A stretch of 64,000 bases of DNA, taken from contig NC_058131.1 in NCBI RefSeq assembly GCF_016433145.1, positions 402,493,933 to 402,557,932 on the forward strand. Reading direction: 5' to 3'. The notes beneath the pieces were generated by a model that made no database searches, had not been told where the DNA came from, and saw only the letters and a list, made by a program, of their open reading frames with translations. Positions 1 through 64,000 of this stretch are shown here, in pieces. The number at the start of each line of letters is the position of its first letter. Within the stretch, counting starts at the first letter, position 1. The translations under genes were made by a program, and so were the position numbers. This DNA comes from Gracilinanus agilis (Eukaryota).

Positions 1-366
1 TATCACAAACTTCTAGCTCTATCTCTGGGACAAGTGGCCTTGGTACTTTTGTACTTCTAAAGAAACCCTTATGTCAGTGATGACAGACCAAAAGAAGCTT
101 TGAAGATTACCATTGGGTGAAGAGTCCTCCTAACTGCAGGTGGATCTTCTAATTGGCACCAAGGGCATATGCTCTTGATATATATTATTTTCCTTTGATC
201 ATAGAGTGTAGAAACTGTATAAATATTGGACCTATATGCTTAATAAAATGGAACCCATGATCCCATTCACTGCTCCTCGACCCTGTCAAGTTCTCATGCA
301 TGCAGGATTTCTCTTTCTTCTCTCTTCTCACCTGAGCCAGTCTCCAGAGAGAACCTGCTCTTATCA
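1..366 (+). mobile_element. ERV 5' LTR (partial; starts before the window)
   Basis: Direct repeat of 8189-8552 (about 9 substitutions and one 2-nt indel by eye). Contains AATAAA at 243-248, ends ...TTATCA and is followed directly by a primer-binding site. Confidence 0.9.
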
Positions 367-368
367 GA

Positions 369-386
369 TGGCACCCAACTTGGCTT
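369..386 (+). other. Retroviral primer-binding site, tRNA-Lys-like
   Basis: TGGCACCCAACTTGGCTT, 2 nt after the LTR end, resembles TGGCGCCCAACGTGGGGC (complement of the tRNA-Lys 3' end), typical of class II/beta-like ERVs. Confidence 0.75.
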
Positions 387-1291
387 GAACAAGATCCAGT
401 CAGACTTTTCTGCTGACCTGAAAACTCACCCCACCTTACCACCCAAATGGAAGTCTCATTCAAAAAGCTCCTGGCCATGAGTATCATTGTCTTCATCAGT
501 ATCATTATCATCATCTCGAATCACTTTCAGGATAAACGAGAGGATTTTTCTTCAATTGAGGTTAAAATAACGGCAGGCATTACGCACATCAGAGATATGT
601 ACGCCCCCATTGGTTCCCAAACTTTTTTGGCTACTGCCCCCTTTCCAGAAAAAAATATTACTTAGCCCCCTGGAAATTATTTTTTTTTTAATTTTAATAG
701 CAATTAATAGGAAAGATAAATGCACCTGTGGCCATCACCGCCTTCCTGGATCACTGCAGCACCCACCAGGGGGCAGTAGTGCCCACTTAGGGAATCACTG
801 CCTACACTTTAGTTTCACAATGAGTCTAACAGCAAGGAAAGAAACAAGGCAAGAATTGCACAATGAGAAGAGTACAGTCACCACACAACAGGCTAGAACA
901 GAGTAGGACAGCTCACTTCCATCAGAACCAACTCATTCACCTAAAGGGCCAGTGCCCTGGAAAATACAGAATGAACTTTTTTAGTCTTAAAGATTCATAT
1001 ATATAACTTTGGAAAATTGCTAATGATTCTGATATGTACTATGATACAGTGTAATTTCATTCATTATGATAATTGTTTATCAGTTAAATATGAAATTTTA
1101 GCTAAGTTTAATTCTGTACAAAACTTATAGATAATTATTTCTTCTCATTAGGACTTGCAATGTATAATGGTTTCAGTGAATTTGAGAATTGTCTGAATGT
1201 AATTAATAGCTAGCCTGACACAGAGAGGGAACTTTTACTTTGTAGAAGCAGAAACTGTACTAGCTACTTAGTAAACATAAGATTTATAATA

Positions 1292-1477
1292 GGGCAGCTG
1301 GGTAGCTCAGTGGAGTAAGAGTCAGGCCTAGAGACAGGAGGTCCTAGGTTCAAAACCGGCCTCAGCCACTTCCCAGCTGTGTGACCTTGGGCAAGTCACT
1401 TGACCCCCATTGCCCACCCTTACCAATCTTCCACCTATGAGACAATACACCGAAGTACAAGGGTTTAAAAAAAAAAA
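1292..1477 (+). mobile_element. Opossum-type tRNA-derived SINE (SINE1_Mdo-like)
   Basis: GGGCAGCTGGGTAGCTCAGTGG (A box), GGTTCAAA (B box), core TGTGTGACCTTGGGCAAGTCACTT, poly-A tail, TSD AAGATTTATAATA. Confidence 0.9.
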
Positions 1478-1697
1478 GATTTATAATATAAATGCAAAAT
1501 CCATTTAGGAAAAATTTGTAATGTGGAGAACTTTCTCTAGGATTTAAATTTTGGATTTTCAAATGAGATGTTATTTTAATTCATGTACTGTCAAAACTAG
1601 CAACAAGTGATCATATAATGACATTGTGATACAAGAAGGTTTAAATTTGTTAATCTGCGAATGTGAATTAACACAGGTATTAAGAATTTAGTATGTT

Positions 1698-1905
1698 GGG
1701 GCAGCTGGGTAGCTCAGTGGATTGAGAGCCAGGCCTAGAGACAGGAGGTTCTGGGTTCAAATCCGGCCTCAGACACTTCCCAGCTGTGTGACCCTGGGCA
1801 AGTCACTTGACCCCCATTGCCCACCATTAGCACTCTTCCACCTAGGAGCCAATACATAGAAGTTAAGGGTTAAAAAACAAAACAAACAAACAAACAAACA
1901 AAAAC
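1698..1905 (+). mobile_element. Opossum-type tRNA-derived SINE
   Basis: Same consensus, with an (AAAC)n tail and near-perfect TSD AAGAATTT(A/G)GTATGTT. Confidence 0.9.
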
Positions 1906-1929
1906 CTCTTACCAAGAATTTGGTATGTT

Positions 1930-3625
1930 ATCCTACCCAAATTAATTTACCTATTTACTGCTATACCTATCAAACTACCAAAAAACTTTTTTACTGAATT
2001 AGAAAAAACTATAACAAAGTTCATTTGGAAGAACAAAAGACCAAGAATATCAAGAGAAATAATGAAAAAAAAATATAAAGGAAGGTGGTCTAGCAGTACC
2101 AGATCTTAAACTATATACTACAAAGCAGCAGTCATCAAAACAATATGGTACTGTAGAAGAGAGAGAAGGGAGGATCAGTGGAATAGACTAGCGGTAAGCG
2201 ACCTCAGCAAGACAGTTTTCAATAAACCCAAAGAACCCAGCTTTTGGGACAAAAACCTGCTATTTGACAAAAACTGCTGGGAAAATTGGAAAACAGTATG
2301 GGAGAGATTAGGCCTAGATCAACATCTCACACCCTATACCAAGATAAACTCAGAATGGGTGAATGACTTGAATATAAAGAAGGAAACTATAGGTAAACTG
2401 GGTGAGCACAGATCTATGGGAAAGGAAAGATTCTAAAACCAAGCAAGAGTTAGAAAAAAAATCACAAAATATAAAATAAATAATTTTGACTACATTAAAC
2501 TAAAAAGGTTTTGTACAGACAAAACCAATGCTACCAAAATTAGAAGGGAAACAACAAATTGGGAAAAAAATCTTTATAACAAAAAACTCAGATAAAGGTC
2601 TAATTACTCAAATATACAAGGAACTAAATCAATTGTACAAAAAATCAAGCCATCTCCCAATCGATAAATGGGCAAGGGATATGAATAGGCAATTCTCAGA
2701 TAAAGAAATCAAAACTATCAATAAACACATGGGAAAGTGTTCTAAATCTCTAATAATTAGAGAAATGCAAATCAAAACAACTCTGAGGTATCACCTCACA
2801 CCTAGCAGATTGGCTAAAATGAAAGAAGGGGAGAGTAATGAATGCTGGAGGGGATGTGGCAAAATTGGGACATTAATGCATTGCTGGTGGAGCTGTGAAC
2901 TGATCCAACCATTCTGGATGGCAATTGGGAACTATGCTCAAAGGGCTTTAAAAGACTATCTTCCTTTTGATCCAGCCATAGCACTGCTTGGATTATACCC
3001 CAAAGAGATAATAAGGAAAAAGACCTGTACAAAAATATTTATAGCCATGCTCTTTGTGGTGGCAAAAAATTGGAAAAATGAGAGAATGTCCTTCAATTGG
3101 GGAATGGCTGAACAAATTGTGGTATCTGTTGGTGATGGAATACAATTGTGCTCAAAGGAATAAAGAACTGGAGGAATTCCATGTGAACTGGAAAGACTTC
3201 CAGGAATTGATGCAGAGTGAAAGGAGCAGATCCAGGAGAACATTGTACACAGAGACTGATACGCTGTGGTACAATCAAACATAATGGACTTCTCTACTAG
3301 CAGCAATGCAGCGATCCAGAGCAAGGCTGAGGGACTTATGAGAAAGAAAACTAGCCAGATTCAGAGGAAGAACTGTGAGAGGAGAAACACAGAAGAAAAA
3401 CAATTGCTTGAACATATGGGCTGATGGGGATATTATTGGGGATGTAGACACTAAACTATAACTCTAGTCCAATTATCAATAATATGGAATTTGGTCTTGA
3501 GCAATGATACATGTAAAACCCAGTGGAATTGTGCGTCGGCTAAGGGGAGGCTATGGGAGTTTGGGGGAAAGGGAAAGAACATGAAATATGTAACTAGGGG
3601 AAAATATTCAAAATAAAAAAATAAA
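1930..3625 (+). mobile_element. 5'-truncated LINE-1 (ORF2 C-terminal part and 3' UTR)
   Basis: Begins ILPKLIYLF-like. ORF 2528-3163 has KTTLRYHLTP..RLAKM..CWRGCGKIGTLMHCWW, which matches the L1 ORF2 C-terminus. Frameshifted; A-rich tail. Confidence 0.95.
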
Positions 3626-5790
3626 GATATGTAAAGGAAAAAAAGAATTGGCATGTTGCAAAAAATGGAATTTCTAAAGAGTGTTGTACTTGATGAGGAT
3701 ATATGAATTGTTTTTAAAGTATGTGCAGTGAATAAGAAGGAATTCACAGTCTAGGAATTAACATGTATTCAAATACAATTTGTTAGAATGTAATAATGTG
3801 TGAATGCAAAGTATGTATGAATTTGTAGTATAAAGAAAATTAATTTTTTAACCTGAATTGGTTAAGGCTGTGTATATAAATGTGATATGCAAACTGCGTA
3901 GGAATATAATGCAATTGACAAGGAAAATTTGACCAGTCCAGAATTCAAATAGGACTCAGTATAAGGTTATTAATTATAGGCAATTAAGCATAGTTACCTC
4001 TCCTCTATTTGTAATAAGGGTAAAAGAGGAGAAGCCAGATGAGATAGGAGTAATAGAGGAGATAATAAGTGAAAATTCTAGTGCAAAATAGATACAACAA
4101 ATGATAGATCAGAACAATATTGGTGAAATTCAGTCAGTTATGTAAAAATGTTTTGAGTGTAAGGAGGCAAAACTGAAGTTCTATTCTGCTTTAAGCAGAG
4201 GTTTGAAAGGAAAAAGAGTAAATGTTTTGAGACTAAGTTTATTTGAATAATAATGGTGACAAAGCAACTAGAAGTGAGAGGATGTTGCATTGGAATATGA
4301 AAGAAACATTGCTAAAGGACTTTAATCAAAGTCAATTTGAAAGTTGTGGAGCTTTAATTAATATCCATTGAGAGTAATTTATTATCAAGGTTTTAAAACA
4401 TACAAATTTTATAAGTATAGTAATCTAGTTAAAAAGGAATAGAAAGACAAAGTTGTTAGTAATAAAAAGATGTTTTTTTCCTCATTTCTCAAGTAATATA
4501 CACTTATTAGGAAATGAAACCATGCTAACCCTCAAGCAAGACAGCTCTGAGATAGTATTGCTGAGGACTTGGAACTTCCTACAAACTTATTAACCCCTTC
4601 CTCATACACAGGAAGGAGACAAAGTGCCTACAATTATTTTACACTGATATTCAGGAATTAAAACAGCAAAACAGTAAATAAGAATGACTACAAAGTTGAT
4701 AACTATTGTATGATAAAATTTAAAGATGAATATACTTTAACTATATACTTCAGAGATTTAAAGTTACCAGCCCTAGCCCTGACAAATCAAATGGCTTGTT
4801 GGAGCCATGGAATTTTAGTGCAAACATTCCATGTCCCAATTGACAAAATGAAATGAGTAATACATAATTGATAAGTTACCTTACCTGAACTTTAGAGAAA
4901 TAACTTAAGAGCCCCTGAGATGTTAGTTGGCAGTTTGATCAAATTTTGATCCCGTATAAAGATATATTGCAACCAAAGCCAAAGAGTAAGCAGTAATTTT
5001 AAAAATGGTATATATGTGAAGAAGGAAATTTTAAATGAGCAAAAGGTAATTAGAATAGATGGAAACAATTCCTATGAAAATTTAAGTTTTTTTTTCAAAA
5101 TGTAAAAAATTTTTGCCCAGGAGTTTATGAGTTTGTTTGGCAGTATATCCAGACACTACAACCTTTATATACAATCGCTGAGTAAAAATATGAGCTTTCC
5201 TGGAGACATGGAGGAAAAAAAATATATAGAAACTGCATTAAAAAACTGCTCTAAAACTGTGGCCTATGTAAAATAATCTGTGAAACTACAAGTGCTAATT
5301 TGATATAATTCTCCCAATTAGAGTTTATACCAATACCATATGGGCATTCTTAGTGAAACTGTAGATCCCAAACTATAAATTCAGATATAACAAATTCTAG
5401 TGTATGAGCCTTAAGGTTCAGAATAAAGAATATGCTTCCTCTATAGATACAACAGCTAATATGTTGGAGTTAGTTAAACTAAATTAGTAACTATACATTA
5501 AGCATAATGTATAATATAACATATATTATATTATGTATGTATAATAATGTATAAACATTATACATTAAGCAATAACGAAAGAAACTAAGAAATTATGGAC
5601 AATGGCAATTGGATTAACTAGTTAGATACTAATATGAATATATTGGAAATAAAAGATTAATGGTTAAGATATTTAGGATAAATTTTATGGGAGAAAATCT
5701 AGGATGTATCTTTCAATATTAACATGTCGGTTTTTCATGTAATGCTCTTGTGTAGATCATAACACCTTCATGTTATAAATCAGTGATTAT

Positions 5791-5975
5791 GGGGCAGCTG
5801 GGTAACTCAGTGGATTGAGAGCCAGGCCTAGAGACAGGAGGTCCTAGGTTCAAATCCGGCCTCAGCCACTTCCCAGCTGTGTGACCTTGGGCAAGTCACT
5901 TGACCCCCATTGCCCACCCTTACCAATCTTCCACCTATGAGACAATACACTGAAGTACAAGGGTTAAAAAAAAAA
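5791..5975 (+). mobile_element. Opossum-type tRNA-derived SINE
   Basis: Near-identical to 1292-1477, including the subfamily 3' tail; TSD AAATCA(G/A)TGATTAT. Confidence 0.9.
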
Positions 5976-7488
5976 ATCAATGATTATATTATGAAAAGCT
6001 ACTTATACTAGTCCAAATGAGAACTGGAAAAGTAGAAGGAAAGGTTTAAGGAAAACTTTTTAGTATATCTCAAAAGAAATTGTTTGCTACCCTGCTAGGC
6101 CAAAATTGACAGAAAACAAACTTGATGACTTACCCACTGATGAATTAATTTGAGCAAAATTTTGGAGACTAGAGCATTCCCCTCCCTCACTTCCCATTTT
6201 TTCATGCCTCACTAACTAAGGAGATAACACTAGCAGACAAACAGAGAAGAATCTCCTGACCACAAATCAATCTCATTATTTATTGGAAAAAGGATTCTAT
6301 TATTGACCTTTATGTATGAGAATTTACATAATTTTGAAAACAGAATCCCTATGATTTTAAACACATGACTCTATATTAGTGAAGATTTTTTTTAGAGAAC
6401 AAACCTGTCTCATCACTCCCCCCTCCTGCCACAATAGAGGGACAAGCTCAGAAACCCTGAGCATCAACTTTAATAGTTAATAAATAAATTTAAATAGAAC
6501 TTAAGTAGGACAGGATAGTTTTTTAGCTGCCATAGTGGTATGAATATAAATAAAGCTTCTAATACAGGCATGCAGCAAAGTTAATAAGATAAGCACAAAT
6601 TTCTTACATTAATTTGAGGTAAAAATTTTTAGAAATTGTTAGGTTACATGAACATACAAGGAGCTTGTTTACAAATTATGAAAATGACTGGAATTGGAAT
6701 ATTATTAATAATGTGTAGAAGTTTTTGTCATTTAAGAGAAAAGAACAACACCTGATATGTTTTGCTTTCATTGGTGTTTGATGGGCACTCAGAGGAAGAG
6801 TGAATGGTTGGAATAGGCCACATTGGGCCTCAGTCCATATGGGACCTTTTCTGCACCTAGATTCTGGTGGTCCCTGAGTGAATTGGCTCTGGCTACATTC
6901 TGTCACAGCCTTAGCCTGCACATTTAAACACTTTTTTAACACTGAGTTTAAACACTCAGTCTGTATATTTCAAAGGAAGATCTTTTTCCCTACATTTCTT
7001 CTATGACAAAAATCTTTTTAATTGATACCAAATGCAACTTGTGAAGTAAGAATTTCCATTTAAAAAAATAAAGCCGATTCATAGACTATTTCAGCAATGA
7101 CTTTAGATCACTGAGACTCTAATTGATCTACAATTAACTTGTCATGAGTATGGATTAACTACTTAAAAAAGAAATAAAATCTAAATTGTGTATTAAAGTT
7201 TAGGACCTCAGGAATTCTTATATCTCCTGAAATAGAAGAATTTATTTCATAATATGTTAGCTTTGCAAAGAATTTTTTTCCTAACAGGAGGACCCATTCA
7301 GAGAGTCTGCAAACAACGTGGAACACACAGATCAGAGAGTCCAGACAAACAGGAGCCATAAAGATGAAGATACAGATGAAGATAAAAGAAAATCCAGCTA
7401 AAGTTTAATCAATGTTATTAATCGTTATTGTTATTGGAATATACTTGTTGTGTCTTGTGTGACCCTAAATTTACCTAGGAACCTTTAG

Positions 7489-7937
7489 AATGATGACTTA
7501 GCTACAAAAGTATATCTCCTGGAACAATCAGTACTTTATTTAGGAGATGAATTGGAAACCATCAAAACAAGATTGCCACTGAAATGCAATTATAGATATG
7601 TAACCATTTCTGAAAAACCTTTTTATTTTAACCAATCTGATGAAAAATTTTCATGGACAAAAATGAGAGTTAGATTATTAGGAGCAGAGCAATCAAGCCC
7701 TGCTTGAGATCTCTAGATTTAGAAGAATCAGAAGCTCTTACTCATACTCTAGAAAATAGTCATATTCCAGGTGTTAATCCAAACACTATAGCTAATTCTA
7801 TATTGGATACTTGCAAATCTTTTAATCCTTTTGGAAGTTTGTCTCAAATTTTGGTGCATACTATTCCTGTTATTGTTATTTTTCTCATTTGTTTAATCAT
7901 AACCTATTTGTATATGTTTTATTCTATTTACTCGTAA
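7489..7937 (+). pseudogene. Betaretrovirus-like env transmembrane-subunit remnant
   Basis: 7489-7707 reads NDDLATKVYLLEQSVLYLGDELETIKTRLPLKCNYRYVTISEKPFYFNQSDEKFSWTKMRVRLLG (heptad plus beta-type TM pattern). After a frameshift, 7704-7937 reads ...IANSILDTCKSFNPFG...VIVIFLICLII (membrane anchor). Confidence 0.7.
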
Positions 7938-8006
7938 TAGTGCTAGAGATTTATCGGCCTCAGTCTTTGAGATACAGCTTCATGATTTAAAAAAAAGGGG
8001 GGGGGG

Positions 8007-8552
8007 CAGGAATTAGAAGTCCATAAGGACATTCTGGGTCCATTGAGACAAAAGCAGCCAGAAAAGACATTTGTAGATCTGCCTCAGACCCTAACAAGGA
8101 TCAGTCTTGAGCTTGTAGGTCTACAAATCACTATCTAAGAACACCTGGATTCTTAATTGGCTCAGAACATCCTGACCAGCTAATTTACTATCACAAACTT
8201 CTAGCTCTATCTCTGGGACAAGTGGCCTTGGTACTTTTGTACTTCTAAAGAAACCCTTATGTCAGTGATGACAGACCAAAAGAAGCTTTGAAGATTACCA
8301 TTGGGTGAAGAGTCCTCCTAACTGCAGCTGGACCCTCTAATTGGCACCAAGGGCATATGCTCTTGATATATATTATTTTCCTTTGATCATAGAGTGTAGA
8401 AACTATAAATATTGGACCTATATGCTTAATAAAATGGAACCCATGATCCCATTCACTGCTCCTCGACCCTGTCAACTTCTCATGCATGCAGGATTTCTCT
8501 TTCTTCTCTCTTCTCCCCTGAGCCAGTCTCCAGAAAGAACAAGTTCTTATCA
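8007..8552 (+). mobile_element. ERV 3' LTR
   Basis: Follows the polypurine tract; 8189-8552 repeats bases 1-366; ends CTTATCA. The 5' boundary is approximate. Confidence 0.85.
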
Positions 8553-8982
8553 TATTAGTATATCTGTCATATACTAATATATATACTAATATATATTATA
8601 ATGAAAACAGCACAATTGAGAAGTAGCTTTCAGGTAATGAAAAGATCTCCAAGACAGGCAACTAGCCAGTTTGCTTAACTGAGACTAACCAGATAATCCA
8701 ATGAGAGAAGATCTGGTGTTAGTGAAAAGTACGTCTAGAGTTGCAAAACCTGGATTTAAATCACCTGTATGACCTTGGGCAAATCACCTGCTTCAGTTTC
8801 CTCATCTGGAAAGTGAGGACCTTGGACTCCATCTCTGCAATAGCTTTCAACTGGAGATTCTATAAACTTTGAATATAACTATAACCTATTATAATCTGTG
8901 GGAGTTGAGATAAATTACATTAAAGGCTTTTGCTGCACATCACATCTGCTACCACACTCCCAGTTAGCAGGTAGATTTATTT

Positions 8983-9186
8983 TTCTTTTAAACCCTTACC
9001 TTCCATCTTTGAATCATTACTGTGTATTGGTTCCAAGGCAGAAGAGTGGTAAGGACTAGGTGTGGGGGGGTGTTAAGTGACTTGCACAGGGTCACATAGC
9101 TAGGAAGTATCTGAGGTCAAATTTGAACCCAGGACCTCCAGTCTCTGGGCCTGGCTCTCAATCCACTGAGCCACCCAGCTGCCCCC
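8983..9186 (-). mobile_element. Opossum-type tRNA-derived SINE
   Basis: Reverse complement of the consensus; TSD TAGCAGGTAGATTT. Confidence 0.9.
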
Positions 9187-9889
9187 CTAGCAGGTAGATT
9201 TTTGAGTGAGTCCAGAGAAGGGATGGACAGATTTGAAGGAAATGAGGAAAAGTGGGAAGCTTTAAATCCACTTATACTTTCACTTCCACATTCTCCAAAC
9301 CCCACTCTTCATCTGAGTCAGTTTTGTACTGAGGTTTTGGTCAATAGCTTAGTTCTAACTCCACCAGCCCAACTAGTCATTTCCTTTACTCTTGGCGTAA
9401 AGGTAATGAGTTATTGAGCAATCCTAAAAACTCCCACTCCTCCCCCCCCTTCCCTAAACAAAGAAAGACTGACCGAGAGAGAGACCAAATGTGAGGAAAG
9501 TTTAGAATTTTACAGACTACAAAGGACTCTGAAGCTCATTCATCAAGTCTACTCCAGTACAGATGAGATTTCTCTGTCTGCTTTCTGTCCTGTTTGTCAC
9601 TTCCCAGAAACTTAACAGGGATTTCAAAAATCGAGAAAGTGAAGAAAGCTTAGTGGAAATTGAATTTTTTTTTATATGGATTATGGAGATATCTGGTTCC
9701 ATCCCAGCCAAGATTTCTAGAAGCAGATGGCTCAAGGTAAGATTGTAGGGCTTGAGGGCAGGAGTACAATAAAAGAGTTGGAGGGCTAAATCGGGCTGAG
9801 AGGAAGGACTCTGTTTGTTTTCCTGGTACTCCCAATGTGCTTGTATCTGCTGTTTCTGGTACTGGGACATCCTTGGTTGCAAAAGTATA

Positions 9890-9943
9890 CAGAGGGGAAG
9901 TTGGGGGTGGAGACAGGAATTTGGGTTTAATAGAACTATAAAA
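9890..9943 (+). promoter_or_regulatory. Candidate CD14 core promoter (PU.1/ETS-like GGGGAAGT, TATAAAA)
   Basis: AGAGGGGAAGTT at about 9891-9902 and TATAAAA at 9937-9943, about 105 nt upstream of the CD14 ATG. Motif match only. Confidence 0.45.
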
Positions 9944-10044
9944 AGGTTACTATTATTCAAAACCTAAGACTCAAATCCAGAAGCCAGATAACTCAGCACT
10001 AAACAGAAAAGGAGCAGTAGGTAAAGAGGCTACCGGGACCAGCC

Positions 10045-11471
10045 ATGGTAAATGTCCTGTTTCTCATCTTACTGTCCAAAGCTGAGTCCTAATCCTTTTC
10101 ACTATTGATTTGGGGCCAACAACCTAGGTGGAGGTGTAGTGTAGGGCAGGATAACTGGGGGAGGCGGGGAGGAAGGTCAGGCAGAAGGATGGGATGAGAG
10201 GAAAGAGTAAGTGAAAGCAGGTTTAGGTTCTGAGGTCCAACCCGGTCCTAGTATTCCAGCCATTCGCACTTCTCTGGCTCCCCTGTTTCCCCAGCAGTGG
10301 GACCAACCATGAGATAAATCCCTGATATCATCCCCAGGAGCCCTGGCAGAGGTGGCCACTGCTGTTGCTGCTAGCTCCCCTGCTGTTGCTTCCCTCGTCT
10401 GCCTCAGCCTCCTGTGAGCTGGACGAAGAGGGCAATAATTGCTACTGCAACTTTTCCGCTCCGAACCCTGAATGGGATAGAATTGCGATGTGCATTTCCT
10501 CGGTACAGGCGGATATCGATGGGGGCGGCCACAACTTGGACATCTTTTTGCAGAAAGTAATTGCTGACCCGAGCAAAATCTCGGACATACTGAGATCGCT
10601 GCGCCTAAAACGGCTGAGGCTAAGGGGTGCCCAGGTCCCGGCCCCACTTCTGCATCAGCTCCTGAAGGCATTGACCTACACGCGGATTGAAGAGCTGTCC
10701 CTAGTAGATCTGGTGATTTCGATGCCGCCCCTGCTACCTCCGTCATTCAGTGACAATGACCTCAGGCTGAAAGCCCTGCACCTCCACAGAGTGCTGTGGA
10801 CCGGAGAGGGCAACTTACTGGCGACAGTGGGGCCTTGGCTAAAACCTGGACTGAAGGCACTGAGCTTGACTGGTTTAAACCTGAGCTATGTGCCCTGCCC
10901 AGAGTTGGACGCCTTTGGGGAACTGAACTCTCTAGATCTGTCGGACAATCCAGAGATAACAGAGAATGGCTTAACTTCGGCGCTTTGCTTCTCGAAGCTC
11001 CAGGCACTGAAGGATCTGGCACTTCGGAACACCGGCCTCCAGTCCTTGGGGAGAGTGTGCCGGGCTCTGGAGGCGACGGAGACCAATGTGCAGCGACTGG
11101 ACATCAGTTACAACGAGCTGGGAGGGAAACCCTGGCCTCAGTGTACCTGGCCACCCTCCTTGCTCTCGCTCAACCTGTCCCACGCGAATCTGAAGTGTGT
11201 GCCGAAGCCTCTGCCCAAGAAGTTGCAGCAGCTGGACCTAAGCTACAACCTGCTGAGGAAGCAGCCTCAGTTGCCCCAGGTAACCGACTTGATCCTTGAA
11301 GGGAACCCTTTTGCCTACGCCGGTGCCTCAGCCAGACTGCAAAGGGAGCAGCCGACAGAGGACTGCGCAGTTCTTTCTCGCGGGAGCAAGTTCGCAGGCG
11401 CCACGCTAGCCTTCCTGGTCTCTGGGACAGCAGCCTTGGCGCTGCTGCGCTGGACCAGAGAATTCGCCTGA
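10045..11471 (+). CDS. CD14: Monocyte differentiation antigen CD14 (378 aa; exons 10045-10047, 10338-11471)
   Basis: ATG-only first coding exon (AGCCATG|GTAAAT), acceptor CCCCAG|GAG in frame (MEPWQRWPLLLLL...), CELDEE..CYCNFS N-cap, LRRs (LDLSDNP, LDISYN, LNLSHANL, LDLSYNLL) and a hydrophobic GPI-signal-like C-terminus. Same gene architecture as eutherian CD14. Confidence 0.97.
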
Positions 11472-11588
11472 AGGCTTGTGGGGAGCAACTGGGAAGAGGA
11501 AAAGAACATTCAAGTTCCCACCTGACTGACTTGTGATTCCAGGGAATGCAGGGGAACCCTGCCAAGATCTCAACCTCCACCACTTTTC

Positions 11589-11626
11589 ATTAAAAAATAA
11601 AAAATTAATAATAATTGAGAAATAAA
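11589..11626 (+). terminator. CD14 polyadenylation signals
   Basis: ATTAAA 11589-11594, AATAAA 11596-11601 and AATAAA 11621-11626. Confidence 0.7.
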
Positions 11627-12316
11627 ATGTCCGCACGTCTTTTTTCTCTCTTCTCCAGAGATTCTGAAACCCAGTTCGTAACACTGGAATGGGGGGCGGG
11701 GAGGGGCGCGGGGCAGGGAAGTGAGGAAGCAGGAAGAAGGAAAATTGTTTTCACAACTGAGACTGGTTCTTCTAAACAGAAGAGCTCCAGACGAGGTACT
11801 AGTCCTTATGTCTCTCCTCCCCCTAACTGTAAGCTACCTTCCCGGAATCATAAACTCTTAAGACTGTAAGAAACCTTGGAGTTCACCAAGACCAGGGAGT
11901 TCTTATCTTGAAGTCCCTGAACTTAAAAAATTATTTCAATATGGTTTTGCATATTTTTTGTAATGTTACACGTATTTAATTTTATGCATTTCCAACATTA
12001 AAGGGGCATATGAAAAGTGTTTAAAACCCCTGTATCCCTTTCCCTTCCTTTTCTTTAGCTTCACCAGGATGTCAAATCCCAATGAAGGTCTGGTAATTGT
12101 GACCTCACCTCCCTAGAGGAAACTGATGTGTGTGGAATCAATTGACTGTATTGAGAACTTGGAAGCTTGTGGGTGGGCCAAGGGCAGAATTCTGAGAACC
12201 AGACACAGGTGGACTGAAGATAGCCTGGTGGCCTTGGATTGGGGGACAGCATGCCCCGCCCTAAACCACCATATGGGCCATGAATTATTGAGGAGAACCC
12301 TAGAGGCTCCAGAACC

Positions 12317-15300
12317 ATGACAAGTAGTGAGCAGGTAAGGAGAAACTTGCCCTCTGGACCTCCCTGGCTGCTTGGGCTCAGGGCCTAGGCCTCATTATCT
12401 TCTCCTGCTTCAGGCTGAGGCTGCAACAGTGACAGCAATGATAGAAGTGGCATCCATACCAGAGACAGGTGAGGAATTCCACCCAAGAGCAGTTCTGGAG
12501 GGGACCCTGAAGTCAGGTTTCCTGTGTCCTGGACAGGAGAACACAGTAGAAGCCCACAGTCCTGAGTAACCCACCACTCTATTACAGATCATGAAACCTA
12601 CAGCCCCCGATTCCTTATAGAGGGTCCTAGAATGCTCTTGCTAGATCCAGGAGACCCTGAGACTCTGGTACTGTTGGGGTGGGGAAAGATGGGGCAAGGC
12701 ATGAGGAGGATGGAGGAAAATGAGGGTATAAACAGGAATTGACCTTACTGACTTTAGTCTTGCACTTAGGAGCACCAATTCACATTTGACTGAGCCTTAG
12801 GCCCAGAGCATGCCCAGGTAGAATAAGGGGGTAGGTGGGGAGGGTGGTTGACAAGTCTGTGTCTCCTTCTGTCTCATTCTATTTCTCCCCCTTGTATCAT
12901 ACTGTATACTGTCCTAGAGACAACTCTTTTGGTACCTTCCCAAGTTGGAGCATGTTGCTTAGAAGGCATGTGGCAGGGAGGAAAGGGAGGACTGTGATGT
13001 CCCAGACTGAAAGTCTTGGGGTCCGATGGAGTAGGGAGCTAATGTTCCCAGAGAGGTGAGCTCTTCTATATCAATACAGAAAACAGAACAGAAGTTCCTG
13101 GAGAGCATTCGGGCTGTGCTGGGCTCAGTATCCAGAGGTTATAGTGTGTCTGTGCTGATTAGGGGCAGAGAAGCCAAGCAGCCAGATCTGGTTCCTCAGG
13201 TGACGAGCTGGAATTCACTTTGCCCTACCTACCATACAGTGTGTGTGTGGATGGGGGGGGGGGCCGAGGGGTGGTGTCAGAGGGACTTTTCTCCTCATCC
13301 TCATTCCACCCCTACCCTCTCTAATATTAATTTCTAGCTCCTGGCAATGCTGTTTGAGGAGATTCAACCTGCAGAATCTGCCTTTCAACCCTCCCTCAGG
13401 ACCCTAAGTCTAGTGCAGGTGACAAATCTTGAAAGGGATTTGCAGGGACTGGGCAGCCCTGGAGAGTGCTTTTCAGGATTTGGAAGCTTTTGATAGGTTC
13501 CACACAAACATATCCCATGCACTTCCCACGACTTCTCATTGCTTTTAGCTCAGTTCTAGTGGGAAGGGTCAAGACTTATTATCTGGAGCAGGGGACCTGA
13601 GCTTGCTGGAGGTGTACCCACTGGGTCTGTGAGTATGCAATTTTTTTTTCTTTATTCCAGTGACAAATTTACACATAAGTTTTCCAAGGTTACATGATTC
13701 ATGGAATTGACAAACAATTCCACTGGGTTATTCATGTATTCTCACTCAAAACCCATTTCCATATTATTCATTTTTATAAGATCAAAACTCTAAATCATAT
13801 ACCCAAACAAACAAGTGATAACTCATATGCTTTCTTCTGCATTTCTACTGTAAGTATGCTACTTTGCCCAGGATAACGAATATTTTCTTCTAGCACTTCC
13901 TCACTTCCCTATTCCACCCCAAGCACCATTCCCACAAAAGCCAGACTGGAGGGCCCTGTTCTGGAGTCCAGTAGCTTGTAATTTTCTGGGAGAAGAGGAA
14001 GCAGAAAAAGCACTATCTTCCCTCATGGACCTTTGATCTCTCAGAGAGCCAGCTGCCCTCTTCAGGGTTTGTCTGTCTATAGACTAGGGTTACCTGCTCA
14101 TTATGTTTTTATGCCTGGGATTCAAGGCTTTTGAAGATCCTGTGGCAGAGGTCCATATTTCAAGATCTTTTCAAGCCTAGGTTTCCACTTTTTTCCCAGG
14201 GTAGTGGAAGGAGCTAGTGAAGCAGAGGTCCTTGACTCCAAATCTGGCTGCCAACTTTACCTCAAGGCAATGGAGGGCTTGGACAGGTATGTGAGTCTGT
14301 GATCCCTGGTAGAAAGAATGAGGGAAGGAGAAAGAAACTCAGAGGGCAACCTAAGGAACCCTGCCCAGAGTTATAACCATCTTCATCCCCAGGGCCTGCT
14401 CCCTTCTTACTGTGACATTTTCCTGCCTGGAGCCCAGCACCATCAAGAGGCCCTGGGTCAGAAGCCTGTGTCGAGGCTCACTGAGAGTCCTGCAGCTCCC
14501 AGAAGCTCCGTGAGTCTAGCTTGGGGTGGGATCCAGGGCAGCAGTTTGAGGGTCCTATAAAATAAGGGGTGGTTAGTTCCCCATACCCAGCAAAAGAACA
14601 CAATGAGCAGGGTACCCTAGTCATACAGACAAAGAAACCCTGAAGAGGGGAGCTGTGCAGAAGACAGTTCCCATAACAAAGACCTGCATTGTGCCTGGCC
14701 TTAGCTCTCACTCCTTGTAGGGACTGCCCTTTATTGCTAGCACTGGCAGGGAAAACCTCCAAGGCCCATGTGGGCTCATTGCTTTGGACTGTGACTCAGT
14801 TACTCTTCGGGAATAGTTACAGTAGCCTGCTGCTCTACTTGGATCCCCGAGGTATGAGGTTGGGGAGGGAGGGAAGGGAAAAGAAGAAGTGAAGGGAGAA
14901 TTAATTCTTTTGGGGGAGGGTCCCTAGAAAGCTCTGCTCCCCAAGCTTCCAAATACCAAGGTTCTCAAAGAAGCTTCTTATCCAGGCTTCTCACTGAAAA
15001 GTGGGTGTTCCATACCCAGTTCCAGTTCAGTGGGAAGGAGGAGCCCCATGTGACTCTTAGCAGGAGAAGTTGGGAGGGGTGGACAAAATTGTTCTTTGAC
15101 TACACCAAAAGTCCATCCCACTCCTCATGAATTGGTCCCATTGCCTGCCTGTTCTCCCTGGCAGTCACCCCTTTGGGGCTGCTCCTGGCCTCACTATCAG
15201 GGGCTAAAAGAGCCCAGGACCCAGCTCAGTCAAAGCAGGTTTCTCCCATACTGTGGGATGCTTCAGAAGAAATTCAGGCTCGGCGTGCAGCTGTTCAGGC

Positions 15301-18300
15301 CCTGCGCTCTGGGCTTTCTGGAGCCACTCTGCAGGAGAGTCAGCTTACCCAGCTAAGCCTGGTGCTCAGGGAATTGAAGGTGAGACAGAACTGGTTCTGG
15401 TACCTGGGTACTATCCTCCCACCTAGGGCAAAAGAGGCTCTGGAAACTATTGACTGAACTTGCTATCTGCAGGTATTGAAAAACCAAAGCCGGTACTGTG
15501 AGACTATGATGCTCAAGGGACCTGGAGCCTCTGCACCTGGGCTTCCAAACATGCAGGTATGTGGGTGCCCAATTCCCTAGACCAGTGATGGCAAACCTTT
15601 TAGAACATTTTAGGGACCTGTACCCCACCCTGCCTGTGTTTGGAGGCAGGGCAGGACTCCATCTGTGTGTGTGTGTGTGTGTGTTGCTGCACATGCCCAT
15701 AGAGAGGTCTCTGCATGCCATTTTTGACACATGTGCCATAGGTTCACCATCATGACCCTAGACCTTGAGATTAGCATTTTGTCACCACCCATAGAAGATG
15801 GCTCTGGGGCTAATTTTAAAGCATCCTTTCTCAGTATATTTGATTTCAAATTTGCACTTAGGGTGCAAAAAGGGACATTTTGTTATAACTTTATATAATT
15901 GGCCTATTTTAAGGTGAGGCTCCTTGGTGTAGTGGATAGAGTACTGGACTAGCAGTCTAGAACATCTGGGTTTAAATCCTACCTCTTAAAATTACCAGTT
16001 GGGCTATGATGCTTAAGACACTTAACATCTCTGAGCCTCTGACAAATCTGTGTCAGTTATAGGCAGGTTGAGGTCTATCTCCATTGTATACTTTAAATAG
16101 AAGAAAATTCTGTTTTCCACAACAAGAGGTACTTTTATGATGAAAAGTCCTCTGTGTTGAATCAGATGTTGGGGCAGCTAGGTGACTCAGTGGATTGAGA
16201 GCCAGGAGGTCCTAAGTTCAAATCTGACCTCAAATACTTCCTAGCTCTGTGACTTTGAGCAAGTCACTTAACCCCCATTGCCTAGCCTGGTGATGGCAAA
16301 TCTATTACACGTGACACGTGTAGCCATTTTTGATGACACACGGCTGCGTACAGAGAAGTATGGGGCCGCATGCCAAGGATGAAACATTTGCTATAGTGTA
16401 GTATAGACACTCTGTGCACTATAGATGAAAATTCTACCTATATTAATTTATCTATTTTGGTTTATTAAATACAGTTATATATCATAATTATAAATTTTTG
16501 TTATTTAAACTATAAATATCACAAAATTATTGTATTTTTCTCGAAGTGACACACCACCTGAGTTATGCTTGGTTTTTTAGCAAATTTTGACATACCAAGC
16601 TCAAAAGGTTGCCCATCACTGGCCTACCCCTTATCATTCTTTTGTCTTGGAAACAATACACAGTATTAATTCTAAAAAAGAAAGTTTAGGAAAAAAACAA
16701 CAAAAACCAGTGAATTGGAGGTCAAAGGCTCCAGTGAACAGTAATAATTTTGAAACCTTTGAGAGGAAAGGAAGAGAATGAGCAGAAGTACAAATACCTT
16801 GCTAAAGCTTTCCTATTTCTCCATCTTCCTAGAGAGATATCTCCCTTATATGTTCCTTTCTGGGTTTATAAGTTGGCCTCTTCTAGCCCTGCTGGTACCT
16901 CAAATAGTATCTCTTACATATAGAGTGATGACAGAGGAGAGACAGACCTCAGACTCAATCCCAATTCCTATTTATTAATTTAAAACCCTTACCTTCTGTC
17001 TTAGAATTGATACTAAGTATTGGTTCCAAGGCAGAAGAGCTGGAATTAAGTGACTTGCCCAATGTCACACAATTAAGAAGTTTCTGAGATCATATTTGAA
17101 CCCAGGACCTCCAGTCTTTAAGCTTGGCTCTCTATCCACTGACCCACCTATTTGCCCCTCTTCCTATTTATTTTGATACCTTGTTAATCCTGGTACCTAT
17201 TTAGCTTGAAAGAAGGAAAATATGTATTCTAAGTACCCTTACAATCTGGCATCTGATCTCACAATATTACTCTTTGCTTTTTAAATTTAAGTAAATTTTT
17301 TCAAGTAACAAAAATCCACCTTCTCTCCCTTCTCACCTGCTTCCTATCCCCACAGGAAAAAAAAAAGAAAGAAAGAAAACAAAACCCTCATAATAAATTG
17401 GCATAGTTGAGCAAAACAAATTCCTGTATTGGCCAAGCCTAAAAAACCTGTTGCAATTTGGGCTCTTTCTCTCACCAGGAAGTGGGCAGCTCTATTGCAT
17501 CATGAGTGTTTGAATCAGGCCAAGCCATCTCCTTTGTTGATCAGCATTCTTAAAACATTCAAAGATGTTTGTCTTTATAATATTGTTGTCATAAGAATCT
17601 TTTCAAGGTTACTGATTACATTTTAATGATATCTATAGTTGCTTAAAAATAACATAAAAGAATGAAATTAAAACCCAACCTTTCAAGGAGGAGGCTTTGT
17701 TGTATTATAACATTTCTCTCTAGGTGCTAGAATCAAAGGAGACCTTTTCTCCCATTTTCCAGAAGCACCCCCAAGGTGAGTTCAGGCCCTGTGGCCCAGA
17801 CACTATCTTCTTGGAGTTCCTCTTAGTTTGTCTATCTTCCCCCAGAATAAAAATATTTCTCTTTGGCCGCATGCACTTCAGAAACTCTGGGCCTGGGGAA
17901 GAAGTTTCTCCTATCAGCAGCACCAAGAAACTACCCTCTTGAGGGCTCCAAGAAAAAGGTAAAGCTTCACCCATTCCTATAGAGAGTACGTGGGGATTTC
18001 CCAGGGAACAGTTTTCTGTGGGTAAAATTAGGTTAAAATGAACACTATTGGAAATATGAAAGAAGGAAAGGAGTCACAAAAGGGCAGGTTGAATTATAGA
18101 AAATTTCTGAGAGGGAAAGCCCCACTGTTTTATCTTGGTGATAATGGTGACAATCAGGTATGATTTATGCTTTTCTTGTATTTTAGGGTTTTAGATTTGG
18201 AAAGGACCTTAGAGATCATCTAGTTCAATCTCATTATTCTCATAGATGAGGAAATTAAGGATAGTAGAGAGTAAGTTATTTCCTTGAGAGTTCATAGATA

Positions 18301-20182
18301 ATAAGTAGCAGAGCAGACATTTAAATTCAGGACCTCTGGGACAGCTAGGTAGGGCAGTGGATAGAGAGCCATACCTGGAGTGGGGAGGACCTGGGTTCAA
18401 ATCTAGCCTCAGATACTTCCTGCTGTGTAACCCTGAGCAAGTCACTTAACACCAATTATCTAGCTCTTCTATCTTGAAACTAAAACTTGTATCAATTCTA
18501 AGAGAGAAAGTAAGAGTTAAAAAAAATAATTGATACTAAGAAGGATTTTAAAAAAATTTAGGTCCTCTGACTCCAAATCCAATGATCTGATCATGATCCC
18601 TTTTTTTAGAAAGAGTCGGTAGAGTTACTTCCTATCTCTCTTAGACTTAGCTGATTTTACTGCTCAGGAATTCACTGCCAGTAGTGCTGAAACCTCTAAC
18701 TTTGAGGTGGGGGCAATGGGAATTGGGAGCTTTGTTTGAGGCAAAACCAATGGCCTCGGTGGGGAAAGTAGGCCTTATTTCTAAGGCAGCAGTTTTTTAA
18801 AATTAAATTTAAATTTAAATTAATTTATTTTAACAATTTTTAAAAGTTCCAAATTCTCTTCTCACCCCTTCTCCACCCATTTGAGAAGGCAAAAAATATG
18901 AAACCCATTTTACATGTGAAGTCATGCAAAACATATTTCTATATTAGTAAGGCAAGAGTTATTAAATGTTTGTTGTCATGGACCCATTTGGTAATCTAGT
19001 AAAACTTAATACCACTATGGCTTGTTGCCTATCACTGAAGGAAATGCTGGATTTCAGATAACAGTAAATGAAAATAAATATCTAATTTCTTTCCCCATCC
19101 AAGTTCAATAGATTCATAAAATCTAATGGGACTCCAGGTTAATAACCCTTGCCTCTAAGGGAGAGGAAAATGGAACTTGGCCCAATGGAAAAAAAAAACA
19201 AAACAGAATGTATGTAAGTCCTCCTTGTTGGTGTCTATTCTCTTAGCCCCCTGACGTAGCACTGCAGTTTATGTTAGCACGGGCCCATAGGCAGCTGCTC
19301 CAGGAGCATCACCGATCCCAGGTCCAAGAGGAACTGAGCTGCTTGAGGCAAGACAAGAAAATAGCAACAGATCAGGTTAGTCCCAGATATCTAGGGGGGA
19401 AAAATAAAAGAGACCAAGACTAGTGCTGAAGCTAAAGAGTAGGCTTCTTCTGTCTCAGCAAATACCGATGTTCATTAGGCCCCAGACCTATCTGCTGAGA
19501 ATCTGAGCTGGAGGCAGGATCATGAAGCACTGGCCTTACAAGTGGAGGCTCTGAGATTGGAGCGAGATGCAGCTGAACAGGACCTAGAGGCCCTGTACAA
19601 GCTGTATGTCCAAGGAGCCCGGACACAGACTTGCCACATCTTGCAGGTCAGTAGTAAACAAAGAATGGTGGCAGAGGAATGATGAAGCTCCAGCTTAATA
19701 ACTCAAGTTAGTGGCAGATGGCCACTCAAGACCCAGCTAAAGAAATAGATGTCTGAATTCCTCTAACCAACAATCCATTAAAAGCACAGGTGTTCCAGGC
19801 TTGTCAGGGGCTGTGGAAGGAGCGGGCTACTGCCAGAGAGTTACATCATCGAATCCTGTTGGCTGGAGTCTTACAGGATGCCATCTCTCTGGCCACACAG
19901 AACCAACAGCTCCAAGTCCAGAATGAGCAGCTCAAGAAGGGTGAGGATTATGAGAAGGAGAAGTGTAGGAAAGAAGTGGGGTTCAAATGACAATAGAAAT
20001 AGGGACTGTTTCACTAATCTCAACCCATGAGTATATCCCAGGGCTTTGTCCTGAAGTACAAGGGATTACTATTAGGAGAGATGAGATTGGGGTCTGGCAA
20101 CCTTGGTCCTCCAACAGGCCTTCAGTGATTCTGTGTTCCATGTCTCCCAACAGAAATCACAGAGAGGAGGGAAAAAGTTTAA
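12317..20182 (+). CDS. Uncharacterised 18-exon gene: degenerate kinesin-motor-like domain plus coiled coils (574 codons including stop; one in-frame TGA at 12791-12793, so possibly a recent pseudogene)
   Basis: Exons 12317-12334, 12414-12468, 12588-12667, 12770-12817, 13080-13199, 13338-13418, 13549-13628, 14200-14286, 14393-14509, 14721-14851, 15165-15379, 15473-15556, 17724-17775, 17882-17958, 19247-19375, 19479-19646, 19790-19940, 20154-20182. All 17 introns are GT-AG with matching phases (1722 nt total). Kinesin-like blocks occur in canonical order: HQFTFD*ALGPE, FLESIRAVLGSVSRGYSVSVLIRG, QDLL, VVEGASEAEV, SLLTVTFS, TQLLFGNSYSSLLLYLDP. Confidence 0.8.
13643..13860 (-). mobile_element. LINE-1 3' end fragment
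   Basis: T-rich start followed by ...CAATTCCACTGGGTT..., the same marsupial L1 3' UTR motif as in 3490-3620. Confidence 0.75.
15583..15755. mobile_element. hAT/Charlie MITE (OposCharlie1-like termini)
   Basis: Left TIR CAGTGATGGCAAACCT, right ...CATAGGTTCACCATCATG, 8-bp TSD CCCTAGAC on both sides. Confidence 0.85.
16171..16700 (+). mobile_element. SINE interrupted by a hAT MITE (MITE 16288-16621)
   Basis: SINE head at 16171-16287 and tail resuming at about 16630. MITE termini TGGTGATGGCAAATCT and AGGTTGCCCATCACTG, TSD GCCTAGCC/GCCTACCC. Confidence 0.8.
16978..17159 (-). mobile_element. Opossum-type SINE
   Basis: Reverse-complement consensus AAACCCTTACCTTCTGTCTTAGAAT...CCACCTATTTGCCCC. Confidence 0.85.
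18190..18590. mobile_element. MIR/CORE-SINE (-) with a nested opossum SINE (+, about 18338-18520)
   Basis: CORE motif GATGAGGAAATTAAGG...; nested GGGACAGCTAGGTAGGGCAGTGG head. Confidence 0.65.
18952..19150. mobile_element. Ancient hAT-Charlie (Charlie4-like) non-autonomous element; related copies at about 32265-32450 and 41712-41930
   Basis: Shared motif TGTCATGGACCC..TTGG(C/T)A..CT(A/G)GT(G/A)AA..C in all three copies, with GTTA(T/A)TAAC-type termini. Family name is from memory. Confidence 0.55.
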
Positions 20183-21974
20183 GCTCTGGCAGTCTGCCCA
20201 AACACATTTTCCTCAAAGTAAAGGCATTCCAATCCAGGTCTGCCTTGGCTAACAGACATGGCCCCACAGTCATACCTGTACTGCAAGAGTCAAATCAAAA
20301 GCAAGCTTTTAGTAGCCACAGCAAGAATCTTTCTTATTTAGTGGTACCTAGCCTAAATTCGGTCCTACTTCTGGAGAGTATTTACTGCCACCTAGCTGGA
20401 AAGCTGTGCTTTTTTATTTCCAACTCCCTAGAATTTGGAGGAAAATGTGTAATATTACAGAACCTTGGAATATAGAGAGGCCCAGTCAGCTGGCACTTGC
20501 TCTGTCCTGGCAAACTCCCTTCTTTGTATTCCTAATCTTGATTATTCAATTTTAGCATCTATTGAGAGGAAAACTGCCCACTCCTGCTACATACACCTTG
20601 CCCCTATTGATTGTAACCTTTCCCCTACACAATCGCTTTCTTCTTCTTCACTGTCTTTCCATTGTGCCTCTGGAAATCCTCAAGTATTATTAACAAACAT
20701 CTCCTCTTCCTAGATCTCTCCAGTTTATTATTTTTTCCTTTTTATGGGTGCACTAAAACTTGACTCTCCAGACACTACATCCCTGGTGGCTGACACTTCT
20801 CCCTCTGGCCTACTAACTAAAGACCACCCTGTGCTAAGAGAAATAGTTCTCATATTGCTTGATTTTCACTGCCACTTTCAGATCCTCTGGCAGCCAATGC
20901 CATACAACCACTTCTATATAACTGCGCAGATCCTTGTGGTTGCCTCTGGGTCCCTCATCCTCCTTTCACAAGGAATGCAGTGTCTGGTTCATGGTTTTTC
21001 CTCTGTACCTCAGTTTGGGGTTTAGATTTAGATGTATAAGTGACTTCAGAAACTATCTAATGAGGGTATGAAAGAAAAGAATGCTGACTGGAGTTGGAAG
21101 ACCTTCTGCCTCTGATGCTTGCTATCTGAGTGACCATGGGCAAACCAGTGATCTGTTTCTTCATCTGTTGGAATAAGATCCCATGACCTTGGTCCAACTT
21201 CTCTATTTAGAGTAAAGATGAGGAAAATAGAGCTTAAGCACATTAAGTGATTTGTCTCAGGTCACACAAGATAGTAAATATCAGACCCCAAATAAGAACC
21301 CAAGTCCTCTTGACTCTAGAACACTCTCTTTTTACTGACACATGACCATCTTTATCCTTGAGATGCATCTTCAAACACTCTGGCTTCCATTACATATTTT
21401 TAAAAATTTCCTTACTGATACATTTTGTCTGGACAAATTAATAATTTCCCAGTAAATAACTTTCCTATAGTATCTTTTTAAAAATGTTTGTTGGTTACAT
21501 TAAAATTCCCAGGTATCTCTGCTCACCTCCCCCACTTCCCACACCACAGAATGCATCACCCAGCTCCAAAAATGTGTGTATAAATATGTCTTTTGTGTTT
21601 CCAATTATTGGTTTTTTTCCCTGGATGTGACATTCAAAAATTATCCTTCAAATATTAAATCTATAGTTGTATATAATGTTCTCTCGGTTCTACTGGTTTC
21701 TCTCTTCATAATTTCATGTTGGTCTTTCCAGATTAAAAAAAATTAACCTGTTCATCATTTCTTATGGTGCAGTAGTATTTCATCACAATCATATATCATC
21801 GCCTATCTTGCCATAAAAAGTTTAATCAAAACCTTCTAATTGTGACTGACAGAGCATACAACTTTCTACTCTTAAAATTTCTCTTTTCTTAATAGAAAGG
21901 AAGCATTTTAACCACAGACCACAGCCTGTGGTTTCAACAGTTCGGCCACAGAGATCATCATGTCTTAGATCTTT

Positions 21975-22157
21975 TTTTTTTTAAATCATTACCTTCTGTT
22001 TTAGAATCCATACCTTGAAAAGGCTCCAAGGTAAGAGTCAGGCAATGAGGTTAAGTAACTTGCCCAGGGTCACACAGTTAGGAAGTGTCTGAGGCCAGGT
22101 TTTGAACCTAGGACCCCCCTAGACTTGGCTCTCAATCCACTGAGCCACCTAGCAGCC
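21975..22157 (-). mobile_element. Opossum-type SINE
   Basis: Reverse-complement consensus with a poly-T head. Confidence 0.85.
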
Positions 22158-23631
22158 TTTTCATGCTTTAGATCTTAATCTCACCCATATTTGGGTCCCC
22201 TCCAAGATCTTCAACCACTATATCCTCTAATAATAACCTCCTGTCTTATCTCTCCCTCTGTTGGATTCTTCCTAAACCTATTTTTTATATTCACTTTGAT
22301 CTACAAATCCTACCCCAAGTCTGTTCTACTCTAGTCTCACTTTTCTCCCTTCCCAGGTTGAATGGTAGTTGACCAGTCTAGCCAAATCTTGTTCGCTACC
22401 CAAAATCCTTTGCTCCCTTGACCTAGGTCCATTCAGGCCTGTTAATATCTTCTATCCTGAGATCACCTCATTATCTGCAGCCCACTGGGTCCACATTCAT
22501 GGTATCTAAACTAGCTTTGTCATTTCATTTTTTTACTTTTTTGTAATCCTTTTACTCTTCCTGGAGTGTCTCTATGTCCCTCTCAGAGTTAATGCAAATT
22601 TCATCTTTCTTCAAGTCTCTTATTTCTCTCTCAGCAGGACTTCAATTCTTTTCTAACTGAAGAAAAAAAGCAAAAATCCAACCAATCAAACAAGAACCTC
22701 TCATCTTTCTTATTCCAAGCTTCCTCCCGTTTTTGAATAATAACAGCTCATATGTATAACAGCTCTAAAGGTTTACAAAGTGCTTTACACACATTTTTTC
22801 ATTTTATACTTAACAATCCTGTGAGGTCAGTGCTACTATTATCCTTTTTATAGATGAAGAAAGTGAGTCGGAGAGAAAGTAAGTAACTTAGCTATAGTCA
22901 GACACCTAGTGAATGTCTTCTCTCCTTGCACCATGCATGAGACAGCCTACCTTTGGGCCAACGAGTATCTCTAGAATAGCTAGGTAGAGGCTGCTAGGGG
23001 ACAAAGGACAGAGCACTGAGTTTTGAGTCAGGAAGATCTGGGTTCAAATTTGACCTTCCATAATTCTTGTGACACTGGGAAAGTCACTTAAACCTATCTG
23101 CCTCAGTTTCCTCAACTGTAAAGTGAGGAGAGTAACAGTACAACATAGGTTATTGTGAAGATTAAATGAGATATTGGTAAAGTACTTAGCACAGTGCATG
23201 AGGCATAGCAGTTCTTGTTCCCTATCCCACCTTACCCCAATACAGATGTTTGATTTACATATCTAGCCCTCATTTTTCTTCTGAGCCCAAGTCCCATACC
23301 TGACAGGCATTTCCATCTAGTTTGAACCAGAGGAATCTCAGAATCAACATGGCTAAAACTGAACTTATTTATCTTTTCCTAATATCTGGTGAGAGCATTG
23401 CCCTTCAAGTCCCAGGTATACAATCTCAGCCACAATTAACTCTTCACTCTCTCTCTCCTCCATATTAATCACTCTCTGGCCAATTCTTTCACTGTCTTGC
23501 CTCTGGTCCCTTTCTCTATTCTCACTTGGTCATCAGCTTAGTTCAGGCCTTATCACCTTACTATTGCAGTAGCTTCTTAATTAGACCACTTGTCTCCAGT
23601 GTCCTCTCATCCTTCCTTTAAACAGCAGTCA

Positions 23632-23636
<5 letters not shown>

Positions 23637-23663
<27 letters not shown>

Positions 23664-23975
23664 ATCTCTTTGGGATACAGTTCTAGTTGAGGTATTTCTG
23701 GGATATGCAGTTTTATAGCCCTTTGGGTATAGTTTCAAATTGTTCTCCAGAATGGTTGGATTAGTTCACAATCCCACCTATATACATCAGTCTCAATTTC
23801 CCACATCCCCTCCAAAATTGATCATTTTCCTTTTCAGTCATATTAGCCATACTGATAGGTATGAGGTAGTACCCTCAGTTGTCTTAATTTGGATTTCTCT
23901 AATCAATAGTGATTTAGAACAACTTTTCATAGGACGATAGATACCTTTGATTTCTTCATCTGAAAACTGCCTTTT
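23637..23975 (-). mobile_element. (CA)n microsatellite followed by a LINE-1 ORF2 fragment
   Basis: (CA) run at about 23637-23662, then TTGTTCTCCAGAATGGTTGGATTAGTTCACAA, the reverse complement of the L1 ORF2 CWW region. Confidence 0.75.
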
Positions 23976-23997
23976 ATCACCAAACTGAAATATATAT

Positions 23998-24412
23998 ATT
24001 TTAAACCCTTACCTTCCATCTTAAAATCAATATCGTATTTAAGTTCCAAAGCAAAAGAGCAGTAGGACTAGACAATGGGGGTTAAGGGACTTGCCCAGAG
24101 TCACACAGCTGGGAAGTGTCTGAGGCCATATTTGAACTCAGGACCTCCCATTCCTAGGTCTGGCTCTCAATCCACTGAGTCACCCAGCTGTCCCCACTAA
24201 ACTGATACTTTTTTTTTTTAAACCCTTACTTTATGTCTTAGAGTCAATACTGTGTATTGTTTCCAAGGTAGAAGAGTGGTAAGGGTAGGCAATGGGGGTC
24301 AAGTGACTTGCTCAGGGTCACACAACTTGGAAGTGTCTGAGGTCAGATTTGAACCTAGGACCTCCTGTCTCTAGGCCTGGCTCTCAATCCACTGAGCTAC
24401 CCAGCTGCCCCC
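23998..24412 (-). mobile_element. Two tandem opossum-type SINEs
   Basis: Copies at about 23998-24196 and 24208-24412, both reverse complement of the consensus. Confidence 0.85.
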
Positions 24413-25987
24413 TAAACTGATATTCTTAAAGCACATTATTATTATTATTATTATTTTTTGTTTAAGAAACATTGGTGCCTCCTTCTTTCCTAAGGACAAA
24501 TACCAACTCCTTTGGCACTTAAAGTTCCATACAACTTGATTCCAGTTTATAGTTCCAGCCTGATTTCCTATTACTTCCTAGTATGTACCTTACATTCCAG
24601 CCAAACTGGCTTCCTTGCTATTCCCTGCAAAACATTTCATTTCCTGCCTGCATGTCTTTGAAAAAGGTGTGGGCCCTGCCTGAAATGCTTATCCTCCTTA
24701 CCTCTACCTCTCGGAGTTCTACTTTCCTTCAAGGAGAAGTTACTTCAGATGTGTACTTGCTGCAGCCACCAATGGAACGTGAGACCCTTAAGGAAAGGGA
24801 CAATTTGTATCTTTGATTCTCTAAGTGCCTCGAAAATTATTTTTTGGTCTATACTTTTAATTTCTCTGGTACAGGGAATTCCGGTGAGTAAACTTCCTGT
24901 ACCAAAGCAAAATGGCATCCTATAACTGAGGCAGCCAGATGCTTAATATTCACTGACAGATACTTAATTGAAAATGAAAAATAGGTCATGGTTAGGGAAC
25001 AGGGAATTTTCTGTAAAGGGGGTAGAAGATATGAGAAATGATGTGGAAGTGTCATGAAAAAGTTAAACAAGTGACTATCAGGGAGATGGAGATGAGAGAA
25101 CAGACAATTTTGAGGTTACAATTCTCTTACTGGGAAGTCGGCAATTCCCTCAAAGAGAAATGTGGAAAAAATGAAAGTGCTGGTTGTAGGGGTGAGCATG
25201 GCAGCAGTCAAGATAATCAGCTATTTTAGACATTCTGAATCTGCAGTGTCAACTAGATATCCAGGAGCGGTTTGGCAGATAAATGGAAAAAAATACTATT
25301 AGCACTTGAGAGATTAGGGATCTAGAGATATAGATTTTTGGGAATCTTATGCAAAAAGATAATTGAACCCATGAGAACTGAAGAATTTGACAAGGGAGAA
25401 AGTGTAGAGAGGAGGGTCTTGGGATAATATATATCCATGTTAAAAAAGCCAGGAGATGGATGATGATTCAGCTAAGGAACATGGACAGAAGCCAATGGAT
25501 TACCCAGGAGATGAATATCAACAATATTAAAAGTGACAGAAAGATCAGAGGCCTAGAATAGGGAAAAGGGCATTTAATTCAGTCATTAAGTGACTGGCAA
25601 TTTCTGAGGCAATTGTTTCATAGCAGGTGACTAGAGTCAGAAGCCATATTGCAGTGGGTTGAGGAGAATGAGGGGTAAATTAAGCTGTTGGAAATTTTAA
25701 GTTTGGGGTTTCTTCCCCCCCCCCCACTGGAATATATTGCAACGAAAGGGCCTGGGTTTGGACTTCTGCTCTACTTCCTCATTCTTGTTTTAGAATTCAA
25801 TGAAAACACAAATCATTCTGGCCTCATGGAGACTATAACATGGCACCAACATTAACCTACCTCTTAAGGTGTATGTGAGACTCTCCAGGCTCAACTTGGC
25901 ATCAAAGAGCTCAATTAACACCAGGGGTTTACAGAGGACACAACACATCATGGAAGGTGGTAGGGAAATCCCTACTTCCAGAAACAC

Positions 25988-25993
25988 TTTATT
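25988..25993 (-). terminator. Probable SLC35A4 polyadenylation signal
   Basis: AATAAA on the minus strand, about 1.4 kb after the SLC35A4 stop. Confidence 0.55.
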
Positions 25994-27375
25994 GAGACCT
26001 TATTGCTTATGCAGTTAAGGAAACACTGATTGACCTACGGAAAAATCCCACATGCCCTAGTCTAAGTTACCCCTGTAAAGGAGTCTCCTTCTTATTAGGA
26101 AGTTAAGGGTATATCTCAGAAAATGTGGCCAGACTGAGACTCTAAGAACAGAATATTTTCTGGCAGAAGCAGAGTCCAGAAGGAGTGTAGAGGAGCAACA
26201 GAGCTGATGAGAACTCTCCAAACTGTATCAAAAAGGTGGAGGCCATAAGAGAGGAGGGCATTAGCATTCCTTGTGAACCTGTGAAGGCTCAGCCCTAGTT
26301 CAATTAAGGAGACTCAGTCTTGACTCTGAAAGAGTAGCAACAAGGAGGGGAGCAGTTGAATTTCTCCTATGAAGTGCTAGAGCTGGAAGGGAATGGGTAA
26401 GGTTGGGGTAGAGGGGAGGCTGGTAACACTGCCAGACAACATGGACCCTAGTACTGACAGAACCTTCCTGGAAAATTTGAGATGGGGCACAGGAGGAGGT
26501 CAAAGTTGTTTACAACATTTTGGCTTTTTGGTGCACTGCTATGGGGGCTGAGAGAATAAAGAGGAAACAGACTTAGAATAAGCCAGTTAATAGGCTAGAA
26601 AAAAAACATACTGGACAAGCAAGCATTACCTATGAGGACAAGGAAGAGCCTCAGCACTCAATATAGGAAAAGGCTCTCTCTGCCTTCTACTCAGACTAGT
26701 TTCCAGAGACCACATCTTAGCAATCCAGGTCAGAGTTTAAATTATCATGGCAGGAGGGATGGAGTGGAAAAGAGAGGTGGCTCAATGATCAGAAGTCAGG
26801 GATGACAGCAGAAAAACAGCTAGGTCTCAGACCTTCCAGGCAGTAGTTGATAGAAGCAGGATCCATTTCCCCAATACACAATGATGGGAACAGAAGGGTA
26901 ATGTCAGAACTTAGGGGACAAACTTGAGCTAACAATTGTGTTTCCTTGGCAAAAACTCAATTCTGCTTCAGGCCTCCATGGGTTCCCCTCAACTTCTACC
27001 AGGGGCTTCCCTGGGCCTGATTGCAGCTCTCTCCTCTCAAAGGCACTTCTATCAGGGATTCTGGCTGGGAACAGTATGAGGAAATAGGCTGAAGCTACTA
27101 GGCTTGGGAAAGAAGAGGTGTAATGATTTAGGTGGGGCAGCAGATAGGCTAGAAAGAGGTTAAGATCAGTGAAAAGGGCAGTCTAGAACTACCCCTAAGG
27201 AAAACCTCCAACATCCTTGATGGACCTTCCATCTCTGTTCAAGGAAGAAGAAAAGCACCTTCTCCAAGAGGTGAGTCCTTGGTCACTAGAAAGGACAATG
27301 TTGACTGAAGCAACACCAAGCCAGCATTAATAGCACTGGAGAGCAAAATGGCTCCAGAGGGCAGGTCCTCTGGCT

Positions 27376-28338
27376 CTACCGGCCTCCATAGTAGAGATGT
27401 ACAGCCAGACCAATAAGCAGGAGAGCCAAGAAGAAGGCAGCCGTGAGCTGGAGGTGAAGCAGGGTGGCTGAGAGCACAGCATTGACAATCAGTGAAGAGG
27501 AGACGACAAAGAGACGGGTGATACTGCTCCCATGCTTCATGATGGCTGACATAAGCAATCCATTAAGGGCCTGACTCAGAACCACCAGCCCTGCCCAGGC
27601 TGAGAAACCCTCTAGGAGCCCAGGGCCTGGCCCACCTCCCACATAGAGCCCCAAGTTCATAAGTACCCCAAAGGAGTACAAAAACAGGTTCTGCAAAGCC
27701 AAGGGCAGACGCTGCCTCTTCATGAGCAGCTCAGTGTAGACTGAGGAGAGGCCAGAGATGAGGCAGTAAAGCAAGAGCAGCAACAGACCCAGGGGAGTCA
27801 CATGGAGGGGCATGGCTGCTGCTGGGGATGGTGGGAGGAGGCCCTGCGGATCCTGGAGGCCTGCAGCAGCATAGCAGGCTCCAGCACCAGTCAGTAGCAG
27901 AAGTGCCAGCCCCTGCCTGGCAGAAAGACGGCGATTCAGGCAGAGGCAGTAAAGGAGAGCTGTGCTGCCAATTTTGAGGTTGCTCATCACTTGGTAGGTG
28001 CTTGGGTCCATGTACCGCTGCAGGTGAATGACGAGGTTGTTGTTGGCACCATAGAGCAGTGCAGAAAGTGCAAAAGGGGCAGCCTGGCGCCAAGGCAGAG
28101 TGTCCCATAGTCTTGGCTGCCTCCTGGCCATCAAAGAGAATGCAGATAGCAGTAATTTGGTCAGTTCGGTCCAAAGCACAGCTGAAGAGGGACGGAAGGG
28201 GACATGGCCATCTATTCGACACAAGGCCAGCAGTGGGGCATGGGCACCATACATGGTTGTGGACAAGAGGAGCATAAGCACCCATCGGGCCTGGCTCGGG
28301 CGCCCTATGCCCGGTATGCCCCCTTCCTCCACATTCAT
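27376..28338 (-). CDS. SLC35A4: Probable UDP-sugar transporter SLC35A4, main ORF (320 aa, single exon)
   Basis: MNVEEGGIPGIGRPSQARWVLMLLLST...PFRPSSAV..TELTKLLL...DPSTYQVMSNLKIGSTA... is a multi-TM nucleotide-sugar transporter. The ORF track starts at GTG 28344; the first ATG is 28338. Confidence 0.97.
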   Translation of the reverse strand: MNVEEGGIPGIGRPSQARWVLMLLLSTTMYGAHAPLLALCRIDGHVPFRPSSAVLWTELTKLLLSAFSLMARRQPRLWDTLPWRQAAPFALSALLYGANNNLVIHLQRYMDPSTYQVMSNLKIGSTALLYCLCLNRRLSARQGLALLLLTGAGACYAAAGLQDPQGLLPPSPAAAMPLHVTPLGLLLLLLYCLISGLSSVYTELLMKRQRLPLALQNLFLYSFGVLMNLGLYVGGGPGPGLLEGFSAWAGLVVLSQALNGLLMSAIMKHGSSITRLFVVSSSLIVNAVLSATLLHLQLTAAFFLALLLIGLAVHLYYGGR

Positions 28339-28883
28339 CCCCACTCTACCAACTGAGGCCTTAGGTGGGTAAGTAATGGCAAAAGTAAGAGTGGGGGGAA
28401 AGTTTATAGTCCATCAAGTAAAACTGAATGATGGAGCCAGCTCCTAGGAAGGCAAATTCTAGATACATTATCAAATTAACAAGAAACTAGGTAGGCTATA
28501 GGTTAGAGCCATAAGTAGAGGAAATAGGGACTTATCTACCCCTTCCTTAAAAAAAAAAGAAAGAAGCAAAGAAGGAAAGAAAGAAGGAAAAAGAAAGAAA
28601 GAAAAAAGAGAGAGACAATACTCTAGAAGCACAGATGCTGGAAGACAAAAAGAAGGATATGGGTAGAAGACAGGGAGAAAACATCTGTGGTCTAGAATAG
28701 CTGAGGCAACTGAAAATAAGTAGCTAGGGAGGTTAGAGATGGGGCAAGACAGCTAGCCTTCCTTGATGACCCTATATAGTCAGTCCTGCTGCCTATCCAT
28801 GCTGACCCAGATTCCAAGGCTTGTCCTCAGAGGGCAGTGGGTTTTCCTGAGGAGGCTTTGGAGGGAAGACTGCTGAGAGTGTA

Positions 28884-31215
28884 CTAGTCAGGTCCCTTAC
28901 GCAGGGCCCGGAGATAATCCTTCAAGGTCTTCTCGACATTGGGTACTGCATAGGACTGTGCTGCATAGATGCCGGTGCATGCACCAATTGCGAAACCCAT
29001 CACCGCTGATGCCCTCAACTTGGCTACGACATAGCCGGCCAGGAAGCCCTTGAGAAAAGGAGATGACAGGAACGATCCTTCCTGCAAGAAAGCCAGTCAG
29101 ATAGCATTGAAAACATGGAGTAAAACTCAAATTGGGATACATGCCTTAGCAACAAGCCTGAGAAAGGCCCTCTTTCCCTCTTCTGTCAGGAGCTTTCTAA
29201 GTAGAGCCTAGTCCCAAACTACCCCTGAATTCCAGGTATAGAAACTGAAGTATACAGAGATATTTTCTCAAGTTTGTTTGGCTGGAAAACCTAGAAAGAA
29301 TCCTAGCCAACCCCCACCAGTCTAATCATTTAAGCCTCTGCCATTTAGTAATTTAACCTCATGTCACCATCGACTTTCTATAACTTATGTGGCTCCTGCC
29401 TATATTCCACTACAAAACTGTAGCAAACATAATTAGTATATAGGATGTGGCCACCAAAGGGAGGGAGAATGTGACTTAGAAATGAACCAAACATCAGAGA
29501 TATTAAGCCCACTACTAAGTGACATTAGGTGGGGACTATTTGGGTATATTTATGCCTTTATGCCAACTTTGCCAATTACCTGTTCCACACCTGTCTTGAC
29601 CTCCTCTTCTAGTCGTCGTTGTAGATGTTCCAGCTGATTTTTTAGGAAAGCCAGGTCTTTCACCTTTGGCATCGAGTCCTATGGCAGGGGAGAAGCTTTC
29701 TACTTACAGTCTGACCAAGTCAACTGAACCCTGTCCCCCCATCCTCCCTTCAATGGCTGTCTAGGATCAAGAGGAAACAGGAAGAACCAAAGAAATAGTA
29801 AATCATGATTTTCCTAATATATTCCATTTGCTTTCTAAGGCAAGGTGTATTCCACTTTCTGGGTCACTCTTTCACTGTCCTCACCTTGGTCTAACATTGT
29901 CAGTTCCAAAGATTATTACTGGGAAAAAGGGATGTCCCAAAGGCAGGAGCCTCAAACCATTATCCACAAGGGATTCCCTTTTGAAATAGTATATACAATT
30001 TTATTTTCCATACAAATTACTCAATATTTCAGCCTTTCCATAGATAGATGAAAAACTGGACTTAGTATATAGGTCAAATTGAGAATTCTTTCTTGACTAA
30101 ATTCTTTGGCTCTAAACTTGATATTTTTTCTTTCCAGCATTAAGAGCAAATATTGTCATTGAGTACTATCTTAAGGAGAGTGAGACTTAGTAGCATAGGG
30201 GATTTAACATTCCTTGGGACAATAGGCTCTAGGGGATTTGGATCAGATGAAAGCTATCCCTGGTCTGGGTAAATCTGTTCCCCTAAAGCCAAATATTTCC
30301 CAGAATAGTTTAAACTGAGCTTGAAGCTAAGGAGGACATGATGGGAAGCTGAGTTGGCTCCCCTGGGAGTCTAAAAACCCTCTAACAATTACATCCCAAA
30401 GTGAAATAATGGGTTACTTCAGAATACCAGTGAGTACATACCCTCTCCCCCATCACTAGACATGTCTTCAGGACTGGAAGCATTTATTTACTTGCCAAAG
30501 ATGTAAAAGGGATTTCTGCTCATGAATGAGATGGACTAAATTGTTCTACCAACTCTTGAGTCTCCAAAAGTTTTCCTAGGGTTGATGGTACACGGTTTCC
30601 CCATGCCATTGCATCAAACATTTAAGGGTCCATTTTGTTTAAAACATCATAAGCCATGATACTGACAAGAGGATTGGAAGAAGAAACACTTATTTCCTCG
30701 GTAAAGAGTACTCGGCAACTCACTACCATTTCAGGCAGAAGTTTTAACCTGGGCCATGGAACAGGGTACCTGAGACAGCTGGAATGGGGGTCACAAATTA
30801 TTTTCATGCAGGAGAACACTGGCGGGAGATCAGAGAAACTAGGCTGACACATTAAACCCGACCGGCCATTTCTCCTCATTCAAATCCTTCTGAAAAGGCA
30901 GAATGCCTAAAGAAGTGTTCTTAAATATCAGATAATTTAGCCTCTCCCTTTACAGACTAGGAAACCAAAGCCCAGAGAGAGGAAGTGATTACCCTAAGGC
31001 CACACAGCAAGTTTAAATGTCAGCGCTAGAATCAGAAGTTAGGTGTCCTGGACGCCTAGCTTACATCTCTTTCTACGGGGCTGAGTTTATAAAGTTGAGA
31101 CAACTGGCTCGAAACCTCAGATAGTCTTTCTGGGGGTTGGGATTTGGGGGAGAAAGAATATCTCGCCTCCCTTCTGCCCCACGCTTGCATGGACACTCAC
31201 CTTGTCATCCGCCAT
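28884..31215 (-). CDS. SLC35A4 upstream-ORF microprotein (103 aa; exons 31215-31201, 29678-29580, 29081-28884)
   Basis: Spliced translation MADDK|DSMPKVKDLAFLKNQLEHLQRRLEEEVKTGVEQ|EGSFLSSPFLKGFLAGYVVAKLRASAVMGFAIGACTGIYAAQSYAVPNVEKTLKDYLRALRKGPD*. Canonical donors (GTGAGT, GTAATT) and acceptors; matches the human SLC35A4 uORF peptide as I recall it. Confidence 0.93.
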
Positions 31216-31850
31216 CTTCCCCGGGCGCGTTCAGTACGCAGCCGCGGCCACACCCCCACGCTTCGCGACTTCCGGGGACGCCTGGTGAGGCGAGGCCGCG
31301 TGATGTCGAGTTTTTGTCTAATGCCCAAATACGGCATCCTAACGTAGGTGTGCAAGAGTGCTAGCTGGGGGTGAGTGTGAGGTGTGCTTGCTAGGGAAAT
31401 GTGTGTGTGTCTAGGCTGTGGGATCGACCTGGGAACCCGTTAGGCTCTGCATGGGTGTGTGCCACGCTTCGTGCCAGGTCCCCACCCTGCTAGAAGGGAT
31501 GAGCTCATAGTGGCTCAAAGGCAGGTGTCAGAAGTTCCGACTAGGTTCGCGTGCACGCCGTGACACACGTAGGCACGTGTCTGTGCAGCCAACTCCCCCT
31601 CCCCCCGCGCCTGCGTATTTGCGTGCCCGCGGACGCAGCACTCCTGTGCCACTGAGCTCACCGTGACCCGAACCGGGCCCGACTCCGCCCCGTGTTTGTG
31701 TAGCTCGGGCTCGGCTCACTGGCGCAGAAGGGGCCGGGCTTGTAGGAGCCGCATCCCTGAAGTCAGGCTGGGAGGACGGGCCGGGGCCATGCTGGGCAAG
31801 GACTACATGTTAGCTATCATCTTGGTCAACTGCGACGGTGCGTGAGGGTC
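31180..31850. promoter_or_regulatory. CpG-rich bidirectional promoter for SLC35A4 (-) and APBB3 (+)
   Basis: Dense CpGs, GC boxes and E-box CACGTG (about 31574). The divergent start codons are at 31215 and 31789. Confidence 0.8.
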
Positions 31851-34800
31851 CAGGGTGGGGTGGGCGACCCAGGAGATCTGGGGAGAGCGGGAGACTAGAG
31901 AGCTAGGGATGGTGGGGAGGGGAGGGTGGCAGAGAAGTGATTGGAAGAGACAGGGGCCGAAGGATCCATGCGGGACCCAGTAGGACCAGATGCCCAGAAA
32001 GAGGGACGGGGGCTGTGAAGGGCTTGGATCAGGAGACAGTGAGATGCTGCATCCTTGAACTGAAGAGGGAGCAACTGAGGGAAACCAGAGACTATCATTC
32101 CAGATGTAGCTGTAGCTGCAGAGCCCTGGTTTGTATTTCAAACTCAGCTTACCGCACAGCCGTCGTGCCTCTTCCCATCTCAGACATATGTACAACCCAA
32201 AGAAAGAAATTTTGCTAGGATCGGGGACCAAAGAGAGGAGGAAGCTTGGGGGAAGATGTAGCTAAAGGATCTTTCACTCTTTTTTGTGTCGTGGACCTGT
32301 TTGGCAGTCTGGTGAAACCTATGGACCTCTTCTCAGAATAATGTTTTTAAATACATAAAGTAGAATACATAGGATTTCCAAAGAAAGCCAATTATATTTA
32401 AACGAAGTTATAAAATTAAGGAATAATTCACAAATCTTATAAGGGTCAAGAAGGTATGGGACTTGGAAAGGAGTCCCTTGCTAATTAGTTGTGTGACTCA
32501 ATGTGAATCACTTGATCCCTTTGGGCCTCATTTTTCTTCATCTGCAAAATGAGAGAGTTGGTTGAGATGATCTCTAAGGCCCATTCTGGCTCCATTTGAC
32601 CCTAGTGGCTGGGGCTGAATATGTCTGAATACTCTAGGGCTCACTCTCTTGATCATGGTGCTCTTACAGATGACTTATGGGGTGACCAGAGCCTAGAGGG
32701 AGAGCCAGGGTTACCTCCTGGGTGGCGGAAGATCCATGATGCTGCTGGCACTTATTACTGGCATGTACCCAGTGGCAGTACTCAATGGCAGCGCCCAGTC
32801 TGGGAACCTGGGGATTCTATACCACCTGATTCGGTATGTGGGTGTTGGAGAGAGAATGGTGATGTCTGGTGGGGTTGGAGGGGATAGTAATCCTCCTGGT
32901 AGGATCCCTGATCTCTTACACATTTGACTTTAAGTTGATATACCCCCCCTTCTCTATAGGGCACAGAAGGGTCTTGGGGATTACGACCCCCTAAAGGGAG
33001 ATCCTTCTCTAGCCTGGAAAGCTCACTGGACCGAAGGTAATCAGGATGGGGATGTGAATCTCATTGTCTGCTGAACCCCCCACCAGGAGGCAGGGAGGGA
33101 GAGGGCAGTTGGATAATCTGACTTGTGGCTGGATGACCAAAGTCAATCATCTGGGTCATTGGCTACCATTTTAGAATTATATCTCCTGTTCTGGGCTCTT
33201 TGGGTTCTGAGTGAGTTGGTGCCACTCCTTATGGGGAGCCTCCTCTCACTAGCCCTGCTCTGTTTCAGGACTTCTCTACCCTGGTGTGGGGAAGAAGCCT
33301 ACATCCGAAACATGGAACCAGGCTCCAAGGTAGAGGGTGGTGGGTACCAGTGCCTACTTTTGAGCATCAGGGATCATTTGGGAATGTTGAAGCAGGCATT
33401 AATGGGCTCTTAGAATTGGAGCCTGGACCAGAAAGATCTCAGGACATGGGGTGGTAGGGAAAGGTCATGGGAATATGTATCTTTAGGTACAAAGGGGATC
33501 ACGGCCTGTATTTCTAGAGCCAAGTGGTAATCATGGGTTATATTATGCCCCCTCCTTTCATAGGGGATGATGGGCTTATTGATAGGATGATGCTAGTAAT
33601 AGCTGTGTGCTCATGGGCCAGGTCATTTAACCTCTCTGAACTTTAGTTTTCTCACTTGTAAAATAGAGGCTTGTACTATCTTCCTTATGGTGTTGTGAGG
33701 CAAGTACTTTGTAAAATATCTACCTACACCCTGTATAAATGTATCTGTAGAGGAATATCTTGACCGTATTGCACTTCATCCCTACAATTCCTAACCCCCC
33801 TCTCCCCCAAATAACTTTCTTCCACCTGGCCCTACTATCTGTCAGTGCTTTGCAGTACGATCTCTGGGCTGGGTAGAGGTGCCTGAGGAGGACTTGGCAC
33901 CAGGAAAGAGCAGCATTGCCGTCAATAACTGCATTCAACAGTTGGCACAGAGCCGGGGTCAAAGCCGTCCACCTGCTAGGGCCTGGGGTGAGGTGAGCCT
34001 ACCTGTTGGCTGTTTGGACCCTTATTATTCTCTCTCAATTTCCCTCCCCTGTGGCTTGGGTTAGAAAGACTCAGAGGCTGGATAGGAATGATCAGTATCT
34101 CTGGTCAGTCCCAGCCATAGACCTTCAAACTTAGAGGTAGGCACACTAGGTTTTTTGAAGTCTAACAACTTGGATTCTGTGTAATCGTGGACAAAGGCTT
34201 CCCTATTCTGATACTCATTTGAACCAGATCACTTCTAAAGTCCCTTTTAGCTTTTCTAGGGGCATATAGAACTTTCTGACCCCCCCCCCCCCACCTCTGT
34301 CCCCCATCTCCAAGACTTGGGATCTGGCTCTTTAGACTCAGCTTCCTGCCCTGTTTTCCAAGAAGCCATTCTCAGCCACAATATCACCTTCGAACCACCT
34401 ATAGGTCATTCATTACTCATGAGAACCCTCTTTTGTCTGTTCTCTAACTCCCCTGGGGAATCTGTAGGGTCAGAACATGTTGATGATTCTGAAGAAGGAC
34501 ACAATGAGTCTGGTGAATCCCCTGGACCACAGCTTAATCCACTGTCAGCCACTTGTGCACATCCGAGTCTGGGGTGTGGGCAGCACCAATGGCCGGTGAG
34601 AAATTCCTGGACAACTGATTTTCCTGAAGATTCACATGCCCCCTCCCCCAGGGGTGATTTCTCTGACATTAAATCCCCATGGACATGGATCCCCTGACCT
34701 TGCTGAGCTGGACCTTGATTCTGGATCCCTTCCAGACCCTGGTCCTCTGACCTTGCAGTGCTGGACCTTGGTCCCAGATCTCTCCTAGATTTGACCCTGA

Positions 34801-37800
34801 TAGATGCTTACACCCCTCTATATTCTGGCATGGACCTTGTGGGGGAGGGCAAATTGAGCTACTTCCTGCCTTTGAAAGGAGTGGGAAGGATGGGGATGAA
34901 GCAGGAAAGGTATGGACTGACTGTCCCCTGTGCTCCTCACATGCTTCTGGATCAGGGACAGGTGAGTGTTCAGGTCTGCTGCCCTCTCTATTCTCCTCCC
35001 TCACTTCCTTCTATTCCCTTTCACTCTGAAGACCTCTCTCCTTTTCTAGATGTCCTCTCTTCTATCTTTCCCCTTCTCCCAGTGTCTTTCCTTTTCACTC
35101 CCATCACTCAGCTTCCCAACCCCATCCCTGCCCCCTCACAGGGACTTCGCCTTTGTGGCGGGTGACAAGGATACCTGCATGTTGAAATGCCACGTGTTTC
35201 GCTGTGATGTTCCAGCCAAGGCCATTGCCAGTGCCCTGCATGGGCTGTGTGCCCAGGTGAGGGGCCCTGAATGGGATAGGGCAGGAGGGGGCTGAAGGGG
35301 GCTGAATCTCAAGAGTTCCCCTCGCCTGATCTCTCACCCCCGACCCCAGAGTGTTTATGTTGCAGATTCTGTCAGAGAGAGCAGGGGTGAGTGGTGATCC
35401 TCCTCGATGTTCCCTGGACCCCATCTCCCCTGAGGATCTACCCAGGCAAGGTACAGCCAGAGGATGGGGTAAAGAGTGGGGACCACAGGCCATCAAAATA
35501 ATTTTAGTGGAGTTGGATGGATAGCTTGGGTGGGGGCTATAGTGGGAGGGAAAGTGATCATAGGAGTTTTTGCCCATACTTTGTGACCAGCCTTTTCTGC
35601 TACTCCTGTGCCATACAGTGGGAGGTCCTAGATCTGTACTGGCAAACCTATGGCACAAATGCTGGAGGGGGCTGCTCCCTTTTCCCTCTCCATCCTGCCT
35701 GAGGACATTTCTCATATCACCCACCCCTCTGCCCAGCAGCCCAATGGGAGCACTTCCTCCCTCCCCTGTCTGGGGTAAGGGAGGTAGGGCTCACATGTGG
35801 TGTGAGGGTTGCAGTTTGGACACTCAGGTTCTAAAAGGTTCACCATCACTGTGCTAGAAGTAGTAGGCCTTACCTGGTCCCAGATTTGACGGTGGTGGGA
35901 GTAGGGAGGTCCTCATCTCCAGTGCTGCACCTGCATGGTTACTCTGGGTAGGGATGTTCACTTTGAGGGGGCCCACAGTGATCTTATGTACCTCTCAGTG
36001 GAGCTTCTTGATGCGGTGAGTCAGGCTGCCCAGCAGTATGAGGCTCTCTACGTTGGGACCCTGCCAGTCAGCAAGGCCATGGGTAAGAAACTGGGAACAG
36101 TCAGCTGGGGCAAGGAGAAAATCTAAGGCAGATCTGGGTGGAGGACAATGGAATGGACATAGGATGAGAAACAAGACATGAAATTCTGAAATGTCTATGT
36201 CTTGAAGTGTTTTACATCTCCCTGTAAGATCTAACTGTAAAAAGCCTTAAGGCCTGACCCTCCCTTCCCTACCCTAGATCTTATACTTGGTTACCCTGCT
36301 CAGTTTCTCTCAAAGTGAGCTAGAGGGCCTTTTGTCTTAAAGTCTCCCTGAGGTCCACCCCTTAGAAACCCATTCCTTTGAACTAGGATAGGAGCTGCAA
36401 TGTGTGTATCCCCACCCCCCCAGGGATGGATGTGCTGAATGAAGCCATTGGGGCCTTGACATCCCAGGGGGACCATCATTCCTGGGCCCCAACTATACTC
36501 AGCGTCTCTGACTCACTCATGACTGCATTGCCTGCCCAGGTAATAGGGATTGGCAACCATTAAAGTGCTAGAGGAGATCCGGTTTCAGAAGGAAAGGGGA
36601 AGAGACTGAGATCTTGCATTAATGTGTGGAGTCCTAAGGCAGGATCTCTCAGGCAGGGACTGAAGCCAGGTCTTTGGGGTCAAGTGGGAGCATTTGTGGG
36701 AGGGGGAGGTCTTGAGAAGGGGCCAGTCCCCCATTGATGACTGCATATTGGGGGTGGGGGGAAGGGACAGGCAGAGCTGTGTGCAGAAGAGGAGCCATTG
36801 TGGCAGTGTCCAGTACGACATGTGACCTTCATTGGTGTTGGCCATGATCCTCACACCTTCGGACTCATTGCTGACCTTGGTCACCAACGGTTCCAGTGTG
36901 CTGCTTTCTGGTGCCAGCCTCATGCTGGGGCACTATCTGAGGCTGTTCAGGCCGCATGCATGGTGAGCTTTGAGGGTTGGGGGAGCTTGCTCTGGGATGA
37001 GGGAGGGGCAGGATGGTATTTTGGGAAATCCTAATTCATTCCTTACTATGGTACATAAAATTCTTGATCTCTAGCAGTTCCTTGGCCTACATGGATTTTT
37101 TTCCTCTTAGTTGGGAATTGCTTATAAGCAACAGAAAGACCAGAGTCATTTAGATACTTCCTTTGTGCAGGCCTTAGGCTTCAGATGGAGGTAGCTGATC
37201 AGACAAACAACATTAGCTGAAGATAGTTATTGACCAACTCCTTTCTCCAGTTAGCTTGAAGGAGCTTAGTAGTAGTCAGAAAGGATGATGCTGCCCTTTC
37301 CTCCCCATTGGCTGTCCCATACAAATTTCTTCTTCCTTAGATTCCTGTTCCCCTTCATCCTTTTTCCCTGTAGAATTTCCCATGTGATCATCCTTTCTCT
37401 CTTCCCTTGGGTCCTTCACTTTCATAACCCTTCTCTTCTCTCTTCCTCATGTCCCATCTGACTAAGTCCTCTTAGTTCTACTTCTATAACATCTCTTAGT
37501 CCATCCCCCTCTTCATCCTAACCACCCTAGTATGGGCCCTCAGTACTATCTCCTGGAAGGTAGTAGCCTCCTTCCATTCTTCTTTGGAAAAGAATGGCAT
37601 CTTTGGATGGCTCTAGTTCATGTTCTAGCCTTCATGTTCCTGCCAGAAGAATCTTGTGTATAGACCTTCCACTTATAAAGCTTTAGTTACCCCTTTTACC
37701 TCTCAAATAGACTTCAAAGTCTTCTGCCTGGCATTCAAGGACCTTCTCAGTATGGTTTGCTCTACCTTTACAGCCTTACTATGCCACTCTCCTTTAAGCA

Positions 37801-38760
37801 TTTTGTAGTCTAATCAAATTGTAGTATTCCCAGTCCACCAAACATGCAATGTGATTGATCTGCTGTCTCTTTTCTTTTGTTCACACTATTCCCAATTTGA
37901 ATACCCTTTCTTCACATGTTGAAATCTTACCCAGTCTTTAAAACCTAAATTAAATACCATATGCTCCAGAATTCCTTCCCGCATGCTCTTGCTTTGTAAC
38001 AACCTTCCTCCTTTCTCCTGGACCTCAGAGAATACTTTTGTTTTATAACCCTACTATACTTAGGTAATATGGTGTCTTATCCCTCAATTAGATTGTAAGC
38101 TCCTTGAGTACAGGTATAGTATCTTACCTCAAATTTGTATATCCTTCCTTAACTAACACAGGTTTCTATATATAGTAGCAGGTGCTTAATAAGTGTTTGT
38201 TATGGGGGCAGCTGGGTAGCTCAGTAGATTGAGAGTCAGGCCTAGAGACTGGAAGTCCTAGGTTCAAATCCAGCCTCAGACACGTCCCAGCTGTGTGACC
38301 CTGGGCAAGTCACTTGATCCACATTACCCACCCTTACCACTCTTCCACCAAGGAGCCAATACACAGAAGTTAAGGGTTTAAAAAAAATATTGCACTAGAA
38401 ATACCAACTATAGCAATAAAACAAGAAAAAGAAATTGAAGGAATAAAAATAGGCAATGAAAAAACAAAGTAAGTGTTTGTTATATTGTACTGGATTGTAT
38501 TGCATCCCTTTTCTTAGGTACAGTACCAGAAATGTCTTGTGGCCTCTGCTGCCCGAGGGAAAGCCCGGGGTGCCCAAGCCCGGGCTCGACTTCGACTCAA
38601 AAGGACAAGCTCTGTGGACTCTGCAGGAGGACCTTTGCCTCTCTCACTCCCCTTGCTCAAAGGTGGAGTTGGAGGTGCAGGGGCCGCCCCCCGTAAAAGA
38701 GGTGTATTCTCCTTCCTTGACTCCTTCCGACTAAAACCCTCTTTACTGCATATGCCCTAG
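31789..38760 (+). CDS. APBB3: Amyloid-beta precursor protein-binding family B member 3 (Fe65L2), 488 aa: WW plus two PTB/PID domains
   Basis: Exons 31789-31837, 32670-32833, 32960-33036, 33269-33329, 33846-33992, 34468-34595, 34956-34961 (microexon), 35142-35256, 35366-35450, 35999-36082, 36424-36539, 36771-36962, 38518-38760. [18 protein letters not shown] domain [42 protein letters not shown]-terminus [11 protein letters not shown]. Frame is continuous. Confidence 0.97.
38204..38469 (+). mobile_element. SINE fused to an internal L1 ORF2 fragment within a single TSD
   Basis: SINE 38204-38385, then [28 protein letters not shown] (L1 RT region) at 38386-38469, flanked by TAAGTGTTTGTTAT at 38190-38203 and 38470-38483. 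Confidence 0.85.
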
Positions 38761-39119
38761 ATTGAGATGGGAAAGGTTGGGAAGGGAGGCTTTGGGGGCC
38801 CTGCCAGCAATTTCACACCACTCATATTCTAGGAGCCCAACTAGCCACCCTAACACCTCCCTATTCTCACTTGCCCCTATTATCTATGGAGTCTTCCTTA
38901 CTTACCCCTCATCTTCCTGCCTGGCCCATCCCTATCTCTTCTATTAATATGTTAATGATTTATATTGAATATTTATTAGCCTTCTCTGGGTTGACTGCAA
39001 CCTCTGCCCCTATCCCAGACCCATTTCCCTCCTCATTCCTGGTTCCTGTGACCCCTGTCCCTGTCCAGTCCTGGGCAGTTGCCTCTACCTCAGCAACACT
39101 TTTTAGCAAAATCAATGCA

Positions 39120-39125
39120 AATAAA
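39120..39125 (+). terminator. APBB3 polyadenylation signal
   Basis: AATAAA about 360 nt after the stop. Confidence 0.65.
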
Positions 39126-40029
39126 ATCTCAGAGTGGCCTCGCTGGATGTGACTGTGCTGCCAAGGAAGGAGTCAGTGGCTGTTTCTGTGTTTGGTGCTA
39201 GTAGTTATGGATGGTTCATTTGGAAAGAATATATCCTGGGGGAAATTTGACTAGTATCTCCTCTTGCAGAAGGGGTGAGGGGGTCCAGAAAGCAGAGGGA
39301 ATCTCTTGAGTGAAACTACTATCTTCCAATCCTAGAGATCAGGCACTTAATCAATTAGAGCTATCAATAGACATTAATTAAGTACCTACCAAGTTATAGG
39401 CATTGGTGTGGATGCTGGTAATAAAAAGATGTGAAAATCTCTGTCCTTAGGGAGCTGACAATTCTATTGGGGGAGGGCTGTGGGGGCGCAATATGTACAC
39501 TTTCAAATAAATACAAAAACAGTATAATAAAATACTATAAATATAACAGAAAAGAAATATAAGCTATTAGAGCAAAGAAGCATTCACAGCTGGGGGAGTC
39601 AGGAAAAGCTTCATTTTCTACATGTAAGCATTAGAACTGAACTTTGAAGGAAGCCAGGGATTATAAGAGGTAAAGAAAGTACAATCCAGACCTGGGGCAC
39701 AGATATAGGGATGGATTGTTATATATGAGTGATATTAAGATCCTATTCGACTAGACAGAAGAGTGAAGGCAAGTAGGGTGGAAAGGAAGGTTGAAGCTAT
39801 GTTCTGTGAAGGCCTCAAGACTTACATGCCAAAGAGAGTCTACATTTGCCTTGGGCTGCTGAGTGGTACAGCGAGTAGAGTGTTGGAGTGGGGTTATTTG
39901 AAGCTTGCCGCAGACACTTACTGTAACAGGTCAGTTAAATTTTCAGTCTCAGTTTCTTTTTAAAAGTCTTTTCATTTTATATATTTTGAGTTCCAAGTTG
40001 TCTCCCTCCCTCCCAACCCTGTATTAGAA

Positions 40030-41330
40030 AAGGAACAATATTCCTGTTGCTGTATACAAGTTCTCTTGGATCTGTTCATTTGGCTCTGCATTACTTCATG
40101 AAAATCTTTGTGTTTTTCCTAAAATCAACCTGCTTGTCATTTCTTACAACACACCATCACAATCATACTACAACTTACTCATTCCCCAACTGATGGGCAT
40201 CCCCTCAATTTCCAGTTCTTTGCCACCACAAAGAGAGCTGCTAAAAATATTTTAGAACGTATATTGGAACATATTCTTTTTCTTCTGATCACCTTGGGAA
40301 ATAGACCTAAAAGTGGTATTGCTGAATTAAAGGGTATACATAATTTGATAACTCTTTGGGCATAATTCAAAATTACTCTCTAAAACATTCACAAGTCCAC
40401 CAACAATGTATTAGTGTCCCGATTTTTATGTATACCCCTTAATATTTGTCATTTTCCTCTTCCAGAATTTTAGCCAATGTGATAAGTGAAATGGTACTTC
40501 AAAGGGTTGTTTTAATTTGCATTTCTCCAATCAATAATGATTTAGAGCATTTTTTCATATGATTTTTATTTCTTTATTCAAAAACTGCCTGTTCATATCC
40601 TTTGCCCATTTATCCGTTGTGAGATAATTCATATTCTTATAAATTTGATAAAGTTCTCTACATATTTGAGATATGAGGCCTTTATCTGAGAAACTGTCTA
40701 TAAAAATTATTTCCCTAATTTTAAAACTTTCCCTCTAAATCTTAGTTTCATTAATTTTATTTGTAGAAAGCCATTTTAACTTAATATAATCAAAATTATC
40801 CATTTTACATCCTTAAGTGCTCTCTATCTCTTGTAAATTCCCAAATTCTTTTATCCACAAACCTGATAGGTAATATGTTCCATGCTCTTCTAATTTTTTA
40901 TATATCCCTTTATGTCTAGGTCATGTATCCATTTTGACCATATCTTGGTAAATTATATTAAGATATTGGTCTATTCTTAGTTTCTTTTTCTGCCAGACAG
41001 CTGTCAAGTTTTCTTAGCATTTTTTACTAAATGAGTTTATATTCCAAAAGCTTAGATCTCTCTTTTTTAAAATTTTTAAATATTTTCCCATGTTTACATG
41101 ATTCATTTTCTTTCTCTCACCTCTTTCCTTCCCCTTCCCAGAGCTGACAAGCAATTCCATTGGGTTGTGCAAATGCTATCACTTGATACCTATTTTCCAT
41201 ATTATTCATTTTTGCTATATTTATTATATCTTAATATGGCACTGTTGACCTCCTTCCTTTACATTTTTTCATTAGTTCTTTTGATATTCTTTGCCTTTTG
41301 TTTTTCCAAATGAATTTTGTTTTTTTTCTA
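40030..41330 (-). mobile_element. LINE-1 fragments (ORF2 3' part and 3' UTR)
   Basis: Minus-strand ORF 40179-40370 NYAQRVIKLCIPFNSAIPLLGLFPK...AALFVVAKNWK is L1 ORF2. Confidence 0.85.
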
Positions 41331-42204
41331 GTTCAACAAAATAATTTTTTAGTAGTTTAATTGAGATGACACTGAATAGGTAGAAGCATAGCATCCTCAG
41401 TTGCTTCATCAGCAAAATGGTGCTCATGATGGTACCTATCTTACAGTGAAATGTAAGTGCTTTGTAAGTCTTAAAGTGCTCTCTATATAAATGTTAGTCA
41501 TTACTGTTATTATCTTGGAGATAATCAAGAGCCACTGGAATTTATTGAGCAAGGGAATGGCAATAGGAATGTCAGTTTGGCAGTGCACCTACTCTTACTA
41601 GCCTGAATTTGACTCTGGTACTTGGGACTAGAAGCCAGCATGATGATGTAAGGCACATAGTCTCTCTTGGTCTCAGTTTTTTTTCTGTAAAAAGATGCTG
41701 ACAGATTAGATCAGAGGTTATTAACTTTTTTAAAAAATCATGAACCCATTTGGCAAGTCTAGTGAAGCCTATGTACCTTTTCTTGGTAAAATGCTTGTTA
41801 CTATGTTCCTCTTGGAAGGAAATAGTTTCAATTAAGGGTTAGTGAAAATAAAGATACAATTTCTCTGCCTTGCCCCCCCTCCCAATTCAAGATACCCCTA
41901 GGCTGTTACACCTGGACTAGATAATTTAAAAGTTCCCATCAAGTTCTAAGGCAATGATCTGCCCCAAACTGGGAAGCTGGCCCAGGGTGATGAGGTGAGA
42001 AGCAGCAACCCAGAAGAGTTGAGAGCAGTCCTTACTTGGGATTCAGGGGACCTGGCTTCAGGCATGTGCTGGTAAATGTTTAACAAATGGATTTCCAGGA
42101 GGATCCAAACAGGACACAATTTTAAATTTAGTTGATATTAACATTTGCTTTAGAGTGTAGACAGTCAAGAAAAAAACAAATCTCTGATTTGTAGCCATGG
42201 TCAA

Positions 42205-42380
42205 TTTTTTTTTTTAAACCCATGCTATCTGTCAGTATCAATTCAAAGGCAAAGAGTAGTAAGGGCTAGGTAATTGTGGTTAAGTGACTTGCACAGCATC
42301 ACATAGCTAGGAAGTGTCTGTAGCCAAATTTGGAGGCCAGTCCTCCAGACTCTAGGCCTGGTGGTCCAGTCTAGCCCCTA
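42205..42380 (-). mobile_element. Opossum-type SINE
   Basis: Reverse-complement consensus with a poly-T head. Confidence 0.75.
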
Positions 42381-43544
42381 GTTGCTAATTTCTGAGATGT
42401 AAATAGTCACACTGAAAATTTAGCACTTAGTTCTTGCAGGATGGAGCATACTCTACCTGCCTTTTAGACCTATCTTCAACTTCGAGGCATTTCTCTTTCA
42501 CCTTCCTCAAACTATAAAAAAGGAATAATGGTAACCTATACTATCAGTCTTGAAGGATTGTTGTGAGGAAAGCGTTTTCTAAACTGTAAAACAAACATCA
42601 CAGAAATGTGTTATCCTTTGAACTTTCTCCTATGGGTACACCAGGTCAAACGAGTCCCTTTCCCCATAGGTCAGGAGACATTGGGCTTTACAAGGCTGTG
42701 CTTTGGCCTTCCCTTCTGTACTACTTTGCTTGGTGATTTCATCAGCCCTCATAGATTCTCCCAACCCTAACTTATGCTGACCTCCAGTATCACATTTCTA
42801 ACTGCCTTTCTGACATCTCACACTGGATGATCAATTAGATATCTTACTCAATATGTCTAATACCAAATTTGCTATTTTCCCCCCAAACCTTATTCCCTTC
42901 AAACTGCCTTATTTCTGCTATGGGCACTTCCATTTTTTCAATCCCCTAGGCTGGCTGAATTCTGATTACCATGTCCAATCAGTTGCCAAAGCCTTTGCAA
43001 CATCTCTGGAATATAACCCTTTCTCTCAGATGCTGCCACTACCTTGGTGCAGGCCCCTGTCACCTGGACTATCAGTCAGCATTTACTGACTGCCTATGTA
43101 GCAAACACTAAGGATAAAGAGGTAAAAGCCAATCCCTGCATTCAAGTAGTTCACAGACCAATAACCTGCTTACTGGTGGACCTCCCTGTCACAAGTATCC
43201 CCACTGATATCCTCTAATCAGCTGCCAAAGTGATTTTTTTTTTAAAAAGCAGGGTAGACCATGCTACCTTATCTCCACAATAAACTCTAGTGATTCCTAA
43301 TCTGTTCCAGCATCAAATACAAGCTTGTGCTCAAAACCCTTCTTACCTAGCCCCCCACATGCCTTTCCAGTCTTCACACCTCACACCTCCCCCCAGTACT
43401 TTTCCATCCAATGACTCTTGGCTGTCTTTGAACAAGGCACTAACTGTCCCCCATATCTGGAGCTCTCTCATCTCAGCCTCCTGGCTTCTTTCAAGTCCCA
43501 TCTAAAATGCCATCTTCTATAGGAAGCCTTTCCAAATCCCTCAA

Positions 43545-44250
43545 TTCTCTTTTTTTTTTTAATTAAAAAAATTTTAATTTAATTTAGAACATTTTTCCAT
43601 GGTTATAGGATTCATGTTCTATCCTCCCCTCCTCCCACCCCCTCCCACAGCTGATGCACAATTCCACTGGGTTTTACAAATGTACCATTGATCAAGACCT
43701 ATTTCCATATTATTGATATTTGCGATAGGGTGCTCATTTTGAGTCAGCATCCCTAATTATATTCCCATTCTCCCATGTGATCAGGCATGTTGTTTTTCTT
43801 GTGTTTCTACTCCCACAATTCTTCCTCTGAATATGGATAGCATTCTTTCTCATAGTTTCCTCATAGTGGTCCTGGATCATTGCATTGTTGCTAGTAGAGA
43901 AGTCCATTACATTTGATTTTACCACAGTGTATCAGTCTCTGTGTACAATGTTCTCCTGGTTCTGCTCCTTTCACTCTGCATCAATTCCTGGAGGTCATTC
44001 CAGTTCACATGGAATTCCTCCAGTTCATTATTCTTTTCAGCACAATAGTATTCCATAACCAACAGATAACACAATTTGTTCAGCCATTCCCCAATTGAAG
44101 GGCAACTCCTCATTTTCCAGTTTTTTGCTAACACAAAAAGCGCAGCTAAAAATATTTTTGTACAAGCCTTTTCCCCTATGATCTCTTTGGGGTATAAACC
44201 CAACAGTGGCATGGCTGGATCAAAGGGCAAGCAGTCTTTGGGCCAACCCC
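43545..44250 (-). mobile_element. LINE-1 3' end
   Basis: ORF 43919-44254 PFDPAMPLLGLYPKEII...ALFVLAKNWK..CPSIGEWLNKL...; poly-T at 43548-43560. Confidence 0.92.
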
Positions 44251-44529
44251 TCAATTCTGAGGATCATTTCCACTTTATTTTCTCTGTAGCTTGTTCGTAC
44301 ATATTTGTTTACTTGTTCTCTACCCGGCTAGTTCCTGAGCTCTTTGAGATCAGGGGGCCGTTTTAGCTCTTTATGTATCTTCTCAGCGCTTGGCACAGTG
44401 CCTGGCACATAATAGGTTCTTAAATGCTTACTAAGGGACTGACTGGCTCCAAAAAGAGGTAGCTAAACAGGTCAGAGGCCCCTCTCTCGATCCCCCTCCC
44501 CTTAAGATTTGTGCCCCCTCATTCTCCAA

Positions 44530-44880
44530 GCCACTAAGCCGACATCGAAAGTGGAAGCCTACGTCGCGCAACAGCCCCTAGAGAGCCCCTTAACCAGTCT
44601 TCTCCGCATCCCGACACCGTGGCACTGCAGAGGACCGAAGGCCAGGATTGCCCAATGAGGAGCGGAGTAGCACAGTGTGGCCCGCCTCCGGAAGTGAGAC
44701 AACGACTGCCCCGCTGGCCATGCGGAAGTGAGGCGATGGCGGAGCTGTACGTGAAGCCGGGTAAGCTGGTTTCTGGAAACTTGAAGCCCCTCTTCCCACC
44801 CGGGCCGGAGGACGAGGGCGAGGGAGAAGGTTTGAAGGGATGGGGTTGACTCGGCGCGGGGGCGGGGTGGTCGCGTGGTA
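44530..44880 (+). promoter_or_regulatory. SRA1 CpG-island promoter (CCAAT, two ETS/GABP sites)
   Basis: CCAAT 44652-44656, CCGGAAGTG 44688-44696, GCGGAAGTG 44722-44730; CpG dense. Confidence 0.75.
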
Positions 44881-47800
44881 ATAGAAGTAATGAGGTGCAG
44901 AGTATGACAGCTCTCGGTGCAACCTTTCTCTTTCCATCTTTCTCCCCTTGATCCTCTCTCCACCTTCGCCCTCCGCTTTTCGCCTTGGCTTCCCTTCTAT
45001 TTCCCTTTCTCCTCCCCATCTCCCCCCCCTCTTCATTTCCTCTCCCTCCCTCCTTTCCTTCCCCGACCTGCCCCTCCCTTACCTCCTTATCTTCTCTTCC
45101 TCTCCCACTTCCATCTCCACCTTCTCTTCCTCTCCAACCTGACCCTCCCCTATTTTCTCCCCCTCTCCTCCCTCCATCCCCACCTTCTTTCCCTTTCATT
45201 CTCTCCTCGTCTCCTTCGCCCTTCCCTTCTCCTCTAATCTTCCCTCTCCATCTCCCTATTTTCTCCCTCTCTTACCCTCCGTTCCCACCTCTCTCTCTCC
45301 ACCCCCCCCCCCAACTTCCTCCCTTTTATTCTCTTGTTCCTCCTCTGTTCTCTTCTTTTCATTTTCCTCTACTATCTGGGCTATCTCATCTTTTCTCTCC
45401 TCTTTCTCTACCTTTCCTAACATCACCTCCTTTTTGTCATTTCTGTATTCTTTAATACCTTAATTTCTCTTCTTCCTACTTCTCTACTCCTTTCTACCTC
45501 TTCCCTTTTATTACCGTATTCTCTTCCCTCCCTACTTTCTTTCTCTGCATCTTTTCTTCCTTCCTCTTCTGCCTTTAATTTCAGGGAACAAGGATAGAGG
45601 CTGGAATGACCCTCCACAATTCTCTTATGGGTTGCAGACCCAGGCTAGCAGTAATAAGAGGACACCACTCACCAAGCGGGTAGCAGCTCCCCAGGATGGT
45701 TCTCCAAAAGGTGAGAGCTTCTGAGCCCAGTTCAAATACCCACTATGAAATGAGGAGAGTTGCCTTTATTTCCTTTCGGCTTTGGCCTCTCTCATTGTTT
45801 TTCTGTTCTCCAAGGGATAGAGCTGCCCTTTGGGGCAGTTCCTGCCAAAATGTTAAAGTGATATAGGTCCAAGCTTATTTTCTTTGAACATGAATTGCCT
45901 CAGATTTAGCTCCTTGATGAAAAAGTTTTGTTTTCTTCTTGACTACTCCTCCCCTTTCAGTTATCCAGGCCTCAGGCCATTGACCAAGAAAGGTTGAAGG
46001 GTATTCATTGGTTACTGAAGTTTCTGGCAGAGATCTGGTAGGGGAGAGGATGAAACTGGGGTTGGGGTCATGATGCTCAGTGCTATTCTCAGCACATTGA
46101 TTTATCTTCTCAGTGCCTGCTTCAGAGCCTTTTACTGGGGCTCCTCCAGTAGGACCACCACCTCTCCTAACCAAGGCTCCAGGGCCTCCTCCTGGGGGGA
46201 GCTCTTCTCCTTTGAGGTTGGAACCTTCCAGCTCCCCAGTCACTTGTGAAACCATGCTGGAAGATGTGCTGGGACCCTTGGAACAGGCTTTGGAGGATTG
46301 CCGGGCTCATACACAGGTGAGGCCTAGGGGAACCCAGTTTCAGGATGGAAGTTGACCTAGGGAATTAGCTAGATTGTAAGCTACTCAGTTAAGAACAGGA
46401 TCTGTGTTACATCTATCTTGTATCCCTAGTGCCCGTCTACTTTAGTTGAATTTCCCTCTTCCCATGCCTAAAAGATAAGGTGAAACTCTCTGGACTTTTT
46501 ATAAAGAAGGGACTAGATTGGGCAGGTGTTGGGTTAAACCTAGGTAGCATAGAACAGATGAGGCAAGAATTCTTTAGTGTAAAGGACACTGGATTTGGAA
46601 TTGTAGGTACTTGAATTCAAATCCCATTCCACCTCTGTGTGACTTTGGACAAATTATATTCTCTTTCGAACAGCCTGTGACCTCATTTAAGACTGTACTA
46701 GATAGGGCAGCTGGGTAGCTCAGTGGATTGAGAGTCAGGCCTAGAGACAGGAGGTCCTAGGTTCAAATCCGGCCTCAGACACTTCCCAGCTGTGTGACCC
46801 TGGGCAAGTCACTTGACCCCCATTGCCCACCCTTACCACTCTTCCCCTAGGAGCCAATACACAGAACTTAAGGGTTAAAAAAAAAAAAAAAAGACTGTAC
46901 CAGATGACCTTACCACTAAGGTCCCTTCCTACTCTAAATTCCATTATTTTCCTGTTTCTTCTATTTTCCTCCAGCTATTAGAATTGTACTTGATGATGTG
47001 CCATTTAGACAGAACAGAGCAAACCCTGATAATGTGTTCTGAACATTATACAAATGCCATTGGCTTTGTCTTAGATGGAGAGAAATACTTTTCTGCTCTG
47101 TCCAAGGTGCCTCACAATAAATTCTCTGGAGGAACAGAAACTGGAGGGAAGGAAGGGGTTTGTTGGATGGTAAAAAGTAGAAGGAATAGAAGAAAACAGC
47201 ACGGGACAGAAGGATTGTGGAGGGAAGATAAAAAGGCAGATTAGAGCTCTGACTTGGGAAGAGTTTCTGTGTACTCAGAAACAGGTCTTTGATGACATCA
47301 GCCGGCGCTTAGCTTTGCTTCAGGGACAGTGGAAGAGTGAGAAGCTGTCAGTTCCTGTGAGGAAGAGGATGGCACTGCTGGTACAAGGTGAGCCATGTCG
47401 AGTGACCCCAGGATGCTCTTGAATTCTGCTACTAAGGAGCCTTGGCCCAGGCCATTGTTGGGGCTGCAATGATTGATATTCTACTAGAGAGGCAGCAGGA
47501 TATAGTGGAAAGAAGTCGAATGAGCTCCAGACTTGGACTTGAGATACTTGCCAGCTCAGCCCTGGTTATGGGTAGTCCTCTAACTTCTCTGAATTTATTT
47601 CCTTATATGTAAAATAATGCTTCCACTTCATAGGGTTGTGGTGAAGAAAGCACTTTGTGAGCCTTAAAGTTCTGTAGAGAGGGCAACTAGGTAACACCGT
47701 AGACAGTCATACCTGAAGATGGGAGGTTCTGGGTTCAACTCAACTCAAGCCTCAGACTTCCTAGCTGTGTGACCCTGGGCAAGTGTCATTTAACCCAAAT

Positions 47801-48175
47801 TGTCTAGCCCTTACCACTCTACTTAGTATTGATTTTAAGATAGAAGGTAAGGGTTTAAAAAAAAAGTCCTCTATGTGACCTTTTATTAAATGTTCAGAAG
47901 GACAGTCTTGGGGTGGGGGTGGGGGGCACGGTGAATATTTTGTTATGCTCAGGGCCTCTTTCCTCTTAGAGCTCAGGAGCCACAACTGGGATGGAGCCGA
48001 TGACATACATCGATCACTGATGGTGGATCACGTGACTGAGGTCAGTCAGTGGATGGTGGGAGTGAAAAGGTTAATTGCAGAAAGGAGGAGTCTGCCTTCT
48101 GGGGAAGCTGCTAAGGAGGAGCCCACTACAACAGAGGAGAATGAGGAGGTCTCAGGCCTCTCTACAACTCTGTGA
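44736..48175 (+). CDS. SRA1: Steroid receptor RNA activator 1 protein (SRAP), 222 aa
   Basis: Exons 44736-44760, 45585-45710, 46114-46316, 47279-47387, 47970-48175. [25 protein letters not shown], proline-rich linker, [39 protein letters not shown]. Confidence 0.97.
44920..45570 (+). repeat. CT-rich low-complexity polypyrimidine tract in SRA1 intron 1
   Basis: About 650 nt almost entirely C/T (CTTC, CCCT, CTCT units). Confidence 0.95.
46704..46892 (+). mobile_element. Opossum-type SINE; another at about 47680-47865
   Basis: Near-consensus copy; TSD AAGACTGTAC(T/C)AGAT. Confidence 0.9.
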
Positions 48176-48451
48176 CCATCTATTTTCTTCCTCCCCCTTC
48201 TGCCCCTCTCTCCAGTCTTCCCCACTGGCCTAGCCCTTGAACTCTCTCTGAATGGGGCCTGATGGGGTTTGGGGTCCAGGGATTTATGTTGGCTTGGCTT
48301 CCTTGATACCAGCAAGAGATAGGCAGTTGGAAGAAGGGAAGAGAGGTTCTCCTTTAGTAGAGAAACTGCTTCAACTCTAAATGGGACTTTGGCCTGGCTC
48401 TGGGGAGGCAAGACTGTATAGGCAGTTCATTGGTTGCTTCTGACATATGCA

Positions 48452-48461
48452 AATAAATAAA
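48452..48461 (+). terminator. SRA1 polyadenylation signal
   Basis: Overlapping AATAAATAAA about 280 nt after the stop. Confidence 0.7.
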
Positions 48462-49790
48462 AACATCTTGTTCAGTGGTATGTTTTGGTGGGGCACTTGT
48501 TACTTTTTACCCTCCAAACCAATTCACATCTGGCCATCTAGGAGTACAGGGCTTACCCATAAAGGTTCTCAGTATCTTTGTAATCTTAACTTGTTTCTTT
48601 TCTGTCTTACAGATATAGTTTAACATTAACTTGTGCTGGGTTGGATATGACAAAGTCCTTGCCCTGTAGGAATTTTCAAATGACAGGATCAAAAGGACCT
48701 AAAGATGCATAGCTGAGCCTAACCGCCATGTTTTTTAGTTTGGCTTCAAAGAGAGAAAGAACAGAAGCACAAATAAGTGAGCAGCTTGTCTTTTTCCTAG
48801 GACTGTGGCATGGAGAGAATAGTGGGTGCCCCCCCCCCTCCCAGGATAGCTGAATTTATCTGAAATGGGCTACTCATAGCCAGGGCTGGTCCAGGCGGCT
48901 TTAAGGAGGTCGGGAAGTTCATCGCTACAGGATTCCTATAGATTTTAGCATGGGGAGATATCGAGATATTGGTTTCCTGCATTCCTGGGCAGTGATTGTG
49001 GGTTCCAGTGCTACATTTTCTCTGGCTGTCTGAAAGCATAAATGTAAAAGAAAACTAAAGGGGTTTTGTTCTGGCTAAGCAGCAGAAGTCATGCTGGACA
49101 AAGTGAGAAATCAGGGCAGCTGGGGAACACTGGGTACCCAGAGTAGAAGAAAGGCTCAATATCAAATGTCAGGTATAGGGAAAGAATCCAGAAAGATGCC
49201 TTCCTGGTTGCTGAGCAGAGAGAAAAGTCCTGCCTTGGGATTCAGAAATTTCAAGTTGGAATCCCCAACTCTGCTATTTACTGAATATATGAGTTTGGGT
49301 GAATAACTTCCCTTCTGGAGGTCTCAGTTCTCTCATCTGTAGAATTTGGAATTGATGTATGATTCCTCTAAGATTTCTTCCATTGCTAACTTGCTAAGAT
49401 AGTGATTCTGAAGGGAGAAGGGGAGCCTCAAATGATCTCTTCCTGGGGAATGATGTCCCATGTTAAAATAACAGGTAGGGATTAGAGCAGAGTTACAGTG
49501 GAGGCCCAGATCCTGGAAGTCTGTTTCCTGGAACAGGGGACAACCCTTGGTTGGAGCCAAACTGTTGTTGTTTACAATAACAGCTCTTGCTGGTCCTTGC
49601 TCCCCGCCCTAGGCTGGATCTGATTGTAGCTGGAACAAGGCCCAGTCTTTGAAGCAGAGTCCTGTGGGACAGGAATTCCTCATTCTAGCTTCAGGATGAC
49701 CAGGGTTGGGTAAAGCAATGCCTTCCCCACCTCAGAACCTCATGTGTGAGGTAGAGAGAATAGAAATGTAACCCTAGAGAAGTCGTAAAT

Positions 49791-49800
49791 TTTATTTATT
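49791..49800 (-). terminator. EIF4EBP3 polyadenylation signal
   Basis: Overlapping AATAAA hexamers on the minus strand, about 330 nt after the stop. Confidence 0.7.
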
Positions 49801-50129
49801 AAGTATTGACAGGGTATAGCATTAGGTCCCACAGAAGCAAGGTCTCAGTAGAAAATAGTGGGTATTAGGGCTCAGCAAGCAACTCCCAAAGCCACATGGC
49901 TTCCATGCTTAGGACAGCACTGTCTTCTACACATACCCCAGATCAGAACCTTCCGTCCCTTGCCTCACCTTGGGCTCATTCACTTCTGAGAACTGAAGGA
50001 ACCACTTAGAAATAAGTTTTATGTTCAGGGAAGTTGAAGCCCTGCTTGTTGCTGTAAAAAGAGCCACCTGGCAGTAGCATACAGGGGCTGGGGCAGAATT
50101 CTTGTGTTAACAGGATCATACACTCGAGG

Positions 50130-52293
50130 TCAGATGTCCATTTCAAATTGTGCCTCATCTGGAGGGAAAGAGGAGCCTGGTGGTTAGCCTGCCTTAATTC
50201 CTTACCATGCAGTTAGAACTTCTCTCCCCACTTATACCTTTGAGCTAGAAGCTACTCTACAGTTGAGGGGCCAGTCCTGAAATACCCACATAGCCTTTGG
50301 AATTAGAATCTAATTCCCTTAGAATTAGCCTAGTTACTCCTAAAATGGGGAAGGGGGGGTAGATGGGATTGTTCCCTACTCTCCCTGTAGGTCAGAGCAA
50401 CTTTTACTATATTAAGATTTCTCAAATGCCTTATACTGACTTTTTCTATTTCCTTCAGAATCCTACCCACACTTAAGCTACAAAGCTAAAGCAAGAGTAT
50501 ACAGTTCAGAGTGAACAAGGGGGAAGTTTTAATAGTTTTATTCTTTCCCTCTGAAACTTAAGTTAACTTAAGTTAAGGCTTTAACATTCCCTGTAAAGCC
50601 TCCTTACCTGGGATCTCAGTTTCTTTTTGCTCCTTTAAATCCTCCAGTTTGGCCAGTGGGGCCTGTGGTGGGACAGTGACCCCAGGGATGTGGGGGAGGT
50701 AGCAGGGTGGCGTCCGGGCAATGGGCGAGTTCTTACATTCTAGCAGGAATTTTCGATCATAGATGATTCTAGTTCCTGGAGGGAGTGGATCGTGGAAGTT
50801 GGAAGCAGGATTCTATGGAATAGAACTGCAGTGCCTTCTCTAGACCTATCCCTATCTAAACTGATCAGTTGTCCCTGGAAATAACAAGCAAAATACCAAG
50901 TTCTTTGGCTTCAATTTCCTTAGTTGTGAGGAGACTGGACTAGACATTGTCTCCCATTCTAGTTCTAAGTGAAAAACTAGCAGTCAGGAGGGCATGACAG
51001 CTTCTCTTTTCTATAAACAGTGCCCAGCTCCATATTACTTCCTGCAGAGGAGCATGTTTCTGTGCTAGGAAAATGAGGATGTATGTAGATTTTTGTGCTG
51101 GGATATATTGTATGTATGAGTACATACCAGTACTCCCCTTTGTACCAAGCAAAATCAAAAGGAGGAATTTGGGGTACGGAGCAAAATTTGGAGGCTACAG
51201 ACCCTACACTATTGGTTTTCAATCTAATAAAAAATCATGAAATCACTACTTTTGTACTATGGAAAATAGAATTTTCTAGTATTAAATATGTGTATTTGTG
51301 AAGTTACACAGTTCTCTTATGGGACAACTCCTTTCCCTGGGGGGCTTTCTACTTTTCTGGGTGTAAGTAGAGTCCCAAACACAAGGTTTGTGAACAGATT
51401 TTGAGGACAGTCCTAAACGAGGCCAGAGGTATTGACTGGGCTGGGTATGGGTAAGGACAGCTCTGTCCTATGCCTTTCTTTACCCTCCCCCACCCCCTCT
51501 TCCTTCAGCTTCTGGGAGGAACAGGGCAGGAACCCAACTTGGGATCCTGAGCCCAGCAGCTTCCCTCCCTGGATCATCTAGCTTCTTTCGGGACCCTCCA
51601 AGTACAGCTGGAAGATACAGAAAGGCTGCCCCATTCTGGTGCTTCAGGGAAGGTGATCACCCAAGCACAAGGAGGATTTGGGGTGGGGTTGGGGTGGTGA
51701 GCTGAGAAGATTCCCTGGCACTAGGATATCCACAGTAGTTTGAGGGGCTGCAAAGTCATACTCAAAGGTTTTGAGATCCCAGGCCCAGGCTCCTTTACCC
51801 AGTTGCAGTGCCCTGCCACTGTTGCATCATCTGGGAGATTATGGGAAAGGAGCCTAGGCACCCCACCCTCTTGGGGTCTCGTCTAACTCTGGGGCCCTCA
51901 GAAGAGAGTAAGCAGACTAGCTGTGCCCTTACACATCCTTCTAGGAGTGAGGGAGGAAGTGAGGATGGGTCCAGCTCAACCCAGGGCAAAGGAGTCAATG
52001 GGCTCTGAAGCCCCAGCCACAAACCTGGAGAATGGTTGGTGCGTGCACACCCTGCCCCAGAACTCACCTTCCCTACCTTACAACTTTTGGCCCTGCACCC
52101 CAACCACTTGGCCCCTTCCTCAGAAGTATCCCGGAGCCCCGGGGATTGGACCAGCCCCTTCCACACCACCCCCAAATCCCTATGGCTGACCTCCTGGGGT
52201 GGTGGCGTACAGCGTGCCCCCAGGCGTGGTGCTGTAGCAGTCCAGCAGCCGGCCCTGGCCCCCGGGGACCGGACAGTTTGTGGAAACAGACAT
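50130..52293 (-). CDS. EIF4EBP3: eIF4E-binding protein 3 (99 aa; exons 52293-52191, 50775-50608, 50158-50130)
   Basis: [12 protein letters not shown]...[16 protein letters not shown]|[23 protein letters not shown]...|DEAQFEMDI*. Has the YxxxxL-hydrophobic eIF4E motif and TOS motif FEMDI, and no RAIP motif, which fits 4E-BP3. Confidence 0.97.
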
Positions 52294-53287
52294 GGCAAGC
52301 AGGTGGCAACGAGGATACTGAACCCGGATACCAGGGAGGGCAGGATCCCAACCACGTGTGGCTCTGGGCAACAACAAAGGCCGGCCTCACTCGGGAGGGG
52401 CCAGCAAGTTACTCATTCCAGGGTGGGGCCCAGGCAGGGTGCCACTGTTAACCCCTTATTTTTAGATATTGTATTTTGCACTGTGTTAGGATATTTCCTT
52501 TATCTCAACATAATGCATAAAATTTCATTTTCCCTATGTTAGAGGCAAATGAAATATTTGTTTTTTGTTATGTCATTGGAAGGAAGGCAGTATGGCTAGA
52601 TTAAAAATGCAAAAGGTTTTTTAAACCTTTGCATCAATTTTCTCTCTCACCAACTCAATTAAGGATATTGGAGGGGAATATAACCAAATCCAAGAAATTT
52701 ACTGCCAGGTGGAGAAGCACACAGCAAACCCATAGGCCTTGCTAGCTGGCAGTTATTCACAAGGAAAGCATTAGAGAGGAACTGGAGTGATTTGGGGAAA
52801 CTGATTAATCTCATTGGTGAAAAATTAGCCTCGAGTTGATTCCAGAATATCTAATTACTTCCAGTGTATGTTAGGTAACCACTTTGCTCCTCACTTCAAC
52901 AAGATGTCCAGCTTCACAGGAAAGTGCCCCAAAGTAACTAAATTCATTCCCACCCAACCATACAGGAGTACAGAGGATTCTGTTGACCCTGGAGAAGAAA
53001 ATGTACACTTTCCTGACATCCTCTAAAGGCTGATAAGTTTCCCTGATGAGATTTAAGTTTTTATTTTAAAGACCTGAAGACATCAAGGGAACCTGACAAG
53101 AGTTAGTTTCTCCAAAACCTCAGTCTCATCATTTGTCCTAACCTGTTACTTCGAGCTAAATCCCTCATTTGCAAGAGGATGAGCTTCTGTGGCTCAAGAA
53201 TTGCAAGGGTCAAGGAAAAAGAGATAATAATGCTATAGTTGGTTTAGTTTCAGATCATTTTTTTCAACAAGTATACCCTCCCTCTCT

Positions 53288-53491
53288 GGGGTAGCTGGGT
53301 GGCCCAGTGGATTGAGAGCCAGGCCTGGAGATGGGAAGTCCTGGATTCAAATTTGATCTCAGATACTTCCTACCCATGTGATCCTGAGCAAGTAACCTCC
53401 AGTGCCTGGCCCTTTCTGCTCTTCTGCCTGCAGAACCAATATATAGTATTGATTCTAAAATGGAAGGTAAGTAAGGGTTTAAAAAAAAAAA
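53288..53491 (+). mobile_element. Opossum-type SINE
   Basis: GGGGTAGCTGGGTGGCCCAGTGG head and poly-A tail. Confidence 0.85.
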
Positions 53492-55244
53492 AGTCTATCC
53501 TCCCCTCAAAACTTATTATCTAAGAAGTTTTTGATGCCTCATTTTTTTATACTTATAAAGTAATTTCCACTTCTTTTGTCCCCCAACCCCCTACCAGGGT
53601 AACAAAGAAAAACAACTGGGTGTAGGTCAGAGAAAAAGTGTTTCTCTCTAGCAAAACAACATTTTCTTTAAAAATATTGATCTAAATAAAGGTTCTGTGG
53701 ATATTCAATATGATTTAGTGAAAAATCCCCTTTTTTATCACTAAAGATTAATGATTTTGAATTATTATGTTTTCAAACTCTATCCCTCTTTTCTCTCCCA
53801 CACCCCAAAGAGGAAGTATATTTAGTTTTCACATTATCAAAGAGCTTAGTCAGATATATTTTCTTCACTTTAAAGTCAGTCATCTTCTCTGGACCAAATC
53901 TCTATGGGCTCATTTCTGTTAGAGGAAGCGATGGAGGGAAGAAAATCGGTAGTGACTGTTCTTTGGGTAGGTTACATGACTATAAGCAACAACAGTGAGA
54001 AACCCCAAGGAAGGTTCTATTGTGAAACCATTTTATAATCATATTTTTCATGATGGAAGAAGCCTGGGATGAGATGAACAGGGTGTTCAAGTGTTTTGCT
54101 GCCTTCTAACATAACAACATGGTCCAAAGGTCTTAACAGAATGAAGTAAGGTCACAATCACTAAGCACACCCACTTATTCTGTTTGGATGGAAACTGTAG
54201 AATGACCAGCTCCTCCCTTTTCCAAGCTGGCCCTGACTGAGAATAGTCCCCAAATGCAGCACTTCTGAGAAGTTTCTCATTGATTGATCTAGGCAGGAGT
54301 GGTAGTAGCAGGTGACCTGCCAGTGACAGGGACCTTGGCTTTTAGGTGAGTGAACAGATGAACAATGAAAGAGCTCCTCTGGAATATGAAATTTTTTTAA
54401 CTTTTAGCTTGTTCTAGGCTCCCATTAGCTTAGCTGAGGGGCTGCCCCTTTGCTAACCAGTACTAAGAGACTAAAATCTTAAATTCTGCTTTATAAAAGG
54501 GCAATCAATGCACTGTAAGACAATAAGTATTAAAGGTGTTGCTACAAACTCCCAATTTTTTTGTGACAGAATTTTGTAGGTTTTGTTTTAAATAGGTGGG
54601 CTTGAAAATCTTTAATAAATTATATGTAATGATTTCCTTGTGATACATTTTCATGGTAATGGAATAGATTTTAAAATTGTCTTATGTATTCTCAGTAAAC
54701 ACTGCAGGTATCCATTTTTTTGGACCAAAACTCCATCTTATTCCATGCTCACAATAACCTTTCTTTTCTTTCAAGTCATAACTAAACGTACTACCTACCA
54801 AAACAATTTCACTGTATAATCCCTAAAATTTTCCATTAATTCTATAATCATATAGACAGAAGTGCTATCTAGAAGAGCCAATTGACAATAGTGTATTTGC
54901 ATATTAAGAAGACAGGGTGTATGTGTGTGCATGCTCATGCAGTAATGTTTAAATTGGTGATTAAATTATTCAACTTGAGAAAAAATTGCCTTGATAAAAG
55001 AAAGGCTGAACTAATATTGAGTACTTCTAGTTTAAAAGTTCTTTTCTTTCAAACCTTTTCCATAATTACATTCTAAGAGGCAGGAAAGCATGTCAGGTGG
55101 TCCACCAAATAGCTTCTTGTAATATTTATGTTTGTTATTGTTGTTCAGTAGTTTTAGGCAGATCTGACTTTATGATGCCATTTGAGATTTTCTTAGCAAA
55201 GATACTGGAATTGGTTTGCCATTTCCTTCCATAGCTCATTTTAC

Positions 55245-56513
55245 AGATGCAGAAACTAAGGCCAGCAGATACTGTCAGGTGATTGGACAAGAAGGACAAA
55301 TGATGTCCAGGATCTGGACAAGCTAGTGTCTTAAGGTCTGATTTGAACTCAGGTTTTCCAGACTCCAGGCATGGCACTCTATCCACTGTGCCATCTAGCT
55401 GCCCATTATTTATGCTAGATCACCTATATTATTTTTTAAACCCTTACCTTCCATCTTAGAATCAATAATGTATATTGGTTCCAAGGCAGAAGAGTAGTAA
55501 GGTCTAGGCAATAAAGGTTAAGTGCCCAGGATCACACAGCTAGGAAGTGTCTGAGGCTGGACTTGAACCCAGGACCTCCCATCTCTAGGCCTGGCTCTCA
55601 ATCCACTGAGCAACCCAACCAATCCGCTCAGTCACCCAGCTGTCCCTAGTGAGGTGCTTTTTAAAAGTGATAAGTAGGAGCAAGGGAAGAAGGCAATTAC
55701 CACATTGAAGAGGCAAGCCACCATATTTGACACTGAACATATGCTTTTAATTTTGTAAGGTATAAAGTATGGCTGTGTGTTCAGCCTTGAAGTATTTTAG
55801 AGCTGGGGCAAGAAGATCAAAATTTTGATCTAGGATTATTCACAGGGGACAAGAGTATCATTAAAAATGGATCCTAGGGGGCAGCTGGGTAGCTCAGTGG
55901 ATTGAGAGCCAGGCCTAGAGACGGGAGGTCCTAGGTTCAAATCCAGCCTCAGACACTTCCCAGCTGTGTGACCCTGGGCAAGTCACTTGACCCCCATTGC
56001 CTACCCTTACCACTCTTCCACCTATCAGTCAATACGCAGAAGTTAAGGGTTTAAAAATACAAAAAAAAATGGATCCTTTTCTTTTCTTTTTAAACCCTTA
56101 CTTTCCATCTTAGAATCAATACTAGGTACTGGTTCCAAGGCAGAAGAGTAGGGCAAAAAAGGGTTAAATGACTTGCCCAGGGTCACACAGCTAGGTAGTG
56201 TCTGAGGCCATATTTGAACCCAGGACCCTCTGGTTTCCAGGCCTGGCTTTCTATACACTGAGCCACCCAGCTGCCCCTAAAACTGATCTTTTAAAGGACT
56301 ATCATGTTTTTTAAAAAACCTAACTTACCTGGTGGCTTAGAGTCGATACCAAGTATCAGTTCCAAGGCGGAAGAATGGTTAAGGGTTAGGCAGTGGAGCT
56401 TAAATGATTTGCCCAAGGTCACAGAGCTAGGAAGTGTCTGAGGTCAGATTTGAATCCAGGATCTCTGGTTTCCAGGTCTGGCTTTCTATACACTGTGCCA
56501 CCCAACTGCCCCA
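55245..56513. mobile_element. Cluster of five SINEs: CORE/MAR-like (-) 55245-55405, (-) 55430-55646, (+) 55877-56069, (-) 56080-56278, (-) 56311-56513
   Basis: Consensus matches; the plus copy has TSD AAAAATGGATCCT at 55863-55875 and 56065-56077. Confidence 0.85.
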
Positions 56514-57276
56514 GATTATCATCTTTTAAAATTGAATTTCCCATATCCCTATCTCATTCTCTATGCTCCAAGTTATTTTCTGGTACTTTCTTTTATAAAT
56601 TTTCCATACAAGCAGAAAATTCATTTGTGGACTAAGTACACAATTGTATCAATTGTTTTCCCATATTGTTGCATCAGATTCTTGGCATTACCTCTTGTTT
56701 TGCTAGTTATAAACAATAATTTTCACATTTGAGGGCAGGAGTACTAATATTCCCATAGTGTACTGCACTAAGTCTTGCACTTTAGAATGCCATACAAGAT
56801 TTATAGGAGTTTTTCCCAATCCTTTCTCTGCCTCACATATTAGAAAAATCAATATGAATAAATAAGTTATCTTTGGTAAAGTCAGGACATAGTGAAAGTT
56901 AGCAGATGCTCACAACTAATCTAGCCTGAGGCAACATCATCTGACTCAAAATCCTGCTTTTTTTGGGGGGGGGGCATACATCTATCAAATACTGATTGAG
57001 CATGGCTGATAGAGTTCCTGGGTTTATGTGTTTTCATTCAATGAAAAGGCTGTTGACATTTATGGCTCACAAATACTGATTAAAGTTACTGAGGAGTGTG
57101 AACAGGTTGAAAAACTAGTTAGAAAACCCTTTCTGGATTTCAAGGTACAAATCTCTAGAGATTGCCAACTAGTTATAAATGACAATGAAATCATCCCTTC
57201 CTATCTGGGCAATAGTGAAGATACAGTATGCAAACACTGAAAGAATCATAACCAACCTCCAAATACTGTTCATCTT

Positions 57277-57282
57277 TTTATT
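57277..57282 (-). terminator. ANKHD1 polyadenylation signal
   Basis: AATAAA on the minus strand, about 420 nt after the stop. Confidence 0.6.
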
Positions 57283-57703
57283 GAATATTCAGGTAAATAT
57301 TTCACATTAATACAGGCTACATAAAGTAGAGCCACTATACGACATGAAATTTACTCAACTTTTTTTCCTTTTAAGTATGTAAACAATTATACATGTATTT
57401 ACCACCCTAAAAGGTTGAAATCATGTAATCATCTAGTTCTCTTCTGCAGACAAGTAGCATTCAGTACTGTTTAGCCAAAAGCACTAGGTTCATCTGATTT
57501 TAAGTTCAAAATGGCTAAACTAACTGGAGAACAGAATCAGTTGGATAGGAAATCAATTTGTTCTTACACAATGGGCAATCAAATTTCCATTGTTAAAGCC
57601 CACACAGAAAATTGCTTAGTTAGGCACATTTTTAAAAATCCCAGGGTTCTTCCAAGGTCATAGGTTTCCCAAACAAGGCTAAAGAGAAAAAAGACCTTCT
57701 AAT

Positions 57704-60700
57704 TTAGTTGACATATTTGAGATGCATGTTTCCAATATGAGGTGCCCACGTGCCAGGCCAAATCTGAAAAGGGGGAAAAAATTATAACTTCCAATTAGGA
57801 ATGTCACACATTTACAAAACAAAACACAAATTTAATGGCAATTAATTCCATCAAGAAAAAAATATGGCATTAAAACATTGTAGTAGTAGATTGATACTGA
57901 AAAATAAAACCTAGAATTACAAGTAGTAAAGATGATATAATTTTTGGTTCTGAAGATTTATATTTACAGAAAAGGAACATGAAAAAAAATCTGAAAAGGG
58001 GAGAAAAAGAGTTAAATTTCTTTTACCTGTTGAGCATCAGTACAGTCTGTTGAGTTTTGGACAACTTTTATCATAGGATTCCAAGCAGGATCTGGGTTAT
58101 GAAGTCCATTAAACAGAGGGCCTCCTGGACCATCAGCCAGCTGAGGATGTGAGGGTATTATGGTGCCTCCATACATGGAAATTGGCAGACCCTATGCAGC
58201 AGAAAGCAAATGTTTATAATCATGAAATAATTACAAAAGATTCCATGTTATCAGATTATGCTTCTGAAACACTTTTCACACAAAGAATACAATAGTCTAA
58301 TGATTCTACATGTGGTAGAAACAACTGCTATTTGTATCAAATAACATGCATAAATAGTACTCTTGTAAAGAGAAAAGAGAAACTGCTCTATTGCCAGTCA
58401 AAATAAACTCATTGTACATAATAAAGAATATGTCTCTCAAGATTGAGAAAAAAGACTGAAAATTTGAAAGAGCTATTTCAATTTGAGGCAATTATTATTA
58501 GAATCAGAATTACAAAGGACCTTCAATATCATCTAGACCAACCTCATTTACAGATGAAGGAAAATTGTGCAAAAAAGAGGCTTTAAAGTGATTTAGCCAA
58601 GTTCAATCAGCAGTCAGAATTTGAACCCATGTACTCTGGTTTCAAGAACTGTGTTTTTACAGAAAGACAGACAGACAGAGAGAGAGAGAGAGAGAGAGAA
58701 AGAAAAGCAAGAACTATGTTCTTAATCAGAGAGAGAGAGAAAAGCAACTAAGAACTATGTTCTTAATCATTATCATAATCCTTGAGGACATACTAGTCTA
58801 CAGAATAAGTTACTGCTGGTAACACAGTCAAATAGCACTTATTTAAAAACTCCTGGTATGTGAAAGACAAAAATGAAGCAAAATGACTGGCAAAGATTTT
58901 AGTTCATGCAGACTCCAAGGAAAGGAATGCTTAATCTCAAAAAACAAACTAAGACTGCCCCTAAACTTGTTAGGATTTTCAAATATGTCCATATGGACAA
59001 TTTAATATTCAGGAAATTTTACATCCTTACTTTAGAAAAATCAACAAAACTGCTTGCCATAGGCTGATGGAAAATGTTAGAGGGAGCCACCATTCCCGAA
59101 TCATCTCTTTCCAATGGCTGGTGCTGAGAGAAAGTGCCTGGATCTGAGAGCTGCTGATGTAGTGGGTGATTCCCCATCATAGGCTGTGACCAACCAGAAA
59201 GACCTTCTGGAAAGAATTAGAAACAGGCTATAGGTTACTTAATTTAATCAGACTTTCTTGGAAAAAAGAACTCCTAGTCCATGTCAGTAGTTCCACAAGT
59301 CTGCTAAATGAGGAAACTCTCTGAATAACATTTCATATTAACTGCTATGAAGTCTCTGACATTAATTGCTCTTCTTAAGGGTTACCAAGGGTTGCTACTC
59401 TCTGTGTTAGAATAATTCAAGGGGAAAAAAAATGTTTTTTTAAACCTTTACCTTCTGTCTCAGAAGCAATACTAGTATTAGTTCCAAGGCAGAAGAGCAG
59501 TTTAGGACTAAGCAATTGTGGTTAAGTCACTTTCCCAGGATCACACAGCAAGGAAGTATCTGAAACCATATCTGAACTCAGGTCCCTCCTGACTCTAGCC
59601 CTGAGGAAATATTCTTTTAATCATTTCTAGTTACTGTGCTTTGTGCTTGCAATACTCACCATAAGTAATACTTTAGATTTTAGGTATATTTAAGGTATGA
59701 TCTTAATAGATATGGAACACCATCAGTCAGAGGGGCTCTGTCACCATAAGTTTTCTGCTTACTTAACAAGTGCTACTTGAACTCTTCCCTTTACAGAAGA
59801 CAGAGCAATCTTACCTGACACACTATTGACTCCAAATGACCAGATACCACTATGTCCAACAGGTGCTGTGAAGTTAGTCCCCAGAGGTGTTGGTGTAACA
59901 GAACCTCCCTGTCGAATCCGAGCAAGTCTCTCAGTTCCAATGGGGGGAGGTACTTTTCTATCTTGACTGGGGTTACCTCCTTTTGGCTGGCCCAATGTTG
60001 GCGGTGCAGAAGTAGCTGAAAGGGGTGAAGATGATCCCGAGGAAACAGATGGAATAGGAGAGTCACCTGGTGGCAAAATATTTCTCTATTGTTTTATTAC
60101 ATATAGAAACTAGTTATGGTAAATATCTGAGAAACTTTGGTGAAGAGTTCTTCCACTGAAGGCCTACTCTGATATCTCAGAGATATGAAACTGGGTTTTT
60201 GAAGGCTTTTATCCTAAAGGAACTCAAATTTTGCCAAGCTGTAAATTTTGAGAATTGTTTTCTATGATAGTTTAAGTATGTTAAATATGGAGAAAGGGGC
60301 ATCATCAAAAAGGTTATCAATACTCTTTGGCCAAAACAATGTATAAAGCTAAAGGATTTGAGCTTTGTGAAGGGAGAACACATTGATGAAACTGAGGCTT
60401 TTTTTAAGTCTAGAAAGTAAAAAATTAAGTTTTCAAAAGCAAAATTCTGTAAATGGTTTTAGATTACATATAATTTTGAATGAAGCTCAAAGGATATTGA
60501 AAATAATGTTTTAAAACTTTCTTAGGCTGATCACATGAAGGCAGAAAAGAAAGGTACTATATGTTTACTACTACTTTTAGAGTAAAAAAACTCATCCTTT
60601 CTCTAGATTATCAGAATGGAAAATGATTACATTTAAAAATAAGGATATATTAGAAAACTATTACAGGTTTTAACCGACTGCCTGGTTACTAAACAAGATG

Positions 60701-61631
60701 GTAATTTTCTTGGAGTTCAGCTTTTACACTATCAAAAATGGTATTAATCATCAATTGCCTTATGATTCATAATATTTGTGGGGATTTAATCATAACAGTC
60801 TTTAGCACTGAGTAAGAAAAAAGAATACAACTTATACATTTTCTTAAATGTAAAAACAAATAGTGCAGCATCACAATTTCTAGCTTCTGGTCAAATCCAA
60901 TAAATAGTTTTGCAATTCAAAGGATCCTTTGTAAAGTTATCTCTGATTTCTGTTCTACTCAGCATGAAGTCAATAAAAACATTTCAAGATTTGAGTACTG
61001 ATGTGAGCATTTTCTTTTTCTTGCTTTTTTTTTTTTTTTTTTTTTTAAAGATTCTATCTCACTCAGACTACAAATACGATATCTCCTTTTCGGCCCAATC
61101 TCACTCTGGGAGCCTTTAACTTGCTCCATTTCTGATTTAGCACAGTTTGTTCCTTCTTGGTAGCTCAGGTCGCTCCATTCAAGGAGGCTCACCATATTTA
61201 ATTGCCAAAATCAGTGCATCATAGAACTCCTGAAGAAATGAGATCCACCAGTCATGGCCTTACAGTTAGTTTGACCATTTCTTTTGCTGCTTATTGTAGT
61301 AATAAAAGACCACAATGACTACAGATTATCAAGTGTTGTAATATAACTGGATGCTGGTGAGCTGCATTGGTTTCCTAAATCTAAAAAAAACCTCTCTGAA
61401 ACAGTCAATAACTTAATTAAGAAACTTTCATAATAATTTCCCCAAGATTCCTACATGAATTTGAAGCACTTGTCCAAGGATGGGGTGAAAAATGTTGTCT
61501 GTTAAAACTGGGAGTCCCAACAGGTGCTGGACCTTGTAGAAAAACCCGTGTTCCTTGTATGTTGGAAAAACTTGTCAGAGGAGCTGAAGAAGAAGATGGG
61601 GAGTTGCCAGATGGATCAATGGATGGTAACC
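57704..61631 (-). CDS. ANKHD1: Ankyrin repeat and KH domain-containing protein 1 (MASK1), last five coding exons; the 5' part is outside the window
   Basis: Exons 61631-61455, 60066-59815, 59206-59031, 58191-58027, 57763-57704 read GLPSIDPSG...RQHFSPHPWTSASNS|CDSPIPSVSSG...PPPIGTERLARIRQ...|EGLSGWSQ...DFSK|GLPISMYGG...CTDAQQ|IWPGTWAPHIGNMHLKYVN*. Adjacency to EIF4EBP3 favours ANKHD1 over its paralogue ANKRD17. Confidence 0.95.
59435..59605 (-). mobile_element. Opossum-type SINE
   Basis: Reverse-complement consensus. Confidence 0.75.
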
Positions 61632-62079
61632 CTGAAATAAAGCATGGCCAAGACATGCATTTAGTTGAGATTTTCAAACCTGAACCCTTAGTTTTCTTTC
61701 AGGAAAGGAAGAAACAAGAGAATTACTGCTCTTTATCCAAAGATTTATGAACAAAGAAAGTAATGTGGAAGGCCAAGAGCTTCCTTGGAGTGGCTAAAAA
61801 GCCTCTGATCCAAAAAATACTTATTAAAAATCCACTATATACAGATCTCTTTGCATCCAAAGGGTCAACAATGGCTGCATATAAAAAAAAGGAAAAAATG
61901 CATACTTTACACCAAATACTGGTTATAGCAAGTTAGTAGCCCAAGATGAAACATATTTTTAAACACATCTAAGAATGATTATTTAAGAAGGGGATAATCA
62001 TGTATATTAACTTCATAATTTCCATTGAAAGGAAAAGTAGAGTGGAGGCCATAAAATAGTATAATAGAAAGTTTGTTGC

Positions 62080-62460
62080 TGGGTTGGCTAGGTGGCTCAG
62101 TAGACGGGAGTGCCAGGCCTAGAATTGGGAGGTCCTGAGCTCAAATTTGTCTACAGGCACTTCCTAGCTGGGTGACCCTGGGCAAGTTACTTAACCTCAA
62201 CTGCCTAGCTCTTTTATTGCTCTTCTGCCTTGGGACTAAAACTTAGCATTGATTCTAAGACAGAAGGAAAGGGTTTAAAAAAAAAAAAAAAAAAGATCAT
62301 TGGCTCTGGTGTCAGGACGTAGGTTCAAATCTGGCCTCTGAGGTTTACTATCTGTGTGACCCATGGGCAAGTCACTCCATCAGCTTGGGCCTCAGTTTCC
62401 TCAACTGGAAAAAGAAGTTTGGCTTCTAGAGGGTCTTTGACATCTCTTTCAACTCTAGAT
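62080..62460 (+). mobile_element. Opossum-type SINE followed by a MIR/CORE-SINE
   Basis: SINE at about 62080-62294 with a poly-A tail, then CORE motifs GGGCAAGTCACT and CCTCAGTTTCCTCA. Confidence 0.75.
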
Positions 62461-64000
62461 CTACAATGTCATAAGCCTTAGGCCAATGTGCAGAAGAATT
62501 TGTGACTAGACAGCATCCATATCAGTATCTGATAGAACTTCTTTTATGTTTTGTAGAAAATGTTTATAGAGTTCTTTAGCTCCACACAAAAGAAACCTGT
62601 CCTTTGAGAAATGGTTACTCAAGATTATCAGTGTCTCTGAAGAACTCAAGAATGAGAAAAGGTACCATTTAAACCAAACAGAAAAAGAATAGATTAGTTG
62701 TGACAGTACAAGGAGCAGTTGTTCCAAAGTGTCTTAGGGTGAATTTTGTTTTTTTAAAATATTTCATTACCTATTGTGGGAGAACTATTAGGTAGTGGGT
62801 AAAAAGCCTTGAAAAAAGAAATTGCTATCTATTCAAGAAAAGGTAGCTTCTGCCAAACCTGTAAATTACCGAAAATTCCTCCAAATGGGCCTTAGTTTTC
62901 TAACCATACATCATTCTCTTTATATTCCTAAAAACTGCTTTTAAAATAAAAGCAAGTGATTTCCTAAACTGCAATTCTTAGAAGAACAGCATCCACAAAT
63001 GAATATACGAGGCAGCTGCTGGCTTCACTTCTCATCACTGAAAAGCTAACATTTTAAATGCATATTCACATCTCCATAATATTTTAAAGTTTATGGAGCA
63101 CTTTTCTAATAACAATGTGTGGAAAAAGGTAGTGCAAGTATTATTTTCATTTTTGCAAATAAGAAAATTCAGACATAGAATGAATGTGATATACCTATGG
63201 TCATAAGATGCTAGTGTTAGAGCCAGGATATCAAATCATATTGTTTTTACTCCAAGTCCAGTGGTATTTGTATTAAATTGTACTGATGCTATTAAATTAA
63301 CTATACCACTGGCAATGGACCTTTAATATACCCTGTTTCTGCTCCTATGGCCTTTTAAGTTATTCCAAAATCCCTTACCAATTTTGCCAAAGTGGAACTG
63401 AACCAGTTTTACCTCTATATGATAAAGGAGGCAGAAAACCAGTGACATCTTCTGGGCCTTAAAAAAAAATTATGTATATTTTGGATTCAATGGTACTGTA
63501 TACATTCTATATGATAGAAAGCAATTCCAAATTTTAAAAGTACAGTACATTTAATACCATACCAACTGATTCACTTGAGAAAACTGATCAGCCACTCACT
63601 ATATATAGATATGAAGCTTTAAACTGTTACGATTAAAAATGATGAGGGCCAAGATTAGAAGGGAGAATAGTATTTTAATAAAAGCCATGCTGATAGAGAT
63701 AAACTGACCACGCGCCTATAAGAAACCTATTCCAACCTCACCTTTTACCTTTCCTCTCCCCGTACGCTTAGGTAGCTAAAGAGGAAGTTCAAAATCACTT
63801 CCCCCTATTTTAAAACAGTCCCTCACCTTCAATACGTAATCCAAAACAGGAAACCTATTGGGGATCACGGGAAATGTAGTTCCAAGTATCCCAAGTGATT
63901 TTTAAATGACACAAAACAATATATTAGAAATTTAGCAAATCAGTAAAGAGGTAGCATAGTTTATAGTTTAAACACCATTGTTATAGCATTCAATTGATTT

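What the first reader, a model, noticed from the sequence alone, without database searches (positions are those of the whole stretch)
12317..20182. Hidden 18-exon kinesin-like gene between CD14 and SLC35A4
Seen in sequence: 18 short exons (18-215 nt) join through GT-AG introns with matching phases into one 574-codon frame, which the ORF track cannot show. The N-terminal 300 or so codons reproduce the order of kinesin motor elements: beta-strand TVTAMIEV, then FTFD.ALGPE (cf. FTFDxVFGP), FLESIRAVLGSVSRGYSVSVLIRG (cf. PLVESVLEGYNxTIFAYG), LVPQLLAMLFEEI (cf. IIPRxxxxLF), QDLL (cf. RDLL), VVEGASEAEV (cf. YVxGLTExxV), SLLTVTF (cf. HSIFTI), RGSLRVL (cf. SKLxLVD) and TQLLFGNSYSSLLLYLDP (cf. QDSLGGNSKTxMIAxISP). 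Heptad-rich segments follow (EEIQARRAAVQALR, HEALALQVEALRLERDAAEQDLEAL, TQNQQLQVQNEQLKK). Inference: an uncharacterised kinesin-superfamily derivative. From memory and unverified, mouse has the uncharacterised E230025N22Rik at the syntenic position and human has no well-known coding gene there.
Basis: partly seen in the sequence, partly recalled or inferred. Interest (0 to 1): 0.92.

Follow-up and report, generated by a model that had tools for sequence, protein, structure and literature searches.

The report
Dead-motor kinesin-like gene beside CD14
This is a real but unstudied mammalian gene, the counterpart of mouse E230025N22Rik, whose front half descends from a kinesin motor that has lost its ATP-binding parts; in this genome its fourth exon carries a stop codon.

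Summary
The 18-exon model is correct. Every boundary is GT-AG, the phases match, and it gives 573 codons plus TAA. It aligns end to end with annotated proteins of other marsupials, and all 18 exons and their splice sites are kept in Monodelphis, koala and Dromiciops. The frame is not open, though: codon 59 in exon 4 (12791-12793) is TGA, where relatives have CGA, AGA or CAA.

The gene sits between CD14 and SLC35A4 in five marsupials and beside Slc35a4 in rat. Orthologues occur throughout therian mammals, and one sequence is possibly from a monotreme. Nearly all are named "uncharacterized", and the murid ones are E230025N22Rik. I saw no hominoid model.

Kinesin ancestry rests on several weak but concordant tests:
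- an orthologue profile hits only kinesin motors in the PDB (E 5.6e-4);
- Pfam matches to kinesin families fall below threshold;
- Foldseek's top rows are mostly kinesins;
- language-model neighbours are all kinesin clusters.

The P-loop is deleted and both switch motifs are replaced. AlphaFold models were poor, so the fold itself is unproven. dN/dS is 0.3-0.5, which indicates purifying selection.

Exon 4 is 48 nt in phase 0-0, and models in other species omit it, so skipping could bypass the stop. I obtained no read evidence.

The parts
12317..12334 (+). exon 1 (ATG; 6 codons)
   Evidence: Conserved in Monodelphis, koala and Dromiciops. Same start as P0137 and P0139.
12414..12468 (+). exon 2 (strand corresponding to kinesin beta1)
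   Evidence: Predicted strand in the AF2 model. Aligned to the start of kinesin motors.
12588..12667 (+). exon 3
12770..12817 (+). exon 4 (48 nt, phase 0-0; FTFD motif; holds the stop)
   Evidence: Only 83% identical to Monodelphis, against 94.6% for all exons. Omitted from NCBI models of Notamacropus, Petaurus and Trichosurus; the exon is intact in the two of those genomes that I read, Notamacropus and Trichosurus.
12791..12793 (+). in-frame TGA, codon 59
   Evidence: The orthologous codon is CGA in Dromiciops and Notamacropus, AGA in koala, and CAA in Monodelphis and Trichosurus. Eutherian consensus is Arg.
13080..13199 (+). exon 5 (alpha1, GY motif, and the place where the P-loop is missing)
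   Evidence: HMMER places an 11-residue gap opposite GQTGAGKTYTM of KIFC3.
13338..13418 (+). exon 6 (alpha2 'LF' and beta4-like TLSLVQ)
   Evidence: There is a 3-nt in-frame length difference from Monodelphis.
13549..13628 (+). exon 7 (DLL motif)
14200..14286 (+). exon 8
   Evidence: Its 28 codons are identical in three of the four marsupials (window, Monodelphis, Dromiciops); koala differs at two residues.
14393..14509 (+). exon 9 (117 nt, phase 2-2; positions of switch I and switch II, both replaced)
   Evidence: Predicted strands 191-200 and 215-223. Missing from several species' protein models. The motif assignment is by eye.
14721..14851 (+). exon 10 (alpha4/alpha5/beta8-like; most conserved part of the domain)
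15165..15379 (+). exon 11 (alpha6-like end of the domain plus neck helices)
   Evidence: (this peptide found the orthologues)
15473..15556 (+). exon 12
17724..17775 (+). exon 13 (poorly conserved linker)
17882..17958 (+). exon 14 (poorly conserved linker)
   Evidence: The donor is GC instead of GT in Monodelphis and koala.
19247..19375 (+). exon 15 (conserved helical tail begins)
19479..19646 (+). exon 16 (conserved helical tail)
19790..19940 (+). exon 17 (conserved helical tail)
20154..20182 (+). exon 18 with TAA
   Evidence: Same C-terminus as the Sminthopsis, Dromiciops and Petaurus proteins.

Best explanation
The locus is this marsupial's orthologue of mouse E230025N22Rik. That gene is conserved throughout therian mammals (one further sequence may be monotreme) and has never been studied. 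It lies head to tail downstream of CD14 and tail to tail with SLC35A4. The encoded protein of about 570 aa starts with a domain of about 290 aa descended from a kinesin motor. In that domain the P-loop has been deleted, and the switch I, switch II and RxRP positions carry unrelated residues. The domain therefore cannot bind or hydrolyse ATP as a kinesin does (inferred from the motifs). After it come neck-like helices, a poorly conserved linker and a strongly conserved helical tail. The most likely role is as a non-motor scaffold or dimer, with the conserved core and tail as binding surfaces (inferred, untested). In this genome a CpG transition (CGA to TGA) has placed a stop in exon 4. The rest of the gene shows no decay, exon 4 is a 48-nt phase 0-0 exon, and models in other species omit it. 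I therefore think the gene is still in use here. The options are an exon-4-skipped mRNA (about 35%), a TGA that is a polymorphism or assembly error (about 25%), or a pseudogene only just formed (about 35%).
For: Gene model and orthology:
- The exon structure is reproduced. All 18 exons and their splice sites are kept in three other marsupials.
- The model aligns end to end with annotated proteins.
- Synteny CD14 - gene - SLC35A4 is seen in Monodelphis, with CD14 immediately upstream in Dromiciops, koala, Trichosurus and Notamacropus. The rat orthologue lies next to Slc35a4 and Apbb3.
- There are 192 mammalian hits, including entries named 'Riken cDNA E230025N22 gene'.

Selection:
- dN/dS is 0.29-0.50 with upper confidence limits of 0.82 or less.
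- Exons are 94.6% identical to Monodelphis and introns 90.4%. The intron rate predicts 21 indel events in the CDS, and one in-frame event is observed.
- The window branch has 23 nonsynonymous and 11 synonymous changes, against 31 and 16 on the Monodelphis branch.

Kinesin descent:
- A profile of 25 orthologues hits only kinesin motors among 177,635 PDB sequences. The best are KIFC3 (E 5.6e-4) and kinesin-8 (E 1.3e-3), both in register, with a gap exactly at the P-loop.
- PF00225 and PF16796 give sub-threshold hits at E 1e-4 to 0.1 on profile positions 34-183.
- About 45 of Foldseek's top 50 rows are kinesin motors.
- All 100 named language-model neighbours are kinesin clusters, with a top score of 0.90.
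- The order of predicted strands and helices matches beta1 to alpha6 of a kinesin motor.

Exon 4:
- It is 48 nt in phase 0-0 and shows neutral-like divergence in didelphids.
- It is omitted from models in species where the exon itself is intact.
Against: - No kinesin match reaches a curated threshold: the best PF00225 score is about 17-19 bits against a cut-off of 29.3.
- Both AlphaFold models are poor (pLDDT 52 and 50).
- Foldseek TM-scores are about 0.19, and VIA-align found no kinesin superposition.
- Similarity in the C-terminal half of the domain rests on alignment by eye.
- There is no transcript evidence for this species. Read laying failed, and the RNA-run shares of 0.05-0.11 are uninformative.
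- Branch-specific dN/dS on the window branch (about 0.67) is not significantly below 1.
- The TGA, taken at face value, truncates the protein after 58 residues.
Confidence: 0.72

Rival explanations
1. The copy in this species is a very young unitary pseudogene. The TGA is real and fixed, exon 4 is constitutively included, and the mRNA is truncated or degraded. The rest of the gene has simply not had time to decay.
For: There is an in-frame TGA at codon 59. The gene evolves fast: dN/dS is about 0.5 here and above 1 in hares according to PMC6065068. It seems to have been lost or eroded in some primates. dN/dS on the window branch, about 0.67, is not significantly below 1. No protein from this genome appeared among the homologue hits.
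Against: There is only one lesion. All 34 splice dinucleotides are intact, there is no frameshift and no second stop. The intron rate predicts about 10 indel events on this branch if it were neutral throughout. The ratio of nonsynonymous to synonymous changes is the same as on the Monodelphis branch. The stop sits in the one exon that can be skipped in frame.
Confidence: 0.33
2. The TGA is an assembly or sequencing error, or a heterozygous or rare allele of the sequenced animal, and the species has an ordinary intact gene.
For: The change is a single C-to-T at a CpG codon (CGA in the outgroups). This is the commonest type of polymorphism. Nothing else in the gene is damaged.
Against: There is no direct evidence.
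Confidence: 0.25
3. The N-terminal domain is not derived from a kinesin. The resemblance is chance or convergence in an alpha/beta domain, and the gene is an unrelated mammal-specific coiled-coil protein.
For: All kinesin matches are below the curated thresholds. Full-length orthologues gave no Pfam hit at E<=1 in the first scan. The 3D models do not superpose on kinesin. All four nucleotide motifs are absent.
Against: Four methods of different kinds return kinesin and essentially nothing else. The alignments are in register over about 170 residues and include FxFD, GY(N), LF and DLL. The deletion falls exactly at the P-loop. UniProt's automatic rules also named two orthologues as kinesin motor domain proteins.
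Confidence: 0.1

Closest known systems
Mouse E230025N22Rik and its mammalian orthologues (for example Monodelphis LOC100026344, Sminthopsis LOC141556791, rat rCG62907)
   Same: It is the same gene. The alignment is collinear over the full length: 87% identity to Monodelphis, 74% to Sminthopsis and 47-52% to eutherians. The 18-exon structure is the same. So is the position next to CD14 and SLC35A4.
   Different: Of the five marsupial genomic loci read at this codon, only this copy has a stop in exon 4. None of the family has a described function. The literature mentions are gene lists, plus one report of dN/dS above 1 in hares.
Kinesin motor domain proteins (Pfam PF00225; best sequence matches KIFC3 5wde and Plasmodium kinesin-8 7z2b)
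   Same: The order of core elements is shared, with recognisable FxFD, GY(N), alpha2 'LF' and DLL motifs. The domain is N-terminal and is followed by helical neck and stalk regions. Profile-to-sequence similarity is significant only to kinesins.
   Different: The P-loop GQTxxGKT is deleted, a gap of about 11 residues. SSRSH, DLAGSE and RxRP are replaced, and the PYRDSKLT microtubule-contact motif is unrecognisable. Scores are below Pfam's threshold. No subfamily can be assigned.
Known catalytically inactive kinesins: kinesin-11 (KIF26A/KIF26B, VAB-8, Smy1p) and KIF7/Costal2 (from my own knowledge, not tested here)
   Same: These are also kinesin-derived proteins thought to act without a normal ATPase cycle, as scaffolds or regulators.
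   Different: They still score as full kinesin motor domains and keep a P-loop-like segment and microtubule binding. Here the P-loop is physically absent and the domain is far more eroded. No specific relationship to kinesin-11 was seen: one KIF26-type cluster appeared only at rank 58.

Membership tests
Kinesin superfamily (motor domain, Pfam PF00225) | Match to the motor-domain profile at or above the curated score | tested here: not met
   The best PF00225 E-value is 7.3e-4 among 78 orthologues (10 of 78 match at E<=10), and the bit scores I saw were 11.5-17 against a cut-off of 29.3. PF16796 reaches at most 22.5 bits against 27. Single exon peptides of the window gave no hit.
Kinesin superfamily (motor domain, Pfam PF00225) | Detectable homology to kinesin motors, in register | tested here: met
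   With the orthologue profile against PDB sequences, all 11 hits are kinesins. The best E-value is 5.6e-4, and profile positions 12-181 align to chain positions 5-190. A second profile gave 6 hits, all kinesins. All language-model neighbours are kinesin clusters.
Kinesin superfamily (motor domain, Pfam PF00225) | P-loop / Walker A GQTxxGK(S/T) | tested here: not met
   HMMER opens a gap of about 11 residues opposite GQTGAGKTYTM. The window reads ...LIRGREAKQPDLVPQ.... The same is true in all 25 aligned orthologues.
Kinesin superfamily (motor domain, Pfam PF00225) | Switch I (NxxSSRSH) and switch II (DxxGxE) | tested here: not met
   The strands at the corresponding positions read RACSLLTVTF and SLRVLQLPEAP. 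The positional assignment is by eye plus predicted secondary structure.
Kinesin superfamily (motor domain, Pfam PF00225) | Three-dimensional kinesin fold | tested here: inconclusive
   The two AF2 models had pLDDT 52 and 50 and pTM 0.54 and 0.45. Foldseek gave mostly kinesins, but at E 4e-3 to 0.18 and TM about 0.19. VIA-align found no kinesin superposition.
Kinesin superfamily (motor domain, Pfam PF00225) | Microtubule-stimulated ATPase and microtubule binding | not testable with these tools
   This needs biochemistry.
E230025N22Rik orthologue group | Full-length collinear similarity and shared exon structure | tested here: met
E230025N22Rik orthologue group | Conserved position between CD14 and SLC35A4 | tested here: met
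   In the window, an LRR ORF lies at 10365-11471 (+) and a nucleotide-sugar transporter ORF at 27376-28344 (-). Both flanks are shown in Monodelphis. The CD14 side is shown in four other marsupials. The Slc35a4 side is shown in rat.
E230025N22Rik orthologue group | Uninterrupted reading frame | tested here: not met
   There is a TGA at 12791-12793. It is absent from the five other marsupial loci examined.

The most novel reading that the evidence does not exclude
Mammals carry an unrecognised extra lineage of the kinesin superfamily. It would be a pseudo-motor without a P-loop, kept under purifying selection across therian mammals (possibly also monotremes) for a nucleotide-independent role. 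Its core exons (4 and 9) would be optional in the mRNA. It would have been lost or eroded in hominoids. This opossum would tolerate a nonsense codon because exon 4 is spliced out.
Probability: 0.3. Interest if true: 0.65.

Novelty: new member of a known kind. Interest (0 to 1): 0.48.

Why it matters
Inventories of mammalian kinesins (45 KIF genes, from my own knowledge) do not include this gene, and my two literature searches found no paper that discusses it as a kinesin relative. It would be an extreme example of a pseudoenzyme, because the whole P-loop is gone yet the core and tail stay under selection. It also offers a natural test of what a kinesin fold can do without nucleotide. Its fast evolution, its tight linkage to CD14 and its apparent absence from hominoid annotations make it a candidate for lineage-specific biology. 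For this genome the practical point is annotation: the locus should be called an orthologue with an exon-4 nonsense codon, not a newly discovered gene.

Tried and rejected
- **Single exon peptides against Pfam and the PDB** gave nothing relevant. The pieces are too short.
- **The spliced protein itself** could not be handed to the search tools. It has no reference and contains a stop, so I analysed intact orthologues by id and compared the model with them in scripts.
I therefore have no junction or allele evidence.
- **RNA-run shares** of 0.05-0.11 belong to a different organism label from the DNA holder. They are about what exon 31-mers shared with Monodelphis would give (0.06-0.09). They cannot separate spliced RNA from pre-mRNA.
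- **Two AlphaFold runs**, with marsupial and seal targets and 78 and 112 sequences, both gave low confidence. VIA-align matched only a helical hairpin.
- **Selenocysteine recoding of the TGA** is rejected. Orthologues have Arg or Gln at this codon, not Cys or Sec, and Rfam finds no SECIS or any other RNA family in 11400-23500.
- **A crude heptad test** did not confirm the C-terminal coiled coils.
- **The kinesin subfamily of origin and any non-mammalian orthologues** could not be addressed. The hit lists fill up with mammalian orthologues, and I had no kinesin alignment for hhalign.


Full report
**Observation**

I re-derived the exon model from the raw sequence. The result is eighteen exons between 12317 and 20182. 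Every intron is GT...AG and the phases are compatible. The one discrepancy is that the frame is not open. The window holds no N.

The flanking ORFs are an LRR protein at 10365-11471 (+) and a nucleotide-sugar transporter at 27376-28344 (-). These fit CD14 and SLC35A4. CD14-side polyadenylation signals lie at about 11590-11625, only about 700 nt upstream of the ATG, and the start region is CpG-poor.

**Is it a gene?**

Single exon peptides hit nothing in Pfam or the PDB. The 71-aa exon-11 peptide, searched against 1.84 billion representatives, found 17 proteins. They include a 605-aa protein at 92% identity and a Sminthopsis protein at 77%.

Follow-up searches gave 192 mammalian hits, almost all 'uncharacterized protein LOC...'. 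They also gave nine marsupial proteins from Monodelphis, koala, Sminthopsis, Dromiciops, Notamacropus, Petaurus, Macrotis and Trichosurus.

The window's model aligns from first to last residue with Sminthopsis isoform X2 (575 aa) at 73.7% identity, and with Monodelphis at 87%. The window is therefore not Monodelphis itself but a fairly close relative. The two loci are collinear at 86-89% nucleotide identity.

All 18 exons and their AG/GT boundaries are present at the orthologous loci of Monodelphis, koala and Dromiciops. There are two exceptions: GC donors at exon 14 in Monodelphis and koala, and a 1-nt shorter exon 14 plus a partly mapped exon 17 in Dromiciops. Only the window has an internal stop.

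Gene order is conserved. CD14 - gene - SLC35A4 is seen in Monodelphis. CD14 lies immediately upstream in Dromiciops, koala, Trichosurus and Notamacropus. The rat orthologue (rCG62907) lies beside Slc35a4 and a PID-domain gene.

One old, GC-rich sequence (P0009) is 47% identical and may be monotreme. I could not verify its source.

**Selection**

Pairwise dN/dS among the four marsupial coding sequences is 0.29-0.50. The bootstrap upper limits are 0.40-0.82. This indicates a fast-evolving but constrained gene.

Against Monodelphis, exons are 94.6% identical and short introns 90.4%. The introns carry 12.3 indel events per kb. At that rate the CDS should hold about 21 events, but it holds one, which is 3 nt and in frame.

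I polarised the substitutions with koala and Dromiciops as outgroups. The window branch has 23 nonsynonymous and 11 synonymous changes, and the Monodelphis branch has 31 and 16. There is no extra relaxation in the window lineage. The TGA is therefore either very recent or tolerated.

**The stop codon**

The orthologous codon is CGA in Dromiciops and Notamacropus, AGA in koala, and CAA in Monodelphis and Trichosurus. It is Arg in the eutherian consensus. The window's TGA is therefore a CpG transition at a hypermutable codon.

Exon 4 is 48 nt in phase 0-0, so skipping it keeps the frame and gives 557 codons. It is the least conserved exon between the two didelphids, at 83% identity. That is below the intron level, and most of the changes are nonsynonymous.

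NCBI models of Notamacropus, Petaurus and Trichosurus leave exon 4 out, as do several eutherian models. Yet the exon and its splice sites are intact in Notamacropus and Trichosurus, the two of those genomes that I read. Exon 9 (117 nt, phase 2-2) is likewise absent from a number of models.

Selenocysteine recoding is rejected. The relatives have Arg or Gln at this position, and Rfam finds no SECIS.

I could not examine reads. The RNA runs that 'hold' the stretch belong to a second organism label and hold only 0.05-0.11 of the words. That is about what conserved exon 31-mers shared with Monodelphis would supply.

**Is it kinesin-derived?**

Full-length orthologues gave no Pfam hit at E<=1 in a first scan. 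Four different approaches then converged.

1. An HMM of 25 orthologues searched against 177,635 PDB sequences returned 11 hits at E<=10, all of them kinesin motors.
   - The hits were KIFC3 (5.6e-4), kinesin-8 (1.3e-3), KIF13B, kinesin heavy chain and KIF1A.
   - Profile positions 12-181 aligned to motor residues 5-190.
   - A gap of about 11 residues fell exactly opposite GQTGAGKTYTM.
   - A 78-sequence profile again hit only kinesins, though more weakly.
2. Scanning members one by one, 10 of 78 match PF00225 (best E 7.3e-4). Marsupial proteins with exon 4 match PF16796 at E 1e-4 to 2e-2 and PF00225 at 3e-3 to 0.15, on profile positions 34-183. All are below the curated cut-offs.
3. Foldseek with the AF2 model found no hit at E<=1e-3, but about 45 of the top 50 rows are kinesin motor structures.
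4. A language-model feature search placed all 100 named neighbours in kinesin clusters, with a top score of 0.90. The tool's own notes class that score as a lead only.

UniProt's automatic naming of two cetacean orthologues as 'Kinesin motor domain-containing protein' agrees. The predicted order of strands and helices matches beta1 to alpha6 of a motor domain.

Several results count against this. Both AF2 models are poor (pLDDT 52 and 50). TM-scores are about 0.19, and VIA-align superposes only a C-terminal helical hairpin. The 3D fold is therefore unproven. The motif matches in the second half of the domain (switch I, switch II, alpha4-alpha5-beta8) rest on alignment by eye.

I put kinesin descent at about 0.85-0.9.

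**What it probably does**

The P-loop is physically deleted. Unrelated residues fill the places of RxRP, SSRSH and DLAGSE in every orthologue aligned. A kinesin-type ATPase cycle is excluded by inference.

Conservation is highest in three places:
- the structural core, blocks 81-180 and 241-340;
- the segment around residues 421-440;
- the tail from about residue 480 on.

The linker at 361-420 is poorly conserved. The likeliest working model is a non-motor scaffold that uses a remodelled kinesin core and a helical, probably dimerising, tail as binding surfaces. This is inference only.

The literature offers only gene-list mentions, low expression in mouse uterine epithelium, and dN/dS above 1 in hares. 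A search for 'pseudokinesin' terms found nothing relevant.

**Distribution**

Orthologue models exist in marsupials and across eutherians. Among primates they are found in lemurs, New World monkeys and Old World monkeys. The Old World monkey models are often truncated. No hominoid protein appeared among the listed hits to a macaque query.

**Verdict**

The gene is not new as an annotation. It is an uncharacterised LOC in over 100 genomes, and some entries are already auto-tagged as kinesin-like. It is, however, undescribed in the literature I could search.

I rate it a new member of a known kind (catalytically dead kinesin relatives), of moderate interest.

Whether this species still uses the gene is open: exon-4 skipping about 35%, polymorphism or assembly error about 25%, fresh pseudogene about 35%.

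Noticed in passing
window 9006-9185, 16170-16287, 16969-17158, 18338-18526, 21972-22157, 23990-24420: Copies of one interspersed repeat of about 180-200 nt, probably a SINE. Each matches several places in the Monodelphis locus at 70-91% identity. Three of the copies lie in introns 12 and 14 of the gene.
   Followed up: no
window 15665-15690 and 13245-13262: A (GT)n microsatellite in intron 12 and a G10 homopolymer in intron 5. Either could explain why the DNA run X12 holds only 0.96 of the words of 12300-15600.
   Followed up: no
L001 10001-17428 (Monodelphis LOC100026344, P0137) and P0001: The public models of the closest annotated relative look partly wrong. P0137 reads through the exon 13 donor into intron sequence, giving 656 aa. 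The older P0001 and koala P0138 use a different exon 17 frame and end in an unrelated tail. The 18-exon structure gives a clean 572-codon frame in Monodelphis.
   Followed up: partly
P0090 (Oryctolagus cuniculus): The rabbit orthologue is named 'plectin' in NCBI and UniRef, apparently a mis-annotation of a coiled-coil protein.
   Followed up: no
window 11589-11626 to 12317: The polyadenylation signals after the CD14 ORF lie only about 700 nt upstream of the kinesin-like gene's ATG. The intervening sequence is CpG-poor, so the two genes are packed head to tail and there is no CpG-island promoter.
   Followed up: partly
L001 26043-27428 (Monodelphis): A called gene with Pfam DUF4535 lies just beyond SLC35A4 on the minus strand. 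I take it, from my own knowledge, to be the SLC35A4 upstream-ORF microprotein. The corresponding window region past 28344 was not examined.
   Followed up: no
exon 9, window 14393-14509: This 117-nt phase 2-2 exon covers the predicted beta6-beta7 strands. It is absent from many species' protein models, including Trichosurus, Pteropus, Equus, Talpa, rabbit, aardvark and P0009. That suggests alternative splicing that removes core strands, or systematic prediction gaps.
   Followed up: partly

What the first reader, a model, noticed from the sequence alone, without database searches (positions are those of the whole stretch)
13080..14851. All nucleotide-handling motifs are erased: candidate pseudo-kinesin
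Seen in sequence: at the P-loop position (after SVLIR, about 13164) the sequence is GREAKQPD rather than GQTGSGKT, and the following loop is short. Switch I (NxxSSRSH) is replaced by GLDRACS, switch II (DLAGSE) by QLPEAP, and the L11/alpha4 entry is largely deleted (PEAPDCPLLLALAG). RxRP is absent, and the microtubule-binding HVPYRDSKL becomes HVGSLLWTV. Established: kinesin-fold proteins without ATPase activity exist (yeast Vik1, the non-catalytic partner of Kar3). Inference: the hydrophobic core was kept while catalysis was lost, so the protein may act as a non-motor heterodimer partner or scaffold through its coiled coils.
Basis: partly seen in the sequence, partly recalled or inferred. Interest (0 to 1): 0.82.

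Follow-up and report, generated by a model that had tools for sequence, protein, structure and literature searches.

The report
Conserved mammalian dead-kinesin gene (E230025N22Rik orthologue)
These six exons belong to an opossum-family copy of an unstudied gene found across mammals (mouse E230025N22Rik) whose N-terminal domain descends from a kinesin motor but has lost every ATP-handling motif, and this particular copy also carries a premature stop codon upstream.

Summary
Window 13080-14851 holds exons 5-10 of an 18-exon + strand gene (12317-20182) lying between a CD14-like and an SLC35A4-like gene. All splice sites are AG/GT and the exons join in frame.

The product is 92.7% identical to Monodelphis LOC100026344. 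About 200 mammalian orthologues were found, among them mouse 'RIKEN cDNA E230025N22 gene' and rat LOC502155. No non-mammal and no hominoid was listed.

Kinesin descent is supported but weak by sequence:
- A family profile hits almost only kinesin motors in the PDB (best E 4.5e-5).
- Pfam Kinesin matches 14 of 21 members, all below threshold.
- Foldseek's top 50 hits are all kinesins (E 4.7e-6), but on a low-confidence model.

The P-loop is deleted, switch I and II are replaced, and L11/alpha4 is shortened. All orthologues share these changes, and the replacing residues are the best-conserved blocks. dN/dS for exons 5-10 is 0.30-0.31. The loss is therefore old and constrained, not local decay.

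Two caveats apply. This genome's copy has an in-frame TGA at codon 59 (exon 4, 12791-12793), with no other defect. The proposed role as a partner or scaffold is untested.

The gene is already in databases (some entries auto-named 'kinesin motor domain-containing') but has never been studied. The scan had noted both the gene and the TGA before.

The parts
12317..12334 (+). Exon 1, with the ATG start codon
   Evidence: Matches residues 1-6 of Monodelphis P0024. GT donor present.
12414..12468 (+). Exon 2: the beta1 place, where RxRP would be (reads ...MIEVASIPE...)
   Evidence: AG/GT, in frame. Aligned to kinesin beta1 'RVIARVRP'.
12588..12667 (+). Exon 3
   Evidence: AG/GT, in frame. tblastn match to P0024.
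12770..12817 (+). Exon 4 (48 nt, phase 0 to 0), corresponding to kinesin 'FxFDxVF'. It holds the in-frame TGA at 12791-12793 (codon 59).
   Evidence: Koala has AGA (Arg) at this codon. Other marsupials have R and Monodelphis has Q. Models P0008, P0036 and P0065 lack this exon.
13080..13199 (+). Exon 5: alpha1, beta3 and the place of the P-loop. GREAKQPD lies at 13164-13187; the GxxxxGK(T/S) loop is deleted.
   Evidence: GYSVS..RGRE is among the most conserved blocks of the family.
13338..13418 (+). Exon 6: alpha2 (LLAMLFEE) and beta4 (TLSLVQ)
13549..13628 (+). Exon 7: the L8/beta5 place (DLL ... PLGL)
14200..14286 (+). Exon 8: alpha3 and the start of the switch I place (GLDR at 14276-14286 plus 14393)
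14393..14509 (+). Exon 9: switch I remnant (R-ACS), beta6, beta7 and the switch II place (QLPEAP at 14493-14509 plus 14721)
   Evidence: aligned to KIF14 SSRSH...VDLAGSE.
14721..14851 (+). Exon 10: shortened alpha4 (DCPLLLALAGK), the L12/alpha5 place (HVGSLLWTV at 14767-14793) and beta8
   Evidence: aligned to KIF14 residues 305-352.
15165..15379 (+). Exon 11: alpha6 remnant and the neck / first stalk helix
   Evidence: This exon was the query that recovered the orthologues. It is predicted helical.
15473..15556 (+). Exon 12
17724..17775 (+). Exon 13
17882..17958 (+). Exon 14
   Evidence: The acceptor was chosen as the only AG that keeps the frame.
19247..19375 (+). Exon 15: conserved helical tail
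19479..19646 (+). Exon 16: conserved helical tail (LQVEALRLERDAAEQDL...)
19790..19940 (+). Exon 17: conserved helical tail
20154..20182 (+). Exon 18, with the stop codon (…EITERREKV*)
   Evidence: Matches the Sminthopsis C-terminus EVTERRKKV.

Best explanation
Window 13080-14851 holds exons 5-10 of the didelphid orthologue of a mammal-wide, unstudied gene: mouse E230025N22Rik, and 'uncharacterized LOC...' in most other species.

Shown:
- The gene has 18 exons and sits between CD14 and SLC35A4, as it does in Monodelphis, koala, cat and seal.
- Its N-terminal ~290 residues are homologous to a kinesin motor domain.
- That domain lacks the P-loop (deleted), switch I, switch II, RxRP and about 30 residues of L11/alpha4/L12.
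- All orthologues examined share these losses.
- The residues that replaced the motifs are the best-conserved parts of the domain, and the exons evolve under purifying selection.

Inferred:
- The domain cannot bind or hydrolyse ATP and cannot step along microtubules.
- It persists as a non-catalytic module held as a dimer by the ~250-residue helical tail.
- It most likely acts as an adaptor or regulator that uses the former nucleotide and switch face as a binding surface, for a partner protein or possibly another kinesin.

In this genome the reading frame is broken by a TGA at codon 59 (exon 4). The full-length protein is therefore either not made here, or made only if the 48-nt in-frame exon 4 is skipped, or the TGA is an allele or an error of one sequenced animal.
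For: Gene model:
- 18 exons, all AG/GT, 1722 nt in frame.
- 92.7% identity over 372 residues to Monodelphis LOC100026344.

Synteny:
- In the window, an LRR (CD14-like) ORF lies upstream and a Nuc_sug_transp (SLC35A4-like) ORF lies downstream on the - strand.
- The downstream neighbour recurs in Monodelphis, cat and seal; the upstream one in Monodelphis and koala.

Family:
- About 200 mammalian orthologues, including 'Riken cDNA E230025N22 gene', rat LOC502155 and Cricetulus 'Kinesin, motor domain containing protein'.

Kinesin homology:
- Family profile against the PDB: 20 of 23 hits are kinesin motors, best KIFC3 at E 4.5e-5.
- A separate second-half profile has KIF14 as its top four hits, colinear, but at E about 0.9.
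- Pfam PF00225 matches 14 of 21 members and PF16796 matches 6 of 21, all below threshold.
- ESM-Atlas features: most of the 100 nearest clusters carry PF00225.
- Foldseek: the top 50 hits are all kinesin motors, best E 4.7e-6, probability 1.0.
- VIA-align: 290 chains at Z >= 5, best 7.3, about 140 residues aligned.
- The order of secondary-structure elements matches that of kinesin.

Motif loss shared and constrained:
- Alignments A2 and A4.
- Conservation peaks at GYSVS..RGRE, LVPQLL.MLFEE, TLSLVQ, PLGLVVE, RACSLLTVT, RG.LR.LQLP and DCPLL.VLAG.

Selection:
- dN/dS is 0.36 (window-koala) and 0.42 (cat-seal).
- For exons 5-10 alone it is 0.30 and 0.31, Fisher p 2e-6 and 5e-5.
Against: - Full-length orthologues get no Pfam hit at the curated threshold, and single exons hit nothing.
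- AlphaFold confidence is low (pLDDT 41.8 and 47.9). TM-scores to kinesins are only 0.2-0.31 and Z stays below 8, so a retained kinesin fold is not shown.
- An omega of 0.3-0.4 is weak constraint, and one paper reports dN/dS above 1 for this gene in hares (PMC6065068).
- This genome's copy has a premature TGA.
- No RNA data for this species could be examined.
- Nothing here tests partner binding, dimerisation or microtubule binding.
Confidence: 0.72

Rival explanations
1. In this species the locus is a recently inactivated unitary pseudogene. The family is functional elsewhere, but here the exons in 13080-14851 are no longer translated, because the TGA at codon 59 ends the frame or triggers nonsense-mediated decay.
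For: There is an in-frame TGA at 12791-12793 where other marsupials encode Arg and Monodelphis encodes Gln. The 31-mers around it occur in the one DNA run that holds this stretch. No SECIS-like RNA family was found in the window, so reading the TGA as selenocysteine has no support.
Against: It is the only defect in 573 codons, and all 34 splice sites are intact. The window lineage shows fewer unique amino-acid changes than Monodelphis (8 against 14). Exon 4 is 48 nt and in phase 0-0, so skipping it keeps the frame, and three orthologue models lack it. Only one data set holds the site, possibly from the animal that was assembled, so it may be an allele or an error.
Confidence: 0.3
2. The dead domain still binds microtubules statically. 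The protein would then act as a non-motile microtubule anchor or brake, as is thought for kinesin-11/KIF26, NOD and Costal2, rather than as a partner-binding scaffold.
For: It descends from a kinesin. The alpha5, beta8 and alpha6 remnants, and the L8 block PLGLVVE, are conserved. Six members match Pfam Microtub_bd below threshold.
Against: About 30 residues of L11/alpha4/L12, the main tubulin contact in kinesins, are missing. The conserved basic and aromatic residues of HxPYRxSKLT are replaced by ..GSLPWIV... Pfam Microtub_bd covers the N-terminal part of the motor, not the tubulin interface (own knowledge).
Confidence: 0.15
3. The motif loss is local decay of an ordinary kinesin gene in this lineage, or the missing motifs sit in exons that were overlooked.
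For: None beyond the premature TGA.
Against: The same losses appear in every aligned orthologue, from marsupials to all four eutherian superorders. The P-loop and switch II places are continuous with beta3 and beta7 inside exons 5 and 9. dN/dS is about 0.3 on these exons.
Confidence: 0.02
4. The resemblance to kinesin is chance or convergent. The N-terminal region would be an unrelated or partly disordered domain in front of a coiled coil.
For: No Pfam hit reaches threshold. AlphaFold confidence is low. Z-scores stay below 8, a range the tool itself calls common.
Against: Four different methods point to kinesin and to little else, colinearly over about 290 residues: HMM against the PDB, Pfam sub-threshold hits in 14 of 21 members, language-model features, and Foldseek 3Di+AA at E 4.7e-6.
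Confidence: 0.04

Closest known systems
Mouse E230025N22Rik / rat LOC502155 / 'uncharacterized protein LOC...' of many mammals (e.g. Monodelphis LOC100026344)
   Same: It is the same gene, an orthologue. Identity to the Monodelphis protein is 92.7%, the exon pattern is the same, and so is the position between CD14 and SLC35A4. The degenerate motifs and the conserved tail are also shared.
   Different: This genome's copy has an in-frame TGA at codon 59. No functional study of the family was found. The six papers that name the gene only list it among other genes.
Vik1 and Cik1 of Saccharomyces cerevisiae (non-catalytic motor-homology-domain partners of Kar3, kinesin-14)
   Same: A kinesin-related globular domain without a nucleotide site, attached to a coiled coil.
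   Different: In Vik1 and Cik1 the domain is C-terminal and has no detectable sequence similarity to kinesins. Here it is N-terminal and similarity is still detectable. Vik1 binds microtubules, whereas here the alpha4/L12 contact is largely deleted. A pairing with a catalytic kinesin has not been tested.
Kinesin-11 (KIF26A/KIF26B), Costal2/KIF7 and Drosophila NOD: divergent kinesins with little or no motility
   Same: Animal kinesin relatives with an N-terminal motor-like domain that act as anchors or scaffolds rather than transporters (own knowledge). KIF7 and NOD motor structures are among the structural matches.
   Different: Those proteins are recognised as full kinesin domains by Pfam and keep a nucleotide pocket (own knowledge). 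This family misses the curated Pfam threshold and has the P-loop physically deleted.

Membership tests
Kinesin superfamily (catalytic motor domain, Pfam PF00225) | Significant sequence similarity to the motor domain | tested here: inconclusive
   Family profile against the PDB: best E 4.5e-5, 20 of 23 hits are kinesins. Pfam PF00225 matches 14 of 21 members, but with a best E of only 0.0016 and below the gathering score. Full-length orthologues get no hit. This shows homology, not membership by the curated threshold.
Kinesin superfamily (catalytic motor domain, Pfam PF00225) | P-loop GxxxxGK(T/S) after beta3 | tested here: not met
   The sequence reads ..LIRG-REAKQPD.. The kinesin loop falls in a 9+2 residue deletion in the HMM alignments. 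It is absent in all aligned orthologues.
Kinesin superfamily (catalytic motor domain, Pfam PF00225) | Switch I NxxSSRSH | tested here: not met
   The sequence reads ..GLDRACS.. Only the Arg aligns with SSRSH. Orthologues show the same state.
Kinesin superfamily (catalytic motor domain, Pfam PF00225) | Switch II DxxGxE | tested here: not met
   LQLPEAP aligns with VDLAGSE. Orthologues show the same state.
Kinesin superfamily (catalytic motor domain, Pfam PF00225) | Kinesin fold (three-layer alpha/beta core) | tested here: inconclusive
   AlphaFold pLDDT is 41.8 and 47.9. Foldseek's top 50 hits are all kinesins at E 4.7e-6, but with TM 0.2-0.31. VIA Z is at most 7.3 over about 140 residues. The order of secondary-structure elements matches.
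Kinesin superfamily (catalytic motor domain, Pfam PF00225) | Microtubule-stimulated ATPase and motility | not testable with these tools
   This needs biochemistry. The sequence predicts no ATPase activity.
E230025N22Rik / LOC100026344 orthologous group | High full-length similarity and the same exon pattern | tested here: met
   92.7% identity over 372 residues to Monodelphis, 72-78% to other marsupials and about 50% to eutherians. The tail exons match as well.
E230025N22Rik / LOC100026344 orthologous group | Conserved position between CD14 and SLC35A4 | tested here: met
   Window. Monodelphis, cat, koala and seal.
E230025N22Rik / LOC100026344 orthologous group | Open reading frame intact | tested here: not met
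   TGA at codon 59 (12791-12793). The other 572 codons and all splice sites are intact.
Vik1/Cik1-type non-catalytic partner of a kinesin | Kinesin-like domain without a nucleotide site, joined to a coiled coil | tested here: inconclusive
   The motifs are absent. The tail is helical and conserved, but coiled-coil formation is only inferred. The fold is not confirmed.
Vik1/Cik1-type non-catalytic partner of a kinesin | C-terminal position of the domain | tested here: not met
   The domain occupies residues 1 to about 290, ahead of the stalk.
Vik1/Cik1-type non-catalytic partner of a kinesin | Heterodimer with a catalytic kinesin | not testable with these tools

The most novel reading that the evidence does not exclude
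The family is the first animal counterpart of Vik1/Cik1. A kinesin-derived dead head, kept across mammals, would pair through its conserved stalk with a catalytic kinesin, or use its remodelled nucleotide/switch face to bind a partner, and so tune that motor. The absence of hominoids from the orthologue lists, if it reflects a real loss in apes, would help explain why the gene has escaped study.
Probability: 0.12. Interest if true: 0.8.

Novelty: new member of a known kind. Interest (0 to 1): 0.5.

Why it matters
Standard lists of mammalian kinesins are built from human and mouse motors that pass domain thresholds (own knowledge), and this gene falls below them.

It appears to be a kinesin-derived pseudoenzyme that:
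- has been retained since before the marsupial-eutherian split,
- has its ATP site physically deleted,
- yet has remnants under selection.

Because the mouse has an orthologue (E230025N22Rik), the question of what a dead kinesin head is kept for can be tested directly by knockout, interaction proteomics and biochemistry.

For genome annotation, the result explains a run of 'uncharacterized LOC' genes next to CD14. It also flags that this species' copy may be freshly disabled.

Tried and rejected
- Single-exon searches found nothing. Pfam on eight exon pieces gave no kinesin hit, and the PDB sequence search with exons 5 and 10 gave none.
- Pfam on five full-length orthologues gave no kinesin hit.
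No RNA or DNA reads could therefore be laid, and exon 4 inclusion and the TGA could not be checked in reads.
- The RNA runs hold only 5-9% of the words and belong to another organism label, probably a relative. Only one DNA run holds the TGA region.
- The first AlphaFold run (21 sequences) had pLDDT 41.8, and its Foldseek search was not significant: E at least 0.06, TM about 0.1.
- The selenocysteine reading of the TGA was rejected for lack of support. No Rfam family, hence no SECIS, reached threshold anywhere in the window, and orthologues encode Arg or Gln there.
- DNA for Monodelphis and Petaurus could not be fetched. dN/dS against the closest relative was therefore impossible, and an amino-acid relative-rate count was used instead.
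- The origin of P0009, a possible monotreme, could not be established.
- The search for the parent kinesin subfamily failed. No kinesin sequences could be obtained, so no tree was built. The PDB hits (KIFC3, KHC, kinesin-8, KIF1A/13B) point to no single subfamily.
- Literature searches for kinesin+CD14+SLC35A4, pseudokinesin terms, LOC identifiers and unitary pseudogene+kinesin found nothing relevant.
Full report
**What is in the sequence.** The window is vertebrate DNA with introns. On the + strand, six stretches each have an AG acceptor and a GT donor: 13080-13199, 13338-13418, 13549-13628, 14200-14286, 14393-14509 and 14721-14851. Joined, they give 205 in-frame residues.

GREAKQPD begins at 13164, directly after SVLIR. 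GLDR|ACS and PEAP|DCPLLLALAG span exon junctions. QLPEAP ends exon 9. HVGSLLWTV lies at 14767-14793.

**The whole gene.** I extended the model by eye and by tblastn with orthologues. This gave an 18-exon gene at 12317-20182: 1722 nt, 573 codons, every intron AG/GT, and a stop at 20180-20182.

Upstream is an LRR (CD14-like) ORF at 10365-11471 (+). Downstream is a nucleotide-sugar-transporter (SLC35A4-like) ORF at 27376-28344 (-).

The only defect is an in-frame TGA at codon 59 (12791-12793, exon 4). This was also noted earlier by the scan, and I verified it here.

**Orthologues.** Single exons hit nothing in Pfam or among PDB sequences. An exhaustive HMMER search with exon 11 (71 aa) then found full-length proteins.

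The best hit is 92.7% identical to my model over 372 residues. It is Monodelphis domestica LOC100026344, so the window comes from another didelphid.

Profile searches listed about 200 proteins, all mammalian:
- many marsupials;
- all four eutherian superorders;
- monkeys and lemurs;
- rodents, including 'Riken cDNA E230025N22 gene' (Mus spicilegus, Nannospalax, Peromyscus) and rat LOC502155;
- Cricetulus 'Kinesin, motor domain containing protein';
- two whale entries that UniRef names 'Kinesin motor domain-containing protein'.

No hominoid and no non-mammal appeared, which is absence from lists and not proof of absence.

The gene order is conserved. The SLC35A4-like neighbour follows the gene in Monodelphis, cat and seal, and the CD14-like neighbour precedes it in Monodelphis and koala.

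**Is it kinesin-derived?** Full-length orthologues give no Pfam hit. The other evidence is as follows.
- A profile of the N-terminal 350 residues hits kinesin motor domains in the PDB almost exclusively: 22 of 22 hits with 21 sequences, and 20 of 23 with 50 sequences. The best hit is KIFC3 at E 9e-5 and 4.5e-5.
- A separate profile of the second half has KIF14 as its top four hits, at colinear positions, though only at E about 0.9.
- Scanned one by one, 14 of 21 members match PF00225 (best E 0.0016) and 6 match PF16796 (best E 8.6e-5). All are below threshold.
- Language-model features place most of the 100 nearest ESM-Atlas clusters in PF00225.
- AlphaFold models are poor: pLDDT 41.8 with 21 sequences, and 47.9 with pTM 0.43 with 50 sequences. 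Their order of helices and strands follows the kinesin order.
- On the second model all top 50 hits are kinesin motors (best E 4.7e-6, probability 1.0), but TM is only 0.2-0.31.
- VIA-align gives Z up to 7.3 over about 140 residues.

I conclude that homology to the kinesin motor is well supported. Retention of a compact kinesin fold is plausible but not shown.

**Motif status.** In the HMM alignments the kinesin P-loop and the residues after it fall into a 9+2 residue deletion between ..RG-R and E...

SSRSH aligns with ..R-A-C-S.., where only the Arg is kept. VDLAGSE aligns with LQLPEA-. The roughly 45 residues between switch II and alpha5 are reduced to about 15. The beta1 RxRP place reads VEVE or EVAS.

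The P-loop and switch II places lie inside exons 5 and 9, directly following their strands. No overlooked exon could therefore supply them.

**Old loss or local decay?** All aligned orthologues (21 and 50 sequences) show the same losses. The replacing residues are among the best-conserved blocks of the domain:
- GYSVS..RGRE
- LVPQLL.MLFEE
- TLSLVQ
- PLGLVVE
- RACSLLTVT
- RG.LR.LQLP
- DCPLL.VLAG

Nei-Gojobori dN/dS values are below.

| Comparison | Whole gene | Exons 5-10 | Fisher p (exons 5-10) |
|---|---|---|---|
| Window vs koala | 0.36 | 0.30 | 2e-6 |
| Cat vs seal | 0.42 | 0.31 | 5e-5 |

The loss therefore predates the marsupial-eutherian split and the remnant is under purifying, if modest, selection. 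One paper reports dN/dS above 1 for this gene in hares (PMC6065068), which fits a fast-evolving gene.

**The copy in this genome.** The TGA replaces Arg (AGA in koala; R in other marsupials) or Gln (Monodelphis).
- No SECIS or any other Rfam family is found in the window.
- There is no other defect.
- The window lineage carries fewer unique amino-acid changes than Monodelphis, 8 against 14.
- Exon 4 is 48 nt in phase 0-0, and three orthologue models lack it, so skipping it would keep the frame.
- Only one DNA run holds the site.
- The RNA runs belong to another organism label and hold little of the stretch.

Three possibilities stay open: a very recent pseudogene, an allele or error of one animal, or a tolerated stop. 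I give the pseudogene reading about 0.3.

**How it most likely works.** This part is inferred. Without a P-loop or switches, and with L11/alpha4/L12 shortened, the head should neither hydrolyse ATP nor bind tubulin in the canonical way.

The conserved helical tail probably dimerises the protein. It is 64-94% identical among the eutherians listed and is predicted helical at the neck.

The strong conservation at the former nucleotide and switch face suggests a new binding surface. A non-motor adaptor or regulator is the best guess. A Vik1-like pairing with a catalytic kinesin is possible but untested. Static microtubule binding is a weaker alternative.

**Known or new.** The gene exists in databases as a predicted, mostly 'uncharacterized' protein, and automatic pipelines have sometimes labelled it kinesin-like.

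The paper library holds six papers naming E230025N22Rik. The three I opened only list it, and none has it in its title or abstract. No description of it as a motif-less kinesin relative was found.

I file it as a new, unstudied member of the known kind 'non-catalytic kinesin relatives'. It is not a member of the catalytic kinesin family.

Noticed in passing
window 12791-12793 (exon 4, 12770-12817): In-frame TGA at codon 59 of the kinesin-like gene, upstream of the finding. Koala has AGA, other marsupials have R and Monodelphis has Q. The exon is 48 nt in phase 0-0, and three orthologue models omit it.
   Followed up: partly
window 10365-11471 (+) and 27376-28344 (-): The flanking genes are an LRR protein (CD14-like) and a nucleotide-sugar transporter (SLC35A4-like). 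The same neighbours flank the orthologues: the SLC35A4-like gene in Monodelphis, cat and seal, and the CD14-like gene in Monodelphis and koala.
   Followed up: yes
orthologue lists: Old World and New World monkeys and lemurs have predicted orthologues, but no ape or human protein appeared among about 200 listed. This may reflect a loss or non-annotation in hominoids. It was not checked in any genome.
   Followed up: no
window 17776-17881 and P0024 / P0001 (Monodelphis models): The 656-aa Monodelphis model reads through what is intron 13 here, where the window has a stop. The 605-aa model has a frame-shifted C-terminus compared with all other orthologues. The public models of this gene are therefore inconsistent.
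   Followed up: partly
window about 15665-15690 (intron 12): A (TG)n microsatellite lies inside the intron. There are further TG/CA runs near 23620.
   Followed up: no
The tool states that this is no evidence of anything.
   Followed up: no
P0122 (Oryctolagus cuniculus): The rabbit orthologue is named 'plectin' by its source. This looks like a misnaming of this family.
   Followed up: no

Follow-up and report, generated by a model that had tools for sequence, protein, structure and literature searches.

An 18-exon, putatively kinesin-derived gene in the window (the whole 64-kb stretch of Gracilinanus agilis DNA that was analyzed) carries a single in-frame TGA at 12791-12793 (+), which is codon 59 of the gene and codon 8 of exon 4. 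The reading we tentatively favor is that the stop is genuine, that it arose in a cassette exon no longer under constraint in didelphids, and that exon 4 may now act as a poison exon. The TGA would have been made from an ancestral Arg codon, CGA, by a C-to-T change at its CpG. The exon is predicted to encode a strand-like segment, T-F-D-R-V-L, which would lie ahead of the first long helix of the kinesin-like domain. In transcripts that include exon 4, translation would end at codon 59, leaving 14 exon junctions 3' of the stop, and nonsense-mediated decay would be expected for them; transcripts in which exon 3 is spliced to exon 5 would stay in frame and would yield a 557-residue protein that is shorter by 16 residues. 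We infer that the base call is correct and that this species skips exon 4 and uses the shorter protein as its working product.

Structure of the gene and of exon 4

The gene was rebuilt by local tblastn of the Monodelphis (P0026) and Sminthopsis (P0018) proteins against the window, in which 16235-16276 was masked with N for this search, followed by refinement of the exon borders. The resulting model comprises 18 exons with 1722 nt of coding sequence between 12317 and 20182 (+) (Table 1). All 17 introns are GT...AG, leaving the 34 splice dinucleotides intact, and all 18 exons are collinear with the orthologue proteins P0026, P0001 or P0018. The only stops in the rebuilt frame were the TGA at codon 59 and the terminal TAA at codon 574, and there were no frameshifts. 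The first-pass annotation had described the TGA as the sole coding lesion in 1722 nt, located in a 48-nt exon; the rebuilt model has the same total with no other internal stop or frameshift, and both the TGA and the exon, with its AG and GT borders, are present in the sequence. The window itself contains no N.

Table 1. Features of the putatively kinesin-derived gene (positions are those of the window)
Feature	Position	Strand	Basis or remark
Whole coding span, 18-exon gene, putatively kinesin-derived	12317..20182	+	tblastn and exon model
Exon 1 (coding part), ATG, MTSSEQ	12317..12334	+	6/6 identical to Monodelphis
Exon 2, 55 nt	12414..12468	+	17/18 identical to Monodelphis
Exon 3, 80 nt, phase 0 end, weak donor CTG/gtactg	12588..12667	+	Exon model, rough PWM
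Exon 4, 48 nt, phase 0-0, TGA-bearing	12770..12817	+	Sequence, model, Monodelphis alignment
CAA (Gln), exon 4 codon 3	12776..12778	+	Column Arg in Australidelphia, Pro in Monodelphis
GCC (Ala), exon 4 codon 9	12794..12796	+	Val invariant in 37-orthologue alignment A1 (V60 of Sminthopsis P0018)
Additional AG, 12 nt 5' of exon 4 acceptor AG	12756..12757	+	Sits in poor pyrimidine tract
Exon 5, 120 nt, GREAKQPD at the place of the kinesin P-loop	13080..13199	+	39/40 identical to Monodelphis
Exon 6, 81 nt	13338..13418	+	Exon model
Exon 7, 80 nt	13549..13628	+	tblastn and exon model
Exon 8, 87 nt	14200..14286	+	tblastn and exon model
Exon 9, 117 nt	14393..14509	+	tblastn and exon model
Exon 10, 131 nt	14721..14851	+	tblastn and exon model
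Exon 11, 215 nt	15165..15379	+	tblastn and exon model
Exon 12, 84 nt	15473..15556	+	tblastn and exon model
Exon 13, 52 nt	17724..17775	+	tblastn and exon model
Exon 14, 77 nt	17882..17958	+	Acceptor 3-4 codons 3' of that implied by Monodelphis/Sminthopsis models
Exon 15, 129 nt, coiled-coil part	19247..19375	+	tblastn and exon model
Exon 16, 168 nt, orthologue-retrieving query	19479..19646	+	Exon model
Exon 17, 151 nt	19790..19940	+	Donor readthrough would end frame at 19990
Exon 18, TAA at 20180-20182	20154..20182	+	Exon model

Exon 4 reads GAG CAC CAA TTC ACA TTT GAC TGA GCC TTA GGC CCA GAG CAT GCC CAG, giving the peptide EHQFTFD*ALGPEHAQ. Its acceptor side is cacttAG, with the AG ending at 12769, and its donor is GTAGAA. 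Since exons 1 to 3 sum to 153 nt and exon 4 to 48 nt, the exon enters and leaves in phase 0, so that its skipping would restore the frame, as had been proposed. With a rough splice-site PWM, an approximate consensus, the acceptor scored 0.5 bits and the donor 0.6 bits; both are weak, and their combined score is among the lowest in the gene. Rescue through the internal acceptor AG at 12799-12800 was rejected, since only 17 nt of the exon would be left and the frame would be broken.

The annotation of GCA_016433145.1 has a gene on the + strand here with a 529-residue product, the CDS of which ends at window position 19990. By arithmetic only, 529 equals exon 4 (16 codons) plus 513 codons (exons 5 to 16 and exon 17 through its donor). 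No ATG-started path of one or two exons and 48 nt leading into exon 5 was found with usable splice sites that would account for the 529 residues.

An otherwise intact frame, and nothing more, speaks for recoding of the TGA as selenocysteine or for readthrough, by which the full-length protein would still be made. This is very unlikely, because no SECIS element was found in 16300-24000 and the TGA is not conserved. The Rfam scan of that stretch, which takes in the final exons plus 3.8 kb beyond the terminal codon, gave no SECIS or other Rfam element at E values up to 1, the sole match being a sub-threshold SCARNA7, and the orthologues have Arg or Gln in this column. The base 3' of the TGA is G, which is not known to make a leaky context.

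Orthologues and gene neighborhood

By its position and its collinear full-length similarity, the gene is the orthologue, in this didelphid, of LOC100026344 in Monodelphis and E230025N22Rik in mouse. The exon 16 peptide (56 aa, 19479-19646, +) gave 17 matches in a representative protein library, the best being a protein of 605 aa with 91% identity, and a word search with one full-length match listed about 130 therian proteins, all named "uncharacterized." The listed relatives include Monodelphis LOC100026344 (P0026), proteins from Sminthopsis, koala, Dromiciops, bilby, tammar, sugar glider and brushtail possum, and the Mus spicilegus "Riken cDNA E230025N22 gene" (P0071).

A CD14-like LRR ORF (10326-11468, +) is located 849 nt 5' of the ATG of the gene, and with a single-exon SLC35A4 ORF at 27379-28338 (-) the putatively kinesin-derived gene stands between CD14 and SLC35A4. 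In Monodelphis, tammar and sugar glider the orthologue is likewise found just 3' of a same-strand LRR protein (369-419 residues). The window gene resembles the LOC100026344/E230025N22Rik family in having CD14 5' on the same strand, an equal exon layout and no P-loop, the sequence RGREAKQPD being present instead. It differs from the family in having TGA for the family Arg and in an exon 14 that begins 3-4 codons later. Identity to Monodelphis was 11/16 (69%) for exon 4 and 84-100% for the other exons. The papers found to mention mouse E230025N22Rik are expression lists or selection scans, and no function is reported for family members.

The codon at the TGA position

In the 55 orthologues that carry exon 4, the column of the TGA is Arg in 52 and Gln in 3, the latter all Monodelphis entries; every one of the 52 non-didelphid sequences has Arg. 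In alignment A1, D58 and V60 are invariant and F57, R59 and L61 nearly invariant, and TFDRVL is the best-conserved motif of the family. The simplest origin of the TGA would be a CpG transition in an ancestral CGA. This origin had been put forward in the first-pass annotation, and it agrees with the Arg of most orthologues, with the Gln of Monodelphis and with the single step that separates TGA from CGA. A single CpG transition on one strand of CGA gives TGA, and one on the other strand gives the Gln codon CAA, the Monodelphis codon here being deduced from the protein. No CpG is left in exon 4 of the window. In mammals, no genuine mutation is commoner than C to T at CpG, and CGA to TGA is the most frequent kind of nonsense mutation.

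The first-pass annotation had also suggested comparing the codon in related didelphids and Australian marsupials and had allowed that the segment might never be used as an exon. The comparison was made on proteins and gave Gln in Monodelphis and Arg in the Australian marsupials, and the segment was found to align to a marsupial exon encoding E-H-R-F-T-F-D-R-V-L-G-P-E-H-A-Q.

That the true codon is still CGA, and that the TGA stems from a mistake in assembly or base calling or from a somatic or heterozygous artifact, is improbable. One base only is concerned in a gene that is otherwise undamaged, and the only sequencing run in which the stretch is represented contains 0.91 of its sampled words rather than all of them, both of which fit an error. 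However, the change is of the commonest genuine kind, and a single wrong base would leave unexplained both the adjacent Val-to-Ala change and the complementary CpG change in another Arg codon of exon 4. Substitution errors of a single base are, in addition, less frequent than indels in modern assemblies.

Divergence of exon 4 and of the rest of the gene

Exon 4 appears to have lost constraint in both didelphid lineages. In the four Australidelphian species with exon 4 in their models, Sminthopsis, koala, bilby and Dromiciops, its peptide is identical in 16/16 columns (for Dromiciops, the first 14/16). With seven Australidelphian proteins as the outgroup, 316 of the 545 columns outside exon 4 are invariant in Australidelphia. 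At outgroup-invariant columns the window protein differs from that of Monodelphis at 5/16 positions within exon 4, compared with 13/314 in the remaining exons (Fisher p=0.0008), and over all columns the counts are 5/16 and 46/540 (p=0.011), in a comparison that is partly post hoc because exon 4 was picked for its stop. Seven other 16-residue stretches, in the coiled-coil exons, likewise reach 5 differences.

The exon 4 changes on the window branch are R>Q, R>stop and V>A, and those on the Monodelphis branch are H>R, R>P, F>L and R>Q, with which the exon stays open; the conserved motif now reads TLDQVL in Monodelphis and TFD*AL in the window. The CAA at codon 3 of the exon is, as judged from the alignment, a second former Arg codon that has been altered in both didelphids. 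Two Arg codons with a CpG account for 4 of the 7 changes, so mutation bias contributes to the surplus.

Over the whole protein, lineage-unique residue changes numbered 13 for the window and 17 for Monodelphis (p=0.58), which indicates that any drift in the other exons has been brief or absent. The marks of a unitary pseudogene (several lesions or a faster lineage rate) were not found in the gene, which has one stop, no frameshifts and no lost splice sites. It is possible, if on balance doubtful, that a single exon is dying in a living gene, such that exon 4 was released from selection in Didelphidae and has been decaying independently in two genera with the other 17 exons constrained. Were this true, the function of the protein would be independent of that strand of the former motor core, and the opossum would represent a natural deletion mutant.

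The near-equal counts of 13 and 17 are also what a very young lesion would predict, and the TGA could then be a real null, fixed or segregating, in a gene that depends on exon 4 and has had too little time for more decay. This we consider unlikely. In its favor are the standing of TFDRVL as the most conserved motif of the family, with Arg in 52/52 non-didelphid sequences, and the position of the stop, codon 59 of 574, from which nonsense-mediated decay would be expected to follow, the first in-frame ATG past it being codon 111 (13347-13349, exon 6). The family may also be dispensable in places, as no catarrhine primate protein was among the best 120 relatives listed and dN/dS >1 has been reported for it in hares (PMC6065068). 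However, exon 4 is diverging in Monodelphis too, which suggests that relaxation at the level of the exon is older than the stop, and in-frame models lacking exon 4 are common among other mammals. The 34 intact splice dinucleotides, the remaining open frame and the retention of a 529-residue product in the public annotation likewise argue against a null. A dying exon thus appears more likely than a dead gene; if the gene were a fresh null, the species would be a natural knockout.

Joining of exon 3 to exon 5 in gene models of other mammals

A recognizable exon 5 was present in 98 models, of which 40 have exons 3, 4 and 5 and 30 have other N termini. In the remaining 28, exon 5 follows immediately on exon 3, with a clean join in about 25. 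The models lacking exon 4, which are computer predictions, include those of tammar (P0025) and brushtail possum (P0028) and a killer whale fragment (P0134); the sugar glider model is also without exon 4 and begins only late in exon 3. Cats and mustelids each show models with and without exon 4, which points to isoform or model choice rather than lineage-specific loss. When the transcript ORFs in the protein collection were queried with Monodelphis residues 1-200, two eutherian entries were returned and no didelphid one.

The models without exon 4 in other mammals, the divergence of exon 4 in didelphids and the absence of a speed-up elsewhere in the gene together make exon skipping our leading reading; the first-pass annotation had mentioned skipping in passing, next to its three options of very recent gene loss, a segregating null allele and an assembly error. 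Exon 4 combines a skip that keeps the frame (48 nt, phase 0-0) with a premature TGA at exon codon 8, as expected structurally of a poison exon. Poison (NMD-coupled) cassette exons occur in SR-protein genes, and the classic ones are conserved regulatory devices. Like exon 4, those of the SR-protein genes are short, can be skipped in frame and contain a premature stop, their inclusion leading to decay and their skipping to protein. Unlike the classic ones, exon 4 looks like a former coding exon with a newly gained stop, and its usage is a prediction. On the other side, TFDRVL is so conserved that its loss should matter, and Monodelphis exon 4 has remained open despite four changes.

The TGA alone is an ordinary event, and the modest value of the finding lies in the gene. 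Should the stop be genuine and the protein made by skipping be functional, the TFDRVL strand would be dispensable, and the models of other mammals that lack exon 4 would represent a real isoform.

Relationship to kinesins

The gene is a putative kinesin relative on sequence evidence that is weak but exclusive, and by catalytic criteria it does not have membership in the motor family. A profile of alignment A1 (37 orthologues) was compared with the PDB sequences, and all 10 of its 10 matches were kinesin motors, the best being KIFC3 (5wde, E=9e-4), in agreement with the initial description of the gene as kinesin-like. In the profile alignment exon 4 falls on KIFC3 SFELDKVFSPQASQ, just ahead of the helix that leads to the P-loop, and the P-loop stretch itself is deleted in the family.

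A six-frame motif scan of the window found no P-loop (G-x4-G-K-[ST]) in the gene and no match to SSRSH (switch I) or DLAGSE (switch II) within 12317-20182. SSRSH occurs only once in the window, at 49078, which is not within the gene. Against Pfam PF00225 the best orthologues scored 19.6 and 19.0 bits, the gathering cutoff being 29.3, and the single exons and ORFs of the window gave no match for the kinesin-like part in Pfam or the PDB. AlphaFold models were of low confidence, with a mean pLDDT of 49.5 for a full-length model and 41.6 for one of the N-terminal domain (73 sequences), and a Foldseek search of these low-confidence models against the PDB returned nothing at E<=0.001. In the N-terminal model, residues 51-57 form a strand that is followed by a helix, which is the kinesin-like order, at a pLDDT (41.6) too low for evidence.

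A fungal orphan group described in the literature on pseudokinesins is unrelated. The family to which the gene is assigned comprises marsupial and placental members, with a predicted origin from a kinesin motor and the apparent loss of all ATP-handling motifs. KIF26A and KIF26B are nucleotide-binding-deficient kinesins, in which the motor domain is still recognizable and passes family thresholds, and they are far larger proteins. The gene described here may be likened to KIF26A/B, which have a kinesin-derived domain that no longer hydrolyzes ATP.

Public annotation possibly crossing the stop position

The public annotation of GCA_016433145.1 places in this gene a product of 529 residues that ends at the close of the exon-17 donor read-through (see the table). 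When the lengths of exon 4, exons 5 to 16 and the read-through form of exon 17 were added, the sum was exactly 529 residues. This agreement, reached by arithmetic from exon 4 onward, suggests that the annotated product may be a 5'-partial model which starts at exon 4 and crosses the position of the in-frame TGA.

Features of the kinesin-derived gene and its SLC35A4 neighbor (window positions)
Feature	Position	Strand	Source
Annotated product, 529 residues	17376-19990	+	Public annotation of GCA_016433145.1
Intron-13 read-through	17776-17996		
Exon-14 acceptor region	17862-17882		
AG available as exon-14 acceptor	17880-17881		
Tandem acceptor AGs before exon 17	19783-19789		
C-terminus 1, exon-17 donor read-through	19941-19990		
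C-terminus 2, exon 18	20154-20182		
SLC35A4 ORF, single exon, 320 aa	27379-28338	-	
DUF4535 product, 103 residues, separate, upstream of SLC35A4 ORF	about 28884-31215	-	Public annotation

Splicing of exons 13 and 14

Intron 13 is read through in the Monodelphis RefSeq model of LOC100026344, P0026 (GEFRPC...). The corresponding read-through in the window runs into a stop (KLPS*), and the spliced form joining exon 13 to exon 14 is therefore the only open form there. Exon 14 starts with ACTSET in the Monodelphis models and GTSET in the Sminthopsis models, and the window acceptor is shifted relative to both. Since the window has no AG at the acceptor position of those models, its exon 14 must take the AG just downstream, which shortens the product by 3 to 4 codons and keeps the frame.

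Exon-17 acceptors and alternative C-termini

Exon 17 is preceded by two acceptor AGs 5 nt apart (aaaAGcacAG/GTG). Use of the upstream AG gives frameshifted C-termini (HRCSRLVRGCGR...), as in P0001, an old Monodelphis model, and P0021, a koala model. Two alternative C-termini are open in the window. Models for Sminthopsis, Dromiciops and sugar glider end in exon 18 (ITERREKV), and those for Monodelphis, koala, tammar and possum read through the exon-17 donor (GEDYEKEKCRKEVGFK).

Neighboring genes and family distribution

On the SLC35A4 side, the separately annotated DUF4535 product is the SLC35A4 upstream-ORF microprotein. Among the 120 best family matches listed in a protein search, the primates present were lemurs, mouse lemur and squirrel monkey, with no catarrhine; Old World monkeys and apes may lack the kinesin-derived gene, or it may not have been annotated in them. 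One eutherian gene model, P0013, fuses CD14 and the kinesin-derived gene into a single 651-residue protein. This fusion is a read-through prediction, and it shows that placental mammals, too, carry the two genes side by side.
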